Below, piece after piece: positions 1 through 64,000 of a stretch of DNA of 64,000 bases. How positions within the stretch are numbered: the first letter of the stretch is position 1; every line of letters starts with the position of its first letter. Where the stretch lies: NCBI GenBank assembly GCA_019358915.1, contig JAHHIM010000073.1, positions 64,001 through 128,000 of the forward strand, given 5' to 3'. Below the pieces are notes generated by a model. That model was not told the DNA's origin and ran no database searches. It saw only the letters and a program-made list of their open reading frames with translations. The position numbers and the translations under genes were made by a program. The DNA comes from Trichormus sp. ATA11-4-KO1. GTDB taxonomy: Bacteria; Cyanobacteriota; Cyanobacteriia; Cyanobacteriales; Nostocaceae.

Positions 1-885
1 TTCATCAAACCAGATAATTCCTTTGGCCCGGAAAATAGTCGAGGGTAGTTGGTTATCTAAGAAATACTGAAACTTTCTGATGGCAAAAGGCTGATCACTT
101 TGGAAAGATATAGAAGTAAAACCGTCATTTTCTAAATGGTGGGAATGATGGTGATGGTCATGATGGTCGTGATCGCATGTTGAATGGTCGTGGTGTTCAT
201 GGTCATGATCATGTTCATCCACAGCATCAAAATATTTGTCAGATTCAAACAATCCTACACTGAGAATTAAAGGTAGTGGCACTTGCGATCGCTGGGTGCG
301 AATAATTCTTGCACCTTCTTTTACTTCATTAATTTTTCTTTCCAACTCATCCAAAGCAGCTGCATCAACCAAATCTGCCTTGTTGAGAATAATGACATCA
401 CCATAGGCGATCTGACTATACGCCGCCTGAGAGTTGAATAAATCCAGACTATAATTAGCTGCATCTACTACAGTGATAATCGAATCTAGACGAGTTAAAT
501 CTCGTAATTCTGTGCCAAGAAATGTTAAAGCTACTGGTAATGGATCTGCCAGCCCAGTTGTTTCTACAACCAAGTAATCTAAGCTTTCTTGACGTTCTAA
601 AACTTGATAAACCGCATCTACTAAATCATTATTAATAGTGCAGCAAATACAACCGTTGTTTAACTCCACCATATTCTCGTCGGTGGAGACAATTAACTCG
701 TTATCGATGCCAATTTCACCAAATTCATTGACTAAAACTGCGGTTTTTAGCCCCTGTTGGTTACTGAGGATATGATTTAATAAAGTCGTTTTGCCACTAC
801 CAAGAAACCCAGTAATAATAGTGACTGGCATTCCTTGCTTGGGCGCATCCATTGCTGGAAATTCGGAAGTAACTACTGATTGCAT
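1..885 (-). CDS. COG0523/CobW-family G3E GTPase metallochaperone (runs off the window edge; absent from the ORF track)
   Basis: Manual translation from ATG at 885: MQSVVTSEFPAMDAPKQGMPVTIITGFLGSGKTT, with VNEFG, NGCICC, ETTG and NKAD motifs and the His tract DEHDHDHEHHDHSTCDHDHHDHHHHSHH. Confidence 0.93.
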   Translation of the reverse strand, partial: MQSVVTSEFPAMDAPKQGMPVTIITGFLGSGKTTLLNHILSNQQGLKTAVLVNEFGEIGIDNELIVSTDENMVELNNGCICCTINNDLVDAVYQVLERQESLDYLVVETTGLADPLPVALTFLGTELRDLTRLDSIITVVDAANYSLDLFNSQAAYSQIAYGDVIILNKADLVDAAALDELERKINEVKEGARIIRTQRSQVPLPLILSVGLFESDKYFDAVDEHDHDHEHHDHSTCDHDHHDHHHHSHHLENDGFTSISFQSDQPFAIRKFQYFLDNQLPSTIFRAKGIIWFDE

Positions 886-918
886 ATCGCTGTGATCAAA
901 AAGTTAGAAAATATGAAT

Positions 919-946
919 GTAATTCGTAATTCGTAATTCGTAATTA
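919..946. repeat. STRR-type heptamer repeat (AATTCGT)n
   Basis: gtaattcgtaattcgtaattcgtaatta. Confidence 0.8.
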
Positions 947-1082
947 CGATACCGTTAGCGTTCATTTGCGAGGAATAGATGGTTTATTTCTGCCGTGCCG
1001 TACTAGCATAGGGATAGTGGGCTGTTATTGCAGCTGTTTTACCCTATTATTACGTATCTCTAGATTTGATAATCACTCTGTT

Positions 1083-2522
1083 ATGACCCTAACTCTGTAC
1101 AATACTCTCACCCGTCGTCAAGAACCGTTTAAAACAGTAGAACCAGGGAAGGTTAAGATGTACTGCTGCGGGATGACGGTGTATGATTACTGCCATTTGG
1201 GTCATGCCAGAGCCTGCATTGTTTGGGATGTAGTGCGTCGATATCTCCAGTTTATCGGCTATGAGGTACGCTATATCCAAAATTTTACCGATATTGATGA
1301 TAAGATTCTCAAGCGATCGCGCGAAGAACATACATCAATGTCAGCTGTGGCTGAACGCTTTATTCAGGCGTACTTTGAGGATATGGCGCGGCTGGGAATC
1401 AAAGAAGCCGATGAGTATCCCCGTGCTACCCACACCATGAATGGCATTCAACGGTTAATTCATGAATTAGAAAATAAAGGCTATGCTTACCCTGCTAATG
1501 GCGATGTTTATTATGCAGTGCGGCAATTTAATGAGTATGGCAAGTTGTCTGGACGTAAGTTAGAAGATATGCAAGCCGGTGCTAGCGATCGCGTGCATAT
1601 AGAAGATCCAGAATATCAAAAAAAGAAAGACCCCTTTGATTTTGCCTTGTGGAAAGCGGCAAAACCAGAAGAACCAGCTTGGGAATCACCGTGGGGTAAA
1701 GGCCGTCCGGGATGGCATATTGAATGCTCGGCGATGGTGCGCGATCGCCTGGGTGAGACAATAGATATTCATGCTGGTGGTGCTGACTTAATTTTTCCTC
1801 ACCATGAAAATGAAATTGCCCAATCTGAACCAGTTACAGGCAAACCCCTGGCGCTTTATTGGCTGCATAACGGCATGGTAAAAGTGGATGGTGAGAAAAT
1901 GTCTAAATCTTTGGGCAACTTTACCACCATTCGAGACTTGCTAGATCGAGGCGTTGAGCCAATGGCAGTCCGGTTATTTGTACTGATGGCACAATATCGT
2001 AAACCCATTGATTTTACCGACGAAGCGATCGCCGCAGCTACTAACGGTTGGCACACCCTCCAAGAAGGTTTACTGTTTGGCTATCAATATGGTGGACAAC
2101 TGGGGAGTGGGGAGTACCTAACTTCTGATATCCACGTCAAACGTTTCCAAGAGGCGGTAAATGATGACTTTAATTTTCCGGGAGGGTTAGCAGTGCTATT
2201 TGAATTAGCTAAGGAACTGCGCCGCAAGGGAAATATTATTGTGCATCAAGGAAAGACCGACACACCACTAGAGGAGTTACAAAAACAGTGGCGAACACTG
2301 GTAATGTTAGCAGAGGTTTTGGGTTTAGCAGCCAAGCCAGAAGCAGAAACTGCCACAATTGAGGGTTTAAGTGACGCCGAAATTGAAGATTTGATTCAAC
2401 AACGACAAACAGCCCGTAAAGCCAAGAATTTTGCCGAAAGCGATCGCCTCCGTGATCAACTACAAGCACAAGGTATTACCTTAATTGATAGTCGTGATGG
2501 CACTCGTTGGCATCGTAATTAA
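1083..2522 (+). CDS. cysS: Cysteine--tRNA ligase
   Basis: HLGH (HIGH-type) and KMSKS motifs, GRPGWHIECS, PHHENE; likely start MTLTLYNTL at 1083, not the TTG at 966. Confidence 0.97.
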   Translation: MTLTLYNTLTRRQEPFKTVEPGKVKMYCCGMTVYDYCHLGHARACIVWDVVRRYLQFIGYEVRYIQNFTDIDDKILKRSREEHTSMSAVAERFIQAYFEDMARLGIKEADEYPRATHTMNGIQRLIHELENKGYAYPANGDVYYAVRQFNEYGKLSGRKLEDMQAGASDRVHIEDPEYQKKKDPFDFALWKAAKPEEPAWESPWGKGRPGWHIECSAMVRDRLGETIDIHAGGADLIFPHHENEIAQSEPVTGKPLALYWLHNGMVKVDGEKMSKSLGNFTTIRDLLDRGVEPMAVRLFVLMAQYRKPIDFTDEAIAAATNGWHTLQEGLLFGYQYGGQLGSGEYLTSDIHVKRFQEAVNDDFNFPGGLAVLFELAKELRRKGNIIVHQGKTDTPLEELQKQWRTLVMLAEVLGLAAKPEAETATIEGLSDAEIEDLIQQRQTARKAKNFAESDRLRDQLQAQGITLIDSRDGTRWHRN

Positions 2523-2526
2523 TAGT

Positions 2527-3675
2527 ATGTCTGAACAACGTAAGGCGATTTCTTTATCTGACCTCTTGCTAATTGTCGCCACTTTCTTTGTGGTGGTTTT
2601 GTTGTGGCAATTACGGAGTTTGTTAGTAACTTTAATGATTGCAGTAGTTTTGGCTGCGGCGATCGCGCCTATAGTGAACGCCGCCGAAAAATTACGTATT
2701 CCCCGTTGGCTAGGCGTAATTGTGGTGTATGTTAGCCTGATTGCTGGCTTAGTTGGGGCTGGTTTGATTATTGGCCCCTCGGTTTCTGAACAAATTCAAC
2801 GATTAGTCAGTAAACTGCCGATTTATTTAGATAATTTGTGGATGGCGGCTGAAAATTTAGCCCTGCGACTGGGAATTACTCAAATAGAATCAGTAGAGCA
2901 ATTTTTTGATATTCAATCCCTGACTAATTGGTTGTTTCGCTCCAGTCAGCAGCTACTCGTGCGTTCTTTTGGCTTTACTCGTGGCTTTATTGGCGGGATA
3001 GTAAATCTGATTTTGGCTTTGGTTATGTCCGCTTATATGGTTGCTGGGAGCAAAAATTTAATTCAAGGTCTGGTGAGGTTGTTTCCTCAACCTTGGGACG
3101 AACGTCTAGCCACCCAAGTTGCACCAATTTCTCGCCGCATGGGGGGTTACATTCAAGGTCGAGTTTTGGTTTCGGCTATTTTAGGTTTTGTAATTACTTT
3201 GGGGTTGAGGATTTTAGGACTATCAGAATTTGCCTTAGCGCTTGGTGTGATTGCTGGGTTCACAAATTTAATTCCATTTGTCGGGCCAGTATTAGGGGCA
3301 ATTCCGGCTTTAATTGTTGCTATTCCTCAAGGCGGATTGACTTTTCTTTGGGTATTACTGTTATTTGTGATTATTCAGAATCTAGAAACGTATGTGCTTG
3401 ATCCATTATTGGTAGGTTCGTCTGTACGCGTGCGCCCGTTATATCAACTTTTAGCCGTGCTAGGAGGAACACAAGTTTTAGGAATTATTGGCGCTGTCAT
3501 CGTTCCGCCTTGGGTAGCTGGTGTAGCAGTACTTTTGGAAAATCTCTATTTACGCCCGAAATTGTTGACTGAAAAAAAAGCAAATATCTACGAACTTCCC
3601 ATAAATTCAGATAGCCAACCATTGTCAGACTCAGAGAAACTGGCGACTGGTATTTCTCAAAGTTCGGAAAATTAA
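2527..3675 (+). CDS. AI-2E (UPF0118/PerM) family membrane transporter
   Basis: Multiple TM helices, NLIPFVGP and IQNLE..LDPLLVG motifs; ATG 4 bp after cysS stop. Confidence 0.88.
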   Translation: MSEQRKAISLSDLLLIVATFFVVVLLWQLRSLLVTLMIAVVLAAAIAPIVNAAEKLRIPRWLGVIVVYVSLIAGLVGAGLIIGPSVSEQIQRLVSKLPIYLDNLWMAAENLALRLGITQIESVEQFFDIQSLTNWLFRSSQQLLVRSFGFTRGFIGGIVNLILALVMSAYMVAGSKNLIQGLVRLFPQPWDERLATQVAPISRRMGGYIQGRVLVSAILGFVITLGLRILGLSEFALALGVIAGFTNLIPFVGPVLGAIPALIVAIPQGGLTFLWVLLLFVIIQNLETYVLDPLLVGSSVRVRPLYQLLAVLGGTQVLGIIGAVIVPPWVAGVAVLLENLYLRPKLLTEKKANIYELPINSDSQPLSDSEKLATGISQSSEN

Positions 3676-3787
3676 GCACTGTATATCCATTCCGAAGCTC
3701 ATAGCAAAAGTCATCTAAAGATGACTAAACTTCCAAGTATCGAATTCACGTTAGGTTAGAAACCTATGGCCAATATCTAGAGAACCA

Positions 3788-3915
3788 ATATCATGTCCAG
3801 TTAATCAAACTAAATAAAAAATGTTGGCTCGTAGTCAGGACTTTAGTCCTGTCTTTTGGGACTTCAAACCCTACTACAACAGGACTTATGATGGGTGATT
3901 AGGCGGACATCATAT
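3788..3915. mobile_element. Short inverted-repeat-bounded (MITE-like) element
   Basis: ATATCATGTCC at the left end and GGACATCATAT at the right end, internal palindrome CAGGACTTTAGTCCTG. Confidence 0.55.
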
Positions 3916-4100
3916 AAATCCTTTTAATGGCATGGTTTTCAATCCACTAAAGTGGACTTGAATTATTAGCCAAGAAATTTATTTCTTGGCGGTAGATTGG
4001 TATAGTGCAAGAGTTGAATTAACTTGTATACCAAAATTTTTTGGAAGATATTACAAGAAAATGGTTAATTATTAATTTCTAGTTTTTTTCAATTAATAAT

Positions 4101-4142
4101 TGTAGATGTAGAGACAAGTAAATTCTTATCTTTACATCTACA
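4101..4142. terminator. Long hairpin downstream of folE (probable terminator)
   Basis: TGTAGATGTAGAGACAAG-taaatt-CTTATCTTTACATCTACA imperfect inverted repeat. Confidence 0.5.
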
Positions 4143-4181
4143 ATCCAAGCTAAATAATAAATTTAGCTCTATGAAAATCAT

Positions 4182-4832
4182 TTAATGAAAGTTAGCATTG
4201 TGCCGGATCAAATTCATAAATTCCTCGCGAGTTCTGGCATCTTCTGCAAAAGCACCACGCATGGCACTGCTAACAGTCCAAGAACCGGGTTTTTGCACAC
4301 CACGCATTACCATACACATATGAGTTGCTTCGACTACCACCGCAACCCCTTGGGGTTTGAGTAATCCTTGCAAGGCGTCAGCAATTTGCGTTGTTAGACG
4401 TTCCTGCACTTGTAAGCGTCGTGCATACATTTCACAAATGCGGGCAATTTTTGATAAACCTATCACTTTGCCGTTGGGAATATAGGCTACATGAGCGCGA
4501 CCAATTATTGGTAGGATGTGATGCTCACAGGAACTAAAAATATCGATGTCCCGAATCAACACCATTTCATTTGCATCTTCTGTGAAAACTGCTCCGTTTA
4601 GCAGTTCATCCAAAGATTCGTGATACCCCTTGGTGAGAAACTTCAAGGCTTTCATTACCCTTTTTGGAGTATCTTTGAGTCCTTCGCGATCTGGATCTTC
4701 TCCTAATCCAATCAACAAAGTCCGTACAGCCTGCATCATTTCTGCTTCTGTTACTTTTGGCTGCTTTTTAGTCGCTAAAGATGACAGTACCTGATCGGCA
4801 GAAGTTAGATCGGGACGAATCGATAGAGTCAT
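4182..4832 (-). CDS. folE: GTP cyclohydrolase I
   Basis: [23 protein letters not shown] and HMCMVMRG motifs. Confidence 0.97.
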
Positions 4833-4949
4833 TTTGTGAGTTTTGTAGGAATGTTTTGATAAATTAATCAGTTGTCAGATTTCGGTTGCAATTAACCTCT
4901 GACTACCCCTGACTAATGAATGAGTGTAACATAACTTTACACGTTCTCA

Positions 4950-5987
4950 TCATACCAAACATTTCTGCAACTGCGAGTGAATTTTACTAGTTTCCAAGTT
5001 TCGGCCAATGAAAACTAGCTGATTTTTCGCTGGAGAATACCATTCATCGGCGTGTAAATTGTAACGAGGTCCACTCAGTTGGAAAATATGGCGCAAGTCA
5101 CTGTCACTAAACCAGAGAATACCCTTAGCACGAAATACCCCCTCTGGCATTTCTTCCGTGAGGAAGGCTTCAAATTTGTGAACATCAAATGGGCGATCGC
5201 TTTGGAAAGAAATTGAAATAAATCCATCATTCTCTAAATGATCTGAGTGATGGTGATGATGTTCATGGTGGTGGTGTTCATGGTGATGATGATGATGTTC
5301 CTCGTGGGTATCTGCTTCAGCAATCGAGATATACTGAGCTTTGGGTGTTAACTCTGTGCCTAAAATCAATGGTAATGGCACTTGTCCATACTGGGTATGT
5401 AAAATCTTTGCACCCACTTTGACTTCATGGATGTAAGATTCTAATTCTTGGAGTTTCTCTGGGGTCACCAGGTCAATTTTATTCAGAAGAATAATATCTC
5501 CATAAGTTATTTGTTTTAACGCTGATTCACTCTGGAAATGTTCGGCGTTAAATGCTTCTGCATCTACCAAAGTCAGAATCGAATCGAGGTTGGTTAAATC
5601 TCTGAGTTCTGTTCCTAAGAAAGTTAAAATAATTGGTAATGGATCAGCAACACCAGTGGTTTCAATTACTAGATAATCAATGCGGTCTTCTCGTTCTAAT
5701 ACTCGATAAACAGCATCAACTAACCCATCGTTGATGGTACAACAAATACAACCGTTGCTGAGTTCCATCATGTCTTGGTCTACAGAAACTAGTAATTGGC
5801 TGTCAATGTTAATATCACCAAATTCATTGACTAAGACAGCAACTTTTAAGTCGTCTTTGTTTTTGAGAATTTGATTGAGAAGTGTAGTTTTACCACTGCC
5901 TAAAAATCCTGTGATGAGAGTAACAGGCATTCCCCTTTTAGGAATTTCAGGCATGATGTTGGTGTCTGATGCATTGAGAGTAGTCAT
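4950..5987 (-). CDS. COG0523/CobW-family GTPase metallochaperone (second paralog)
   Basis: GFLGSGKTT, NGCICC, ETTG, NKID and a His-rich tract; probable start MTTLNAS at 5987. Confidence 0.95.
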   Translation of the reverse strand: MTTLNASDTNIMPEIPKRGMPVTLITGFLGSGKTTLLNQILKNKDDLKVAVLVNEFGDINIDSQLLVSVDQDMMELSNGCICCTINDGLVDAVYRVLEREDRIDYLVIETTGVADPLPIILTFLGTELRDLTNLDSILTLVDAEAFNAEHFQSESALKQITYGDIILLNKIDLVTPEKLQELESYIHEVKVGAKILHTQYGQVPLPLILGTELTPKAQYISIAEADTHEEHHHHHHEHHHHEHHHHHSDHLENDGFISISFQSDRPFDVHKFEAFLTEEMPEGVFRAKGILWFSDSDLRHIFQLSGPRYNLHADEWYSPAKNQLVFIGRNLETSKIHSQLQKCLV

Positions 5988-6054
5988 ATTGATATTGATA
6001 AAATGTGCAGATTTTTGCAAAAGAGAAATTCAGGCTCGTGAATGTTTGAGATTG

Positions 6055-7911
6055 CTAGATTGATGCTTTCGAGGCGATCACATCCTGTAACCGTTGTAAG
6101 ATTTCATTGGTAGTTAGTACACCTAAATCACCAGTTTGTCTGGTGCGGATACTTAATGTTTTGCTTTCTGCCTCTCTTTTACCGATAACGACAACCACGG
6201 GAATTTTTTCTAATTCTGCTGTGCGAATTTGTTTACCTAGTCGTTCACCACTATTATCTATTTCTACCCTTATCCCGGCTTTTTTCAAAGTGGCAGCTAC
6301 AGATTTGGCATATTCACGCACGTCATCGCTAACAGGTAAAAGTCTCGTTTGTACTGGTGCTAACCACAAAGGAAAATCACCAGCATAATTCTCAATTAAG
6401 ATGCCAAAAAAACGCTCTAAAGAACCAAAAATAGCGCGATGAATCATAATTGGTCTTTGGCGATCGCCACCAGGGGCAACATATTCTATATTAAAGCGTT
6501 CGGGCAAGTTAAAATCAACTTGAATGGTAGAACATTGCCAGCGACGACCAATGGCATCTTCTATTTTAATGTCGATTTTGGGGCCGTAAAATGCGCCACC
6601 ACCTTCATCAATAATGTAATCCCAACCTTTGGTATCTAAAGCTGCTTGCAGTGCAGCAGTTGCTAATTCCCAAACTTGATCATTACCTACTGATTTTTCA
6701 GGACGGGTAGATAAGTTAACTTCGTAGTTGGTAAACCCAAAGTCTGACAAAATTTGTGCAGTCAAATTTAAAACACCCAAAATTTCCGGTGCTATTTGCT
6801 CAGGTAAACAAAAAATGTGAGCATCATCTTGAGTAAATCCCCTGACTCGCATCAAACCGTGTAAAGCACCAGAACGTTCGTAGCGATAGACTGTACCCAG
6901 TTCACACACCCGAATTGGTAACTCTCTATAAGAATGAAGTTGATGCTTATAGGTGAGAACATGGAAAGGACAATTCATCGGCTTGAGTTGATAAGCCTGT
7001 TGTTCTACATCTATCGAGTCAAACATATTTTCCCGATAGAAGTCAAAGTGACCGGATGTCTTCCACAGTTCTAAATTAGCGATGTGGGGGGTGTAAAGTA
7101 GTTGATAGTCCGCTTCTAAGTGCGATCGCTTCCAGTAATCTTCTATGATGTGACGGATGATAGCTCCTTTAGGATGCCAGAATACTAAACCACCGCCAGC
7201 ATCTTCTTCTATACTGAACAGATTCAAATCTTGACCTAGCTTTCTGTGGTCACGACGCAGTGCTTCTTCTCTGTGTTTTAGGTAGGCTTGTAATGCTTCT
7301 GGAGTTTCCCATGCAGTGCCATAAATGCGTTGTAGCATAGGCTTGGTTTCATCCCCTTGCCAATATGCACCCGCGACATTTAACAGCGTGAAGGCATTAG
7401 GATGAATTTCGCCAGTAAAGTTGACATGGGGCCCCGCGCACAAATCCCACCAGTAATCTGGGAAAATTTTCAAATCGCCTTGTGGGACTTCAAATAACGA
7501 GGGTTCTAGCTGCACACCAGCATCAGGACTGCCAATAAAATAACGGATAATTATTTCATCTGCGGGGATGCGTGCTAAAATTTCTACTTTGTAAGTCTCA
7601 CCCCAGCGTTCAATTTCCTCCCGAATTTCCTCCCGTGGGACTTCCTCCCGGATGATGGGCAAATTAGCTTGTATTATCTGGCGCATCTCGCCAGTAATTT
7701 TAGCCAAGTCCTCTGGAGTGAAGCTAACGGGACTATCAAAGTCATAGTAAAAGCCTGTCTCTGTTACTGGGCCAGTTGCTACTCTAGTCCCCGGAAATAA
7801 CTTTTGCACAGCCATCGCCAAGATGTGGGCGCAGGTGTGGCGAATTTGTACCAGTTTTTGATTGTCTTGCTGGTTCAATTGTTCCTGGGACTGAGTTAAA
7901 GAACTAACCAT
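6055..7911 (-). CDS. thrS2: Threonine--tRNA ligase, probably the zinc-starvation paralog
   Basis: RHTCAH and DLCAGPH editing motifs, KPMNCPFH, QDDAH, IHRA; context with COG0523-folE and an upstream Zur box. Confidence 0.93.
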   Translation of the reverse strand: MVSSLTQSQEQLNQQDNQKLVQIRHTCAHILAMAVQKLFPGTRVATGPVTETGFYYDFDSPVSFTPEDLAKITGEMRQIIQANLPIIREEVPREEIREEIERWGETYKVEILARIPADEIIIRYFIGSPDAGVQLEPSLFEVPQGDLKIFPDYWWDLCAGPHVNFTGEIHPNAFTLLNVAGAYWQGDETKPMLQRIYGTAWETPEALQAYLKHREEALRRDHRKLGQDLNLFSIEEDAGGGLVFWHPKGAIIRHIIEDYWKRSHLEADYQLLYTPHIANLELWKTSGHFDFYRENMFDSIDVEQQAYQLKPMNCPFHVLTYKHQLHSYRELPIRVCELGTVYRYERSGALHGLMRVRGFTQDDAHIFCLPEQIAPEILGVLNLTAQILSDFGFTNYEVNLSTRPEKSVGNDQVWELATAALQAALDTKGWDYIIDEGGGAFYGPKIDIKIEDAIGRRWQCSTIQVDFNLPERFNIEYVAPGGDRQRPIMIHRAIFGSLERFFGILIENYAGDFPLWLAPVQTRLLPVSDDVREYAKSVAATLKKAGIRVEIDNSGERLGKQIRTAELEKIPVVVVIGKREAESKTLSIRTRQTGDLGVLTTNEILQRLQDVIASKASI

Positions 7912-7924
7912 ATCTGAAAAATAA

Positions 7925-7939
7925 TGAGAATCGTTATCA
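7925..7939. promoter_or_regulatory. Zur (FurB) box, 7-1-7 palindrome
   Basis: TGAGAAT-C-GTTATCA versus consensus TGATAATNATTATCA (2 mismatches), 13 bp upstream of the thrS2 start. Confidence 0.8.
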
Positions 7940-8144
7940 TATTAGCGCAAAAAAACCAGTAGCACCATGTTTGAGGTTAATTGCTGAGCATACATAACAG
8001 GGGACGGGCGACAGGCGACAGGGAATAGGCTTAAAAGTTTGTTGGTGTCCGGGTTTGATGATTAGTTTATGTTTGAAGTTTCATGATAACTGCTATATTT
8101 TTCCGGAAAGCAGAAATAGGCTTAGCAAAAATTATTACCAACAA

Positions 8145-8171
8145 TAAAAAATGCCCACTGGCGCGGGCATT
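8145..8171 (-). terminator. Rho-independent terminator-like hairpin
   Basis: Minus strand AATGCCC-GCGCCAGT-GGGCATT followed by a T run. Confidence 0.55.
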
Positions 8172-8530
8172 GAGTAGGCTTTCTGTCACTTTTATTGGCT
8201 ACAATCATGTTGTATCATGATGTTTTTATTTTTCTCGATTCCCAATAATAAATCAAGCCTCAAAAACTATAACTTTAGACATAATTCATGTAATTATATC
8301 TTTTTATTTAGATATTTAACAGTTGGGATTTGGAGGACTAAAAGATAATTTTCATCATAGGTGATATCTTTATACAATTTCAATTAAACTTTGGTAATAA
8401 ATTGTCTATTTGTATAGCATAACCTTAGTTTTTACTACCAGTATTTTTTAGACAAAATTCACATATTTATGTCTATTGGACTGCGGACTTTTTAAGAATT
8501 TTCCATTAAAAAGGTAAATGTGGTCAGGTT

Positions 8531-8563
8531 AAAAACCCCAGGGATTCCCAGTCCTGGGGTTTT
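8531..8563. terminator. Bidirectional terminator-like hairpin
   Basis: AAAAACCCCAGG-GATTCCCAGT-CCTGGGGTTTTT. Confidence 0.6.
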
Positions 8564-9000
8564 ACTTTGCTCTTGTATAGTTATCGGAAGCATATACTGT
8601 AGAGTATAAAAATAAATGTATTATCTAATATTTAAAGCAGCTATAGTTAAACGATTACATTGCTTCCGGGTAACAGAATCTACTATGTTAATAATTTAAC
8701 AGTTGTGAATATCACCTGATTAATAGTAAAAATTATCTTTTTATACAAAAAATTAGATTTAAGATTAATACTGCAAAAATAAATATATTTAGATTCGTCT
8801 CAAGATAGATGAAACCAAGTTAGTAATTAGCCTATATTATTAAATATAAAACAAAGAGCGTTACGACTTGAGGATGCATCTGCTATAATGACCAATATAG
8901 ATTAACACAGAGTAAAAATTAATATCTTTACTCTGTGTCTATTTGCAATTGTGTATTTGGCTATTAGTTGAGTATTAGATAAATACTTTTCCTTTGCAAT

Positions 9001-9141
9001 TATAGCGTTTCCTAATCTGCTAAAGTACTGAATACATCGCTAATAAAATTTGACAATCTTTGCGTAACTCTGCGCTACCTTAGCGTTCCTCTGCATTAAA
9101 AAATATTAGTTCTGTACCTCACTTAGTTGGGAAGCGCTATA
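9001..9141. mobile_element. MITE-like inverted-repeat element
   Basis: TATAGCGTTTCCTAA ... TTGGGAAGCGCTATA (13/15 IR) with internal CTCTGCG-like repeats. Confidence 0.55.
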
Positions 9142-9192
9142 GGCGATATTTAATAGCTTTTATTTAAGGGAAAACTAGTTGAAACTTTAAGA

Positions 9193-11358
9193 TTACTTCC
9201 GAGTTTTACGCCGCCATTTTTCCCGGACTAAACGAATTTCATCAAAAGTATAGTTGTCACCTAGTTGTTCTTTAATTGGTGTCAGCGAAATGTCACCCAG
9301 AACTTCTAAAACTTGCCAAATTTTTTGTTGATGCTCTAGTGGTACTAGCTGATTTAAATCTACAGGCTGATTTTTTTCCATTAACTTTGAAAGGTGATTG
9401 AGAATTGTCGCCGGACTAAGATTGCGTTTGTGGGCAATTTCGGCAATACTCAAACCTTCTTGATGCAATCTTAAGGTCACTAACTCAGTATCAGTAGGTA
9501 AATTCTTAAAAGCTATAGAACCTGTAGAATTATCGGGTTGTTCTGGCGCACCTTGTTCTTGACGGTAAGTTTTAATTTCTGTGAGAAACTTTTTACCATA
9601 TTGAGCCAGTTTGTGACTACCCACGCCAGAAAGTTTAGCAAAATCGGTTAAAGATTGCGGTTGTACCTGCGCCATTAATTTCAAGGTAGAATCTGGAAAC
9701 ACAACATAAGGTGGTACAGACTGTTCATCAGCCAATTGTTTGCGGAGCGATCGCAACCTCTGCAATAATATTTCTGCCTCAACAGCTTTTTCGCTTCCCT
9801 CTTCCCAAGTTATTTTTTGGGCTATAGGAACAGCAATGGTAACTGTACGCTGTCGCCGCATTACTTGCCAACTGAGGGCGTTAAGTTTCAAAACTGAGTA
9901 ACCATCGCTGGTTTGTTCTAATAACCCTTGATGTAACAGAGAACGTCCCAGCATTCGCCACTCATCTAAACTTCTATCTTTGCCGATACCGTAGGTGGAA
10001 AGTTTGTCATGTTCATTTTGGGTAATTTTCTGGTTTTTAGCACCCCGTAGCACATCAATAATATGCAACATCCCAAATCTTTCCTGACAACGCGCCACAC
10101 AAGATAAAAATTTCATGGCTTCAATTGTCCAGTCTTGTACTGGTTTGGGATAACGACAATTATCACAGTTACCGCAATTACCCGGAAACCGTTCGCCAAA
10201 ATAACCTAGCTGAATTGTCCGCCGACAATCTGTACCTTCAGCATAGTCAATTACCTGGCGCAATTGTTGTTTGGCAATTAACTGTTCTTGAGGGTCAGTT
10301 TTTTGGTTAATACTCCATTCAATGGTTTTAATATCACTAAAACTAAAAAATAATGTACAACGAGAAGGTTCACTATCTCTTCCCGCCCTACCTGATTCTT
10401 GATAATAACTTTCTAAATTGCGCGGTAAATCAAAATGAACTACCAGCCGCACATCAGGCTTATTAATGCCCATACCAAAGGCAATTGTCGCCACCATCAC
10501 GCGCACATCATCGCGAATAAAGCGAGTTTGATTTTGGGAACGTTCTTCGTCACTTAAACCAGCATGATAAGCCAAAGCCGCAATCTTATCATTTTGCAGT
10601 TTAAATGTGAGTTCATCAACCTTTTTACGAGTTAGACAATAAATAATTGCCGAACCATCAGTTTCCCGGACAAGTTCTAATAATTCGGCATAAGCAGACT
10701 TCGATTTAGCCCTAACTTCATAGTAAAGATTTTGTCGATTAAAGCTAGCAACGTGAATGCTAGGTTGCCTTAACCCTAATTGTTGGATGATATCACTCCG
10801 CACACGATCTGTAGCTGTAGCAGTGAGGGCGGTAGTAGGGACATCTGCATAGCGTTTTCGCAGAGATTTCAATTGACGATATTCTGGACGAAAATCGTGT
10901 CCCCACTCAGAAACGCAGTGTGCTTCGTCAATAGCAAAAGTAGAAATGCCGATTTGGTGATGTACTAAATCTAGAAACGGTAGAAACCTTTCACTTAAAA
11001 GCCGTTCGGGCGCGACGTAAAGTAATCTCACCTTACCATTGAGAATGGCATCCTCACGCGATCGCACCTTATAGGGATTCAGACTACTATTGAGAAAAGT
11101 CGCTGAAATATTATTATTTCGCAGTCCTTCCACTTGGTCTTGCATCAAAGCGATTAACGGCGACACCACCACCGTTAAACCCTTCTTGATTAAGGCTGGT
11201 AACTGAAAACACAAAGATTTTCCTCCACCCGTAGGCATCACCACCAATAAATCCCGATTTTGCAGCGCATCTTCGATAATTTGTCGTTGTCCAGGGCGGA
11301 AGTTATCGTAACCGAAGTGATATTTCAGCGCTTGTTCGAGATTGGGATACTGAAGCAT
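9193..11358 (-). CDS. recQ: ATP-dependent DNA helicase RecQ
   Basis: PTGGGKS, DEAHC, QESGRAGRD, Cys Zn-binding region, RQC and HRDC domains. Confidence 0.97.
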   Translation of the reverse strand: MLQYPNLEQALKYHFGYDNFRPGQRQIIEDALQNRDLLVVMPTGGGKSLCFQLPALIKKGLTVVVSPLIALMQDQVEGLRNNNISATFLNSSLNPYKVRSREDAILNGKVRLLYVAPERLLSERFLPFLDLVHHQIGISTFAIDEAHCVSEWGHDFRPEYRQLKSLRKRYADVPTTALTATATDRVRSDIIQQLGLRQPSIHVASFNRQNLYYEVRAKSKSAYAELLELVRETDGSAIIYCLTRKKVDELTFKLQNDKIAALAYHAGLSDEERSQNQTRFIRDDVRVMVATIAFGMGINKPDVRLVVHFDLPRNLESYYQESGRAGRDSEPSRCTLFFSFSDIKTIEWSINQKTDPQEQLIAKQQLRQVIDYAEGTDCRRTIQLGYFGERFPGNCGNCDNCRYPKPVQDWTIEAMKFLSCVARCQERFGMLHIIDVLRGAKNQKITQNEHDKLSTYGIGKDRSLDEWRMLGRSLLHQGLLEQTSDGYSVLKLNALSWQVMRRQRTVTIAVPIAQKITWEEGSEKAVEAEILLQRLRSLRKQLADEQSVPPYVVFPDSTLKLMAQVQPQSLTDFAKLSGVGSHKLAQYGKKFLTEIKTYRQEQGAPEQPDNSTGSIAFKNLPTDTELVTLRLHQEGLSIAEIAHKRNLSPATILNHLSKLMEKNQPVDLNQLVPLEHQQKIWQVLEVLGDISLTPIKEQLGDNYTFDEIRLVREKWRRKTRK

Positions 11359-11458
11359 GGCGATGAGTCTTTCAGGGGCGTTCTGTATGTGTCGTTACGA
11401 AGATAACAGCATTATAGAAGCCCTGGCGACTAGAAGTCGCAGTGCGCTGGGAATTTAA

Positions 11459-11497
11459 TGAGTGCTGAGTGCTGAGTGCTGAGTGCTGAGTGCTGAG
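11459..11497. repeat. STRR (TGAGTGC)x5
   Basis: Direct tandem heptamers between alr and recQ. Confidence 0.9.
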
Positions 11498-11633
11498 AGT
11501 ACTCTGCACTCTCGCACTCGGTAAATGCCCTGCTCCTCGTGGGCGGAATCTGATAATTGGGAGAAGGTTGATACCACGCGAAGTGTGGGCGGTCTTTTAA
11601 CTCAGGAAGGATGCACTTTCAACTCAGCACTCT

Positions 11634-12821
11634 TCAGATCACTGCTACACGAGGCAGACGATGCTTGAAACCGCAAAGAATTTCCCAAGAGATAGTATTT
11701 AACTGTTCTGCCCAATCGTTAGCTGAGATTTGTTCTTTGCCCTGTTCTCCCAGTAAAGTGACTATTTCTCCTTCTTGTAAATCTGGAATAGCACTGACAT
11801 CTAGCATCAACTGATCCATGGTAATGGTGCCAATCTGTGGTATGCGGTGACCGCGAATTAACACCTGAATTTTTTGGGAAAGATTGCGCGGTACGCCATC
11901 AGCGTAACCAATACCAACCACAGCGAGACGGAGTTCGTGAGGTGCGATAAATTGTTGACCATAGCTGACACCAGTTCCGGCGGCAATGGTTTTGACGTGG
12001 GTAACTCGCGCCTTTAATTGTAATACTGGCTTGAGGTCGATGACATTTTGTAAATGCGGTGCTGGATATAGTCCGTAAATAGCTAAACCCGCTCGGACAA
12101 TGTCGTAATGTAATGCTGGATTTGTCAGAGTGGCGGCTGAGTTTGCTAAGTGTAAGCAAGGTGGCTGGATTCCCATTGCTTTGACTTGGGCGATCGCTTG
12201 CTCAAATCGTCTATGCTGTTCTTGCATTACCGTAGTATCAGGACTATCGGCTGTAGCTAGGTGAGAATAAATGCTAGCAATGGCAAGATGCGGTAAGCGC
12301 TGGACTAACTGCACAAACTCAACGGCTTCTTTCCAGTCAGTTCCTAACCTGGACATGCCCGTGTCTAATTTAATGTGTACGGGTACGGGGGAACCATAAT
12401 TAATGGTTTCTAAAGTATTGGAAAAAACGAGAGCTTGTTTGGGACTGCACACAGTTGGCTGTAGTTTCCAGTGAGCGATCGCATGGATTTGTTCTGGTGT
12501 ATGGGCTGCCCCTAAAATCAAAATTGGTGCTTTTATCCCACCTTCCCGTAATTGAATACCTTCTGGAACTGTGGCAACTCCCAACCAACTGGCTCCTGAT
12601 TGCAGTGCTGTTTGAGCAACTGTTACGGCTCCATGACCATAGGCATCAGCTTTTACCACTGCCATCAACTGCGTGCGTGGCGATAAAAACTTTACCAGTT
12701 GCTGTATATTGTGCGATAACGCCCCTAGATCGATTTCTACCCAGGCGCGCTGCGAGAACCAAGCGTAGGTGTCGCACTGTTGACTATCAGCAAAGGTAGG
12801 GGTTTGCTTGCGACTTAACAT
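11634..12821 (-). CDS. alr: Alanine racemase
   Basis: AVVKADAYGHG PLP-lysine motif, KLDTGMSRLG, GYADG. Confidence 0.97.
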   Translation of the reverse strand: MLSRKQTPTFADSQQCDTYAWFSQRAWVEIDLGALSHNIQQLVKFLSPRTQLMAVVKADAYGHGAVTVAQTALQSGASWLGVATVPEGIQLREGGIKAPILILGAAHTPEQIHAIAHWKLQPTVCSPKQALVFSNTLETINYGSPVPVHIKLDTGMSRLGTDWKEAVEFVQLVQRLPHLAIASIYSHLATADSPDTTVMQEQHRRFEQAIAQVKAMGIQPPCLHLANSAATLTNPALHYDIVRAGLAIYGLYPAPHLQNVIDLKPVLQLKARVTHVKTIAAGTGVSYGQQFIAPHELRLAVVGIGYADGVPRNLSQKIQVLIRGHRIPQIGTITMDQLMLDVSAIPDLQEGEIVTLLGEQGKEQISANDWAEQLNTISWEILCGFKHRLPRVAVI

Positions 12822-13348
12822 TTTTACACACTCCTATCATCCCACTGTTAAGCTTCCAGATTGTACGTAGTTGATGACGACTGTTTGTTCTTTATTCACA
12901 CCGCTAGAAGCCACATCAGAGTTAATTTGGAAGTTTACACTTCATTGTGGAATTTACACAAGGTACTGAGGTGGCAGATGTGTGAATCAAGTTAAATTAA
13001 TATTCTCTAAAATGCTGTATTCCCTTTGTTTTCCAGACCTACAGAGCATCACGTCTTCAACTCAATTAGTTTAATCAATACTGCCCATATTGAGAAATTA
13101 AGCATCTGGATCTCGGTCAAGAGTTATAAATTGTTTTTAGTACTGAGAGTCAATAGTGACAGGAAAACTATTTGCTTGTGTCTACCAGAAATCGGCCTAA
13201 GTAATGTCTTCGTCAGGGTCTATCATAAATTATGAGCCATAACTAGTTTTAGTTCCTGAATTATTTCGGAAGTATAATTTATCCTCATCTCCCAAGCAGA
13301 ATAACTTTGTGTTAATATATGTAAAACTAATACCTTGAGCGCTAACCA

Positions 13349-13846
13349 ATGGGGAAGGTTTTAGTCCTAAACGCCTCTTACGAACCGCTCAATATCACGA
13401 GCTGGCGTCGCGCTGTGGTTCTGTTAATTAAAGGCAAAGCAGAACGTGTTGAACACAACGGTAAATTCTTGTACACTGATTTTCCGTTGCCAACCGTAAT
13501 CCGGTTGCGCCATTACGTGCGCGTTCCCTATAAGGAAATTCCTCTAACTCGCCGAAATATCTTGCACCGTGACGGTCATGCTTGTCAGTACTGCGGTTAT
13601 ACTGGCGATGAGTTGACACTAGACCACGTGCTACCGCGATCGCGTGGCGGAGGCGATACCTGGGAAAACATTGTTACAGCTTGTGTCCGTTGCAATGTTA
13701 AAAAAGGGAACCGCACACCCTACGAAGCTCATATGCCGTTGCGTCATCCTCCACGCCAACCTTACAGCAGCCTATATTTTGAGGTTAGCAAACATCTCAA
13801 GAGCGGACTGCATACAGAGTGGCAAAAATATGTCATAGGTCTTTGA
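13349..13846 (+). CDS. HNH endonuclease (McrA-like)
   Basis: VLVLNASYEPL N-terminus, CQYCG, TLDHVLPRSRGG, WENIVTACVRCN. Confidence 0.92.
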   Translation: MGKVLVLNASYEPLNITSWRRAVVLLIKGKAERVEHNGKFLYTDFPLPTVIRLRHYVRVPYKEIPLTRRNILHRDGHACQYCGYTGDELTLDHVLPRSRGGGDTWENIVTACVRCNVKKGNRTPYEAHMPLRHPPRQPYSSLYFEVSKHLKSGLHTEWQKYVIGL

Positions 13847-14404
13847 CGCTAAGGTAATCACCCTAAAGGACTAAAAGAATTGTCACCTGTCGGAGGTGCG
13901 ATATCTTTGCGCCTGTCAGAGTACCTCTGTACGGGTCTAAGGTAAGCTTGTCCCTTGAAAATCAATAATTTGGCGTTAAACTACAGGATGTTTTCCAGCA
14001 TCTGGTAAAGCATTGTCCCCAATGGCTAGTACCGCCGTGAAGTCAAAAGTCAGAAGGCTTTTATTTTAGGCATTTGAATTTGTATCTCTATTTACGCCGC
14101 AGAGTACTAGGCAAACGGTATATCAGCGCCTTATGCTATCTCAATATATTGTAAAATAACTCAGTCAGCCAGAAATTTTCCTTGATATTTCCGAGGAAAA
14201 TGTGAAATCAACTCTTTTTTTCGGGAAAAATAGCCAGCAACTTTGGTTAAAAATTCTATTTACCAATTGGATTGACAAAAATAAGCCCAGATAAGTATCC
14301 CAACATTCCTCTATTTTTGCGAAGATCAAAATGTGTCTCTAAATCAGAATAGTGTTGGTTGTATTATTTCTTAACAAATCAACGGAGGCTCAAACTCACT
14401 CAAG

Positions 14405-15700
14405 ATGTCCCCTATGCAATTGAATTCTTCCTCTAAGCAATCGGAAAGTTTCTTATTGACCACAGAGCCTAGCCCAGAGGATGCTGAAATAGACAAAGAA
14501 GCAATCAAAGTTTCACTTATCAAACCATCATTGCCGTCATCTACAGGAGAAGCAGGCAATGGCAAATTAAGTCAACGGAGTAATTCCGAGGCTTTTCAGA
14601 AATCGGCAGAACTGCAAAAAACTTTTTTAGCGCATCAACATGAGCGTCATTTAGTAATTCTGCAAGATTTTCCTGACCCTGATGCTCTCTCTTGTGCTTG
14701 GACTTACCAGTTAATTACTCAGCAATATGATATTAAATGTGAAATTATTTATGCTGGTACACTGAGCCATCAAGAGAACATTGCCTTAGTTAAGCTGACT
14801 GGTTTACCTGCCCAGCGCTGGACATTGCAGACCCTGAAAAGTAAAGACCTATCATCTTATCAAGGCTTTGTATTAATTGATAACCAGGGAACTACTAGTC
14901 AGCTACTAACAGCTGTACAGCAGGCAGGAATTCCATTAGTCGCAGTCATTGACCATCATAGTTTACAGGCGGAACTCAAATCAGACTTTGTTGATGTCCG
15001 TCCTCATGTGCGAGCAACTGCAACGATTTTTACTCAGTACTTGCAATCAGGGTTATTGACCTTAGATAGCAGCATCAGCCAACATGTCAAATGTGCTACA
15101 GCCTTAATGCATGGGTTGCGGTCAGATACCAATCGGCTAATGCAAGCCCAAGAAGAAGATTTCATGGCGGCTGCATATCTGAGTCGATTTTATGATGCGC
15201 AACTGCTGAACGCCATTTTACAGGCGAATCGTTCCAAGCGGGTAATGGATGTCATAGAGCGATCGCTGAAAAACCGCATCGTGCAAAATAACTTTTCCCT
15301 TGCTGGCGTTGGTTATCTTCGTTACGAAGACCGGGATGCTATTCCCCAAGCAGCAGATTTCCTAGTCACAGAAGAAAATGTCCATACCGCAGTAGTTTAC
15401 GGCATCGTTCACGACGAAGATGATGAGTTAGAAGTGGTGATTGGTTCCTTGAGAACTACCAAACTTACTCTTGACCCTGATGAGTTTATTAAAGAAGCCT
15501 TTGGGCAAGATAGTACAGGACGCTTTTTTGGTGGTGGACGCACAGGCGCTGGCGGTTTTGAAATCCCGATGGGTTTCTTGTCTGGCAGTAACGAAAATGC
15601 CGCCTATGCCAAAATGAAATGGGAAGTGTATGATTCTCAAGTCAAGCAAAAGCTACTCAAGTTAGTCAACCCTAAAGACAACCCCATTGAATCAGAGTAA
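14405..15700 (+). CDS. DHH-family phosphoesterase (NrnA-like)
   Basis: PDPDA, IDHH, SDT and C-terminal GGGR motifs; start could be 14414. Confidence 0.88.
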   Translation: MSPMQLNSSSKQSESFLLTTEPSPEDAEIDKEAIKVSLIKPSLPSSTGEAGNGKLSQRSNSEAFQKSAELQKTFLAHQHERHLVILQDFPDPDALSCAWTYQLITQQYDIKCEIIYAGTLSHQENIALVKLTGLPAQRWTLQTLKSKDLSSYQGFVLIDNQGTTSQLLTAVQQAGIPLVAVIDHHSLQAELKSDFVDVRPHVRATATIFTQYLQSGLLTLDSSISQHVKCATALMHGLRSDTNRLMQAQEEDFMAAAYLSRFYDAQLLNAILQANRSKRVMDVIERSLKNRIVQNNFSLAGVGYLRYEDRDAIPQAADFLVTEENVHTAVVYGIVHDEDDELEVVIGSLRTTKLTLDPDEFIKEAFGQDSTGRFFGGGRTGAGGFEIPMGFLSGSNENAAYAKMKWEVYDSQVKQKLLKLVNPKDNPIESE

Positions 15701-15940
15701 GCCTTGTAATTAATTACAAGTACCAGAAACTCATAGTAAAAGTCCGTTACAACTAACTTAAAGACAGCATTTATTTAGTGGGGGTTTAGCATTGCTAGAC
15801 CCTTATCAATTAATTTAGTTTAAAACCAAGAAATGTATTTCTAAATAACAAATTCTGAAAATAACATTATATAAATTTTATGTATTAATTCACCTTTCTT
15901 GTGTAGTTCATACCTCAGTTATTGGTGACGGAGAAATGCC

Positions 15941-16132
15941 ATGAACACAACAAAACTGCAAATGTTACAAAACCTGTATGACCAAGATTTTTATGCTTGG
16001 GTAGAACAAACAACAGAAATTTTAAAATCACAGCACTGGAACAAGCTGGATTTAGAACACTTAATTGAGGAAGTGATAGATTTGGGTAAGAGTCAACAAA
16101 GGGCTTTACAGACTGCATTGCGATTGGTTTAA
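15941..16132 (+). pseudogene. Truncated DUF29-family gene
   Basis: LYDQDFYAWVEQT...LDLEHLIEEV..LGKSQQRAL matches the DUF29 N-terminus, but the ORF stops after 63 aa. Confidence 0.8.
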
Positions 16133-16257
16133 ACCGAATAATAGCTTAAATGTAATGGGTATAAATTTGGTATAATCTGGATATGCCAACGACTTGAAAA
16201 GCCAGTTGTAGAAACTGCTGTAAGTTTGTTACCTGATTATCAAGACATGTACTTGTA

Positions 16258-16668
16258 ATGCCAATAGTACCATTTGAATTTCTCATTGCCAGACGGCCTG
16301 TTTCGCTACAGGCAAAGAACAAAAAAAACCTTCAGGCATGGAAGAATTTTGTGCGTTCTGAAGCCCAAAAGATTTGGCAGGATGGTATTCCAATTCAAGA
16401 TACTCATGTACAGTTAACGCTAATTTATCTTTGTGATGATTATCCACCTGATATCGATAATATCATCAAACCTATTCAAGATGCACTTGTAAACTTAGTT
16501 TTTGCAGATGATATTTTAGTATCAGATGTAGATAGTCATCGTCGGTTTATGTCTGACCCGATTGATATTATAAACCTACCTTTATTATTACAACACGGTA
16601 TCTTTCTCGGTAAAGAGTGTGTTTATATAAAAGTAAGTCAATCTCAATCTTTGGAAAAGTACTTATGA
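16258..16668 (+). CDS. RusA-family (Holliday junction resolvase-like) nuclease
   Basis: PPDIDNIIKPIQDAL..LVFADD matches the RusA D-x-D-N-x-x-K-x-x-x-D...DD motif. Confidence 0.82.
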   Translation: MPIVPFEFLIARRPVSLQAKNKKNLQAWKNFVRSEAQKIWQDGIPIQDTHVQLTLIYLCDDYPPDIDNIIKPIQDALVNLVFADDILVSDVDSHRRFMSDPIDIINLPLLLQHGIFLGKECVYIKVSQSQSLEKYL

Positions 16669-17660
16669 TTAGCAATCCTCAAAATTTAAATGATGATAAA
16701 GTCAAATTTCTAGCAGATAAGTATGTTAGTGAAGGATTTCACATTTTGGATAAATTACCCTTCGATTTGGGTAACTATCAGCCAGATATAATTGCTACTA
16801 AAGATGACATAAGTCTAGTCATTGAAGTAAGAACCAGTCTCAGCCGAGTTTCAGTTGATAGTTTACAAGCTATAGCAGAGGAAGTCAGTACACATCCAGG
16901 CTGGCGTTTTTTATTGGTAACACTTGAAGATATTGAAGCTAAACCTTTACCTGGAACATCCGAAAACCTTCCTTCGTGGCAAGAGCTAAATTACCGATTT
17001 GTCCAAGCTCATAGACTGATTAAAAATCAGGAAATTGAGCCTGCCTTTCTTTTTATGTGGAGTATTCTTGAGGGTGCTTTAAGAAAGCGAGCAGTTGACG
17101 TATCTATTCCTGTTGAACGTTTCCCAGTTTTAGGCTTACTAAAGCATATGTACTCTTTGGGAGAATTATCCATCTCTCAATTTGACTTTGTTAAAGCTTG
17201 TTTGCAAATTCGGAATTCCCTGGCTCACGGATATATTGAAAAACTCAATTTGCAAGTTTTACTTCAATTTGAAAATTTAGTTAGTCAATTGTTGGCAGAA
17301 TGGACAACTGACACATCCATAAGCCAAAAAATAGCGAAGATGATGGAACCCGCGAAAAAAGATTATCAGATTTACCTAGAAATAGTTACTTCTGAGTTAG
17401 AGAAAACAGAAAAAAAGGATGAAATACTGGCAAATATTAAGAAGCGTTGTCAACAAGAAGGACTAACAAATTCTTTCAATGAGCTTCAGCATTTAGCTGA
17501 TGAATCTGATCCAGTAGTTGAACCTGCTCCGCAGTCACCAGATTTTGATTTTATCAATCATAGTTTCATTGGGATGTGGAGCGATCGCCAAAATTTAACT
17601 GATAGCACTGCTTGGGTGCGTGGTATTCGAGAAAATGAGTGGTCAAAGTTGCATGACTAA
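16665..17660 (+). CDS. Fusion protein: PD-(D/E)xK REase-like domain + HEPN-like domain + antitoxin-like C-terminal tail
   Basis: YQPDIIA...VIEVR; RNSLAH (Rx4H); C-terminal FIGMWSDR...STAWVRGIRENEW; ATG overlaps the upstream stop (ATGA). Confidence 0.65.
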   Translation: MISNPQNLNDDKVKFLADKYVSEGFHILDKLPFDLGNYQPDIIATKDDISLVIEVRTSLSRVSVDSLQAIAEEVSTHPGWRFLLVTLEDIEAKPLPGTSENLPSWQELNYRFVQAHRLIKNQEIEPAFLFMWSILEGALRKRAVDVSIPVERFPVLGLLKHMYSLGELSISQFDFVKACLQIRNSLAHGYIEKLNLQVLLQFENLVSQLLAEWTTDTSISQKIAKMMEPAKKDYQIYLEIVTSELEKTEKKDEILANIKKRCQQEGLTNSFNELQHLADESDPVVEPAPQSPDFDFINHSFIGMWSDRQNLTDSTAWVRGIRENEWSKLHD

Positions 17661-18042
17661 CTCGACCATTATTGACACTGATATTCTCATTGATGTTAGT
17701 CGCGGTGTTCTCGAAGCAAGAAACTGTTTGCAAAATCTGAAAGCTAGTTCTGGCTTAGCAATTAGCATAGTCACACAGATGGAACTGATGGTTGGTTGTG
17801 CTAACAAGGCAGAACTACAAACACTAGAAAGTTTCCTGAAGTATTTTGACATCATTAAGATTGACCAAGCTGTGTCAGACAAAGCAGTAAATTTATTGCG
17901 GTCTTATCGGCTTAGTCACGGGTTGCTGATTGCGGATAGTCTGATTGCAGCTACAGCAATTGTCTGGAATTACCCGTTGATCACAAAAAATCAAAATGAT
18001 TACAGGTTTATTGAAAATTTAAACCTATTGCCATATTCATAA
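17653..18042 (+). CDS. vapC: PIN-domain toxin (VapC family)
   Basis: IIDTDILID, QMEL, IADSLIAATA, LITKNQNDY; start overlaps the upstream ORF. Confidence 0.9.
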   Translation: MTNSTIIDTDILIDVSRGVLEARNCLQNLKASSGLAISIVTQMELMVGCANKAELQTLESFLKYFDIIKIDQAVSDKAVNLLRSYRLSHGLLIADSLIAATAIVWNYPLITKNQNDYRFIENLNLLPYS

Positions 18043-18055
18043 CAACACTAAAAAT

Positions 18056-18550
18056 ATGGAATTATATTTAATTCGTCATGGTATCGCCGAAGAGAGACAA
18101 CCAGACATCCAAGATGAAGAGCGATCGCTCACTCAAGAAGGACGACAAAAAACACAGAAAGTCGCCCAGAGAATTAAACAACTGGGTTTACAGTTTGATG
18201 TGATTGTCACTAGTCCTTTAGTACGGGCATACCAAACAGCAGAAATTTTGGTAGCAACTCAACTAAGTACCCAATTGGAGGAATCTGCTCATCTTGCCCC
18301 TAATGGTCATATTTCTAGTTGGCTAGATTATTGGTTAGAACCCAAAAATTATCCACAAAAAACCCAAATTGCCCTGGTAGGACATGAACCTTGTTTGAGC
18401 CATTGGGCAGAAAATCTGCTTTGGGGAGAGGTCAAAGACAGTTTAGTCTTGAAAAAAGCAGGTATGATCGGGATAAAACTACCAGAAATAGGTACTCCCA
18501 TAGGCCGTAGTCAAATGTTTTGGTTGACACCGCCCAAGTACCTGCTATAA
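18056..18550 (+). CDS. sixA: Phosphohistidine phosphatase SixA
   Basis: LIRHGIA, TSPLVRAYQTA, LVGHEP. Confidence 0.93.
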   Translation: MELYLIRHGIAEERQPDIQDEERSLTQEGRQKTQKVAQRIKQLGLQFDVIVTSPLVRAYQTAEILVATQLSTQLEESAHLAPNGHISSWLDYWLEPKNYPQKTQIALVGHEPCLSHWAENLLWGEVKDSLVLKKAGMIGIKLPEIGTPIGRSQMFWLTPPKYLL

Positions 18551-18686
18551 CGGTTTTTCAACTCTTCTCAAAAAATTGTTGTTAGATCGGCTACTGTTAT
18601 GGCGACAATAATTTCTGGTAAGTTAGCGTGTTCGCGGAGCGTGTGCTTTGCACAATCAGATATTTCAAAAAGCAGATGGTGTTGCC

Positions 18687-19823
18687 ATGATGGTGTGCGA
18701 ATACAAGCCTGGTTTAGAAGGTATTCCCGCCGCCCAATCTAGTATCAGTCATGTTGATGGGCAAAAGGGAATTCTAGAATATCGTGGCATCCGGATTGAG
18801 GAATTAGCAGAAAAAAGTACATTTCTAGAAACTGCTTACCTCTTGATCTGGGGTGAACTGCCAAATCAGGAAGAATTGGCAGCTTTTGAGCATGAAATCC
18901 GCTATCACAGGCGGATAAAATACCGCATTCGGGACATGATGAAATGCTTTCCGGAAAGCGGTCACCCAATGGATGCGCTGCAAGCCTCAGCTGCTGCTTT
19001 AGGCTTGTTTTATTCGCGCCGGGACTTACACAATCCTGCCTACATTCGGGATGCTGTAGTGCGCTTGTTAGCAACCATTCCCACAATGGTAGCGGCATTC
19101 CAATTAATGCGAAAAGGCAATGACCCCGTAAAGCCCCGTGATGACTTAGACTACGCCGCTAACTTTCTCTACATGCTCAACGAGAAAGAACCAGACCCTC
19201 TAGCGGCGAAAATTTTTGACATCTGCTTGATTCTTCATGTGGAGCATACAATGAATGCTTCCACCTTTAGTGCTAGGGTAACGGCTTCAACCTTGACTGA
19301 CCCCTATGCTGTAGTTGCTAGTGCAGTGGGAACCTTAGGAGGGCCACTACATGGTGGAGCTAACGAAGAAGTCATTCAGATGTTGGAAGAAATTGGCTCT
19401 GTAGAAAATGTGCGTTCCTATGTAGAGGATCTTCTGCAACGCAAAGCGAAGATCATGGGCTTTGGACATCGTGTCTACAAAGTCAAAGATCCACGAGCCA
19501 CGGTTTTACAAAACCTTGCAGAACAGTTGTTTGCCAAGTTTGGGCATGACCAATACTATGACATTGCCCAAGAAATGGAACGGGTAGTCGAAGAAAAACT
19601 CGCAGGCAAAGGGATTTATCCCAATGTTGACTTTTATTCGGGTTTGGTGTACAGAAAAATGGGAATTCCCACAGACTTATTTACACCAATTTTTGCGATC
19701 GCCCGTGTTGCTGGTTGGCTAGCTCACTGGAAAGAACAACTGGCAGAAAACCGGATCTTCCGACCAACCCAGATTTATAACGGTAAACACGAGGTTCCTT
19801 ATATCCCCATTGATCTACGTTAA
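18687..19823 (+). CDS. gltA: Citrate synthase
   Basis: EHTMNAST, GPLHGGAN, GFGHRVYK, YPNVDFYSG; start MMVCEYK at 18687. Confidence 0.97.
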   Translation: MMVCEYKPGLEGIPAAQSSISHVDGQKGILEYRGIRIEELAEKSTFLETAYLLIWGELPNQEELAAFEHEIRYHRRIKYRIRDMMKCFPESGHPMDALQASAAALGLFYSRRDLHNPAYIRDAVVRLLATIPTMVAAFQLMRKGNDPVKPRDDLDYAANFLYMLNEKEPDPLAAKIFDICLILHVEHTMNASTFSARVTASTLTDPYAVVASAVGTLGGPLHGGANEEVIQMLEEIGSVENVRSYVEDLLQRKAKIMGFGHRVYKVKDPRATVLQNLAEQLFAKFGHDQYYDIAQEMERVVEEKLAGKGIYPNVDFYSGLVYRKMGIPTDLFTPIFAIARVAGWLAHWKEQLAENRIFRPTQIYNGKHEVPYIPIDLR

Positions 19824-19911
19824 TTGGCAGATTGCTTGTTAATCAGACTAGACCCAACCATGAGGTAGGAAACCGTTGCCACAATGGAGGCGGGAGTTTT
19901 GTGATGCCTTA

Positions 19912-19989
19912 GTGGGGAGAGTAGGGAATGGGGGACAAGGGGACAAGAAAAATTATTTCTACCTTTCTATCTCCCCATTTCCGACTCCC
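19912..19989. repeat. Degenerate G-rich/C-rich STRR inverted pair
   Basis: ggggagagtagggaatgggggacaaggggacaag ... ctccccatttccgactccc. Confidence 0.6.
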
Positions 19990-20208
19990 AAAAAAAGCTA
20001 ATCCTAACCATAAGTAGAAGTTCTTGTATAGCTTCAAGGGACAAAAACCATCCAACGATATACTAGGCATGGGAATTGGCAAAAATCTATGGCTACGCCG
20101 CGCAAGCTATCAATCAGGCATCTTCATCAAAGCATAAAGGATGAAGGATGAAGGCTGAAATTTGATACTTCATAACTTCATACTTCAGTTGACTTAGAGA
20201 GCGGAAAC

Positions 20209-21327
20209 ATGAATTCAGGAATTGACCTCCAAGGAACGTTTATTAAATCCGTCATGGATTTAGGGATACCAGCAGGGACAGCCAAAGCCATTTGGATGCC
20301 CTTGCCAATGATACTAATGCTGATTGGAGCAACAGTGGGGGTGTTGGTCTGTGTTTGGCTAGAACGAAAGATTTCGGCAGCCGCACAGCAGCGAATTGGG
20401 CCTGAATATATTGGACCTTTTGGCTTACTGGCTCCGGTAGCGGATGGGGTGAAGCTGGTATTTAAGGAAGACATCGTACCAGCCAAGGCTGACCCCTGGC
20501 TATTTACCTTAGGCCCCATCTTGGTGGTACTTCCAGTCTTTCTGTCCTATTTAATTGTTCCTTTTGGACAGAATATCGTCATTACCAATGTGGGAATGGG
20601 AATTTTCTTGTGGATTGCCTTCTCTAGCATTGCCCCCATTGGGTTATTAATGGCTGGCTACGCATCAAATAATAAGTATTCCTTATTAGGAGGCTTGCGG
20701 GCAGCAGCCCAGTCAATTAGTTACGAAATTCCTCTGTCGTTGAGCGTGCTAGCAGTCGTGATGATGTCTAACAGCCTCAGTACTGTTGACATTGTGAACC
20801 AGCAATCAGGCTATGGCATCCTCGGCTGGAATATTTGGCGGCAACCAGTAGGGTTCGTAATTTTTTGGATAGCAGCCCTGGCTGAATGCGAACGCTTACC
20901 CTTTGACTTACCCGAAGCAGAAGAGGAAATCGTAGCTGGTTATCAGACCGAATACTCTGGTATGAAATTCGCTCTGTTTTATCTCAGTTCCTATGTCAAC
21001 CTAGTGCTTTCTGCTTTACTAGTAGCAGTTTTATACCTGGGTGGTTGGGACTTTCCCATTCCCGTTAGTCTGATAGCGAGTTGGTTGGGAATTAGTGAAT
21101 TCAATCCCGTGTTGCAGGTAGCAACTGCTTCTTTGGGTATCGTGATGACCCTATTCAAAGCCTACTTACTAGTATTTATCGCCATCTTGTTGCGTTGGAC
21201 AGTACCACGGGTGCGGATTGACCAATTGTTAGATTTAGGATGGAAGTTTTTGTTACCAGTGGCTTTGGTTAATCTCCTATTAACCGCAGCGCTCAAACTT
21301 GCTTTTCCCGTCGCCTTCGGTGGATAA
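20209..21327 (+). CDS. ndhA: NDH-1 subunit A (NuoH)
   Basis: [33 protein letters not shown]. Confidence 0.97.
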
Positions 21328-21491
21328 ACCCATTTTAGATTTTAGACTTTGAATCGAGTCTGAAATCTAAAATCCATAATTCGTCTTGACAAGTTTGCTA
21401 GGTTGGGCTGAACCTCCTAATAACTTCAATGGCTGCACTACGCCAGCTATGGCAAAATTTCCAATTAAAAAGAGAGAGAAACACACTACAA

Positions 21492-22094
21492 ATGCTAAAG
21501 TTCCTGAAGCAAGTTGGCGATTACGCCAAGGAAGCAGTACAAGCCGGTCGTTATATTGGTGAAGGGTTATCTGTAACTTTTGACCACATGCGGCGGCGTC
21601 CAGTTACCGTACAGTACCCTTACGAAAAACTGATTCCTGGCGAACGGTTTCGCGGTAGGATTCATTTTGAGTTTGATAAATGTATATCTTGCGAAGTCTG
21701 TGTGCGGGTTTGTCCCATCAACCTACCTGTTGTGGATTGGGAATTTGAGAAAGCCAACAAAAAGAAAAAGCTCAAGCACTACAGCATTGACTTTGGAGTT
21801 TGTATCTTCTGTGGTAACTGTGTAGAATATTGCCCAACTAACTGTTTGTCAATGACAGAAGAATATGAGCTATCCACCTACGATCGCCATGAATTGAATT
21901 ATGATAACGTGGCACTTGGCCGTCTGCCTGATAAAGTTACAAATGACCCAATGGTAACGCCACTGCGTGAACTAGTTTACCTGCCCAAAGGTGTCATGGA
22001 ACCTCACGACCTACCTGCCGATGCTCCTCGCGCTGGTTCGCGTCCAGAAGACCTTGTGGAACAAAACAGTGAGCAATCAACAGTTAACAGTTAA
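21492..22094 (+). CDS. ndhI: NDH-1 subunit I
   Basis: Two CxxCxxCxxxCP 4Fe-4S motifs; start MLKFLKQ at 21492. Confidence 0.97.
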
Positions 22095-22155
22095 CCAAAC
22101 TAATAACTGAAAAACTGAAAACTAATAACTGACAATTGACTAAGGACAAAAAACA

Positions 22156-22770
22156 GTGAATTTAGCAGAAGGAGTACAGTTTGTTTCGTTTGGCATACTG
22201 GGTGTGATGATGATTGGTGCAGCCCTAGGGGTAGTGCTGTTTTCTAACATTGTCTATTCTGCCTTTATGCTCGGCGGTGTGTTTATCAGCATGGCGGGTC
22301 TCTATCTGTTGCTGAATGGTGACTTTGTCGCAGCAGCACAGGTGCTAATTTATGTTGGGGCGGTTAACGTGCTGATTTTGTTTGCCATTATGTTGGTGAA
22401 CAAGCGGCAAGATTTTGCTCCGTTGCCCAGCGCTTGGTTGCGAAAAATACTTACAGGGGTAGTCAGTTTAGGATTGTTTGCCCTGTTGAGTACAATGGTT
22501 TTGGCAACTCCTTGGGCATACTCAACAACTGCTCCTGTAGTTGCAGAAAGTTCGATAGTTTTGATTGGTGAGCATTTCTTCACTGACTTTTTACTACCTT
22601 TTGAACTGGCTTCGGTTTTGTTGTTAATGGCGATGGTAGGAGCGATAATTTTGGCACGTCGCGAGTATTTACCTGCACAACCGACACCATCAGAACTGCA
22701 ACAAACTGTTTTGACTTTGCCAGAACGCCCCAGAGATTTGGTATCAGCAGGTAGCGAAACCAAAGAGTAA
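22156..22770 (+). CDS. ndhG: NDH-1 subunit G (NuoJ)
   Basis: QVLIYVGAVNVL, LLPFELASVLLL; operon order. Confidence 0.95.
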   Translation: MNLAEGVQFVSFGILGVMMIGAALGVVLFSNIVYSAFMLGGVFISMAGLYLLLNGDFVAAAQVLIYVGAVNVLILFAIMLVNKRQDFAPLPSAWLRKILTGVVSLGLFALLSTMVLATPWAYSTTAPVVAESSIVLIGEHFFTDFLLPFELASVLLLMAMVGAIILARREYLPAQPTPSELQQTVLTLPERPRDLVSAGSETKE

Positions 22771-22851
22771 GGTTAGCGATCTAGTTCACAGCTAAAAAGC
22801 CAGGTTTTTATGGCTACGCCACGCCAGCTATTAGAAGGAATACGATCATCC

Positions 22852-23157
22852 ATGCAACTCCAGTACTTTTTATTACTAGCAGCAGCTTTGTTCTGTATCG
22901 GCATTTATGGCTTAATTACCAGTCGTAACGCTGTACGGGTGTTGATGTCAATTGAGTTACTGCTCAATGCTGTTAATCTGAATTTAATGGCATTTTCCAA
23001 CTTTCTCGATTCAACTTTAATTAAGGGCCAGGTATTCACCGTGTTTGTGATTACCGTGGCAGCTGCTGAAGCGGCGGTAGGATTAGCGATCGTGCTTGCC
23101 ATTTATCGCAACCGTGAAACCGTCGATATGGAGCAGTTTAATCTCCTGAAGTGGTAA
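22852..23157 (+). CDS. ndhE: NDH-1 subunit E (NuoK)
   Basis: [23 protein letters not shown]; start MQLQYF at 22852. Confidence 0.96.
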
Positions 23158-23163
23158 TTGTGC

Positions 23164-24084
23164 GTGCAACTCAAGCAGGTAATCATTGCTTATAAAGCAC
23201 GAGATTCTCAGAGTAAACGCTGGGCAGAACTCTGTGCTAAACAACTAGAAAATCGCCAATGTCAGGTGTTGATGGGGCCTAGTGGGCCAAAAGATAATCC
23301 TTATCCCGTCTTTTTGGCTTCGGCTGGTCAACCAATCGATTTGGCTTTGGTACTCGGTGGTGATGGCACTGTCTTAACTAGTGCCAGACATTTAGCCCCA
23401 GCTGGTATACCCATTTTGGGAGTAAATGTAGGCGGTCATCTGGGCTTTTTAACCGAGTCAGTAGATGAATTTCAAGATACGGAGCAAGTTTGGGATCGGC
23501 TATTTGAAGATCGCTATGCTATCCAGAGGCGGATGATGTTACAAGCGGCAGTGTATGAGGGTCATCGCACAAATTTGGAACCTGTGACTGAGCGCTACCT
23601 CGCTTTGAATGAATTTTGTGTCAAACCCGCTTCCGCAGACCGCATGATCACCTCAATTTTGGAAATGGAAATTGATGGTGAGGTAGTTGACCAATATGTG
23701 GGAGATGGTTTGATTATTTCCACTCCCACCGGTTCTACCGGTTATACAGTTTCTGCTAATGGCCCCATTATGCACGATGGTATGGAGGCGATTACCATCA
23801 CTCCTATTTGCCCCATGAGTCTTTCTAGTCGCCCTTTAGTCTTACCTCCTGGTTCTGTGGTCAGCATCTGGCCTTTGGGAGACTATGATTTAAGTACCAA
23901 ACTGTGGATGGATGGGGTATTATCTACGTCAATTTGGCCAGGACATCGCGTTGATGTGCGGATGGCTGATTGTCGAGCTAAGTTTATTATTTTACGAGAG
24001 AACAATTCATACTATCAGACGCTGCGAGAGAAGTTGCTTTGGGCAGGCACGAGGGTTCGCTACAGTAATAATCACCGTAATTGA
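23164..24084 (+). CDS. nadK: NAD(+) kinase
   Basis: GGDGT, GHLGFL, LNE, GDG..STPTGSTGY; GTG start. Confidence 0.95.
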   Translation: MQLKQVIIAYKARDSQSKRWAELCAKQLENRQCQVLMGPSGPKDNPYPVFLASAGQPIDLALVLGGDGTVLTSARHLAPAGIPILGVNVGGHLGFLTESVDEFQDTEQVWDRLFEDRYAIQRRMMLQAAVYEGHRTNLEPVTERYLALNEFCVKPASADRMITSILEMEIDGEVVDQYVGDGLIISTPTGSTGYTVSANGPIMHDGMEAITITPICPMSLSSRPLVLPPGSVVSIWPLGDYDLSTKLWMDGVLSTSIWPGHRVDVRMADCRAKFIILRENNSYYQTLREKLLWAGTRVRYSNNHRN

Positions 24085-24151
24085 TAGACCAAGTGTCTGG
24101 CGATGTCAGTTCGCTTCTAGTGCAAGTTGTCTGTGAATACAATACTGTGCC

Positions 24152-24177
24152 AGCCCCCGCATAAATCCGGGGGCTTT
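24152..24177 (+). terminator. Rho-independent terminator after the ndh-nadK operon
   Basis: AGCCCCCG-CATAAATC-CGGGGGCT-TT. Confidence 0.7.
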
Positions 24178-24506
24178 CTCCCTGATTCTGAGTTTCTTAG
24201 CTGACTAAAATTGACATAAAAATTAATATATCGATGAAAAAATTTGTATCTTATTGCCAGTTTTTTCTAGCGGTCAAGGTCATAATAAAAGCACTTAAGG
24301 CAAACTTTAATAAATAACGCTTGAGCATGTTAATTCATAAAATAGTCTATTTACATAGCAGGTAAAACTTATACCAATTTGGATGTTAGTTGCATAATTT
24401 AGAAATATTTATTCCTCACTCCCTACTCTCCCCAAAGTTAGAGTTACGCTAAGATGCGCCGATTGGTATTTGTAGGATATTTTCACACATCTAAGTTGGA
24501 AGACAG

Positions 24507-25283
24507 ATGGAAATTTCTGAACGCAACATCAATTACTCAGTTAGTTCTGCTTCCGCTTTTACAGATTTTCCAGTTCTGCAAACCGACAACTATATCCTAC
24601 AACTTGCGTCGACTGAAGAAGAATTAAAATCTATTTTCCGCTTGCGATTTGAAGTTTTTAATCTGGAACTAGGTTTAGGATTATCTACTTCGAGTCTTAC
24701 TCAAATGGATCAAGATCAATTTGATACGGTTTGTCATCATTTAATGCTCATTTCTAAACATACTGGTAATACAATTGGAACCTATCGGATGCAAACCTAT
24801 AAAATGGCATCTCAAGGGTTGGGTTTTGATGCGGCTGATGTATTTAATCTTAGTACAATTCCTCATTCCATCCTACAAGCATCTGTAGAGGTTGGACGTG
24901 CATGTATAGCGAAAGAATTTCGGAATACTCAGGCACTTTTAATGCTCTGGCAAGGACTAGCAAATTATCTCATCTGGGGCAAAAACAAATATTTTTTCGG
25001 TTGTGCATCTTTACTCACACAATGTTCTGAGCAAGCTACTCGTGCTTATCATCATTTTCGGCAGAATAACTTCATGCATCCAAGTATTTTAGTTCATCCA
25101 AATTTCAAATATTCTTTGAATATACCACAAGAATCTCAGGAAAAATGTGAAGTCAAAATTCCCAAAATTTTGCAGGCGTATCTAAATATTGGAGTCAAGA
25201 TATGCAGTCTGCCAGCCATTGATCGACAGTTTAAAACTATTGATTTTTTAATCATATCTAACATCGAAAACTTTATTAATTAA
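24507..25283 (+). CDS. GNAT-family acyltransferase (OlsB-like)
   Basis: FRLRFEVFNLE, DQDQFD, IGTYRM, EVGRACI, PKILQAYL, PAIDRQFKTIDF. Confidence 0.8.
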   Translation: MEISERNINYSVSSASAFTDFPVLQTDNYILQLASTEEELKSIFRLRFEVFNLELGLGLSTSSLTQMDQDQFDTVCHHLMLISKHTGNTIGTYRMQTYKMASQGLGFDAADVFNLSTIPHSILQASVEVGRACIAKEFRNTQALLMLWQGLANYLIWGKNKYFFGCASLLTQCSEQATRAYHHFRQNNFMHPSILVHPNFKYSLNIPQESQEKCEVKIPKILQAYLNIGVKICSLPAIDRQFKTIDFLIISNIENFIN

Positions 25284-25301
25284 ATAGTTTTTTTCTAAGC
25301 T

Positions 25302-26966
25302 ATGCGGAACATCATACTCGTTCCGAGTTGGTTGCGATTTTTAATTATATTTTTATTGTCAATAGGTATATTATTTCGCTTTGTCAACCTTGATGGCAAA
25401 GTCTACTCACATGACGAAACTTATACGTCATTGAGAATTTCTGGTTACACAGTAGATGAAGTAAAGCAGGAAATATTTACTGGTCGTGTAATTAGTAAAG
25501 AAAGTTTTGCTAAGTTTCAAAGTTCTAATCTGGAAAAAAGCTTCAGTGACATAATTATGTCTTTGGCAACAAAAGACCCACAGCATCCACCAATTTATTA
25601 TTTAATAGCCAGGTTTTGGGTAGAAGTCTTTGGTAATTCTGTAACAGCAATTAGAAGTTTATCTGCTTTTTTTAGCTTGTTAGTTTTCCCATGTAGTTAT
25701 TGGTTATATCGAGAATTATTTCATGTGCCGTTAACAGTACCAGGGTTAGCGATCGCTCTCATGGCAATATCACCAATTCATCTAGTTTATGCTCAAGAAG
25801 CACGAGAATATATGCTTTGGTTAGTCACCATCATATTATGTAGCGCCGCACTATTGCGAGCCATTCGGCTAGAGTCAAAAGATAATCAAGAATTAGCCAA
25901 AAGACAGCAAAATTCAGATCGCTTTGCTACATGGGTAATTTATGTAATCACTTTAGTACTCAGTCTATATACATGTTTGTGGGGTGTATTTATTGCAATT
26001 GCTCATGGAATTTATCTGATGATCATGACAAAATTCCAACTGACAGAAACTGTGAGAGCTTATTTGCTAGCATCATCTTTGAGCTTTTTAGCCTTTATGC
26101 CTTGGATGATGATTGTGGTGGCTAATTTTTTCGAGTTCCTGTTGACAGCATCTGTGAGTAAAAACCAGTTATCTCTAATGCCTTTAATTTCATTTTGGTT
26201 AATGCAGGTAAGCCGAATTTTTTTTGATTTAAACTTTAACTTAAACAATCCTCTAAGTTATTTAATTTCACTGATTTTTTTAATTTTAGTAGGATACGCA
26301 ATTTATTTTATGTGTCGTACAACTAATTACAAAACTTGGTTGTTTATTGTGACTCTGATTATAGTACCAGCGTTACCTATCATGCTGCTAGATTTATTTT
26401 CTGGGGATATAACCTCAATTTCGGAACCTTATTTAATACCTGCTTATTTAGGTATTCAAATTACTGTTGCTTATTTGCTAGGCACACAAATATATAGTGG
26501 GATTGTATCACGCCGCAGAATTTGGCAAATGATTATTTTGCTGGTAATTGTTTGTGGATTAATTTCTTACAGGGTGAGTTATGAAGCAGAAACTTGGTGG
26601 CATAAGGAAGTTAGTTATAGTAATCCATTAGTTGCTAATATTATAAATCTGTCAGAAAGCCCATTGTTAATTAGTGACTCTGAGGGTATTAATTATGGTA
26701 ATGTGTTTTCTTTAAGCTATCTTGTGCAGCCAAAAGTGCGGTTTCAATTGCTCAAAAATCAAATTATTCCTGATATTCCTGATGGCTTTACTGATATTTT
26801 TTTATTAAATCCTTCAGACACTTGGCGTAGGCAAATAGTCACAAAGTATGAATTTAATATAAATATAGTTTATGAGGACGAATATTACTCACTCTGGAAA
26901 TTAGCACAACCTCGCACCTCACAGCAACGTGTTATGCCCAACCGCAATAAACTTTCCAGTGGGTAA
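25302..26966 (+). CDS. Membrane glycosyltransferase, GT39/PMT-like (GT-C fold)
   Basis: YSHDE, QHPPIYY, YAQEAREY, many TM helices. Confidence 0.82.
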   Translation: MRNIILVPSWLRFLIIFLLSIGILFRFVNLDGKVYSHDETYTSLRISGYTVDEVKQEIFTGRVISKESFAKFQSSNLEKSFSDIIMSLATKDPQHPPIYYLIARFWVEVFGNSVTAIRSLSAFFSLLVFPCSYWLYRELFHVPLTVPGLAIALMAISPIHLVYAQEAREYMLWLVTIILCSAALLRAIRLESKDNQELAKRQQNSDRFATWVIYVITLVLSLYTCLWGVFIAIAHGIYLMIMTKFQLTETVRAYLLASSLSFLAFMPWMMIVVANFFEFLLTASVSKNQLSLMPLISFWLMQVSRIFFDLNFNLNNPLSYLISLIFLILVGYAIYFMCRTTNYKTWLFIVTLIIVPALPIMLLDLFSGDITSISEPYLIPAYLGIQITVAYLLGTQIYSGIVSRRRIWQMIILLVIVCGLISYRVSYEAETWWHKEVSYSNPLVANIINLSESPLLISDSEGINYGNVFSLSYLVQPKVRFQLLKNQIIPDIPDGFTDIFLLNPSDTWRRQIVTKYEFNINIVYEDEYYSLWKLAQPRTSQQRVMPNRNKLSSG

Positions 26967-27116
26967 CAGTATTCTCAAAAATTGGCAAAATTAAGGTTTC
27001 ATATTGACTCATAATAAGTTTTAGTATGCGACTGGTGACAGTGAGCGAACCTCACCCTTAACTACTTGTCCCGCCTGAGTGGGTGATTTTGTCAAACTTA
27101 TTGAGAAATCTAATTT

Positions 27117-28742
27117 ATGCGACATCTCAAACTTGCTCCTAGTTGGTTGCAGTTTTTAATTGTCGTTCTGTTAGCCCTGGGTGTATTTTTCCGATTCTTG
27201 AATTTAGATGGTAAAGTTTACTGGCATGATGAGACTTTTACCTCATTACGAATTTCTGGTTACACTGCTGCTGAGGTCAAACAGCAAATTTTTAATGGCC
27301 GTATCATTACCAAAGAAAGTTTCGCCAAGTTTCAAAGTCCGAACTTAGAAAAAAGCTTAGGCGATACCCTTAAGTCTTTAGCAACAGAAGATCCGCAGCA
27401 CCCGCCGCTTTATTACGTCATCGCCAGATTCTGGGTGGAAATATTTGGTAACTCGGTGACCACCATCAGAAGTTTGTCGGCTTTCATCAGCTTGTTGGTG
27501 TTTCCCTGCGGTTATTGGTTATGCCGAGAGTTATTTAATGTGCCGTTAACAGTACCAGGGTTAGCGATCGCTCTTATGGCTATTTCACCAATTCACCTAG
27601 TCTATGCTCAGGAAGCACGAGAATATATTCTCTGGATGGTGACTATATTACTATGTAGCGCCTCATTACTGCGAGCTATTCGGCTGGAATCAGTAGATAA
27701 TAAAGAATTAGTAAAAGGACAGCAACTACCTAATCGCCAGGTACTTTGGGGAATTTATGCTGTAACTTTAGCGCTTAGTCTTTATACATTTTTATTAAGT
27801 GGATTTGTGGCAGTATCTCATGGAATTTATGTGCTTGCCATTGCCAAATTCCGTTTGACTGAGACACTCAAAGCTTATATGCTAGCAACTTTAGCAGGGT
27901 TTTTCGCTTTCACACCTTGGATTATGGTTGTGATCATTAACTTCTTTAAATTTGATGATGCAACCGCCTGGACAAAGATGCAGTTGCCTTTAGAAACGTT
28001 AATCCAATCTTGGCTACTACAGTTAAGCAGAATTTTTTTTGATTTAGATTTTGGGTTTGAAAATAACTTTAGCATTTTAGTCACACTAATTTTTTTAATT
28101 TTGGTGATATATGCAATTTATTTTCTTTGTCGGACAACTCACTATAAAGTTTGGTTATTTATCGTGGCTTTGATTGTAGTACCAGCACTACCGCTCATGC
28201 TGCCAGATTTAATTTTTGGAGGTATACGCTCACTTTCTGAACGTTATTTGTTACCTTCTTATTTAGGTATTCAAATTGCTGTTGCCTATCTATTAGCTAC
28301 ACAAATATATAATGGGAAACCATCGCGCCGTCAAATTTGGCAAAAGATAATGATGTTTTTAATTATTTGTGGATTGATTTCTTATACGGTGAGTTCCCAG
28401 GCAGATACTTGGTGGAGTAAGGTTATTAGCTATGGTAATCCACAAGTTGCAAAAATTATCAATCAAATTGATAAACCACTTTTGATGAGTGATGCTTTTG
28501 GGATTAATTATGGCAACATTTTTTCTTTGAGTTATCTTATGCAGCCAAAAGTACGGTTTCTATTGGTACAAGAACAAATTATTCCTGAGATTCCTGATGG
28601 TTTTACTGATATTTTTTTACTAAATCCTTCAGATAGTTGGCGTCAGGAAATAGAAGCTAGATATCAAGCTACAGCAAATGTTGTTTATGGGAACAATCAT
28701 TACTTGCTTTGGAAGTTAGCAAATTATAAGAATTTGCGTTAA
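27117..28742 (+). CDS. Membrane glycosyltransferase, GT39/PMT-like (tandem paralog)
   Basis: YWHDE, QHPPLYY, YAQEAREY; collinear with the upstream gene. Confidence 0.85.
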   Translation: MRHLKLAPSWLQFLIVVLLALGVFFRFLNLDGKVYWHDETFTSLRISGYTAAEVKQQIFNGRIITKESFAKFQSPNLEKSLGDTLKSLATEDPQHPPLYYVIARFWVEIFGNSVTTIRSLSAFISLLVFPCGYWLCRELFNVPLTVPGLAIALMAISPIHLVYAQEAREYILWMVTILLCSASLLRAIRLESVDNKELVKGQQLPNRQVLWGIYAVTLALSLYTFLLSGFVAVSHGIYVLAIAKFRLTETLKAYMLATLAGFFAFTPWIMVVIINFFKFDDATAWTKMQLPLETLIQSWLLQLSRIFFDLDFGFENNFSILVTLIFLILVIYAIYFLCRTTHYKVWLFIVALIVVPALPLMLPDLIFGGIRSLSERYLLPSYLGIQIAVAYLLATQIYNGKPSRRQIWQKIMMFLIICGLISYTVSSQADTWWSKVISYGNPQVAKIINQIDKPLLMSDAFGINYGNIFSLSYLMQPKVRFLLVQEQIIPEIPDGFTDIFLLNPSDSWRQEIEARYQATANVVYGNNHYLLWKLANYKNLR

Positions 28743-28840
28743 AAAGTAATGTCAAGATACCTGGATATTAAGAAACGAACCGCAAAGGACACAAAGTGCG
28801 CTAAGAAAGAGAGTGATATTGCTCAAGTACAAGTTTACAG

Positions 28841-29121
28841 ATAAGTAGAAAGATTTAAGTTTGTAGTAAGCGGCTAAAGCCCTTAAAAACCTTGTAAGAA
28901 AGTGATAAATTGCTCACTACGAGGGAGCATCCCAATTTGGCAAAAATATAAGGAACTGACGCAATAACCATATTAAACCCTCTTACCTTTGTGTCCTTTG
29001 CGTCTTGGTGGTTCGTTTTATTTCACCTTTCTGGGTAAGCCAAATTTCCATAAATAAATTAAACTTGCACATTTGGGATGTTCCCTACTACGAACAAAAT
29101 TTTATCAATTATGTCTACTTA
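28841..29121. mobile_element. Nested small IR-bounded repeat elements
   Basis: Inner AGGGAGCATCCCAA...TTGGGATGTTCCCT flanked by duplicated ACTACG, inside an outer AAGTAGA...TCTACTT element. Confidence 0.55.
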
Positions 29122-29150
29122 ATTAATTGATATTATCTGACTCATAAAAC

Positions 29151-31403
29151 TTAAATTTTTGTCACAGAAATTGGATTAATATCCATTTTTTTCTTAGACA
29201 AAATTCGTGGTTTCAGTAAAATTTTAAATAAGAGGAACAACGAGATTAACTCTCCTGGTGCATTTTGATGTTTCCATTGTCCTGGACGACAAAATAATAT
29301 CTCAACAAGACGGCGGTGTTGACTCAATTTTACTGATTTAAACCTAACTCGTACTGTGGGAAATTCATCTTTAAACCCAGTACGAATAATTTTTCCACTC
29401 AGATGTAAGTTTTCGTCAGTAATTTCTATATCTACTGGCTGATTTGCTAATAGGTAAAAATGAGGTTTTTGAGTTAAAGCAATTTCTGCACCTACTTCTG
29501 ACATCATTGTAGTTATACCCCATAAACTTTGCTCACCAATTCTTAATTGCACTACTCGCCGCAAATCAAACCATTCATACATATCTGCTTTGGGAGCATC
29601 TAGTAAAATCCATAAGGTAATCCCAATCATGATGAAATTATAAGAACTCCATAGCCAAGCTAAATTGATACCTGTGATTTGTTTTGAGGTTTCTGGTGTA
29701 ATGATGATAGTCAACAAACTAACCGCAGTAGCCATAAACAAAATTATTAAAGGTAGAGCTAAGTTCCAGTTAAAGGTATAGCGATTGTTGAATATGCCTT
29801 TAGGTGTTACTTTAAATCCTTTGGCAAACGGATTAATCATAACTTGTATGATGTTCAATGCCAAAGGAAAACAGATGATTAATGAATAAATGTCTGATAG
29901 TAGTGCTGAAGATGAGCGATAATTCAACCAAGAAAATACGGCAAAATTTACTAAATAGTAAGGTAATAAAAAATATAATAGTTCTGCTGGTGTTGACTGG
30001 ATAGGAATTACATTTAAGAATGCATATGCTAATGGTATGAGTAAAAAATAAATACGGGAAATATTACTAAACCAATACAATAGTCCACCTAAATAAGCTA
30101 ATCTTTGAATAGGTGTCAATCCAGGAATTATTAAAGGATTTGTCTGAATGAATAACGACTGGAGTGTTCCTTGCTCCCACCTTAATCGTTGAATTGCATA
30201 GGAGGCAATATTTTCTGCTGCTAGACCAGCACTTAATTTTTCATTTAAATAAACTATCCGATAACCTTGAGCAGATAACCGAATTCCTGTGAAATAATCT
30301 TCGCTTAAAGATTCAACTACAAAACCCCCAGTTTTCTCTAAAATATTTCTGCGAACAACAAAAGAAGTCCCAGAACAAATGGCACTACCTGAAGCATCAC
30401 GACTCGCTTGAACTTGTCTATGAAATACTTCGGATTCATGGGTGAGAATGTTTTCTAGTCCAAGATTGCGAGCTATGGGGTCAGCATTATAAAAGCTTTG
30501 GGGTGTTTGCACAAGGGCAATTTTTGTATCTTGAAAGAAGCCAACGGTACGAGTAAGAAAGTTTTTTGTGGGAATAAAATCAGCGTCGAAAACTACTATC
30601 AATTCTCCCTGAGTCTTAGCGATCGCATGATTTAAATTTCCGGCTTTAGCATGACTATTATCTGGTCGTGTTATGTATTCACAACCTAACTCTTCAGCTA
30701 AATATTTCATTTCTAGTCGCCTAGTATCATCTAAAAGATAAATTTTTTTATTGGCATATTCTAGTGCTTGACAACCGATAATAGTGCGCCGCAAAATAAA
30801 AGTTGGTTCATTATAAGTTGGTATTAAAATATCAATAGATGGAGTAAAGCTGCCATCAATCACAGCTAACGATTTGGCATCTGCTTCCCGGTGTCGCTCT
30901 TTAATATTTAACAAAAAAAATAGCTGTATCATACTATTGAATAACACTAACATCTCTGCGAAGAATAAGCCGAGACTAAATACCCCATTTAATGGATCTG
31001 CAACATTCAAAGTCGAGAGCGATCGCCACAGCACATACCGCAAAGTTAAGATAATTAAAATTCCCACTATCAGCCGCCGAGACCAATTTCGGGGGTGAGG
31101 AGAAAGTTTCATCACCACAAATACAGTTAGTAGCAAGCCTACCGTAGGTAGCAGCAAATATTTACCCTTTACCGTTGGTACTTCCAACCAAATTGGTGGG
31201 TTTGTTTGCCAGGTGTGAATTTGAGTAAAAATTCCACTAATCTTATCATTACCTGTAAACCAAGCTGCTACTATAATGCAGGCTACAACAAAGAAACCTA
31301 AAAGAATCAGCGTTGTTGTTTGAGGTTTAAAAACTCTTTGGGAATCACGATGGGGAGGAATTTTACTACTAAACCTTGATGTGGGTAATTCGCGCTTTTG
31401 CAC
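29151..31403 (-). CDS. bcsA: Cellulose synthase-like processive GT2 with probable C-terminal PilZ domain
   Basis: PTYNE, LDD, HAKAGNLN, FDADF, QTPQ, SED and QRLRW motifs; GTG start. Confidence 0.88.
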   Translation of the reverse strand: MQKRELPTSRFSSKIPPHRDSQRVFKPQTTTLILLGFFVVACIIVAAWFTGNDKISGIFTQIHTWQTNPPIWLEVPTVKGKYLLLPTVGLLLTVFVVMKLSPHPRNWSRRLIVGILIILTLRYVLWRSLSTLNVADPLNGVFSLGLFFAEMLVLFNSMIQLFFLLNIKERHREADAKSLAVIDGSFTPSIDILIPTYNEPTFILRRTIIGCQALEYANKKIYLLDDTRRLEMKYLAEELGCEYITRPDNSHAKAGNLNHAIAKTQGELIVVFDADFIPTKNFLTRTVGFFQDTKIALVQTPQSFYNADPIARNLGLENILTHESEVFHRQVQASRDASGSAICSGTSFVVRRNILEKTGGFVVESLSEDYFTGIRLSAQGYRIVYLNEKLSAGLAAENIASYAIQRLRWEQGTLQSLFIQTNPLIIPGLTPIQRLAYLGGLLYWFSNISRIYFLLIPLAYAFLNVIPIQSTPAELLYFLLPYYLVNFAVFSWLNYRSSSALLSDIYSLIICFPLALNIIQVMINPFAKGFKVTPKGIFNNRYTFNWNLALPLIILFMATAVSLLTIIITPETSKQITGINLAWLWSSYNFIMIGITLWILLDAPKADMYEWFDLRRVVQLRIGEQSLWGITTMMSEVGAEIALTQKPHFYLLANQPVDIEITDENLHLSGKIIRTGFKDEFPTVRVRFKSVKLSQHRRLVEILFCRPGQWKHQNAPGELISLFLLFKILLKPRILSKKKMDINPISVTKI

Positions 31404-31847
31404 TTGATAAAACTCCTGAAAATAAATAATTTTCTTTGCTTATTGTGACGCATTTTGAAAAAATGTTACAACTTTAGCAAATTATTAAATTTTCTCTAAA
31501 AAAGCAAAACTAATTAGAGAATACCTCAGTATATTTACTGAGCAAGAAGAACACGTAGCTATACAAACCAAAGCCGCCTGTGCAAACTCCAGGAATTTGC
31601 ACCCCATGTAGGTAGTCTTTCCTCCGGGAATTAAAAAAGTGCGATGTTTCCCATCAATGAACCATGACACACAATGTTGTGGTTCACTAGCTACGGCATA
31701 ATATTTGTAGACTAATTAATTGTTGGTTTATTTAAAATCAGCTAAAAATCACGCAACTAAATTTTTAACAAATTCTCAGCTTAAATTAATTTTGCTCAAG
31801 AGATAAAGCTTTAAATTATCTTTAGACACTTTAAGGATATTAAATCT

Positions 31848-32297
31848 ATGAAATTTTCGCAATTAGTAATTCTTGGTATTGTTGCCATTATCACTATGGG
31901 CTGTACAACAGAGGTAACTTCAAATCAGCCAGATACTCCAACGCCAGTCGCCACAACCGTAGCTAGTCCAGTTGCTCAATCGGGAAACTTTCAGGCTGCG
32001 GAACACCCAACTCAGGGAAAAGTCAGCGTGATCACTGAACAAGGTAAACGTTACCTGGAGTTTGATCAAAATTTCAAAACTGATAAAGGCCCTGATTTAT
32101 TTGTAATTTTGCATCGTTCGGATGCACCGCCAGTTTCTGGTATTAAAGAAACAGATTATGTGAACGTTGCTCCTCTACAAAAGGTGAGTGGTAGTCAACG
32201 TTATGCTTTACCTGATAATGTGAATTTAGCAGACTTCAAGTCTGTGGCTATATGGTGTCGCCAATTTAATGCTACTTTTGGATATGCCGTTTTATAA
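31848..32297 (+). CDS. DM13-domain lipoprotein
   Basis: Lipobox-like ITMG-C; GPDLFVIL, GSQRYALP, SVAIWCRQFNATFGYA. Confidence 0.88.
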   Translation: MKFSQLVILGIVAIITMGCTTEVTSNQPDTPTPVATTVASPVAQSGNFQAAEHPTQGKVSVITEQGKRYLEFDQNFKTDKGPDLFVILHRSDAPPVSGIKETDYVNVAPLQKVSGSQRYALPDNVNLADFKSVAIWCRQFNATFGYAVL

Positions 32298-32308
32298 AAG
32301 GAAACAGT

Positions 32309-32344
32309 AAAAAGCAAAAGAAAAATTTTGCTCTTTTGCTTTTT
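32309..32344 (+). terminator. AT-rich hairpin between the DM13 and DUF4079 genes
   Basis: AAAAAGCAAAAGA...TCTTTTGCTTTTT. Confidence 0.4.
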
Positions 32345-32372
32345 CAACTATGCATAGTTTGGTGAACATTAT

Positions 32373-33092
32373 ATGGAAACAGTAGATTTTTTAGGACTTA
32401 TACATCCAGCGATCGCAGTTATTTTTGTCTTTCCTCTAATTGGGATTGTTGTTAACTTCGCCTGGCAAACACGCCAACGTCGGTTACAAACTTTAGCTGG
32501 CAATAAAAGCAAAGTTCCACCTGTAGTTGGTAAAGAACATAAGCAATTTGGCGACTGGTTGACAAGTGCAGTTGTGGGATTATCTTTAATAGGTTTAGCC
32601 TACCCAATTGGTAAAAATATTCTCAAAAATAAATTATGGATTCAGGAACCTTTCCAATTGGGATTTATCTTGTTAATGTTTATTTTAACTATTGCTTCCT
32701 TAGTATTACTTTACCGGGCAAGGCAACGTTTGTGGCGAGCAGTTTTTGCTACCTTAACTGGTGCAGGTTTAGTGATTCTTGGTTGCCAGAATGGAGTATT
32801 TCGCCGGACGAATGAGTGGTATTGGTCACATTACTATATTGGGATTACTGCATCATTGCTGATGATTTTTTCAGTAGCAATTGTGCAAGATATTTATCAA
32901 GATAAATCTCATCGCTGGCGCATAATTCATACAATATTAAATTGTGTGGCGCTATTATTATTTATTGGTCAAGGACTGACAGGGACGAGGGATTTACTAG
33001 AAATTCCTCTGAGTTGGCAAGCACCCTATGTGTATCAATGTGATTTCGTTAATAAAACTTGTCCGACACCAAATCAACAAGCACCACAGTGA
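32373..33092 (+). CDS. DUF4079-family membrane protein
   Basis: HPAIAV, WQTRQRRL, VGKEH, WSHYY, HTILN, QGLTGTRDLLEIP. Confidence 0.8.
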   Translation: METVDFLGLIHPAIAVIFVFPLIGIVVNFAWQTRQRRLQTLAGNKSKVPPVVGKEHKQFGDWLTSAVVGLSLIGLAYPIGKNILKNKLWIQEPFQLGFILLMFILTIASLVLLYRARQRLWRAVFATLTGAGLVILGCQNGVFRRTNEWYWSHYYIGITASLLMIFSVAIVQDIYQDKSHRWRIIHTILNCVALLLFIGQGLTGTRDLLEIPLSWQAPYVYQCDFVNKTCPTPNQQAPQ

Positions 33093-34519
33093 AGCAAATT
33101 AACAAAATTTGGCCGAGAATTGACCCTTGTTCATTGCAGGTACGCCTAACAGTTGGTATTGCTGCGGTTTCAGCCTTGGGATTAGGTAGCTTAGCTATGT
33201 GGACAAGCTGGAAAATGAAGGAATTATTAATTAATAGTCATAAATATAATATTGAAAGAATTGCCAAACGCCTACCACATGATGTGCAACTTTATAGTGA
33301 AATGATGTCATCAGAAACTGGGTTGAAAAAGGCAATTGATAACTTAACAACTACTAATACATTTTTGTGGATCAAAAGTCCTGAGAATAAAATCATAGCG
33401 AAATCCGGCAATTGGCCTCAGCTATCTCATGAAACCGCAACTGAGTTAATGTCCCTCACCGAGATGTCAATTAAACCGCAAGTTGATCAAGTTGATCAAC
33501 GCTACTTTGTTGTGTGCGGTGCTTCATTAGCAGTAGAGGGTAAAAAGTTAGGAAGTTTGTTCGTAGTCCAGGATGTTACCCGCGAACAAACAATGTTTTT
33601 AGTAATTGTGCGAAGTTTGGGAATTGGCAGTGTTTTTGTGATTACGGCAATTTCTGCTGCGATCGCATTTTATATTCAGCGTTCTCTGCAACCTCTGCGT
33701 CAGTTAAGTCAAATGACAGAAGTCATTTCCATTAAGGATTTAGGACAAGCGCAACTTTATCTAGATCATGCACCTAGCGAAGTTAAAGAATTAGCCCAGA
33801 CTTGCAACATGATGTTATCTCGTCTCTCCCAATCTTGGGAACAAGAGCAACAATTTGTGAGTAATGTTTCTCACGAGTTACGCACACCGCTAACAATAGT
33901 ACAAGGGTATTTGCAAAGTGTATTACGTCGGCAAAATAACTTAACTCCCACCCAACAAGAAGCTTTAGAAACTGCGGCGACGGAAGCAGAACATACCATC
34001 CGTCTTTTACAAGACTTACTTGATTTAGCTAGAGCAGATAGTGGTTATTTGCATTTTCGTCGGGAACCCTGTGTACTCAACGACTTAGTTACAGAAATTG
34101 TGGGGATGGCAGAAAAATATAGCGATCGCCAAATTATCATTGAGTCTACAAATCAGCCTATCGAAGTAAAAGTTGACTCGGCTCGTCTCAAACAAGTATT
34201 ATTGAATTTAATTGATAATGCTGTTAAATACTCTGAAGCTAACACACCCGTAATTATCAAGTTATCTCAGCAAAAAGAAGAAGCAATTATTCAAGTTTGT
34301 GACCAAGGTTATGGCATACCTTTACAACACCAATCGCGGATTTTTGAACGATTTTACCGCGTAGATGAAGCTCGTACCCGTTCTACCGGCGGCTGTGGTT
34401 TGGGTTTATCAATTGTCAAGACACTTGTAGAAGGTATGGGTGGTAGTGTGACGGTGCGATCGCGCTTGGGTGAAGGGAGTATTTTTATGATAGTTTTACC
34501 CGCCTACCAATTACTATAA
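33089..34519 (+). CDS. Membrane sensor histidine kinase (2 TM, HAMP, HisKA, HATPase)
   Basis: SHELRTPL, NLIDNAVKYS, DQGYGI, GCGLGL; GTG start overlapping the DUF4079 stop. Confidence 0.93.
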   Translation: MKQINKIWPRIDPCSLQVRLTVGIAAVSALGLGSLAMWTSWKMKELLINSHKYNIERIAKRLPHDVQLYSEMMSSETGLKKAIDNLTTTNTFLWIKSPENKIIAKSGNWPQLSHETATELMSLTEMSIKPQVDQVDQRYFVVCGASLAVEGKKLGSLFVVQDVTREQTMFLVIVRSLGIGSVFVITAISAAIAFYIQRSLQPLRQLSQMTEVISIKDLGQAQLYLDHAPSEVKELAQTCNMMLSRLSQSWEQEQQFVSNVSHELRTPLTIVQGYLQSVLRRQNNLTPTQQEALETAATEAEHTIRLLQDLLDLARADSGYLHFRREPCVLNDLVTEIVGMAEKYSDRQIIIESTNQPIEVKVDSARLKQVLLNLIDNAVKYSEANTPVIIKLSQQKEEAIIQVCDQGYGIPLQHQSRIFERFYRVDEARTRSTGGCGLGLSIVKTLVEGMGGSVTVRSRLGEGSIFMIVLPAYQLL

Positions 34520-34522
34520 TGA

Positions 34523-35689
34523 TTAAATATAATGCAATGGCAGTGTCACTATCACAGTTGTACCCATATTCTGCTGGCTTTCTATTTTAATCTCTCCTCC
34601 ATGTATATCTACACACTGTTTAACAATAGCGAGTCCTAGCCCTGTTCCTTGAACTCGATGCACATTACTGGCACGATAGAAAGTTTGAAATAAATTAGGT
34701 TGGTCTTTAATAGGAATTCCCCTTCCTTGGTCTTTTACCCAGAAAGTTGCAATACCATTCTTACAAATCAAATCAAATTGAATATTGCTTTGTTCAGGCG
34801 AATACTTGATAGCATTGGAGAGTAAATTGGTAAAAATACAATTTAGTAAGTCCTCATCCATGTATGCTGGGGAGCATTCACCTTCATAAGTAAAGGTAAT
34901 GATATGCTGATTACCTGCACCAAATTGAAAAATTTCTGTGAGTTCGCTACAAAAGTTTGCTAAATGCAAAGGTGCAGGTTTATATTCTAGTTTTGCTGCT
35001 TCAGTTTTACTTAAAAATAATATCTCGTCTAATAGCTGAAGCATCTGTTTAATAGCATTTTGCACCCGATCAAAGTATTTAGTTCTTTGCTCGTCAGTAA
35101 GTTTATCGTTGTTGTATTCGATAATTTCTAAAGCCGTGCGAATCGTGGTCATGGGGTTGCGAAACTCGTGGGAAACCATGGCGACAAAGTTAGACTTTAG
35201 CTCGTTGAGTTCTTGTTCTTTTAACAAAGCTTGACGACTACGTTCTTCACTTTCTCGTAGCTTGTTGAGTATTTCTTCCCTCTCCAGAGCATAGCGAACA
35301 GCACGCATTAATAGTTGTATGGTAATTTGATCTTTGACAAGATAGTCCTGTGCGCCTTCTGCCAACGCTTGCAGTGCCAATTCTTCATCATCAAGTCCTG
35401 TTAGTACTACGACTGGGACATTTGGGACTGCGGCTCGATATTCTTTGAGTGTCTCTAGTCCAGTGGAGTCTGGAAGGCTAAGGTCTAACAAGACTACATC
35501 AAATCTGCGTTGCTGGAAATTTCCAATTTGAGAATCACCAGACCTTAAATTTTCTTGACTAGCACTTATAGCTTCATGCAAGCGTTCAACATGTGTCATC
35601 CGCCAATTTTCTTGATCTGTACGCAAAAATATTTGACGTAGCAGCCTGGCATCGGTAGGGCTATCTTCTACTAATAGAATGTGAATCAT
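34523..35689 (-). CDS. Hybrid receiver-histidine kinase
   Basis: N-terminal REC (LLVED, LLDLSLPD), SHEFRNPM, NAIKYS, GTGLGL. Confidence 0.93.
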   Translation of the reverse strand: MIHILLVEDSPTDARLLRQIFLRTDQENWRMTHVERLHEAISASQENLRSGDSQIGNFQQRRFDVVLLDLSLPDSTGLETLKEYRAAVPNVPVVVLTGLDDEELALQALAEGAQDYLVKDQITIQLLMRAVRYALEREEILNKLRESEERSRQALLKEQELNELKSNFVAMVSHEFRNPMTTIRTALEIIEYNNDKLTDEQRTKYFDRVQNAIKQMLQLLDEILFLSKTEAAKLEYKPAPLHLANFCSELTEIFQFGAGNQHIITFTYEGECSPAYMDEDLLNCIFTNLLSNAIKYSPEQSNIQFDLICKNGIATFWVKDQGRGIPIKDQPNLFQTFYRASNVHRVQGTGLGLAIVKQCVDIHGGEIKIESQQNMGTTVIVTLPLHYI

Positions 35690-35783
35690 TATCTCTTTTA
35701 CACAATATAGTTGTATAAATTAACCTAATAATTACCGAATTTACCGTATGTCAGAAGGCAGGGAATATTTTAAATTTGTACTC

Positions 35784-36233
35784 TTAAAATTCTCTGGGTA
35801 GTGCTACTGCTGCCAGCCAAAAATCTTTGATTAAGTGTACAACCTGAATAAATTGGTAAACATCTAGAGGTTTTGTGACATAGCAATTAGCACTAAGATT
35901 ATAAGAACGTAGTATGTCATGCTCATCAGCTGAAGTAGTAAGTACAACAACAGGAATCAGCTTGAGATTGGGGTCTGATTTGATTTCTGTTAGCACTTCA
36001 CGCCCATCCATTCCTGGAAGATTCAGGTCAAGCAAGATTAAGTCTGGACGAGGGGCATCAGTAAACTCTTCTTGCTGTCGCAAGTAGTTCATGGCAGTTT
36101 CACCATCTTCCACCCAGTGCAGGTTATTGGCAATTTTAGCGTTCACAAAGCCTTTGATGGTCAGATTAGCATCGCTAGGAGAGTCTTCCACTAGCAAAAT
36201 TTCAATATGACGGAATGCCTGATTGTTGACCAT
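35784..36233 (-). CDS. Single-domain response regulator (Rcp1-like)
   Basis: [28 protein letters not shown]. Confidence 0.93.
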
Positions 36234-36289
36234 GCAGTTATTAAAGTGTTGTTAGGCATTTAATATAATGTATACCTTAATAAGTTAAC

Positions 36290-38491
36290 CTAATTCTCTT
36301 TCAGGGTCATGTAAAAAATTGTTCCTACCCCTGGCTGGGATTCTGCCCAGATTTGGCCACCATGACGTTCGACAATTTTTTTGCAGATAGCTAGGCCAAT
36401 ACCTGTTCCGGAAAATTCCCGTCGCGTATGCAGTCGCCGGAAAACCTCAAAAATCCGCTCAAGGTACTGGGGTTTTATACCAATGCCATTATCTTGTACT
36501 GAAAATAGCCATTCGTTATGAATAGGGAGCGGGGACTGGGAATTAGGAAATTTTCCCTCATCTCCCTGGTCTCTTTTAACTGCACCGATGTGAATTCGTG
36601 GTGGTTCTTGTTTGCGAAACTTGATAGCGTTGCCGATGAGATTTTGGAATAACTGCACTAATTGGGTTTTATCTGCGAGTAACTTCGGCAAAGGATCATG
36701 AGTGATTATGGCATTGCTTTGTGCGATCGCCATGTGTAAATTACTGAGAGCTAGATTGAGTACAGCATGACAATCAATTAAGGCAAATTCTTGACCACGA
36801 GTGGCCACACGGGAATAAGCCAGCAAGTCTTGAATTAATTGCTGCATCCGCTTTGCTCCATCGACAATGTAACCAAAGTACTCCTGAGCAGACTCATCAA
36901 ACAGTTCTTGATATTCCTGCCCTAATAGTTGGCTATAACCTGTCACAGCTCGTAATGGTTCTTGCAAATCATGGGAAGCCACATAAGCAAATTGCTCTAA
37001 TTCTTGGTTTGAGCGTTTTAGCTCTTCATTGAGTTTTTGTAATTCCGATGTTCGTTCTTGAACCTTAATTTCTAATTCTGCCTTAGCTTGTTTTAGTACT
37101 GCTTCGGCAAGTTTGCGGTCTGTAATATCAGTATGAGTACCTACCCACTCTATAACTTCATTGTTGGCATCCAAAACGGGAACGGCACGCGCGGCAAAAA
37201 ATCGATAGCCGCCATCAGCAACCCGGACACGATTTTCCATTTTGTAAATACTTTTGGTTTCTAGCGCCTGATTCCACAATAACTTGGTCAACTCCCGATC
37301 TTCGGGATGTATCGCATTCAGCCGCCCCCAGCCCTTGACTTCTGACTCACTTTGTCCGGTTAAAGCTCTCCAAGATGGAATATCTTCTACCACATTACCG
37401 TGAGGATCAGTGATCAAGACGGCTTGAGATGTCGCCAGCACTAATGAGCGATAGCGTCTTTCATTCTTTTCTAGGGAAATTTCTGCTTGTTTGCGGCGAG
37501 TGATATCTTGAAAGAAAATTGATAGTCCTTCTGGGGATGGGTAGATGCGATTTTCCAACCAGCGCTCCCAAGGTGGATAATATTCTTCCATCTGAATTAC
37601 TCGCTGTTCTGCCACAGCCTGATAATAGTTGTGATAAAACTTTTGTCCCACACCTTCGGGAAATTCTTCCCAGATATTTTTGCCAATCAAATCTGCGGGG
37701 TGGCGGTTCAAAATTTGTCCTGCCCTCTGATTAACGTAGGTGTAACACCAATTGCCATCAAGGGCAACAAAGGCATCTGTGACACTTTCTAAAATATTTG
37801 CTAGATTCGCTTTTGCTGCTTGTTGTTCCAGATGAATAGCCTCTTTAGATAAAGTTTGATTAATCTGAATTTGCTTTTGTAGTAGTGAATAAACAACTAC
37901 TAGCAGCATGACGCTCAAACCATATCCTAGACTTACCACAAGGATAATTTCATGAATCAGAGTATCTGTAACTCTTGTTAGTTGTTGCAATAAAGTAGTT
38001 TCTTCATTTTGAATTTCTTGGCTGATTGTTTGCAATTTTTGGCAGAGATCGAAGCCTTGTTTAGTAAGAGCTAGTTTAGTTGCTGTGTCTAAATTATTTT
38101 GCTCGAATAGGCTAATTGACTGTGCAAGTAAAACAAACTTCTGAGCAATTAAGGGTTCCAGTTGCTCAAGTCGGTTTTGTTGTCTGAGGTTATCTTTAGT
38201 TAACTGCTGTATACGTTGCAGTTTTTGATACACATTCTGTTTCTCATCTTGATAAATTTCTCGGTAAACTGTATTTCCTGTAAGAATGTAACTACTTCGT
38301 CCACTTTCGGCATTGCTAAAACTAGCTCTCATATTATCTAGGGCTTCTATAACTTGATAAGTATGAATTACCCATTGTTTCTCCCTATTCAATCTTTGGA
38401 TGCTCACATAGGAAGCTACACCGACACCACACAGTAGCACTAGTGCCAAGCTAAAACCGCCTGCAACAAATTTTCCTGACAGTTTGTTCAT
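36290..38491 (-). CDS. CHASE3-PAS-PAS sensor histidine kinase
   Basis: TM + WVIHTYQV (CHASE3), two PAS domains, ASHDLQEPLR, NAIKF, GTGIGL. Confidence 0.9.
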   Translation of the reverse strand: MNKLSGKFVAGGFSLALVLLCGVGVASYVSIQRLNREKQWVIHTYQVIEALDNMRASFSNAESGRSSYILTGNTVYREIYQDEKQNVYQKLQRIQQLTKDNLRQQNRLEQLEPLIAQKFVLLAQSISLFEQNNLDTATKLALTKQGFDLCQKLQTISQEIQNEETTLLQQLTRVTDTLIHEIILVVSLGYGLSVMLLVVVYSLLQKQIQINQTLSKEAIHLEQQAAKANLANILESVTDAFVALDGNWCYTYVNQRAGQILNRHPADLIGKNIWEEFPEGVGQKFYHNYYQAVAEQRVIQMEEYYPPWERWLENRIYPSPEGLSIFFQDITRRKQAEISLEKNERRYRSLVLATSQAVLITDPHGNVVEDIPSWRALTGQSESEVKGWGRLNAIHPEDRELTKLLWNQALETKSIYKMENRVRVADGGYRFFAARAVPVLDANNEVIEWVGTHTDITDRKLAEAVLKQAKAELEIKVQERTSELQKLNEELKRSNQELEQFAYVASHDLQEPLRAVTGYSQLLGQEYQELFDESAQEYFGYIVDGAKRMQQLIQDLLAYSRVATRGQEFALIDCHAVLNLALSNLHMAIAQSNAIITHDPLPKLLADKTQLVQLFQNLIGNAIKFRKQEPPRIHIGAVKRDQGDEGKFPNSQSPLPIHNEWLFSVQDNGIGIKPQYLERIFEVFRRLHTRREFSGTGIGLAICKKIVERHGGQIWAESQPGVGTIFYMTLKEN

Positions 38492-38903
38492 GGAATACTC
38501 GCAGAATTGCAGCTATTAACCGAATTAGATTTGATACTAATGGCAAGCTGCTATTTACCTATGAATAAAATCATACAACCAGTTGGTAACCTGCTACTTG
38601 ATGCTATATCAAATCTTGCGCCTAACCCATTTCCCACCAAGAAATTTAAGCCATCTAGGAGGTTTAAGTAAGTCTGTGGGAATAAATCAAACTATGTTCA
38701 GCAATGTAAAATCATTGAAATTGAGTTTTTAGTCAGCTTACAATCCGGCTGTGACTGGATACAAGATTATTTACAAGAAAGCAGAGAGGCAGAGGGGCGG
38801 AGGAGAAAAAAACTTATATATATTTTAGGTAACTCCAAAAATTAAATTACTACTATCCTGCTTCCCTGCTCCCCTGCCTCTGCTTAACCAATCAATAGAT
38901 AAA

Positions 38904-41900
38904 ATGCCTAATTTAATTTTAAAAGATGACCCATTATGGTTTAAAAATGCGATTATTTACGAAGTCCCTGTGCGCGCATTTGCTGACAGTAATGGTGATG
39001 GTATTGGTGACTTTCCAGGACTAACAGAAAAGCTTGATTATCTACAAGATTTAGGTATAACCGCCATTTGGTTACTACCATTTTTTCCCTCGCCACTGAA
39101 AGATGATGGTTATGATATTGCTGATTACACCAGTATTAACCCTATTTATGGCACATTAGCAGATTTTCAACAGCTATTAATAGCCGCCCATCAACGCGGT
39201 ATCCGGGTAATTATTGAGTTAATTATTAACCATACATCTGACCAACATCCTTGGTTTCAACGCGCACGTCGCGCCCCAAAGGGTAGTCCAGAACGAGATT
39301 TTTATGTGTGGAGTGATACGCCAGAAAAATACCAAGAAGCGCGAATTATTTTCCAAGATTTTGAAACCTCTAATTGGGCTTGGGATTCACTTACTAAAGC
39401 TTACTACTGGCATCGTTTCTACTCCCATCAGCCTGATTTAAATTATGATAATCCCTTGGTGAGAAAGGCAGTATTCGATGTTCTAGATTTTTGGTTAGAA
39501 ATGGGTGTAGATGGACTACGCATGGATGCAGTGCCTTATTTATATGAACGAGAGGGAACAAACTGCGAAAATCTCCCAGAAACCCATACTTTCTTGAAAG
39601 AATTGCGATCGCACATTGACGCGAAATTTTCCCACCGGATGCTACTTGCTGAGGCGAATCAATGGCCTGAGGATGCAGCGCAATATTACGGGTCTGGGGA
39701 TGAATGCCACATGAATTTTCATTTTCCCCTAATGCCGCGCCTATTTATCGCCCTGCGGATGGAAGATAACTTCCCCATTGTGGATATTCTCCAGCAAACA
39801 CCACACATTCCTGATAACTGTCAGTGGGCGTTATTTCTGCGTAATCATGATGAACTGACTTTAGAAATGGTCACAGATGAAGACCGGGATTTTATGTATC
39901 AGGTGTATGCCCAAGACCCCGTAATGCGGCTGAATTTAGGTATCCGCCGCCGATTAGCACCTTTGTTAGGTAATGATCGCCGTCAAATTGAGTTACTTCA
40001 TAGTTTGTTGTTGTCTTTGCCAGGCACACCCGTACTTTATTATGGTGATGAAATTGGCATGGGAGATAATGTTTATTTAGGCGATCGCAATGGTGTACGT
40101 ACTCCCATGCAATGGAGTTCTGATCGTAATGCTGGTTTTAGTCGCACCAATCCCCACCGCTTACATTTACCCGTGATCATTGACTCGGAATATCACTATG
40201 AAGCCGTCAATGTCGAAGCACAACGGGCAAACCCCAATTCTCTTTGGTATTGGATGAAACGTTTGATTGCTACTCGTAAACGTTTTCAGGCCATGGGTAA
40301 AGGGCATTTTGAGTTGTTACACCCGAATAACCGTAAGGTTTTTGCTTTTATTCATAGCAATTCGGCAGAACATATCTTAGTAGTGGCGAATTTATCCCAC
40401 TATGTGCAAACGGTGGAATTAGATTTATCTGATTTTCATGGACTAGTGCCAGTAGAAATTTTTGGTTACACTGAGTTTCCCGCCATTGTAGAGTTGCCTT
40501 ATTTCCTCAGTTTGAGTCCCTACGGATTTTACTGGTTTACCCTACAACGTAAACCCAGCTTGACTCAACCTCCTAAACCTCAAGCAGAGTTACCCACACT
40601 AGTTGTCACTGGCGAGTGGCAAAATGTGATTTTTCAACGCCAATTCAAAGGTATTCTGGAATCAACACTGCGAGATTATTTGTATACCTGTAAGTGGTTT
40701 GGTGGTAAAACGCAGACTGTACAATCACTGCAAATTATTGAGGCGATTTCCCTACCCTATAATCACCAGTTAGCCCAGATGATTTGGTTGCAGGTAGATT
40801 ACATAGAAGGAAATAACGAAACTTATTTATTACCTTTAGCCTATGCCGCAGGTGAGCAAGCAATGCATTTGTTGGCAGAAATGCCCCAAGCTGTGATTGC
40901 CCGACTCCAGGTGCAGACCTCAGACGTGGGAATATTATTTGATGCCTTAGCAGATGAGAACTTTCTCAATTCTTTACTGAATACCATTGCCGAAAATTGC
41001 GCCTATGAGGGGACAATCGGCGAGTTATTTGCCAGTACCACTGATTTATTTTCACAGTTATACCCAGACGAAAGTGACCGCTATCCGACTGTATTTCAAG
41101 GAGAAGAACAAACCAATACTTATATAGTTTATGGCGATGCCTACGGCGGCAAGCAACGCCTGTGTTTAAAACTCTTCCGTAAATTTGAAGAAGGGATGCA
41201 CCCTGATTTGGAAATCCGGCGTTTCCTGGGGGAGAAAAAACGTCTGCAACACTTTGTTTCTGTGGCTGGGGCTTTAGAGTACCGTCGCCCCAATCGAGCC
41301 GGCTATAGCCCCGCCCTCCCGATGACTGTGGGCATATTGCAAGAGTGGATTTTAGATACCCGCAGTGGCTGGGACTATACCCTTGATAGTCTGCGTCACT
41401 ACTTTGATTTGGTGACTACAGAACAAGCAACAATTACCGAAGTGCCCATCCCATCAAATTCTCTATTAGATTTACATAGAACTGATATTCCAGATTTGGC
41501 TATCCAAACCATCAATTCCTACCTCCCAAATACGGAAATGTTGGGTAAATCTACAGCTGAACTGCATATTGCCTTGGCTACAGATACAGATAATCCCGAC
41601 TTTGCCCCAGAACCTTTTTCATCATTTTACCAACGTTCTGTATATCAAGATGCCCGCAATTTGACAGGGCGAGTATTCCGGTTGTTGAGAGAACAGTTAG
41701 CATACTTGCCACCCAACGCTCAAGAATTAGCAGTAGATGTTCTCAACAGTCAAGAGGAAATTTTGGCACGTTTTCAGTTAGTTGTGCAGCAAAAAATTAC
41801 TGCCTTACGGACTCGTTATCATGGAGACTACCATCTGGGGCAAGTGCTGTACACTGGAAAAGACTTTATCATCACTCATTTTGAGGGACAAGTAGCTCGT

Positions 41901-42281
41901 AGTTTGAGTGAACGCCGCCGTAAGCGATCGCCTCTGCGAGATGTTGCCGCTATGCTGGTATCTTTTAATTACGCTGTCACCCAAGCTCTGCGCTATGAAA
42001 TAGAAAGTGGCATGATCCGTCCAGAAACTCTGCCTCTCATGGAACAATGGGCACAGTTTTGGTATACCTGGGTTAGTGCTGCTTTTTTAAATTCTTATCT
42101 TGAAACTGCAAGCAGTGATGCGTTTTTACCATCAACCCAAGAAGAACTAAAAGTACTGCTTTTTACTTATCTTTTAGAAAAAGTGATCGAAGCTTTAGGC
42201 TATGAACTCAACCATCGCCCAGATTATGTAGAGATTCCCCTGCAATTGATTCTGCAATTACAGCAGTTTTCGTTTATCTGA
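38904..42281 (+). CDS. treS: Trehalose synthase TreS fused to a maltokinase-like domain
   Basis: GH13 motifs NHTSDQHPWF, RMDAVPY, AEANQW, RNHDELT; C-terminal kinase-like YHGDYHLGQV. Confidence 0.95.
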   Translation: MPNLILKDDPLWFKNAIIYEVPVRAFADSNGDGIGDFPGLTEKLDYLQDLGITAIWLLPFFPSPLKDDGYDIADYTSINPIYGTLADFQQLLIAAHQRGIRVIIELIINHTSDQHPWFQRARRAPKGSPERDFYVWSDTPEKYQEARIIFQDFETSNWAWDSLTKAYYWHRFYSHQPDLNYDNPLVRKAVFDVLDFWLEMGVDGLRMDAVPYLYEREGTNCENLPETHTFLKELRSHIDAKFSHRMLLAEANQWPEDAAQYYGSGDECHMNFHFPLMPRLFIALRMEDNFPIVDILQQTPHIPDNCQWALFLRNHDELTLEMVTDEDRDFMYQVYAQDPVMRLNLGIRRRLAPLLGNDRRQIELLHSLLLSLPGTPVLYYGDEIGMGDNVYLGDRNGVRTPMQWSSDRNAGFSRTNPHRLHLPVIIDSEYHYEAVNVEAQRANPNSLWYWMKRLIATRKRFQAMGKGHFELLHPNNRKVFAFIHSNSAEHILVVANLSHYVQTVELDLSDFHGLVPVEIFGYTEFPAIVELPYFLSLSPYGFYWFTLQRKPSLTQPPKPQAELPTLVVTGEWQNVIFQRQFKGILESTLRDYLYTCKWFGGKTQTVQSLQIIEAISLPYNHQLAQMIWLQVDYIEGNNETYLLPLAYAAGEQAMHLLAEMPQAVIARLQVQTSDVGILFDALADENFLNSLLNTIAENCAYEGTIGELFASTTDLFSQLYPDESDRYPTVFQGEEQTNTYIVYGDAYGGKQRLCLKLFRKFEEGMHPDLEIRRFLGEKKRLQHFVSVAGALEYRRPNRAGYSPALPMTVGILQEWILDTRSGWDYTLDSLRHYFDLVTTEQATITEVPIPSNSLLDLHRTDIPDLAIQTINSYLPNTEMLGKSTAELHIALATDTDNPDFAPEPFSSFYQRSVYQDARNLTGRVFRLLREQLAYLPPNAQELAVDVLNSQEEILARFQLVVQQKITALRTRYHGDYHLGQVLYTGKDFIITHFEGQVARSLSERRRKRSPLRDVAAMLVSFNYAVTQALRYEIESGMIRPETLPLMEQWAQFWYTWVSAAFLNSYLETASSDAFLPSTQEELKVLLFTYLLEKVIEALGYELNHRPDYVEIPLQLILQLQQFSFI

Positions 42282-42439
42282 ACCACAGCCAAGCCTTTGA
42301 ATAGGTATTTTTGGCGTTGCTGATTGAGAATATGAATTTGTTGGGCTACGCCCCGCTATGGCTGAAGCCACGCTCCGCGAACGCTAACACGCCAAGACGC
42401 AAAGACGCAAAGAAAAAGAAAGGCAATTTTGAAACGAAT

Positions 42440-42471
42440 GCCCTCTGCCCTCTGCCTCCTGCCCTCTGCCT
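42440..42471. repeat. STRR (GCCCTCT)-like tandem repeat
   Basis: gccctctgccctctgcctcctgccctctgcct. Confidence 0.7.
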
Positions 42472-42513
42472 TTCTTGTTGACATTTTATACTCTGATCAG
42501 CAACACTCAACAA

Positions 42514-42978
42514 TTACCACTGCGAAAATGGGTGTGTTACCAAATTGCTATTGTAATACCTGGGGTCGTGGGAAACTTCTTGACCAATCCAACTTGGGAG
42601 TTCAATTTGTTGATTGGCATCACTGAGTTCGACTTCTGCTAAAATCAATCCTTTATTCACACCATCAAACTCGTCTATTTCCCAAATCAAACCACCCCAT
42701 TCTACTTTGTATCTAATTTTTTCTATGAAAGGCCGTCGGCACAATGTATCCAGCATTTCTTGAGCATCTTCTACAGGAATGGGATACTCAAACTCTAATC
42801 GCGAACATTGAATACTAGGCCCTTTAATTGTCAAGTAACCTTGTTCTCCGATTATCCGCACACGTACAGTCACTTTATCTTGTGTAGCAATGTATCCTTG
42901 ACGGTATACACTACCCTTAGCTAACTTTCTCCAGCTATCTTCTTTGAGTAAAAATTTGCGTTCTATTTCTTTCGCCAT
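42514..42978 (-). CDS. CYTH-domain protein (triphosphate tunnel metalloenzyme)
   Basis: EIERKF, VRVR, LTIKG, EFEY, WEIDEF, LAEVEL. Confidence 0.92.
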   Translation of the reverse strand: MAKEIERKFLLKEDSWRKLAKGSVYRQGYIATQDKVTVRVRIIGEQGYLTIKGPSIQCSRLEFEYPIPVEDAQEMLDTLCRRPFIEKIRYKVEWGGLIWEIDEFDGVNKGLILAEVELSDANQQIELPSWIGQEVSHDPRYYNSNLVTHPFSQW

Positions 42979-43295
42979 TTTGTTAAATTATTATTTGTTT
43001 TGAGGAAAATATCATAGTTGTTTTTATCAAAAAATTTTAGCATTTGATGTACTAAAAAGATTAACTTTATTTAAATTAAAATTAATTTTCATTCTGATAT
43101 CTAAGATTGAAGTGTAGGTAATTATTATCGTAGATAAACAACAGTTGATAAAATAGCAAAAATTTAGTGCGATCGCTATTATATTCTGGTTTATGGAAAG
43201 AGTTCCAGAAACGAGGATTGGCGATCGCACTGTGTAATTTCTCTCATGAATGTTTCCCATGAGAGAATAATCAACTTGGTCAAGTAAAGGCTTAG

Positions 43296-43463
43296 TTAAT
43301 GACCACGGCGATCGCGTCCAGATCCACGATCATAGTGAAGGTCGCGATCATAAACATAGCTATAAAGAGGTAGGCGTATAACAGTATTAGTTCTCTGAGC
43401 AACAGCCGCAGATGACATAGACGCCTTCCAACCTACAAACGAGACAGAGGTGAAGCGATTCAT
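43296..43463 (-). CDS. Small ORF encoding an RGSGR-containing peptide (PatS/PatX-like candidate)
   Basis: Manual translation: MNRFTSVSFVGWKASMSSAAVAQRTNTVIRLPLYSYVYDRDLHYDRGSGRDRRGH*; alternative ATG at 43418 preceded by GGAAGG. Confidence 0.55.
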   Translation of the reverse strand: MNRFTSVSFVGWKASMSSAAVAQRTNTVIRLPLYSYVYDRDLHYDRGSGRDRRGH

Positions 43464-43987
43464 AATTTGAGTTTGGTAAGTTGATGGTAATTTCTACAAG
43501 CGCAGGAAGTTTACGAAGAGAAGATTCCACAAAGCTTTGGATATATTCTAGCAAAATTATGAGTTATGCAGCAGCAGTACACGCCATATTAAAGTTACAG
43601 CCGTAGTCACATAGGTGAGGACAATATTGATGCAAGAGAGCAATGAAGCAACTGGTTTGATACTCAGCACTTTGCTATACATGACAGCCGCACAACGTTC
43701 TGTCCTCAGCTTGAAGACGATTCTTACCAAAGAAGGACTAACTATTAGTAACGCGATTGCTATCGTTAATGCATAACAATTATTACTGGATGGGTGTTAT
43801 GCCGCAGTGACCCATTGTTGTGTATCGAAGGAGAGCGATTTCAGATACATAAACAGTACTTAGAGTAACCATGAAAGATGTGGAGTTTTTATCGCTTCCT
43901 CCACTTAGTTATCACCAAGGGAAGTTTAAATACTTCATCAGAGCGGTCTGAGGTGATAAATTTCTGGTATCTCTTCTAGTAATCATG

Positions 43988-44037
43988 AAAATTAAACTGT
44001 CTTGGTTGATTAATTTAACTGAGACAGTTTAGCTTTT
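43988..44037. terminator. Hairpin downstream of the TPR gene
   Basis: TAAACTGTCTTGGTT...AACTGAGACAGTTTA imperfect IR, with a T run on the minus strand. Confidence 0.5.
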
Positions 44038-44063
44038 GCAAAAACGAGTATAAATGAAAATTT

Positions 44064-45887
44064 CTATTGCTGAAGTTGGGCGATCGCTTGCATAATTTGT
44101 TGATAATACTGTGTATTTCCTTCTTGATAATAAATATCAGCAGATTTTTGGAAATCGCTAATTGCAGCTTGATAATCTTCTAGCTTACGGTGAATATCAG
44201 CCCGCAGCATGTAAGCTGAAGCCCAATGAGGCTGACGCTGTAAAGCTGCGTTTAAGTCGGCTAGTCCCCCTGGTAAATCTCCCAGCAAAGAACGGCTACG
44301 TCCTCGGTTATACCAGTCTTGGGCCAAGCTGGAATCGATAGCAAGTGCCTGATTATAATCTTCTATTGCTCCTTGATAGTCTTGCAGAGCATAGCGAGCA
44401 TTAGCGCGATCGCTATAAAATGTGGCTGATTGGGGATTTCTTTGTAAAGCTTGGGTATAATCGGCAACTGCACCCTCATAGTCTTGGAGGGCATAGCCAA
44501 GAGAACCCCGATTATAATAAGCTTCTACCAGATCGGGATTAATTTGTAAAGCTTGGTTGTAATCTGCCATTGCTCCCTTTTCGTCTCCGAGAAAACGCCG
44601 AGCATTACCCCGATTGCAGTAGGCTGGGGAAAATTCAGGCGAAAGCTGTATTGCTTGAGTGTTATCGGCAATTGCTGATAAGAAATCTTGTAAAATTTCA
44701 TAAGCAATACCTCGTCCATAATAAGCTTCAGCTAAATTCTGATTAATCTGCAATGCCAAATTGTAATCTTGGATTGCCCCTTGATAATCTCCCAGACTAC
44801 GACGAGCTGTAGCGCGATCGCAGTATCCTTCAGCTAGATGGGGATTAAGTTGTAAAAGTCGATTGCTATCTTCAATTGCTCCTTGATAGTCTCCCAATCG
44901 GCGACGAACGTTAGCCCGAAAGCCGTAAACTAAAGCTAAGGTAGGATTTGCCTGCAATGCCTGATTATAATCCTCGATAGCTCCTTGATAATCGCCTAAA
45001 GTGTCTCGCACCAAACCCCGTTCATAATATGCTTGGACATCATCAGGGTTCAGTTTCAGCGCTTGGTTAAAGTCTGCAAGTGCCTGCTCGTAATCTTTGA
45101 GGCGAGAATAAACAAGACCCCGATTATAATAGGCTTCAGCAAAGTTGGGGTTAATATCCAATGTGCGATTGTAATCTTCAATTGCACCTTGATCGTCTCC
45201 TAGGGCAAAGCGGGCAATGCCTCGGTTATGATAAGCTGCTGCCAAGTTAGGATCGAGTTGTAATGCGCGATTATGCTCAGCGATCGCTTGCTGATATTCT
45301 CCTAAAAGATAGTTGATATTACCGCGACTAGTGTAAGCTGCGGCAAAATGGGGATGCCATTGTAATGCTTGCTGAAAATCGGCGAGCGCTCCTTGATTAT
45401 CGCCGCGATCGCAACGAGCTACACCCCGATTATGCAATGCCTTGGCAATATCAAAATTAATACACGTAGCTAACTGAGTGCTATTTTCGATTGCTTGCTG
45501 ATAATCGTTGATCGCTTGGTCATATGCTTGCAAAGCAAAGTAGGCATTACCCCGGCTATGATAAGATGCCGCAAAGTTGGGATTGATTTGTAATGCCTGA
45601 TCATGATCGGCGATCGCTCCCTCATAATCTGCTAAAAAGTAGCGTGCATTAGCTCGGTTGCAGTACGCTTCCGCCAGATGGGGATTGATTTGTAATGCTT
45701 GATCAAAGTCGGCGATCGCTCCGTGATAATCTTTGAGTTCAGCGCTGAGAATAAGACCTCGGTTGTAATAAGCTTCGGCATAGTCGGGATTCATCTCAAT
45801 CGTCTGAGAGTAATCTGCGATGGCTTCTTGATAGTCCCCTTGCAAATGTTTGTGGAATCCCTGCTTGAAAAATTCGTCAGCATTCAT
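44064..45887 (-). CDS. Tetratricopeptide repeat protein (TPR over essentially the whole length)
   Basis: Repeated 34-aa AEAYYNRG...GDYQGAIEDYNQALQINP units. Confidence 0.95.
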   Translation of the reverse strand: MNADEFFKQGFHKHLQGDYQEAIADYSQTIEMNPDYAEAYYNRGLILSAELKDYHGAIADFDQALQINPHLAEAYCNRANARYFLADYEGAIADHDQALQINPNFAASYHSRGNAYFALQAYDQAINDYQQAIENSTQLATCINFDIAKALHNRGVARCDRGDNQGALADFQQALQWHPHFAAAYTSRGNINYLLGEYQQAIAEHNRALQLDPNLAAAYHNRGIARFALGDDQGAIEDYNRTLDINPNFAEAYYNRGLVYSRLKDYEQALADFNQALKLNPDDVQAYYERGLVRDTLGDYQGAIEDYNQALQANPTLALVYGFRANVRRRLGDYQGAIEDSNRLLQLNPHLAEGYCDRATARRSLGDYQGAIQDYNLALQINQNLAEAYYGRGIAYEILQDFLSAIADNTQAIQLSPEFSPAYCNRGNARRFLGDEKGAMADYNQALQINPDLVEAYYNRGSLGYALQDYEGAVADYTQALQRNPQSATFYSDRANARYALQDYQGAIEDYNQALAIDSSLAQDWYNRGRSRSLLGDLPGGLADLNAALQRQPHWASAYMLRADIHRKLEDYQAAISDFQKSADIYYQEGNTQYYQQIMQAIAQLQQ

Positions 45888-46005
45888 CTAATTTCTCTGG
45901 GTTTCAACACTCCCGTCACTCATTGTAGGACGGTCGTACCTTACCATCAATTTATTAGTGTTTATTGGTGCGATCGCGTTGCAAAATAGTGCTGAGTGCG
46001 CTGGC

Positions 46006-46023
46006 CCTGAGCGAAGTCGAAGG
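46006..46023. repeat. REP-like palindrome CCCTGAGCGAAGTCGAAGGG within TGAGTGC STRR
   Basis: Seen directly in the sequence. Confidence 0.5.
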
Positions 46024-46064
46024 GGAGTGCTGAGTAAAAAGTAAAATTAACTGCACTCAGCATA

Positions 46065-46231
46065 TAGGGTTTGAAGCCCCTCGCTTACGAAGGAAAGAAA
46101 AGGAGGAAACCTCCGCTCTGACTTCGCGCTAAATTTATTTATGAAAACAGGTAAAACATTTTTTTCGAGACACGCGCAGTGCAAGAAAAAAAGTGTCCTT
46201 GTTTCAATCCCTTAGTTTTAACTATGGGGTT
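46065..46231. mobile_element. MITE-like repeat with a nested short insertion
   Basis: GGGTTTGAAGCCCC...AAATTTATTTATG ... GTTTCAATCCC...TATGGGGTT, with internal IR TTTTTTTCGAGAC/AGAAAAAAA, flanked by CACTCAG STRRs. Confidence 0.45.
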
Positions 46232-46580
46232 GTACTCAGCACTCAGCACTTTCTACTCAGCACTCTTCATCATGACTAAGGTCAAGAATAATTAAGTTCA
46301 ATGAACAAACGGTACTATAAGTTAAAGCGCAATCTAAAACTGTTTCTGGAAAAATTATCAGCAAAAACTCGGGAATAATTTGTCAACCTGTTAAGCGTAG
46401 CTGGCGAAAAGCTGATTTACACTCTTTATTTTTTCTGCTACCAGAGAAATATATGCAAACTAGTTTACAAAATTAGAAAAAGTGGTAGCTTAAGTATAAA
46501 CTATTGACAAGCTATTAATTAACCTGTTAATTGTGGATACATCTGTAGCACCAATTGCGTAAAATCTGCTGGAGTGACTT

Positions 46581-47432
46581 ATGGCTAACTTTAAAAATTG
46601 TATGATGCGAAGCTTTAGTTTTATTCAACGCTTTGCACTTTGTGTTACGCCATTAATTACTAGTTATTCCTTGGCAATTGCACCTAGTAGAGCAGCCACT
46701 TTTGGGTATTCTGAAGCAAATTTAAATTTTACCAACATCAACACAGACCCTTTGGTGTTTTTAACTGATGCTGATGGTTTCACGAATGTCAATGGCATGG
46801 CAAATGCTTTTTCTTTCGCACAAGCAGATGCTTCAAGTTTTTTACAGCAAGCATCTAATTCAACATTCAGCGAAGCTTTTGGCGAAGGTAGAAGTTATTT
46901 AGGAGAGGCAGAAAGTCAATCCAGATTGATTGGGTTATTTTTTGTAGATGCTGATCAACATTTTTCTTTTGACTTCACAGCATATTTAGAACTAGAAACA
47001 TCAATAGATAACCCATTAGAGGAAAATGCCATAGCCTTTGGAGAAATAGATTTTGAGTTAATTGATATTGATAATAGTAATGTTTTAGACTTTTTTCTTC
47101 TTGTCGGTGATATAGTCACTCCAGACAATAGTGATTTTATTACCTTTGACAAAAGTGACAATATTACTTTCACTAACTCAATTACTACGTCAAACTTTGG
47201 CGGAATTAAAGAAAACGCTACAGCGTCGCTCCAAGGTTCTGTACAACGTCATTTTGCTAATCCCACAAATTTAGCTTTAATAGCATTTACCAGAAATCAG
47301 GTTGTTGTAGTTGCAGTACCTGAACCATCAGCTAAGACAGGTTTACTATTTGGTGCTATTTTGATAGGTTTTACTATCAAAGCAAAACGTAAAACAATTT
47401 CCTCACCTTTACACTCAACATTAGCGCAGTGA
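46581..47432 (+). CDS. PEP-CTERM sorting-domain exported protein
   Basis: Signal-peptide-like N-terminus (APSRAATF); C-terminal VPEPS + TM helix + KAKRK. Confidence 0.85.
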   Translation: MANFKNCMMRSFSFIQRFALCVTPLITSYSLAIAPSRAATFGYSEANLNFTNINTDPLVFLTDADGFTNVNGMANAFSFAQADASSFLQQASNSTFSEAFGEGRSYLGEAESQSRLIGLFFVDADQHFSFDFTAYLELETSIDNPLEENAIAFGEIDFELIDIDNSNVLDFFLLVGDIVTPDNSDFITFDKSDNITFTNSITTSNFGGIKENATASLQGSVQRHFANPTNLALIAFTRNQVVVVAVPEPSAKTGLLFGAILIGFTIKAKRKTISSPLHSTLAQ

Positions 47433-47929
47433 GGCGTATTAATTTACATTGACAAAACTAAGTATTGAGTTGACAAGAAAGCTACTTTGTCAAGGTATAG
47501 CAGGTGAAATATAGAATAAAAAAATCCCTCATTGGACGCTTTTTTATAAAAAACTACGTCTTGCTAAAACTTTGTGAGAGAATCATTACATACATTAACT
47601 CTATCAACAGGATGAAAAATTGTACGCCTTTAGTTAGAGTGAAAAAATACTGAGATGCCGATATTTTGAGTAAAGACAAGCACGAATTGAGATTCCTCCT
47701 CAGGGAAAACTTTCATAAAAGACACAGATAGAGGATTCATCTGTGTTTATTCGTGTTTATGCTTGCTTAAATGTCAGTTTGACAGACTTCACCACGCCAC
47801 TTACTCATAAAATAGGTGGCTTGGTGCGGTCAATACAATACCTGTCGAACTCTCGTTTGCTTAGACTCAAGGAAAGATACTCAGTCTGTCCTGTAAGTCA
47901 AAAATGCAGAATCAACGTTAGGGGTTACC

Positions 47930-50350
47930 ATGTCTGAATTGATCCAAGCAATCCTGGATAGCGAAGAAAAAAGTGATTTGCGTTCCTTTATTAGTCAATT
48001 ACGCCAAGAAGAAAATAATTACTTGCTGCGTAACGACATCTTGAATGTATATAGTGAATATTGCTCTAAGTCCGAGAAGTCCCAAACCTTTGCTGCGTCT
48101 TCCCGCTTAGGCAAACTGGTTTACTATACTCAGGAAATTATTCAAGAAGACTCAAGCCTTTGTTTTATCATCCGTCCGAAAATTGCTAGTCAAGAAGTTT
48201 ATCGGCTAACGGAGGACTTGAACGTTGAGCCAATGACAGTACAGGAACTGCTGGATCTACGCGATCGCTTTGTGAATAAATTTCATCCCCAAGAAGGTGA
48301 CCTGCTAGAACTAGATTTTGGCCCGTTTTATGACTACACTCCAGTAATCCGTGACCCAAAAAATATTGGTAAAGGGGTGCAATTTCTCAACCGTTATCTA
48401 TCCAGCAAAATATTTCAAGACTCTAAACAATTGCTGGAAAGCTTATTAAATTTCTTGCGCCTGCATCAATATAATGGTGTTCAGCTGCTGGTCAACGATC
48501 GCATTAAATCACAGCAGCAACTTTCTCAGCAAGTTAAGAAAGCTATCAGTTTTGTCAGTCAGCGCCCCAGCGATGAAACCTACGAAAACTTCCGGTTTGA
48601 ATTGCAAATGATGGGTTTTGAGCCGGGTTGGGGTAACACCGCTATGCGTGTAAATGACACCCTCAACGTGCTAGACGATTTAATTGACTCTCCCGATCCC
48701 CAGCTTCTAGAAGCCTTCATCTCTCGTGTGCCAATGATTTTTAGAATCGTTCTGGTATCGGCTCACGGCTGGTTTGGACAAGAAGGAGTTCTGGGAAGAC
48801 CTGACACTGGTGGTCAGGTGGTTTACGTCCTCGACCAAGCCAAGAATCTGGAAAAGCAACTACAAGAAGATGTCCAACTAGCTGGGTTAGAGGGATTGAA
48901 CGTCCAGCCAAAGGTAATTATTCTCACCCGTTTGATTCCTAATAGCGATGGTACTCTTTGTAATCAACAGCTAGAAAAAGTCCACGGTACAGAAAACGCT
49001 TGGATTTTGCGCGTACCTCTGCGGGAATTTAACCCCAACATGACGCAAAACTGGATTTCCCGATTTGAGTTTTGGCCTTATCTAGAAACTTTTGCCATTG
49101 ACTCAGAAAGAGAACTGCTAGCAGAATTTCAAGGCAGACCCGATTTAATTGTGGGTAATTATTCTGATGGAAATTTGATAGCATTTCTGTTGGCAAGGCG
49201 GATGAACGTCACTCAGTGCAACATCGCTCATGCTTTGGAAAAATCCAAATACTTGTTTAGTAACTTATACTGGCAAGATTTGGAAGATAAATATCATTTT
49301 TCTTTGCAATTCACAGCTGATTTAATTGCCATGAATGCTGCCAATTTCGTTGTGAGCAGCACCTACCAAGAAATTGTTGGTACACCGGATAGTGTGGGAC
49401 AGTATGAGTCTTACAAATGCTTTACGATGCCAGAGTTGTACCATGTAGTCAATGGAGTTGAACTATTTAGTCCCAAGTTTAATGTCGTACCTCCTGGAGT
49501 TAACGAGAGTTACTATTTTCCTTATTTCCAAACTGAAGACCGAGTAGAGAGTGAGCGCGATCGCATTGCGGAAATGCTCTTTACTCTAGAAGATCCTGCC
49601 CAAATCTTCGGCAAACTCGATGATCCCAAAAAACGCCCCATCTTTTCTATGGCGCGTCTAGACCGCATTAAAAACCTCACTGGGTTAGCGGAATGCTTTG
49701 GTAAAAGTCAAGAATTGCAGGAGCATTGTAACTTAATTTTGGTAGCAGGTAAGTTGCGCGTAGAAGAATCAGGGGACAACGAAGAACGTGACGAAATTGT
49801 CAGACTCTATCAAATCATTGATGAGTACGATCTTCACGGTAAAATTCGTTGGCTGGGCGTGCGCCTAACCAAATCAGATTCTGGGGAAATTTACCGCGTA
49901 ATTGCCGACCATAAAGGAATCTTTGTGCAACCAGCTTTATTTGAAGCTTTTGGTTTGACAATCTTGGAAGCTATGATTTCGGGATTACCAACTTTTGCTA
50001 CCCAATTTGGTGGTCCACTGGAAATTATTCAAGACAAGGTAAATGGCTTTTACATTAACCCCACAAATTTGGAGGAAACAGCTACAAAAATCTATGAATT
50101 TGTGACTAAATGTGAACAAAATTCTGATTATTGGAATGCCATTTCTCGACAAGCGATTGACAGGGTTTATAGTACATATACCTGGAAAATCCATACTTCC
50201 AAACTGTTATCCCTCGCCAGGATTTATGGTTTTTGGAACTTTACTTCCAAGGAAAATCGAGAGGATTTGTTGCGTTATCTTGAAGCTTTGTTTTATTTAA
50301 TTTACAAACCCAAAGCGCAACAATTACTAGAGCAACATCAGTATCGCTAA
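47930..50350 (+). CDS. susA: Sucrose synthase
   Basis: GRPDTGGQVVYVLDQ, GNYSDGN, MARLDRIKN, FEAFGLTILEAM. Confidence 0.96.
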   Translation: MSELIQAILDSEEKSDLRSFISQLRQEENNYLLRNDILNVYSEYCSKSEKSQTFAASSRLGKLVYYTQEIIQEDSSLCFIIRPKIASQEVYRLTEDLNVEPMTVQELLDLRDRFVNKFHPQEGDLLELDFGPFYDYTPVIRDPKNIGKGVQFLNRYLSSKIFQDSKQLLESLLNFLRLHQYNGVQLLVNDRIKSQQQLSQQVKKAISFVSQRPSDETYENFRFELQMMGFEPGWGNTAMRVNDTLNVLDDLIDSPDPQLLEAFISRVPMIFRIVLVSAHGWFGQEGVLGRPDTGGQVVYVLDQAKNLEKQLQEDVQLAGLEGLNVQPKVIILTRLIPNSDGTLCNQQLEKVHGTENAWILRVPLREFNPNMTQNWISRFEFWPYLETFAIDSERELLAEFQGRPDLIVGNYSDGNLIAFLLARRMNVTQCNIAHALEKSKYLFSNLYWQDLEDKYHFSLQFTADLIAMNAANFVVSSTYQEIVGTPDSVGQYESYKCFTMPELYHVVNGVELFSPKFNVVPPGVNESYYFPYFQTEDRVESERDRIAEMLFTLEDPAQIFGKLDDPKKRPIFSMARLDRIKNLTGLAECFGKSQELQEHCNLILVAGKLRVEESGDNEERDEIVRLYQIIDEYDLHGKIRWLGVRLTKSDSGEIYRVIADHKGIFVQPALFEAFGLTILEAMISGLPTFATQFGGPLEIIQDKVNGFYINPTNLEETATKIYEFVTKCEQNSDYWNAISRQAIDRVYSTYTWKIHTSKLLSLARIYGFWNFTSKENREDLLRYLEALFYLIYKPKAQQLLEQHQYR

Positions 50351-50394
50351 CTAGTAGTGCTGAGTTGAAATCTTGTGCTGAGTAAAAGATGTCC

Positions 50395-50420
50395 TCACTC
50401 AGCACTCAGCACTCAGCACT
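50395..50420. repeat. STRR (CACTCAG)n, forming an inverted pair with upstream GTGCTGAG copies
   Basis: cactcagcactcagcactcagcact. Confidence 0.85.
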
Positions 50421-50431
50421 CCTTTATTAGT

Positions 50432-50679
50432 CTAGATATTGGTCTGCCCTTAGAGCAACTGCGATCGCCCATCCGCAATTCCTTATCTGGCCAGCAAAAA
50501 TTCCAAGAAATGATTTGAGATGGACTAATCGTCGGGGCAGAAAAATCAAATGTTATCTCGCTATTACTTCTTTATTGGGCACAGAAATGGAAGGGGCAGT
50601 ATTAATGATGGCAGATATAGATCGAGTCAACAGTATGATTTCTACCCAAGAAATTGCAGAAAGGCGGCAGCAACAGTAA
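50432..50679 (+). pseudogene. 3' remnant of a PAS domain typical of cyanobacterial CheR-type proteins
   Basis: LDIGLPLEQLRSPIRNSLSGQQKFQEMI*, then a frameshift to TNRRGRKIKCYLAITSLLGTEMEGAVLMMAD...QQQ*. Confidence 0.6.
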
Positions 50680-50695
50680 TAGGAGAAAACTGCAA

Positions 50696-52813
50696 ATGAA
50701 TCGAGACATACAGCAAGCGATCGCCGGGGCGCATCAGCGACTGGAAGATTTATATCAGCGTGCCAATCAAGTAGAAGTGCAGGATGCTTGTAGAGAAATA
50801 TTGCAAGAAGCGATCACAGAAATTTCTATTTCTCTAGAAGAATTACATGTATCGGCAGAAGAACTACAACAACAAAATCAAGAATTAATAGCTACTCGTT
50901 ATCTTGTCGAAACAGAACGCCAGCGCTATCAGGATATATTCAACTTTGCCCCCGATGGTTATTTAGTGACTGATGTTGTCGGGATCATTCAAGAAGCTAA
51001 CTATGCAGCAGCCCAGTTACTAAATGTACGCCAATCGTACCTCATCGGCAAACCACTTTCTGTGTTTGTGCATCCGCAAGCACGGCAAAAATTTCGTCAG
51101 ATGATGCGGCAATTGGGGCAGCAAAAGCAGACCCGTACAGAAGAGTTACGGATGTTTCATAATGATGGTGAGATAGACTTTCCGGCGGAAGTAACAGTTG
51201 GCGTAATTGAAGGTCAGAATCAAGGGAAAATAGATGGCTGGCGCTGGCTACTACGAGATATTAGCGATCGCCACCAAGCACAACAGAAAATTCATGAACA
51301 AGCAGCCCTACTAGACATTACAACAGATGCAATTCTTGTCAGAGATTTGCAAAACCAAATTTTATACTGGAACCAAGGCGCAGAAAATCTTTACGGTTGG
51401 CGAGCAGAAGAGGCCTTAGGAAAGAACGCCTGGGAACTTTTATCGCCAGAAAGTTCACCGCAACTCGCAGTGGCGCTAAAAACCGTGATGGAAGATGGTG
51501 CGTGGCTGGGTGAGTTACACAAAGTCACCAAAGCTGGTAAAGCAATCATCATTAATAGTCGCTGGACATTAATGTATGATGCCGCAGGGTTACCCAAATC
51601 CATTTTGACTGTTGACACCGACATCACCGAGAAAAAACAACTGGAAATCCAGCTTTGGCGGGCCCAACGCTTAGAAAGTTTAGGTTCTCTCGCTAGTGCG
51701 ATCGCCCATGACCTCAATAATATTCTCACCCCGATGATGACAGTGGCGCAACTGTTACCACTCAAACATCCCCACTTGAGTGAAAGCTCACAACAGATGC
51801 TCAAGCTGTTGGATAATAATGCCAAACGAGGGGCTGATTTAGTACAGCAAATTTTGTCCTTTGCCCGTAATGCTCAAGACAAATGCACAATGGTGTCAGT
51901 TTCCCACCTGATAGAAGATGTTGCGCAAAACATCAAAGGCACATTTCCTCAATCTATCGAAATTGATATAGATATACCCTCAGATCCTGGGATGATTCTG
52001 GGAGATTATACCCAACTACATCAAGTGTTAATGAATTTAGTAGTTAATGCTAGTGATGCCATGCCTCAAGGTGGGAAACTGAAAATCTGTGCTAACAAAG
52101 TATTTCTCAATGAAAACTTGACGAGGATACACATGGGAGCAAAAGCTGGCTCCTATGTAGTCATTACAGTTACTGATACCGGGGTTGGCATTAACCCAGA
52201 AATCATCGATAAAATTTTTGAGCCATTTTTCACTACCAAAGAACAGGGTAAAGGTACTGGTCTGGGTTTAGCTACAGTTATGGGTATCATCAACAGCTAC
52301 GGCGGTTTTGTGGAAGTATCCAGTCAAGTAGGAATTGGTAGCCAATTCCAAGTTTACCTACCCAGTTGTGAGAGCAGCATTCCCCCCACAGTAGATGAGA
52401 TAGAACTGCCCACAGGAAACGGAGAATTAATTTTAGTTGTAGATGACGAAGCGGCAATCACGCAAATTACTAAAACCACCTTAGAAATCCACAACTACAG
52501 GGTATTAATTGCCCAAAATGGCATTGAAGCTCTTGCCCTCTATAGCCAGCACCAAAACGAAATTAAACTAGTCGTGATAGATATGATGATGCCATCAATG
52601 GCTGGAGGAACTGCTATCCGCACCTTACAAATGATCAATCCGCAGGTGCGAATTATGGCTATGAGTGGATTAGCATCAGCTGAAGCGTTAGCACAAGCCA
52701 CTATTACAGGTATTCAAGGATTTTTACCAAAACCCTTCACCGCGCATGAATTGTTGAATTCGATAAATGAGTTACTTGCAGCCAATATTCAATCAAGTTG
52801 GAATGAGGAATAG
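50696..52813 (+). CDS. Hybrid histidine kinase (coiled coil-PAS-PAS-HisKA-HATPase-REC)
   Basis: [40 protein letters not shown] at 50696 after AGGAG. Confidence 0.92.
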
Positions 52814-52825
52814 GGACAAATCAAT

Positions 52826-53650
52826 TCAAAATTCCCGAACTTTAGCCGCAGGAATTGGGAAACTGATTTTCAAACGCTTAAACATTGCCGACCGAGCTTG
52901 TATAGCCAAATAATCATCCAACGGTTTCAAGGCGATCGCCTGCTGATATTTTAACCGCAGTGCCGTTTGAATTAACCAGTCAGCCACAAAGGGATTTTTT
53001 GGTAACAAAGGGCCGTGGGAATAAGTGGCGATCGCATTCTGATAAAACGCTCCTTCTGTACCATCTTCACCATTATTGCCTAAGCCATACACCACTCGCC
53101 CCAAAGCTTCCACCTGTCCCAGTTTGGTGCGTCCGCCGTGATTTTCAAAGCCTACCAAATAAGGTTTACTACCTGTAATTTCTTCCAGTTCCCGTGCTAA
53201 ACGAGAAGCTGTAACTTCTATGACTAAATTTCCTATACAACGCTTAGTATTTTCACCGGGATGCACTGAGACTAAATCCAGTATGCCTAAGCCTTGAATG
53301 CGCTGTCCTAATCCTGGTTCATAATAGTGTCCCAGCAGTTGGGGTGAACCACAGGTAAATACTCCTGGCGTACCATTGGCGATTTTCTCACGCATGGCAT
53401 CAGCTTTTGCACCTTGCAAATCACGCATAACTATTTCTTGTTGGCGGTCTTGTGCGCCACCACCAACGATCACATCTACAGTTTTAATATCGGCGGCTGT
53501 AGCATTTTGATCTAAGGGTACTATCTTGACATTGTATCCCCGCCATTGGGCGCGACGTTCTATCGTAATTACATTACCGCGATCGCCGTAGGTACTCATC
53601 AGCGTCGGATACAGCCAACCAATAATTAATTCTAAATTTTGCTCACTCAT
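52826..53650 (-). CDS. CobQ-like/GatD-type glutamine amidotransferase
   Basis: YGDRGN, GGGAQD, TCGSPQLLG, GFENHGG, TYSHGPLLPKN. Confidence 0.88.
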   Translation of the reverse strand: MSEQNLELIIGWLYPTLMSTYGDRGNVITIERRAQWRGYNVKIVPLDQNATAADIKTVDVIVGGGAQDRQQEIVMRDLQGAKADAMREKIANGTPGVFTCGSPQLLGHYYEPGLGQRIQGLGILDLVSVHPGENTKRCIGNLVIEVTASRLARELEEITGSKPYLVGFENHGGRTKLGQVEALGRVVYGLGNNGEDGTEGAFYQNAIATYSHGPLLPKNPFVADWLIQTALRLKYQQAIALKPLDDYLAIQARSAMFKRLKISFPIPAAKVREF

Positions 53651-53970
53651 AACTGATAATTTATAACTTTTACTAACACTCTTGTTGCTCTAAATCCTAA
53701 CTGCAATTATCTCCATAATGTTTAAATAGTGTCTACACTACATATAAAAAATTATCAGTTGGCGAATAAAAGCAAGAACAAAGTGATAGTCCTTTTGCTG
53801 TACTGATGATGGCGCACCTGCGGACACAAGCGATAACTCAAGATTTAACAGATAGATTGCAGTGAAACTTGAGCCAGATTAAACGAATGTATGAGGTAGG
53901 CTATAGTAAGGATAAAATCTTTCAGCAGCTTCAATTTTGGCTCTGGCTAATGAATTGAAATACAAGACTT

Positions 53971-54600
53971 ATGACACAAACACTCCAAGCCAAAGATATT
54001 GACTTACGTTACTTAATTGATAATTTTGGCATTCAGTTAGTTTTAGATGAACAATTCTTCAGTGAATGGCAAGAGGAATTACCGGAACTTACAGATTTAG
54101 ATAAACAACTTTTAGACAAAGTAAAAGCTGGTTATTTAAATCTGCTCAATTATCCACCATTGCTAGAAGATGTTGTGAGAATGGCAATTGTAGATCCGAT
54201 ACTTTTTATCGGTGACTTTTACCTATCTCCGTTTTATGTAAAATCTGAGGAATCTATAGATATTGCTGTATTTGATGAAGATGTAATCATTAAAGGCAGA
54301 ATGGATACTTTAGTTTTAAAAGACCAATTCTGGGTAATGATTATTGAATCAAAAAAAGCTTCTTTTTCTATTGAAGAAGGACTGGCACAAATTCTCGCCT
54401 ATATGTTAGGTAATCCTTATCCTGACAAACCCAGTTTTGGGATGATTGCCACAGGTAGCGAGGTTATTTTTGTGAAATTAGTAAAAGGACAACCACCCCA
54501 TTATGCTTTATCAAAAGGTTTTTTAATGCGTAACCCTGGAAATGAATTGTACGAAGTGCTGCGTATCCTCAAGCATTTAACTCAATTGGTGACTGCGTGA
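53971..54600 (+). CDS. PD-(D/E)xK nuclease-fold protein (HsdR N-terminal-like)
   Basis: GRMDTLV...IIESK, QILAYM, GMIATG. Confidence 0.7.
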   Translation: MTQTLQAKDIDLRYLIDNFGIQLVLDEQFFSEWQEELPELTDLDKQLLDKVKAGYLNLLNYPPLLEDVVRMAIVDPILFIGDFYLSPFYVKSEESIDIAVFDEDVIIKGRMDTLVLKDQFWVMIIESKKASFSIEEGLAQILAYMLGNPYPDKPSFGMIATGSEVIFVKLVKGQPPHYALSKGFLMRNPGNELYEVLRILKHLTQLVTA

Positions 54601-54779
54601 ATTACCCTGGTAATGTCCGCGAAACTCATTAAAATATAGCAATAATTCTTGAGATGACTTTTGCTATTAGCCATAGGTTTCTCACCTATAGCCTAAAACT
54701 TGGACAAAATTTTAGGCTTTCCAGCTTTGTGCCTTTGTGGTTCAAAGGTTATTTTTTTAACACAAACCTACTTATTTAT

Positions 54780-56783
54780 TTATTGATCAATTGTCCTGTT
54801 GTCAAACCCTGCTGCTTTGTTGAAATTTACTTCTTCCGCCGCCAATAATTCCCGAATTAAACGTGCTGTGGCTTTTTGTGCTAACCGATTGGTAACTTGA
54901 TGACCCAAACGCTGTACACCTGGATTCACCAACAATTGAGCTAGTTGGGGAGCAAGTTGCACTGGATCAAAACCACGGGTTTCTCGGAGAATATTTAAAA
55001 TGCGTTTAATATGCTCTAAGGTTTGTTGTTGCTCAACTGTCGGCCGAGGAGTTTCGTTAACCGCCGTCAAACCTACTCGTTCTCGCAGCACGTAAGTGAA
55101 GTTGTACAAAACATTTTTGCCTAAAGCATTGAGTCCGTTAATAAATTCATCTACCAGTTTGTCTCGAATGAATGAACCACGTTCAGAAGACAGAAATTCT
55201 ATTCCTTGATTTAACACTAAGTTGAAGTCATAGTCTTGATTTTTCTTAGCATTACGAAGTAAGTTTTCTAAACGATTCCACCGAAATTTTCCCTCTTTAA
55301 ACAGCAAATCTCGCAGAGATGTTCTTAATTCCGTTGAAGGGTCGGTTAAAAGTCGTTTAGCAACATAAGGATACGCTTCGCTGAGAACTTTGAAGTTGGG
55401 ATCTATGTAGATAGCAATACCTTCTAGCGTCACTAGAGAACGAATAATTAAAGCGTAATAAGGAGGTACACGGAAAGGATATTCATACATCAAAGCCGAG
55501 AGTTCATCAGTGATACTTTTGATGTTTAATTCAGCAACACTGGCGCCTTGAGCATCGGCAAACACTCTAGCAAAAGCTGGAATAATCGGCGTTAAGTCTG
55601 TATCTGGTGATAAGAAATCTAGCTTTACATAGTCGTTGGCTAAACCTTCAAAATCACGGTTGACAACGTGAACGATCGCTTCAATTAAACCATAGCGCTG
55701 AGGCGGTTGCACCTCACTCATCATCCCAAAGTCGAGATAAGCTAATTTGCCGTCGGTTGTTGCTAACAAATTTCCTGGGTGGGGGTCAGCATGGAAAAAT
55801 CCGTGTTCTAGTAACTGGCGCAGCGAACACTGCACACCCACTTCAATCAGATAGCGAGCATCTATACCTTGGGCTTTAATTTCTGCTGTTTGAGTTAATT
55901 TAGTCCCGTTAATCCACTCCATCGTCAGCACGCGACGATTGGTATATTCCCAGTAAATTTTCGGTACATAAATGTCTTTGATGTGACCATATAACTCGAA
56001 AAAGCGCTCGGCATTTTCTCCCTCATGAATATAGTCCATCTCTTCAAAGATGCGATCGCCTAATTCATCGAGAATGCCAACTAAGTCACTCCGCACCCGT
56101 TTGACTTTGTTTTTTACCCAAGCAGCGAGGTTGCGTAAGATGTATAAATCAATGGTGATTCGCTCTCTTAAATCAGGGCGTTGGACTTTAACAGCGACCT
56201 CTTCACCCGTTTTCAGTTTACCCTTATAAACTTGTCCCAAGGAAGCAGCAGCAATCGGCTGGGGTGAGAGTTCCGCGTAAATTTCCTGGGGTGGTGCGCC
56301 TAGTTCTTCCTCAATAAACTGGTAAGCAATTTCATTGGCAAATGGCGGCAATTGGTCTTGTAATCTAGTTAACTCTTCCAAATATGTAGGAGGAACTAAA
56401 TCCGGTCTGGTGGACAAAGCCTGTCCAATTTTGATGTAAGCAGGACCCAGTTTCGTCAGTAATTCCCGTAATTGCACAGCTCGACGCTGGTCTTTTTTCA
56501 CGACAATTCCCCGGCGGTTGTCCCACCACAACCCAAAAACAAAGGAAAGAGTCGGCCCCAAAACTGCACAAATGCGCCGCAAAACTTGCAGGGGTCTATT
56601 TCCGTAATGTTCCCTAATCTCATCAGGGTCATAACGTATTGTCTCAGGCTCAGACTTTTGCACTGTTATATGTTTTGGTGAACGGACAACCAAAGCTGAT
56701 GTACCATTTTCTGGTACTACTTCACTCAGGTGTGGTTCGCCCTCGGTTGTTCGGGCAGTCGGGGGAAGTGTCTTAACAATCAT
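54780..56783 (-). CDS. ABC1/AarF/UbiB-family atypical kinase
   Basis: IKIGQALSTRPD, AAASLGQV, VAVKVQRP, HADPHPGN, LDFGM; start MIVKTL at 56783. Confidence 0.93.
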   Translation of the reverse strand: MIVKTLPPTARTTEGEPHLSEVVPENGTSALVVRSPKHITVQKSEPETIRYDPDEIREHYGNRPLQVLRRICAVLGPTLSFVFGLWWDNRRGIVVKKDQRRAVQLRELLTKLGPAYIKIGQALSTRPDLVPPTYLEELTRLQDQLPPFANEIAYQFIEEELGAPPQEIYAELSPQPIAAASLGQVYKGKLKTGEEVAVKVQRPDLRERITIDLYILRNLAAWVKNKVKRVRSDLVGILDELGDRIFEEMDYIHEGENAERFFELYGHIKDIYVPKIYWEYTNRRVLTMEWINGTKLTQTAEIKAQGIDARYLIEVGVQCSLRQLLEHGFFHADPHPGNLLATTDGKLAYLDFGMMSEVQPPQRYGLIEAIVHVVNRDFEGLANDYVKLDFLSPDTDLTPIIPAFARVFADAQGASVAELNIKSITDELSALMYEYPFRVPPYYALIIRSLVTLEGIAIYIDPNFKVLSEAYPYVAKRLLTDPSTELRTSLRDLLFKEGKFRWNRLENLLRNAKKNQDYDFNLVLNQGIEFLSSERGSFIRDKLVDEFINGLNALGKNVLYNFTYVLRERVGLTAVNETPRPTVEQQQTLEHIKRILNILRETRGFDPVQLAPQLAQLLVNPGVQRLGHQVTNRLAQKATARLIRELLAAEEVNFNKAAGFDNRTIDQ

Positions 56784-56865
56784 GAAGAAAGCCACCAGTC
56801 GGATTGAGCATGTTAAGTATTGTAACAATATGTTTACAGACAAGCATCCCTCAAAAGGGAAAAAA

Positions 56866-56912
56866 GTGCTGAGTGCTGAGTGGGGAGTGGGGGAGTGCTG
56901 AGTGGGGGAGCA
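56866..56912. repeat. Mixed STRR (GTGCTGA / GTGGGGA)
   Basis: gtgctgagtgctgagtggggagtgggggagtgctgagtggggg. Confidence 0.75.
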
Positions 56913-57481
56913 GGCAGGGCTGTTTCATTCGCTTGTGTTGGAGATTTGTCAAGAGGATAATCTCACGCAAAGGCGCAAAGACGCAAAGAAAAATCAGGTA
57001 TTTCGGACTGAAGATGCCAAAATTTTCGGTCTTAATTGTGGATTTGCCCTTGCAATTTTAACCCTTTTAGGGAACGAAACAGCCCTGGGGGAGCAGGGGG
57101 GAGAAGAATTTGATAGTCGTCTTGGATGCAGATAGTGGTAATTTAATTTTTGCCTAATAAATATACATAAGTTTTTTTCTCCTCTGCCCCTCCGCTTCTT
57201 CTCACAACAGCCACGCTAAATAACTATTGACCTAGGTAAAGCTAATCAAGAGTTTTGCTACACTAAGAAGGGCGTGTTAGTTCAATAGTAGTAGATATTT
57301 CTACCTTTCTAAATGCTGAGTTGAAAAGGCAAAGCTTTACTTAGCCTAAATTCGTAGCAGATGGACTCAAACAAACTTTGCGCCCCTTTGCGTTTAAATT
57401 CAGACCCTTAATTGTGTACTAAATAAAAACAGCCTCCAAATTCTCTGCCAACTCAGCAATCAGAAAGGATAATTTGGCTTA

Positions 57482-59212
57482 ATGTTGCTCTGCCTGCGAA
57501 TCGAAAATTTTGCCCTAATTGACCAACTGGAACTAGAATTTGGCGCTGGACTAAATGTCTTAACAGGTGAAACCGGCGCGGGAAAATCGATTATCTTGGA
57601 TGCCATTGATGCAGCCTTGGGGGGTAAGGTTTCTAGCCGAGTGATTCGTACCGGGACAAATCGAGCAATGGTAGAAGCCACTTTTACCTCCAATCCTCCC
57701 CTAACAGCTTGGTTGAATGAACAAGAAATCGATTTAATTGATGATAACTGTGTAATAGTTAGCCGAGAAATTACTGTCACTACTAGTAATATCCGCAGTA
57801 GATCACGGGTAAATGGAGTGTTGGTAAATCGGCAGATGATGGGAGGACTACGCGATCGCTTGGTGGAAATCACTGCCCAAGGTCAAACTGTGCAAGTGGG
57901 ACAACCCGCCCAAGTCCGCGACTGGTTGGATGTGTATGGCGGTGACTCCCTAATGCAGCAGCGTCAAATTATCGCTACTGCTTTTAATAACTATCAACAA
58001 GCCCATCTCGTACTAGAAAAACGCCGGACATCAGAACGGGAACGTCTGCAACAACTCGATTTACTCACCTATCAAGTCCAGGAGTTGGGCACAGCAAATC
58101 TCCATGATCCCCAGGAATGGGAACAACTAGTACAAGAACGGGAACGTCTGAATCATGTAGTGGAACTACAACAGATGAGTTACAAAGTTTATCAGGCTTT
58201 GTATCAAAACGACAATGAAACCCCAGCAGCAGCAGATTTATTGGGGGAGAGCGAAGCGACATTAACCGATATGGTGGAGTATGATGCCCAACTGCAACCC
58301 CTGTTAGATTTAGTCAGGGATGCTCAAACGGCGATGATAGAAGTGGGCAGACAAATTAATGCTTATGGGGAAAGCTTAGAAGCCGATCCCCAAAGGTTAG
58401 AAGAAGTAGCAGAACGCATCCAGGAATTAAAACAAATTTGCCGTAAATATGGCCCTACCCTGACAGAAGCGATCGCCTATTACGAACGCATCCAAGGGGA
58501 ATTAGCAGAACTTAACGACAGCGAACAATCTATTGAAAGTCTAGAACAGCAAGAAAAAGCCAGTTTGGCAAAGCTTAACCATGCTTGTGGGCAGTTAACT
58601 CAATTGCGGCGTCAAACTGCGGCTGATTTAGCCTCCCGATTGCTGGCGGAACTTAAGCCCCTAGCGATGGAAAAAGTCCAGTTTCAAGTGGAGATTGTGC
58701 CCACTTCCCCAACCGCCACCGGTGCAGACAAAATTACCTTTATGTTTAGTCCCAACCCTGGGGAACCACTGCAACCTTTGATGGCTATTGCCTCTGGTGG
58801 GGAAATGAGTCGCTTTTTACTGGCGCTGAAAGCTTGTTTTTCCCAAGCGGATGCGGCTGAGACAATGGTATTTGATGAAATTGATGTTGGGGTTTCGGGA
58901 AGAGTAGCCCAAGCGATCGCGGAAAAATTACATCAGTTGAGTCAAAATAATCAAGTATTATGTGTGACTCACCAGCCTTTGGTGGCGGCGATGGCTGATA
59001 GGCATTTTCGCGTGGATAAGCAAATTATTACTCAAGGCAAGGGTAAAGCAGAACAACGTACTGTGGTACGCGTGACTAAGTTGGACAATTTAACTCATCG
59101 CCGGGAAGAATTGGCGCAGTTAGCTGGTGGTAAGTCGGCCACAGAGGCGATCGCTTTTGCAGAATCTCTGTTATTGCAAGCTGCTAATCATCGTCGTCAG
59201 GAGATTATCTGA
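57482..59212 (+). CDS. recN: DNA repair protein RecN
   Basis: TGETGAGKS, ASGGEMSR, FDEID, VTHQP. Confidence 0.97.
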   Translation: MLLCLRIENFALIDQLELEFGAGLNVLTGETGAGKSIILDAIDAALGGKVSSRVIRTGTNRAMVEATFTSNPPLTAWLNEQEIDLIDDNCVIVSREITVTTSNIRSRSRVNGVLVNRQMMGGLRDRLVEITAQGQTVQVGQPAQVRDWLDVYGGDSLMQQRQIIATAFNNYQQAHLVLEKRRTSERERLQQLDLLTYQVQELGTANLHDPQEWEQLVQERERLNHVVELQQMSYKVYQALYQNDNETPAAADLLGESEATLTDMVEYDAQLQPLLDLVRDAQTAMIEVGRQINAYGESLEADPQRLEEVAERIQELKQICRKYGPTLTEAIAYYERIQGELAELNDSEQSIESLEQQEKASLAKLNHACGQLTQLRRQTAADLASRLLAELKPLAMEKVQFQVEIVPTSPTATGADKITFMFSPNPGEPLQPLMAIASGGEMSRFLLALKACFSQADAAETMVFDEIDVGVSGRVAQAIAEKLHQLSQNNQVLCVTHQPLVAAMADRHFRVDKQIITQGKGKAEQRTVVRVTKLDNLTHRREELAQLAGGKSATEAIAFAESLLLQAANHRRQEII

Positions 59213-59279
59213 GAATCAGTTACTGTGATTTTTGTTTTTACTCTGGGCATGTTAATGCTAAGTAGTAATAGATTTGGTT

Positions 59280-59577
59280 ATGAACCACGAAGACACGAAG
59301 ACACAAAGGGAGCCAATCTCTGAGTCGGTTAATCAGGTGGCTAAACAGATTGTTGATGCTGCATTTGCCGTACGTACATTCTCAGTTCAGTCCAGGGTTA
59401 CTGGAGAGTGTATATGAAGTGTATATGAAGTGTGTCTGATTTATAAGTTGAGGAAGCGAGGATTAAATGTAGCTGCACAAGTTGAGTTACCTGAAACTTT
59501 CTGGTTACCGTGTTGGTCTGCTGAACAACTTCAATGTTCCACTGATTAAAGACGGCATTCAACGAATCGTGCGTTAA
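59280..59577 (+). pseudogene. Degraded GxxExxY-family (PD-(D/E)xK) gene
   Basis: Fragments [49 protein letters not shown], with frameshifting duplications and an internal deletion. Confidence 0.8.
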
Positions 59578-59609
59578 ATTCTTAGTGTCTTAGTGTCTTT
59601 GTGGTAAAT

Positions 59610-60524
59610 TTAGGCGACAGGTAAGGCAACATCCCTAAGAATATTCATTGGCCCATGTGCTTTAAGCAGTTGCATTTCTTCTTCATTTCGTACCAGCAAC
59701 GCACCTGCAAATCCCAGCGAATTTACAGAAATTGAGTCAAAATGCTCTTGCGATCGCGGTACAATTAACATCCATTCTCGTGTAACTAAAAGATTATAAG
59801 CTCCAGATTGTTTGTTGCCAGCAACGGCTGCTAAACCCACACTACGCAACAAGGTATAATATAGCTCCAGTGTTACTTCAGCTGCTGTTAACGGGGACTT
59901 TGCCCAACTAGGATTGAGAGTTGCCAAAGCATGGACAAAAGGCAATCCCGGAATAGTGGCTATCGATTCCTGAAATTCGGCTGATTTTAGTAGCGGTTCT
60001 ATGGGTATCTGAGAACCCGTTGATGTTAGTGGTAAGGGTACTATTTGTAAGTGCTTGTGTCGTTGACTTGCTCCGGCAATTTTACCACCGTTGTAGAATG
60101 CCAAACCCTCAAACTCAGCTAGACAAGCCCACATGGCAGCAAAGTCTTCTAAGGTGAGTAAGGTTTCCTGCTCCTCGAAAGCACGGGTAACAATTAACAA
60201 GTGATAGTCAACAACATTGTATTTGTTCAATATACAAACATGGGTATCGGAGATATCTGCAACAAATAAATCCTCTTCGTAGGGTAGGAAGGGATTAAAC
60301 TCCTTACCGGATGTGTTGGATTTTTTCTGCTGTTGCTTTTGAGCTGCGTCCTTGCGGGCAAGGTTGGATAATATTCGTACTAAGAAGCGAACATGATGCT
60401 GTTCTACAAATTCAAAGTCTGTCGGGATCGACAACAGCGCGCCAGATTGCAAAGCATGTTCAGTCCGCTCCTTGATACTTGTCCACAACGTGCCAGGTTT
60501 CAGCAAGATTTTCCCCTGTGCCAT
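59610..60524 (-). CDS. ATP adenylyltransferase / Ap4A phosphorylase (Apa2-like)
   Basis: NPFLPYE, LNKYNV, FYNGG..AGASQRHKHLQ, VNSLGFAG. Confidence 0.88.
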   Translation of the reverse strand: MAQGKILLKPGTLWTSIKERTEHALQSGALLSIPTDFEFVEQHHVRFLVRILSNLARKDAAQKQQQKKSNTSGKEFNPFLPYEEDLFVADISDTHVCILNKYNVVDYHLLIVTRAFEEQETLLTLEDFAAMWACLAEFEGLAFYNGGKIAGASQRHKHLQIVPLPLTSTGSQIPIEPLLKSAEFQESIATIPGLPFVHALATLNPSWAKSPLTAAEVTLELYYTLLRSVGLAAVAGNKQSGAYNLLVTREWMLIVPRSQEHFDSISVNSLGFAGALLVRNEEEMQLLKAHGPMNILRDVALPVA

Positions 60525-60621
60525 TTTTTTCCTTTGGGCATGGTGGAATATTTTATCAGTTCTGGCTAATTATTTTTAAACACATCTATCAAAAGAGATA
60601 TTTTTTGTGGTGTTGATGACT

Positions 60622-61689
60622 TTAATACACCATCATGTCATTCAACTCGGCAAACATTTCCTCAAGTAGGTCTTCCATAGTTTCCCGGCTCATTTGGCGC
60701 AGAATTTCCGGGCCACGGAGGAATTCTTTAATAGTTATTTTTTGTTCTCGAAAATCCTTAACAAAATCGCGGATAGCAGAAATAACTTGGATTTCAGATT
60801 CCACTTGTTCCACCATATGTCCAATGGGGTCTATGCCTTCTCGAACAGCTTTGCGGCAATCAGAAACCATCGCTCCTTCTGGAGTATTTTTTACTATGCG
60901 AAGTTCATTTTTCAAGGTTTCATATTGATTCTTTAATAATTCATTTTGCTGTTCTATACGAGTGCATTTGCGGGTTAAATCATCTTCACTATTACTATCA
61001 ATAGTTTCTCCTACCTGATGTTGCTGTTCAATTTCCAACAGTCGCGCCAAATCACCTTCTTTGTAGGCTTTGTTGATTTCCTTCATAATTTCCGTATGGC
61101 GCATTTGAGTTTCATCATCTTTTACTTTATCAGGGTGAAAGATTTCGGCTAAACTCAAAAATGTTTGGCGAATTTTCCTCGCAGCATCAGATTTATTTCT
61201 AGAGGGAAAGTCTATTTCCTGCTGGGTTTGCTGATATTGACGGTATTCTTCAGTAGATTCGCCAGAGAAATCATCCTCTTCTTCATTAGTTGCAAATAAT
61301 TCGTCTAATTCTGTATCTTGATCTTCTTCATTATTTTTGGGTTTGGGGCTGATAATTCCCGCTACTTGGAGTTGATAATAAACACCTTCAATATCTTTTT
61401 TACTTTGCTTACCAAACTTTCTCACCGTAAAAATTTCCTCAAACAAAGTATGAATTTCCCGGTCGATATCTACCAGTTTTTGAAAGCTGGGACTACACCG
61501 ATGAAATATGTCTGTGGCTAATGAACGCATCTGCTCGACAAAGTTGTTCAGTTCCGTCCGTTTTCTTTTAATTTGTTTCAATAGCCATTGATGTTCTTTG
61601 TCTAATGTTTCTAGACGGATGTGGAGAGATGAAAGCGCTAGTGATGTTGTTTGATGAGTGTGGGATGGGGATGATGATTTTTGAGGCAT
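60622..61689 (-). CDS. Coiled-coil protein with a central J-domain-like segment
   Basis: IRQTFLSLAEIFHPDK...MKEINKAY flanked by coiled coils. Confidence 0.75.
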   Translation of the reverse strand: MPQKSSSPSHTHQTTSLALSSLHIRLETLDKEHQWLLKQIKRKRTELNNFVEQMRSLATDIFHRCSPSFQKLVDIDREIHTLFEEIFTVRKFGKQSKKDIEGVYYQLQVAGIISPKPKNNEEDQDTELDELFATNEEEDDFSGESTEEYRQYQQTQQEIDFPSRNKSDAARKIRQTFLSLAEIFHPDKVKDDETQMRHTEIMKEINKAYKEGDLARLLEIEQQHQVGETIDSNSEDDLTRKCTRIEQQNELLKNQYETLKNELRIVKNTPEGAMVSDCRKAVREGIDPIGHMVEQVESEIQVISAIRDFVKDFREQKITIKEFLRGPEILRQMSRETMEDLLEEMFAELNDMMVY

Positions 61690-61921
61690 GGAAACAGCTA
61701 ATGGGAATGAGTTTGCAAGGTATCAGGTAGTTACACCTTATACAGATCCTACCGCCAAAACATGAAGATTAGTAAGTTAATCAGTTATCTTTACTTGTTG
61801 TCCATAATGAGTGTAGAAGTTAAAGTTCCCTATTTATAAAAGTAGTGTGTTGCCGTCGGTGTATAAACTGGTCACAATTGCGAGAAACTGAAAGCAGGTC
61901 TATTGAGGAAAGGAGAACCAA

Positions 61922-62281
61922 ATGAGTTGGACTAAAGTTCTTGCAGCTGATGCATTAGCCCCAGGTGGGCGACAAGTAGTAAAAGTTGGCACACGGAAAA
62001 TTTTGCTTTTGAACCATGAAAATCAGCTTTATGCTGTGGATAACACTTGTCCTCACTTAAAAATGCCACTAAAAAATGGCAAAATTACTGAAGATGGGGC
62101 AATTGTTTGTCCTATACATCGCAGCGCTTTTGACTTACAGACTGGTGAAGTACAAGACTGGTGTCCCTGGCCACCTGGTGTAGGCAAAGTACTTTCCATG
62201 ATTTCACAACAAAAAACACTGCCGGTATTTCCTACTCGTGTAGAAGAAGGCAGTATTTGGATTGATATGCAAGAGGGATAG
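61922..62281 (+). CDS. Rieske [2Fe-2S] ferredoxin
   Basis: CPH ... CPIH motifs; strong RBS AAGGAG. Confidence 0.9.
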   Translation: MSWTKVLAADALAPGGRQVVKVGTRKILLLNHENQLYAVDNTCPHLKMPLKNGKITEDGAIVCPIHRSAFDLQTGEVQDWCPWPPGVGKVLSMISQQKTLPVFPTRVEEGSIWIDMQEG

Positions 62282-62374
62282 TAGCCTCTGCATTAGCATA
62301 GCGATCGCTCTTGACAGCCAAAATCAAACTCAGCGCGATCGCTTGCGTGTTTTTTCCTACTCCCCACTCCCCAT

Positions 62375-63058
62375 ATGTTTGAACAACAACCAGAAACTTT
62401 ACAGCAAAAAGTAAAACAGTTAGCCATTCAAGCCCTACAACAATCAAACCCTACGGCATGGTTTGATATTTTATATAGCGAATCCAATGGCGATGTCACA
62501 CAAATTCCTTGGGCAAAGTTAACCCCGCACCCCTATTTACAAGATTGGTTAACTAGTCACAACCCCCAAGGCGAAGGACATTCAGCCTTAGTGATTGGGT
62601 GTGGTTTAGGAGATGATGCAGAAGCTTTAGCCAAGAGAGGATATCAAGTAACCGCCTTTGATATTTCCCCCACGGCGGTTGATTGGTGTCAGCAAAGATT
62701 TCCTGATTCCCCTGTAACCTATGTAGTTGCAGATTTATTGGCGCTTCCTTGGCAATGGCATCAAACTTTTGACTTAGTTGTAGAATCTCGGAATATCCAA
62801 GCTTTACCATTGAGTATTCGCTCAACAATTATTGAGTCAGTTGCTTCTGTAGTCGCAAACAAGGGAAGCCTATTGGTGATTACTCGTTTTCGGGATACTG
62901 AAGCAGAACCCGACGGGCCGCCTTGGCCGTTGTCTAATTCGGAATTGGCACAGTTTGAGAAATTCGGTTTGGACGAAGTTAGCCGTGTTTTATTTTATGA
63001 GGCTGAACAAACTGATATCAAACAACTCCGGATGGAATATAAAAAGTGCGATCGCTGA
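62375..63058 (+). CDS. Class I SAM-dependent methyltransferase (TPMT/TehB-like)
   Basis: LVIGCGLGDDA, FDISPTA, GPPWPL. Confidence 0.85.
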   Translation: MFEQQPETLQQKVKQLAIQALQQSNPTAWFDILYSESNGDVTQIPWAKLTPHPYLQDWLTSHNPQGEGHSALVIGCGLGDDAEALAKRGYQVTAFDISPTAVDWCQQRFPDSPVTYVVADLLALPWQWHQTFDLVVESRNIQALPLSIRSTIIESVASVVANKGSLLVITRFRDTEAEPDGPPWPLSNSELAQFEKFGLDEVSRVLFYEAEQTDIKQLRMEYKKCDR

Positions 63059-63100
63059 AAGACCGCACATAACTCGCGTTTTAAGTACCAAATACTTTAA

Positions 63101-63151
63101 CTCAGCACTCAGCACTCAGCACTCAGCACTCAGCACTCAGCACTCAGCACT
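63101..63151. repeat. STRR (CTCAGCA)x7
   Basis: Perfect tandem heptamers between convergent genes. Confidence 0.92.
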
Positions 63152-63159
63152 TAGAAAAG

Positions 63160-64000
63160 TTAAACGTTAAACCGGAATAACATTACATCTCCTTCCTGCA
63201 CAATATATTCTTTTCCTTCACTGCGAACTAACCCTTTCTCTTTGGCAGCATTCATGGAACCAGTTGCCACTAAGGCATCATAAGCAACGGTTTCCGCACG
63301 AATAAATCCCCGTTCAAAATCAGAGTGAATTACACCTGCTGCTTGAGGTGCAGACATACCGGCATGAATCGTCCAAGCGCGGGTTTCTTTGGGGCCACAG
63401 GTAAAATATGTTCGTAAGCCTAAAAGGGCATAAGTAGCACGAATTAAAGATTTTAAGCCGCCTTCTTCCACACCCAAAGATTCCAGAAAATCAGCTTTAT
63501 CTGCTTCTGGTAATTCCACTAATTCCGCTTCTACTTGCGCCGAAACTATCACAACTTGGGCATTTTCTGAAGCCGCAACTTGCCGGACTTGTTCTACAAA
63601 TTTATTACCTGTGGCCAATTCATCTTCCGATACATTGGCAGCATAGATAATTGGTTTATTGGTCAGCAGTCCGAGTCCTTGAATAATTTCTGCTTCTTCT
63701 TCAGCCAAACTTACCTGACGTACCGATTTACCTTCATTTAAAGCGGCAGCTAATTTTTCTAGTACCGCTACTTCAAACTGTGCATCTTTGCTAGTACGAG
63801 CTTGTTTGCGAGTGCGGTCAATACGCCGCTCAATTTGGGACAAATCGGCTAAACCCAACTCTAAATTAATGATTTCAATATCTCGCGCTGGGTCAACAGA
63901 ACCGGCAACGTGAATAATATCGTCATTTTCAAAGCAACGTACTACATGGACAATGGCATCAACTTCCCGGATGTGGGACAAAAATTGGTTACCTAGTCCC
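63160..64000 (-). CDS. ychF: Redox-regulated ATPase YchF (5' end outside the window)
   Basis: GLGNQFLSHIREVDAI, TYFTCGPKETRAW, IHSDFERGFIRAE, VRSEGKEYIVQEGDV. Confidence 0.95.
   Translation of the reverse strand, partial: GLGNQFLSHIREVDAIVHVVRCFENDDIIHVAGSVDPARDIEIINLELGLADLSQIERRIDRTRKQARTSKDAQFEVAVLEKLAAALNEGKSVRQVSLAEEEAEIIQGLGLLTNKPIIYAANVSEDELATGNKFVEQVRQVAASENAQVVIVSAQVEAELVELPEADKADFLESLGVEEGGLKSLIRATYALLGLRTYFTCGPKETRAWTIHAGMSAPQAAGVIHSDFERGFIRAETVAYDALVATGSMNAAKEKGLVRSEGKEYIVQEGDVMLFRFNV

Follow-up and report, generated by a model that had tools for sequence, protein, structure and literature searches.

The minus strand of the window, the whole 64,000 nt stretch of Trichormus sp. 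ATA11-4-KO1 DNA that was analysed, carries at 43296..43463 a 55-codon open reading frame that is a real gene, and the hexapeptide DRGSGR encoded towards its 3' end is under purifying selection as protein. The gene is neither patS, patX nor hetN. On balance, we favour the view that it is a lineage-specific precursor of an extra HetR-inhibiting hexapeptide, which would be of separate origin and would probably act without Sec export. Translation of 43463-43296 gives exactly the 55 residues reported in a previous sequence-only reading of this DNA, and the neighbours named there are both recovered by Pfam: a CYTH-domain gene (PF01928; 42514..42978, minus strand) lies downstream, forming a syntenic marker at 19/19 loci, and a TPR-repeat gene (44064..45887, minus strand) lies upstream at 17/19. 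The same reading considered the gene to be unannotated; however, public collections already include a gene call for this very protein, with the orthologues filed as 'hypothetical protein', and a 40 aa call starting at the second ATG (43418) is also present. Neither Pfam nor the PDB sequences contain a match to the 55 aa protein, and a word-based protein search with the single sequence as query found only one relative.

A search profile built from 18 orthologues was run against 389 genomes of the family, 19 of which, including this one, gave a full-length match. These represent five genera, which by their named records are Nodularia, Anabaenopsis, Chrysosporum, Cyanocohniella and Umezakia, the Nodularia/Anabaenopsis lineage; in the other 118 matching genomes it was the N-terminal part that matched, bar a few weak longer matches. 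There were no matches in 283 sampled genomes from other families of the order, nor any trace of the gene at the CYTH loci of outgroups (four genomes, being those with a CYTH match among ten). An unindexed search of 1.84 billion representatives returned one unrelated WD40-type repeat protein and five members of 55-56 aa, further 50%-cluster representatives in which each match ends with DRGSGR intact; a metagenome scan added two loci of the gene among 39 candidates. Eighteen of the 19 orthologues are intact, 17 of them being 55 aa and one 56 aa long, and all 18 stop at TAA. In Anabaenopsis elenkinii the reading frame shifts after codon 25, beyond which DRGSGR can still be read in the new frame; either the gene can be lost or the assembly is in error, and this copy was excluded from the codon counts.

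The motif alone is not above chance, as the sequence-only reading had cautioned for a single RGSGR: it occurs 15 times in the six frames of the 5.97 Mb genome, and its 30 letter permutations occur 5-23 times. When preceded by D or E and lying outside ORFs of at least 150 codons, RGSGR is found five times, against 0-1 for each of the other 29 permutations. The instance considered here is above chance because it is conserved in the orthologues. DRGSGR (codons 45-50; 43314..43331, minus strand) is present in 18/18 intact copies and is their sole run of six invariant residues, a run that site shuffling produced in 0.14% of trials. Across these codons pN is 0 and pS is 0.36, the CYTH gene having a pS of 0.40; there are seven extra states at third positions and none at first or second positions, and every change is silent. 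Parsimony on the CYTH tree assigns the motif no amino acid and 16 silent changes, compared with 135 and 33 in the other 48 codons (Fisher p 8e-11), a contrast that is inflated since the silent count is too low wherever a codon's residue also changed, leaving silent changes outside the motif undercounted. The five other frames, two on the same strand and three on the opposite, contain stops in 18/18 orthologues. The comparison with relatives that had been suggested, looking for conservation of the frame and of RGSGR, synonymous substitution and synteny, came out in favour of the gene on each count. The sequence GCGATCGC adjoins the RGSGR motif, and it is true of this genome that the motif abuts a HIP1 site, as had been remarked; however, HIP1 is present in only two of the 18 orthologues, and an origin of the motif as a HIP1 artefact is rejected.

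An extended -10-like element had likewise been proposed at 43545-43553, and TGCTAGAAT is indeed found there on the minus strand (43553-43545), the form TGCTA[AG]A[AG]T being conserved 81-82 nt before the ATG in 18/18 orthologues. The transcript start would be at about 43538, giving a 5' leader of approximately 75 nt (43464..43538, minus strand). Beyond the coding sequence, a hairpin, TTCTCTCATG ... CATGAGAGAA (43239..43267, minus strand), is the likely transcript end; 17 of the 18 orthologues are predicted to have a corresponding stem, and it was not called as a canonical terminator. Four RNA runs, of 24 listed, were aligned to an orthologue at 80% likeness. Contigs from three studies span the leader and ORF; counted from the -10 hexamer, one ends flush at +8, one at +7 with eight loose letters and one at about +13. 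The fourth run covers the whole region. As such contigs give neither strand nor level, they point weakly to a start in the vicinity of 43538. The available parts of the PMC3610870 supplements contain no match for the orthologue in a table of transcription start sites. In the supplement of PMC5853447, as far as it was accessible, the orthologue lies between genes for TPR and 'adenylate cyclase' and is entered as a singleton with no assigned function; the expression table searched there gave no entry under its tag.

The promoter region agrees with the observation that TCCGGA (DIF1) does not occur upstream: none of the five TCCGGA sites of the window is nearby, and none is present at the -35 position in the 18 orthologues. 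GTA-N8-TAC and GGG-N5-CCC were not found upstream of the orthologues either, such that no DIF1, NtcA or HetR site there links the gene to heterocyst development. DIF1 is the -35 element of HetZ (PMC13342950), and as it is absent the gene is probably not under this heterocyst sigma factor.

The leader is the most conserved part of the locus, more so than the coding region, with a p-distance of 0.062 where the CYTH gene has a pS of 0.40. Outside the motif, pN/pS is 0.6-1.3 and silent sites differ at 0.16-0.21, again versus 0.40 for CYTH; over codons 2-44 both rates come to roughly half that of silent sites in CYTH, a hint that the RNA is under additional constraint. Along with the frameshifted copy, these values are what would be expected if the conserved entity were an RNA comprising the leader and hairpin, with the ORF a decaying remnant of a secreted protein and RGSGR incidental. 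This seems very improbable, given that the motif changes are all silent and at third positions, that length and stop are fixed in 18/19 copies and that this is the sole open frame. Nor is there covarying structure: RNAalifold called no pairs in the leader, a hand-set two-helix model left 91.5% of cells paired with no compensatory changes, and Rfam has no match for it. A leader upstream ORF of about 20 codons, with a GTG or TTG start, was rejected, as a one nucleotide insertion breaks it in one orthologue and the stop is missing in this genus. The locus is very probably a translated gene selected for its motif.

The intergenic gap had been described as otherwise empty, but contains two other features. 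One is a CyVA-1 RNA at 43783-43859 on the plus strand (Rfam RF02965, 74 bits), followed by around 100 nt (to 43960, plus strand) that lie outside the Rfam model and are conserved together with CyVA-1 in many genomes of the order; the RNA and its extension are found at the DRGSGR gene locus only in this genus. A 26-codon ORF at 43871-43951 was rejected as coding sequence, its ATG being present in two of six loci compared. The other is an 82 nt MITE-like repeat (window positions ~43600-43681) that has inserted approximately 50 nt upstream of the -10 element and is not found in the sister genome; this genome has 21 copies of at least 65 nt.

Codons 1-27 (43383..43463, minus strand) encode a decayed Sec-type signal peptide homologous to those of secreted Arg/Asp/His-rich proteins. 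Matches to the promoter-leader and first codons were obtained in 151 of the 389 genomes, a few of these being short, weak matches elsewhere in the query. Forty-three leader-type loci were examined, 37 of them with an N-terminal match (two duplicates, five without the leader). All 37 encode signal peptide proteins, mostly with tails rich in Arg, Asp, His and Tyr, and none contains RG[ST]GR. These small secreted proteins of the Nostocaceae, which are unnamed and fall within no Pfam or NCBIfam family above cut-off, share the same promoter-leader (~73-87% identical) and are homologous to the first 27 residues of the DRGSGR protein; they differ from it in having an intact signal, 70-182 residues, low-complexity tails and other neighbouring genes. 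Within this Arg-rich family there are RYDRDN repeat, His/Arg-rich and RTCTGRNRY types, mostly at one copy per genome. In a tree of leader plus N-terminus with 47 rows, from which eight duplicate or leaderless rows had been dropped, a branch with 100/99 support separates the 18 RGSGR rows from all others; as the tree is unrooted, the direction of evolution is judged from the Arg-rich types being the more widespread. The leader and N-terminus share ancestry with the secreted Arg-rich family, and the export signal has decayed.

The extent of this decay bears on how the product would act. The best 12-residue hydropathy is 0.67 here and 0.67-1.80 in the 18 orthologues, compared with 1.92-2.60 in the 37 relatives and 1.96 in this genome's own PatX, and in several lineages the core includes charged residues (K13 here, E14, D15). 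The position homologous to the cleavage site is residues 25-27, which are A-D-A in relatives and T-N-T here; an A-x-A is found there in 30/37 relatives and 0/18 orthologues. A cleavage-like AVA-Q had been pointed to instead, but AVAQ occurs in two of the 18 orthologues and does not lie at the homologous position. Similarly, the second ATG at 43418, with GGAAGG upstream, is present in this genome as noted previously, yet across the orthologues this ATG is kept in 14/18 (the first in 18/18) and GGAAGG in 2/18. Type I signal peptidase can accept the small residues T, S, A and N, and residues 25 and 27 are usually one of these. Taken with the homology of the N-terminus to clear signal peptides, and the invariance of M1, R3, F9, V10, G11 and S18 among the orthologues, this would suit a convergent PatX, in which a weak Sec signal still exports the 28-residue remainder, the periplasmic peptidase PatP cuts it, and DRGSGR is taken up by adjacent cells, where it inhibits HetR. 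The layout is also that of PatX, and in the ESM Atlas the protein has PatX clusters as neighbours, whose values of 0.80-0.82 make them no more than a lead. However, the low hydropathy, the charged core, the loss of A-x-A from all 18 orthologues and the 40 aa call from the second ATG make this unlikely, and we prefer a precursor acting without Sec export.

Known carriers of the motif are encoded elsewhere. Canonical patS is on contig C31, with TCCGGA upstream, and patX is on contig C72, where TCCGGA precedes the motif by 246 nt (225-246 nt in five clade genomes); in five other clade genomes examined, patX and patS are also separate from the DRGSGR gene. None of five family members matched the PatS model NF047415, for which a clade patS control scored 34.1 bits, or the PatX model NF047413, for which a true clade PatX scored 93.7 bits; the latter finds another locus in 5/5 genomes, and never the DRGSGR locus. 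With 19 orthologues, purifying selection on the motif and the genome's own patS and patX at other loci, the suggestion that this is a further RGSGR peptide gene, distinct from both, is supported.

The resemblances to these genes are nonetheless informative. PatS (Asl2301) likewise comes from a small ORF in which an acidic residue followed by RGSGR forms the essential part, has HetR as its presumed target and has a precursor that is probably cytoplasmic, as is proposed for the DRGSGR protein. In contrast, PatS has 13-17 aa with the motif at the C terminus, and the DRGSGR protein 55-56 aa with a five-residue tail (18/18); the residue preceding RGSGR is E in the former and D in the latter, upstream of which TCCGGA is absent. 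PatX (Asl2332), the 'alternative PatS' of Antonaru & Nurnberg 2017 (PMC5812504), consists of a signal-like N-terminus, a spacer, an internal XRG(S/T)GR and a short tail in less than 80 aa, as does the DRGSGR protein, which differs through its decayed signal, the lack of DIF1 and the ancestry of its leader and N-terminus in the Arg-rich family. The Pro-rich stretch before H/Y-RGSGR described for PatX in that paper, as far as its available text goes, is missing; instead there is L-N-F-D, and a single conserved Pro lies 13 residues upstream.

HetN is a long protein resembling short-chain dehydrogenases. It is also an RGSGR carrier besides PatS and PatX, and is also confined to one lineage; however, it is reductase-like (a 'putative ketoacyl reductase' in PMC4649674) with an internal ERGSGR, whereas the DRGSGR protein is 55 aa in length with no Pfam match. 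Across the six frames of this genome, RG[ST]GR is absent from ORFs longer than 126 codons, and a pattern for HetN-like context gave nothing relevant in five genomes.

With regard to the target, Hu et al. 2015 (PMC4649674) show PatS6 bound to the HetR hood through E253, D270 and D278, and propose that the mature ligand is probably XRGSGR, where X is any residue. The HetR of this genome keeps R223, E253, E254, D256, D270 and D278, and the invariant block of the DRGSGR family is exactly six residues, matching the XRGSGR footprint. A complex prediction for the HetR dimer with residues 26-55 scored 0.00, and as the controls did not fold it weighs neither way. Overproduced RGSGR reportedly inhibits in several contexts. 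Peptides bind HetR better when the N-terminus is short and the C-terminal carboxyl is free (PMC4649674), and DRGSGR has 44 residues before it and five after, with no processing site conserved. Cytosolic PatX without its signal neither bound HetR in a two-hybrid assay nor blocked differentiation, and became active once its peptidase was co-expressed (Xu et al. 2025, PMC12756182), indicating that processing is needed.

The mechanism that we propose is as follows. A gene for a secreted Arg/Asp/His-rich protein would have kept its promoter-leader and N-terminus and lost its repeats, the export signal decaying and the DRGSGR hexapeptide becoming fixed. The gene would be transcribed on its own from the extended -10 promoter, independently of DIF1, and the 55 aa product, probably cytoplasmic and acting without Sec export, would be trimmed at both ends to DRGSGR. 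By the known mechanism this peptide may then bind the HetR hood cleft and release HetR from DNA in the manner of PatS6 and PatX6, and so could restrain differentiation together with PatS and PatX, the lineage having no RGSGR-bearing HetN. In its translation, processing, target and phenotype, the gene is put forward as a candidate.

The motif might instead have been selected for something else, as a decoy or competitor for the peptidases or exporters of PatS and PatX or for HetL-type pentapeptide-repeat proteins, or as a modulator of HetR in akinetes, hormogonia or necridia. There is no heterocyst-type promoter, the leader also precedes genes whose secreted products are of an envelope type, more than one RGSGR ORF is present in a single genome, and the untrimmed protein may not act on HetR (PMC12756182), all of which would fit such a role. 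We nevertheless consider it rather improbable: in the available text of PMC7761841, PMC4649674 and PMC7476756, HetR is the sole partner shown for the motif; the conserved block fits the length of a HetR ligand; and a part played by HetR in another cell fate would still amount to HetR inhibition, as in the proposed hexapeptide precursor.

No paper describing the gene was found in the literature searched; since the genome-wide survey of Elhai & Khudyakov 2018 lies outside it, novelty is provisional. Three RG(S/T)GR carriers are named by Khudyakov et al. 2020 (PMC7761841), where all three are reported to occur together in only a small group of strains, and the accessible text of Antonaru & Nurnberg 2017 (PMC5812504) lists only classic and alternative PatS for Nodularia. 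The available portions of PMC12669612 and PMC7476756 contain no description of the gene. The current model of heterocyst patterning rests on those three carriers, to which a fourth of separate origin would be added if our reading is correct; the HetR cleft would then have recruited new peptide genes repeatedly, and the steps by which a secreted-protein gene became a developmental signal could be traced here. As N. spumigena CCY9414 is reported, in the part of Voss et al. 2013 (PMC3610870) available, to be without hetN, hetC and hetL, the DRGSGR gene could fill HetN's place, and would be a candidate for the upkeep of spacing in such a lineage. It is fixed in the lineage of the bloom-forming Nodularia, Anabaenopsis, Chrysosporum and Umezakia. 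A wider and more doubtful conjecture is that there exists a hidden, lineage-specific set of independently evolved RGSGR genes, in which the DRGSGR gene, formerly a secreted repeat-protein gene, took over the job of HetN in the Nodularia lineage as a HetZ-independent, vegetative cell brake on HetR, and two other families, A4 and A5, might tie HetR to other signals.

Other RGSGR ORFs were also observed in this genome. Two of them belong to conserved small-ORF families. A4 (C65:315400-315600) has a hydrophobic N-terminus followed by F-L-D-RGSGR and is found in 16/389 genomes, 15 of which have the motif; five are fused to a DUF4174-type domain, the rest being free-standing and ending soon after the motif. 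A5 (C5:155875-156060) comprises short ORFs with D/E-RGSGR at or near the end. It is found in 19/389 genomes, including Nostoc-type genera, with the motif in 21/21 loci and silent variation in its codons, although its profile consists of two sequences and weak matches are biased towards the motif. At 14 of the 21 loci A5 lies behind the same gene, which on its sequence appears to encode a response regulator, and A5-related 'VNIKNDERGSGRF' ORFs are found at other loci. A 75-codon ORF at C28:6040-6270, with neighbours that look mobile, has a hydrophobic core, a Pro/Cys-rich spacer and a C-terminal ERGSGR, and falls below the cut-offs for both PatS and PatX; at C55:93206, a short ORF ending in DSRGSGR-stop is situated beside phage-like structural genes.
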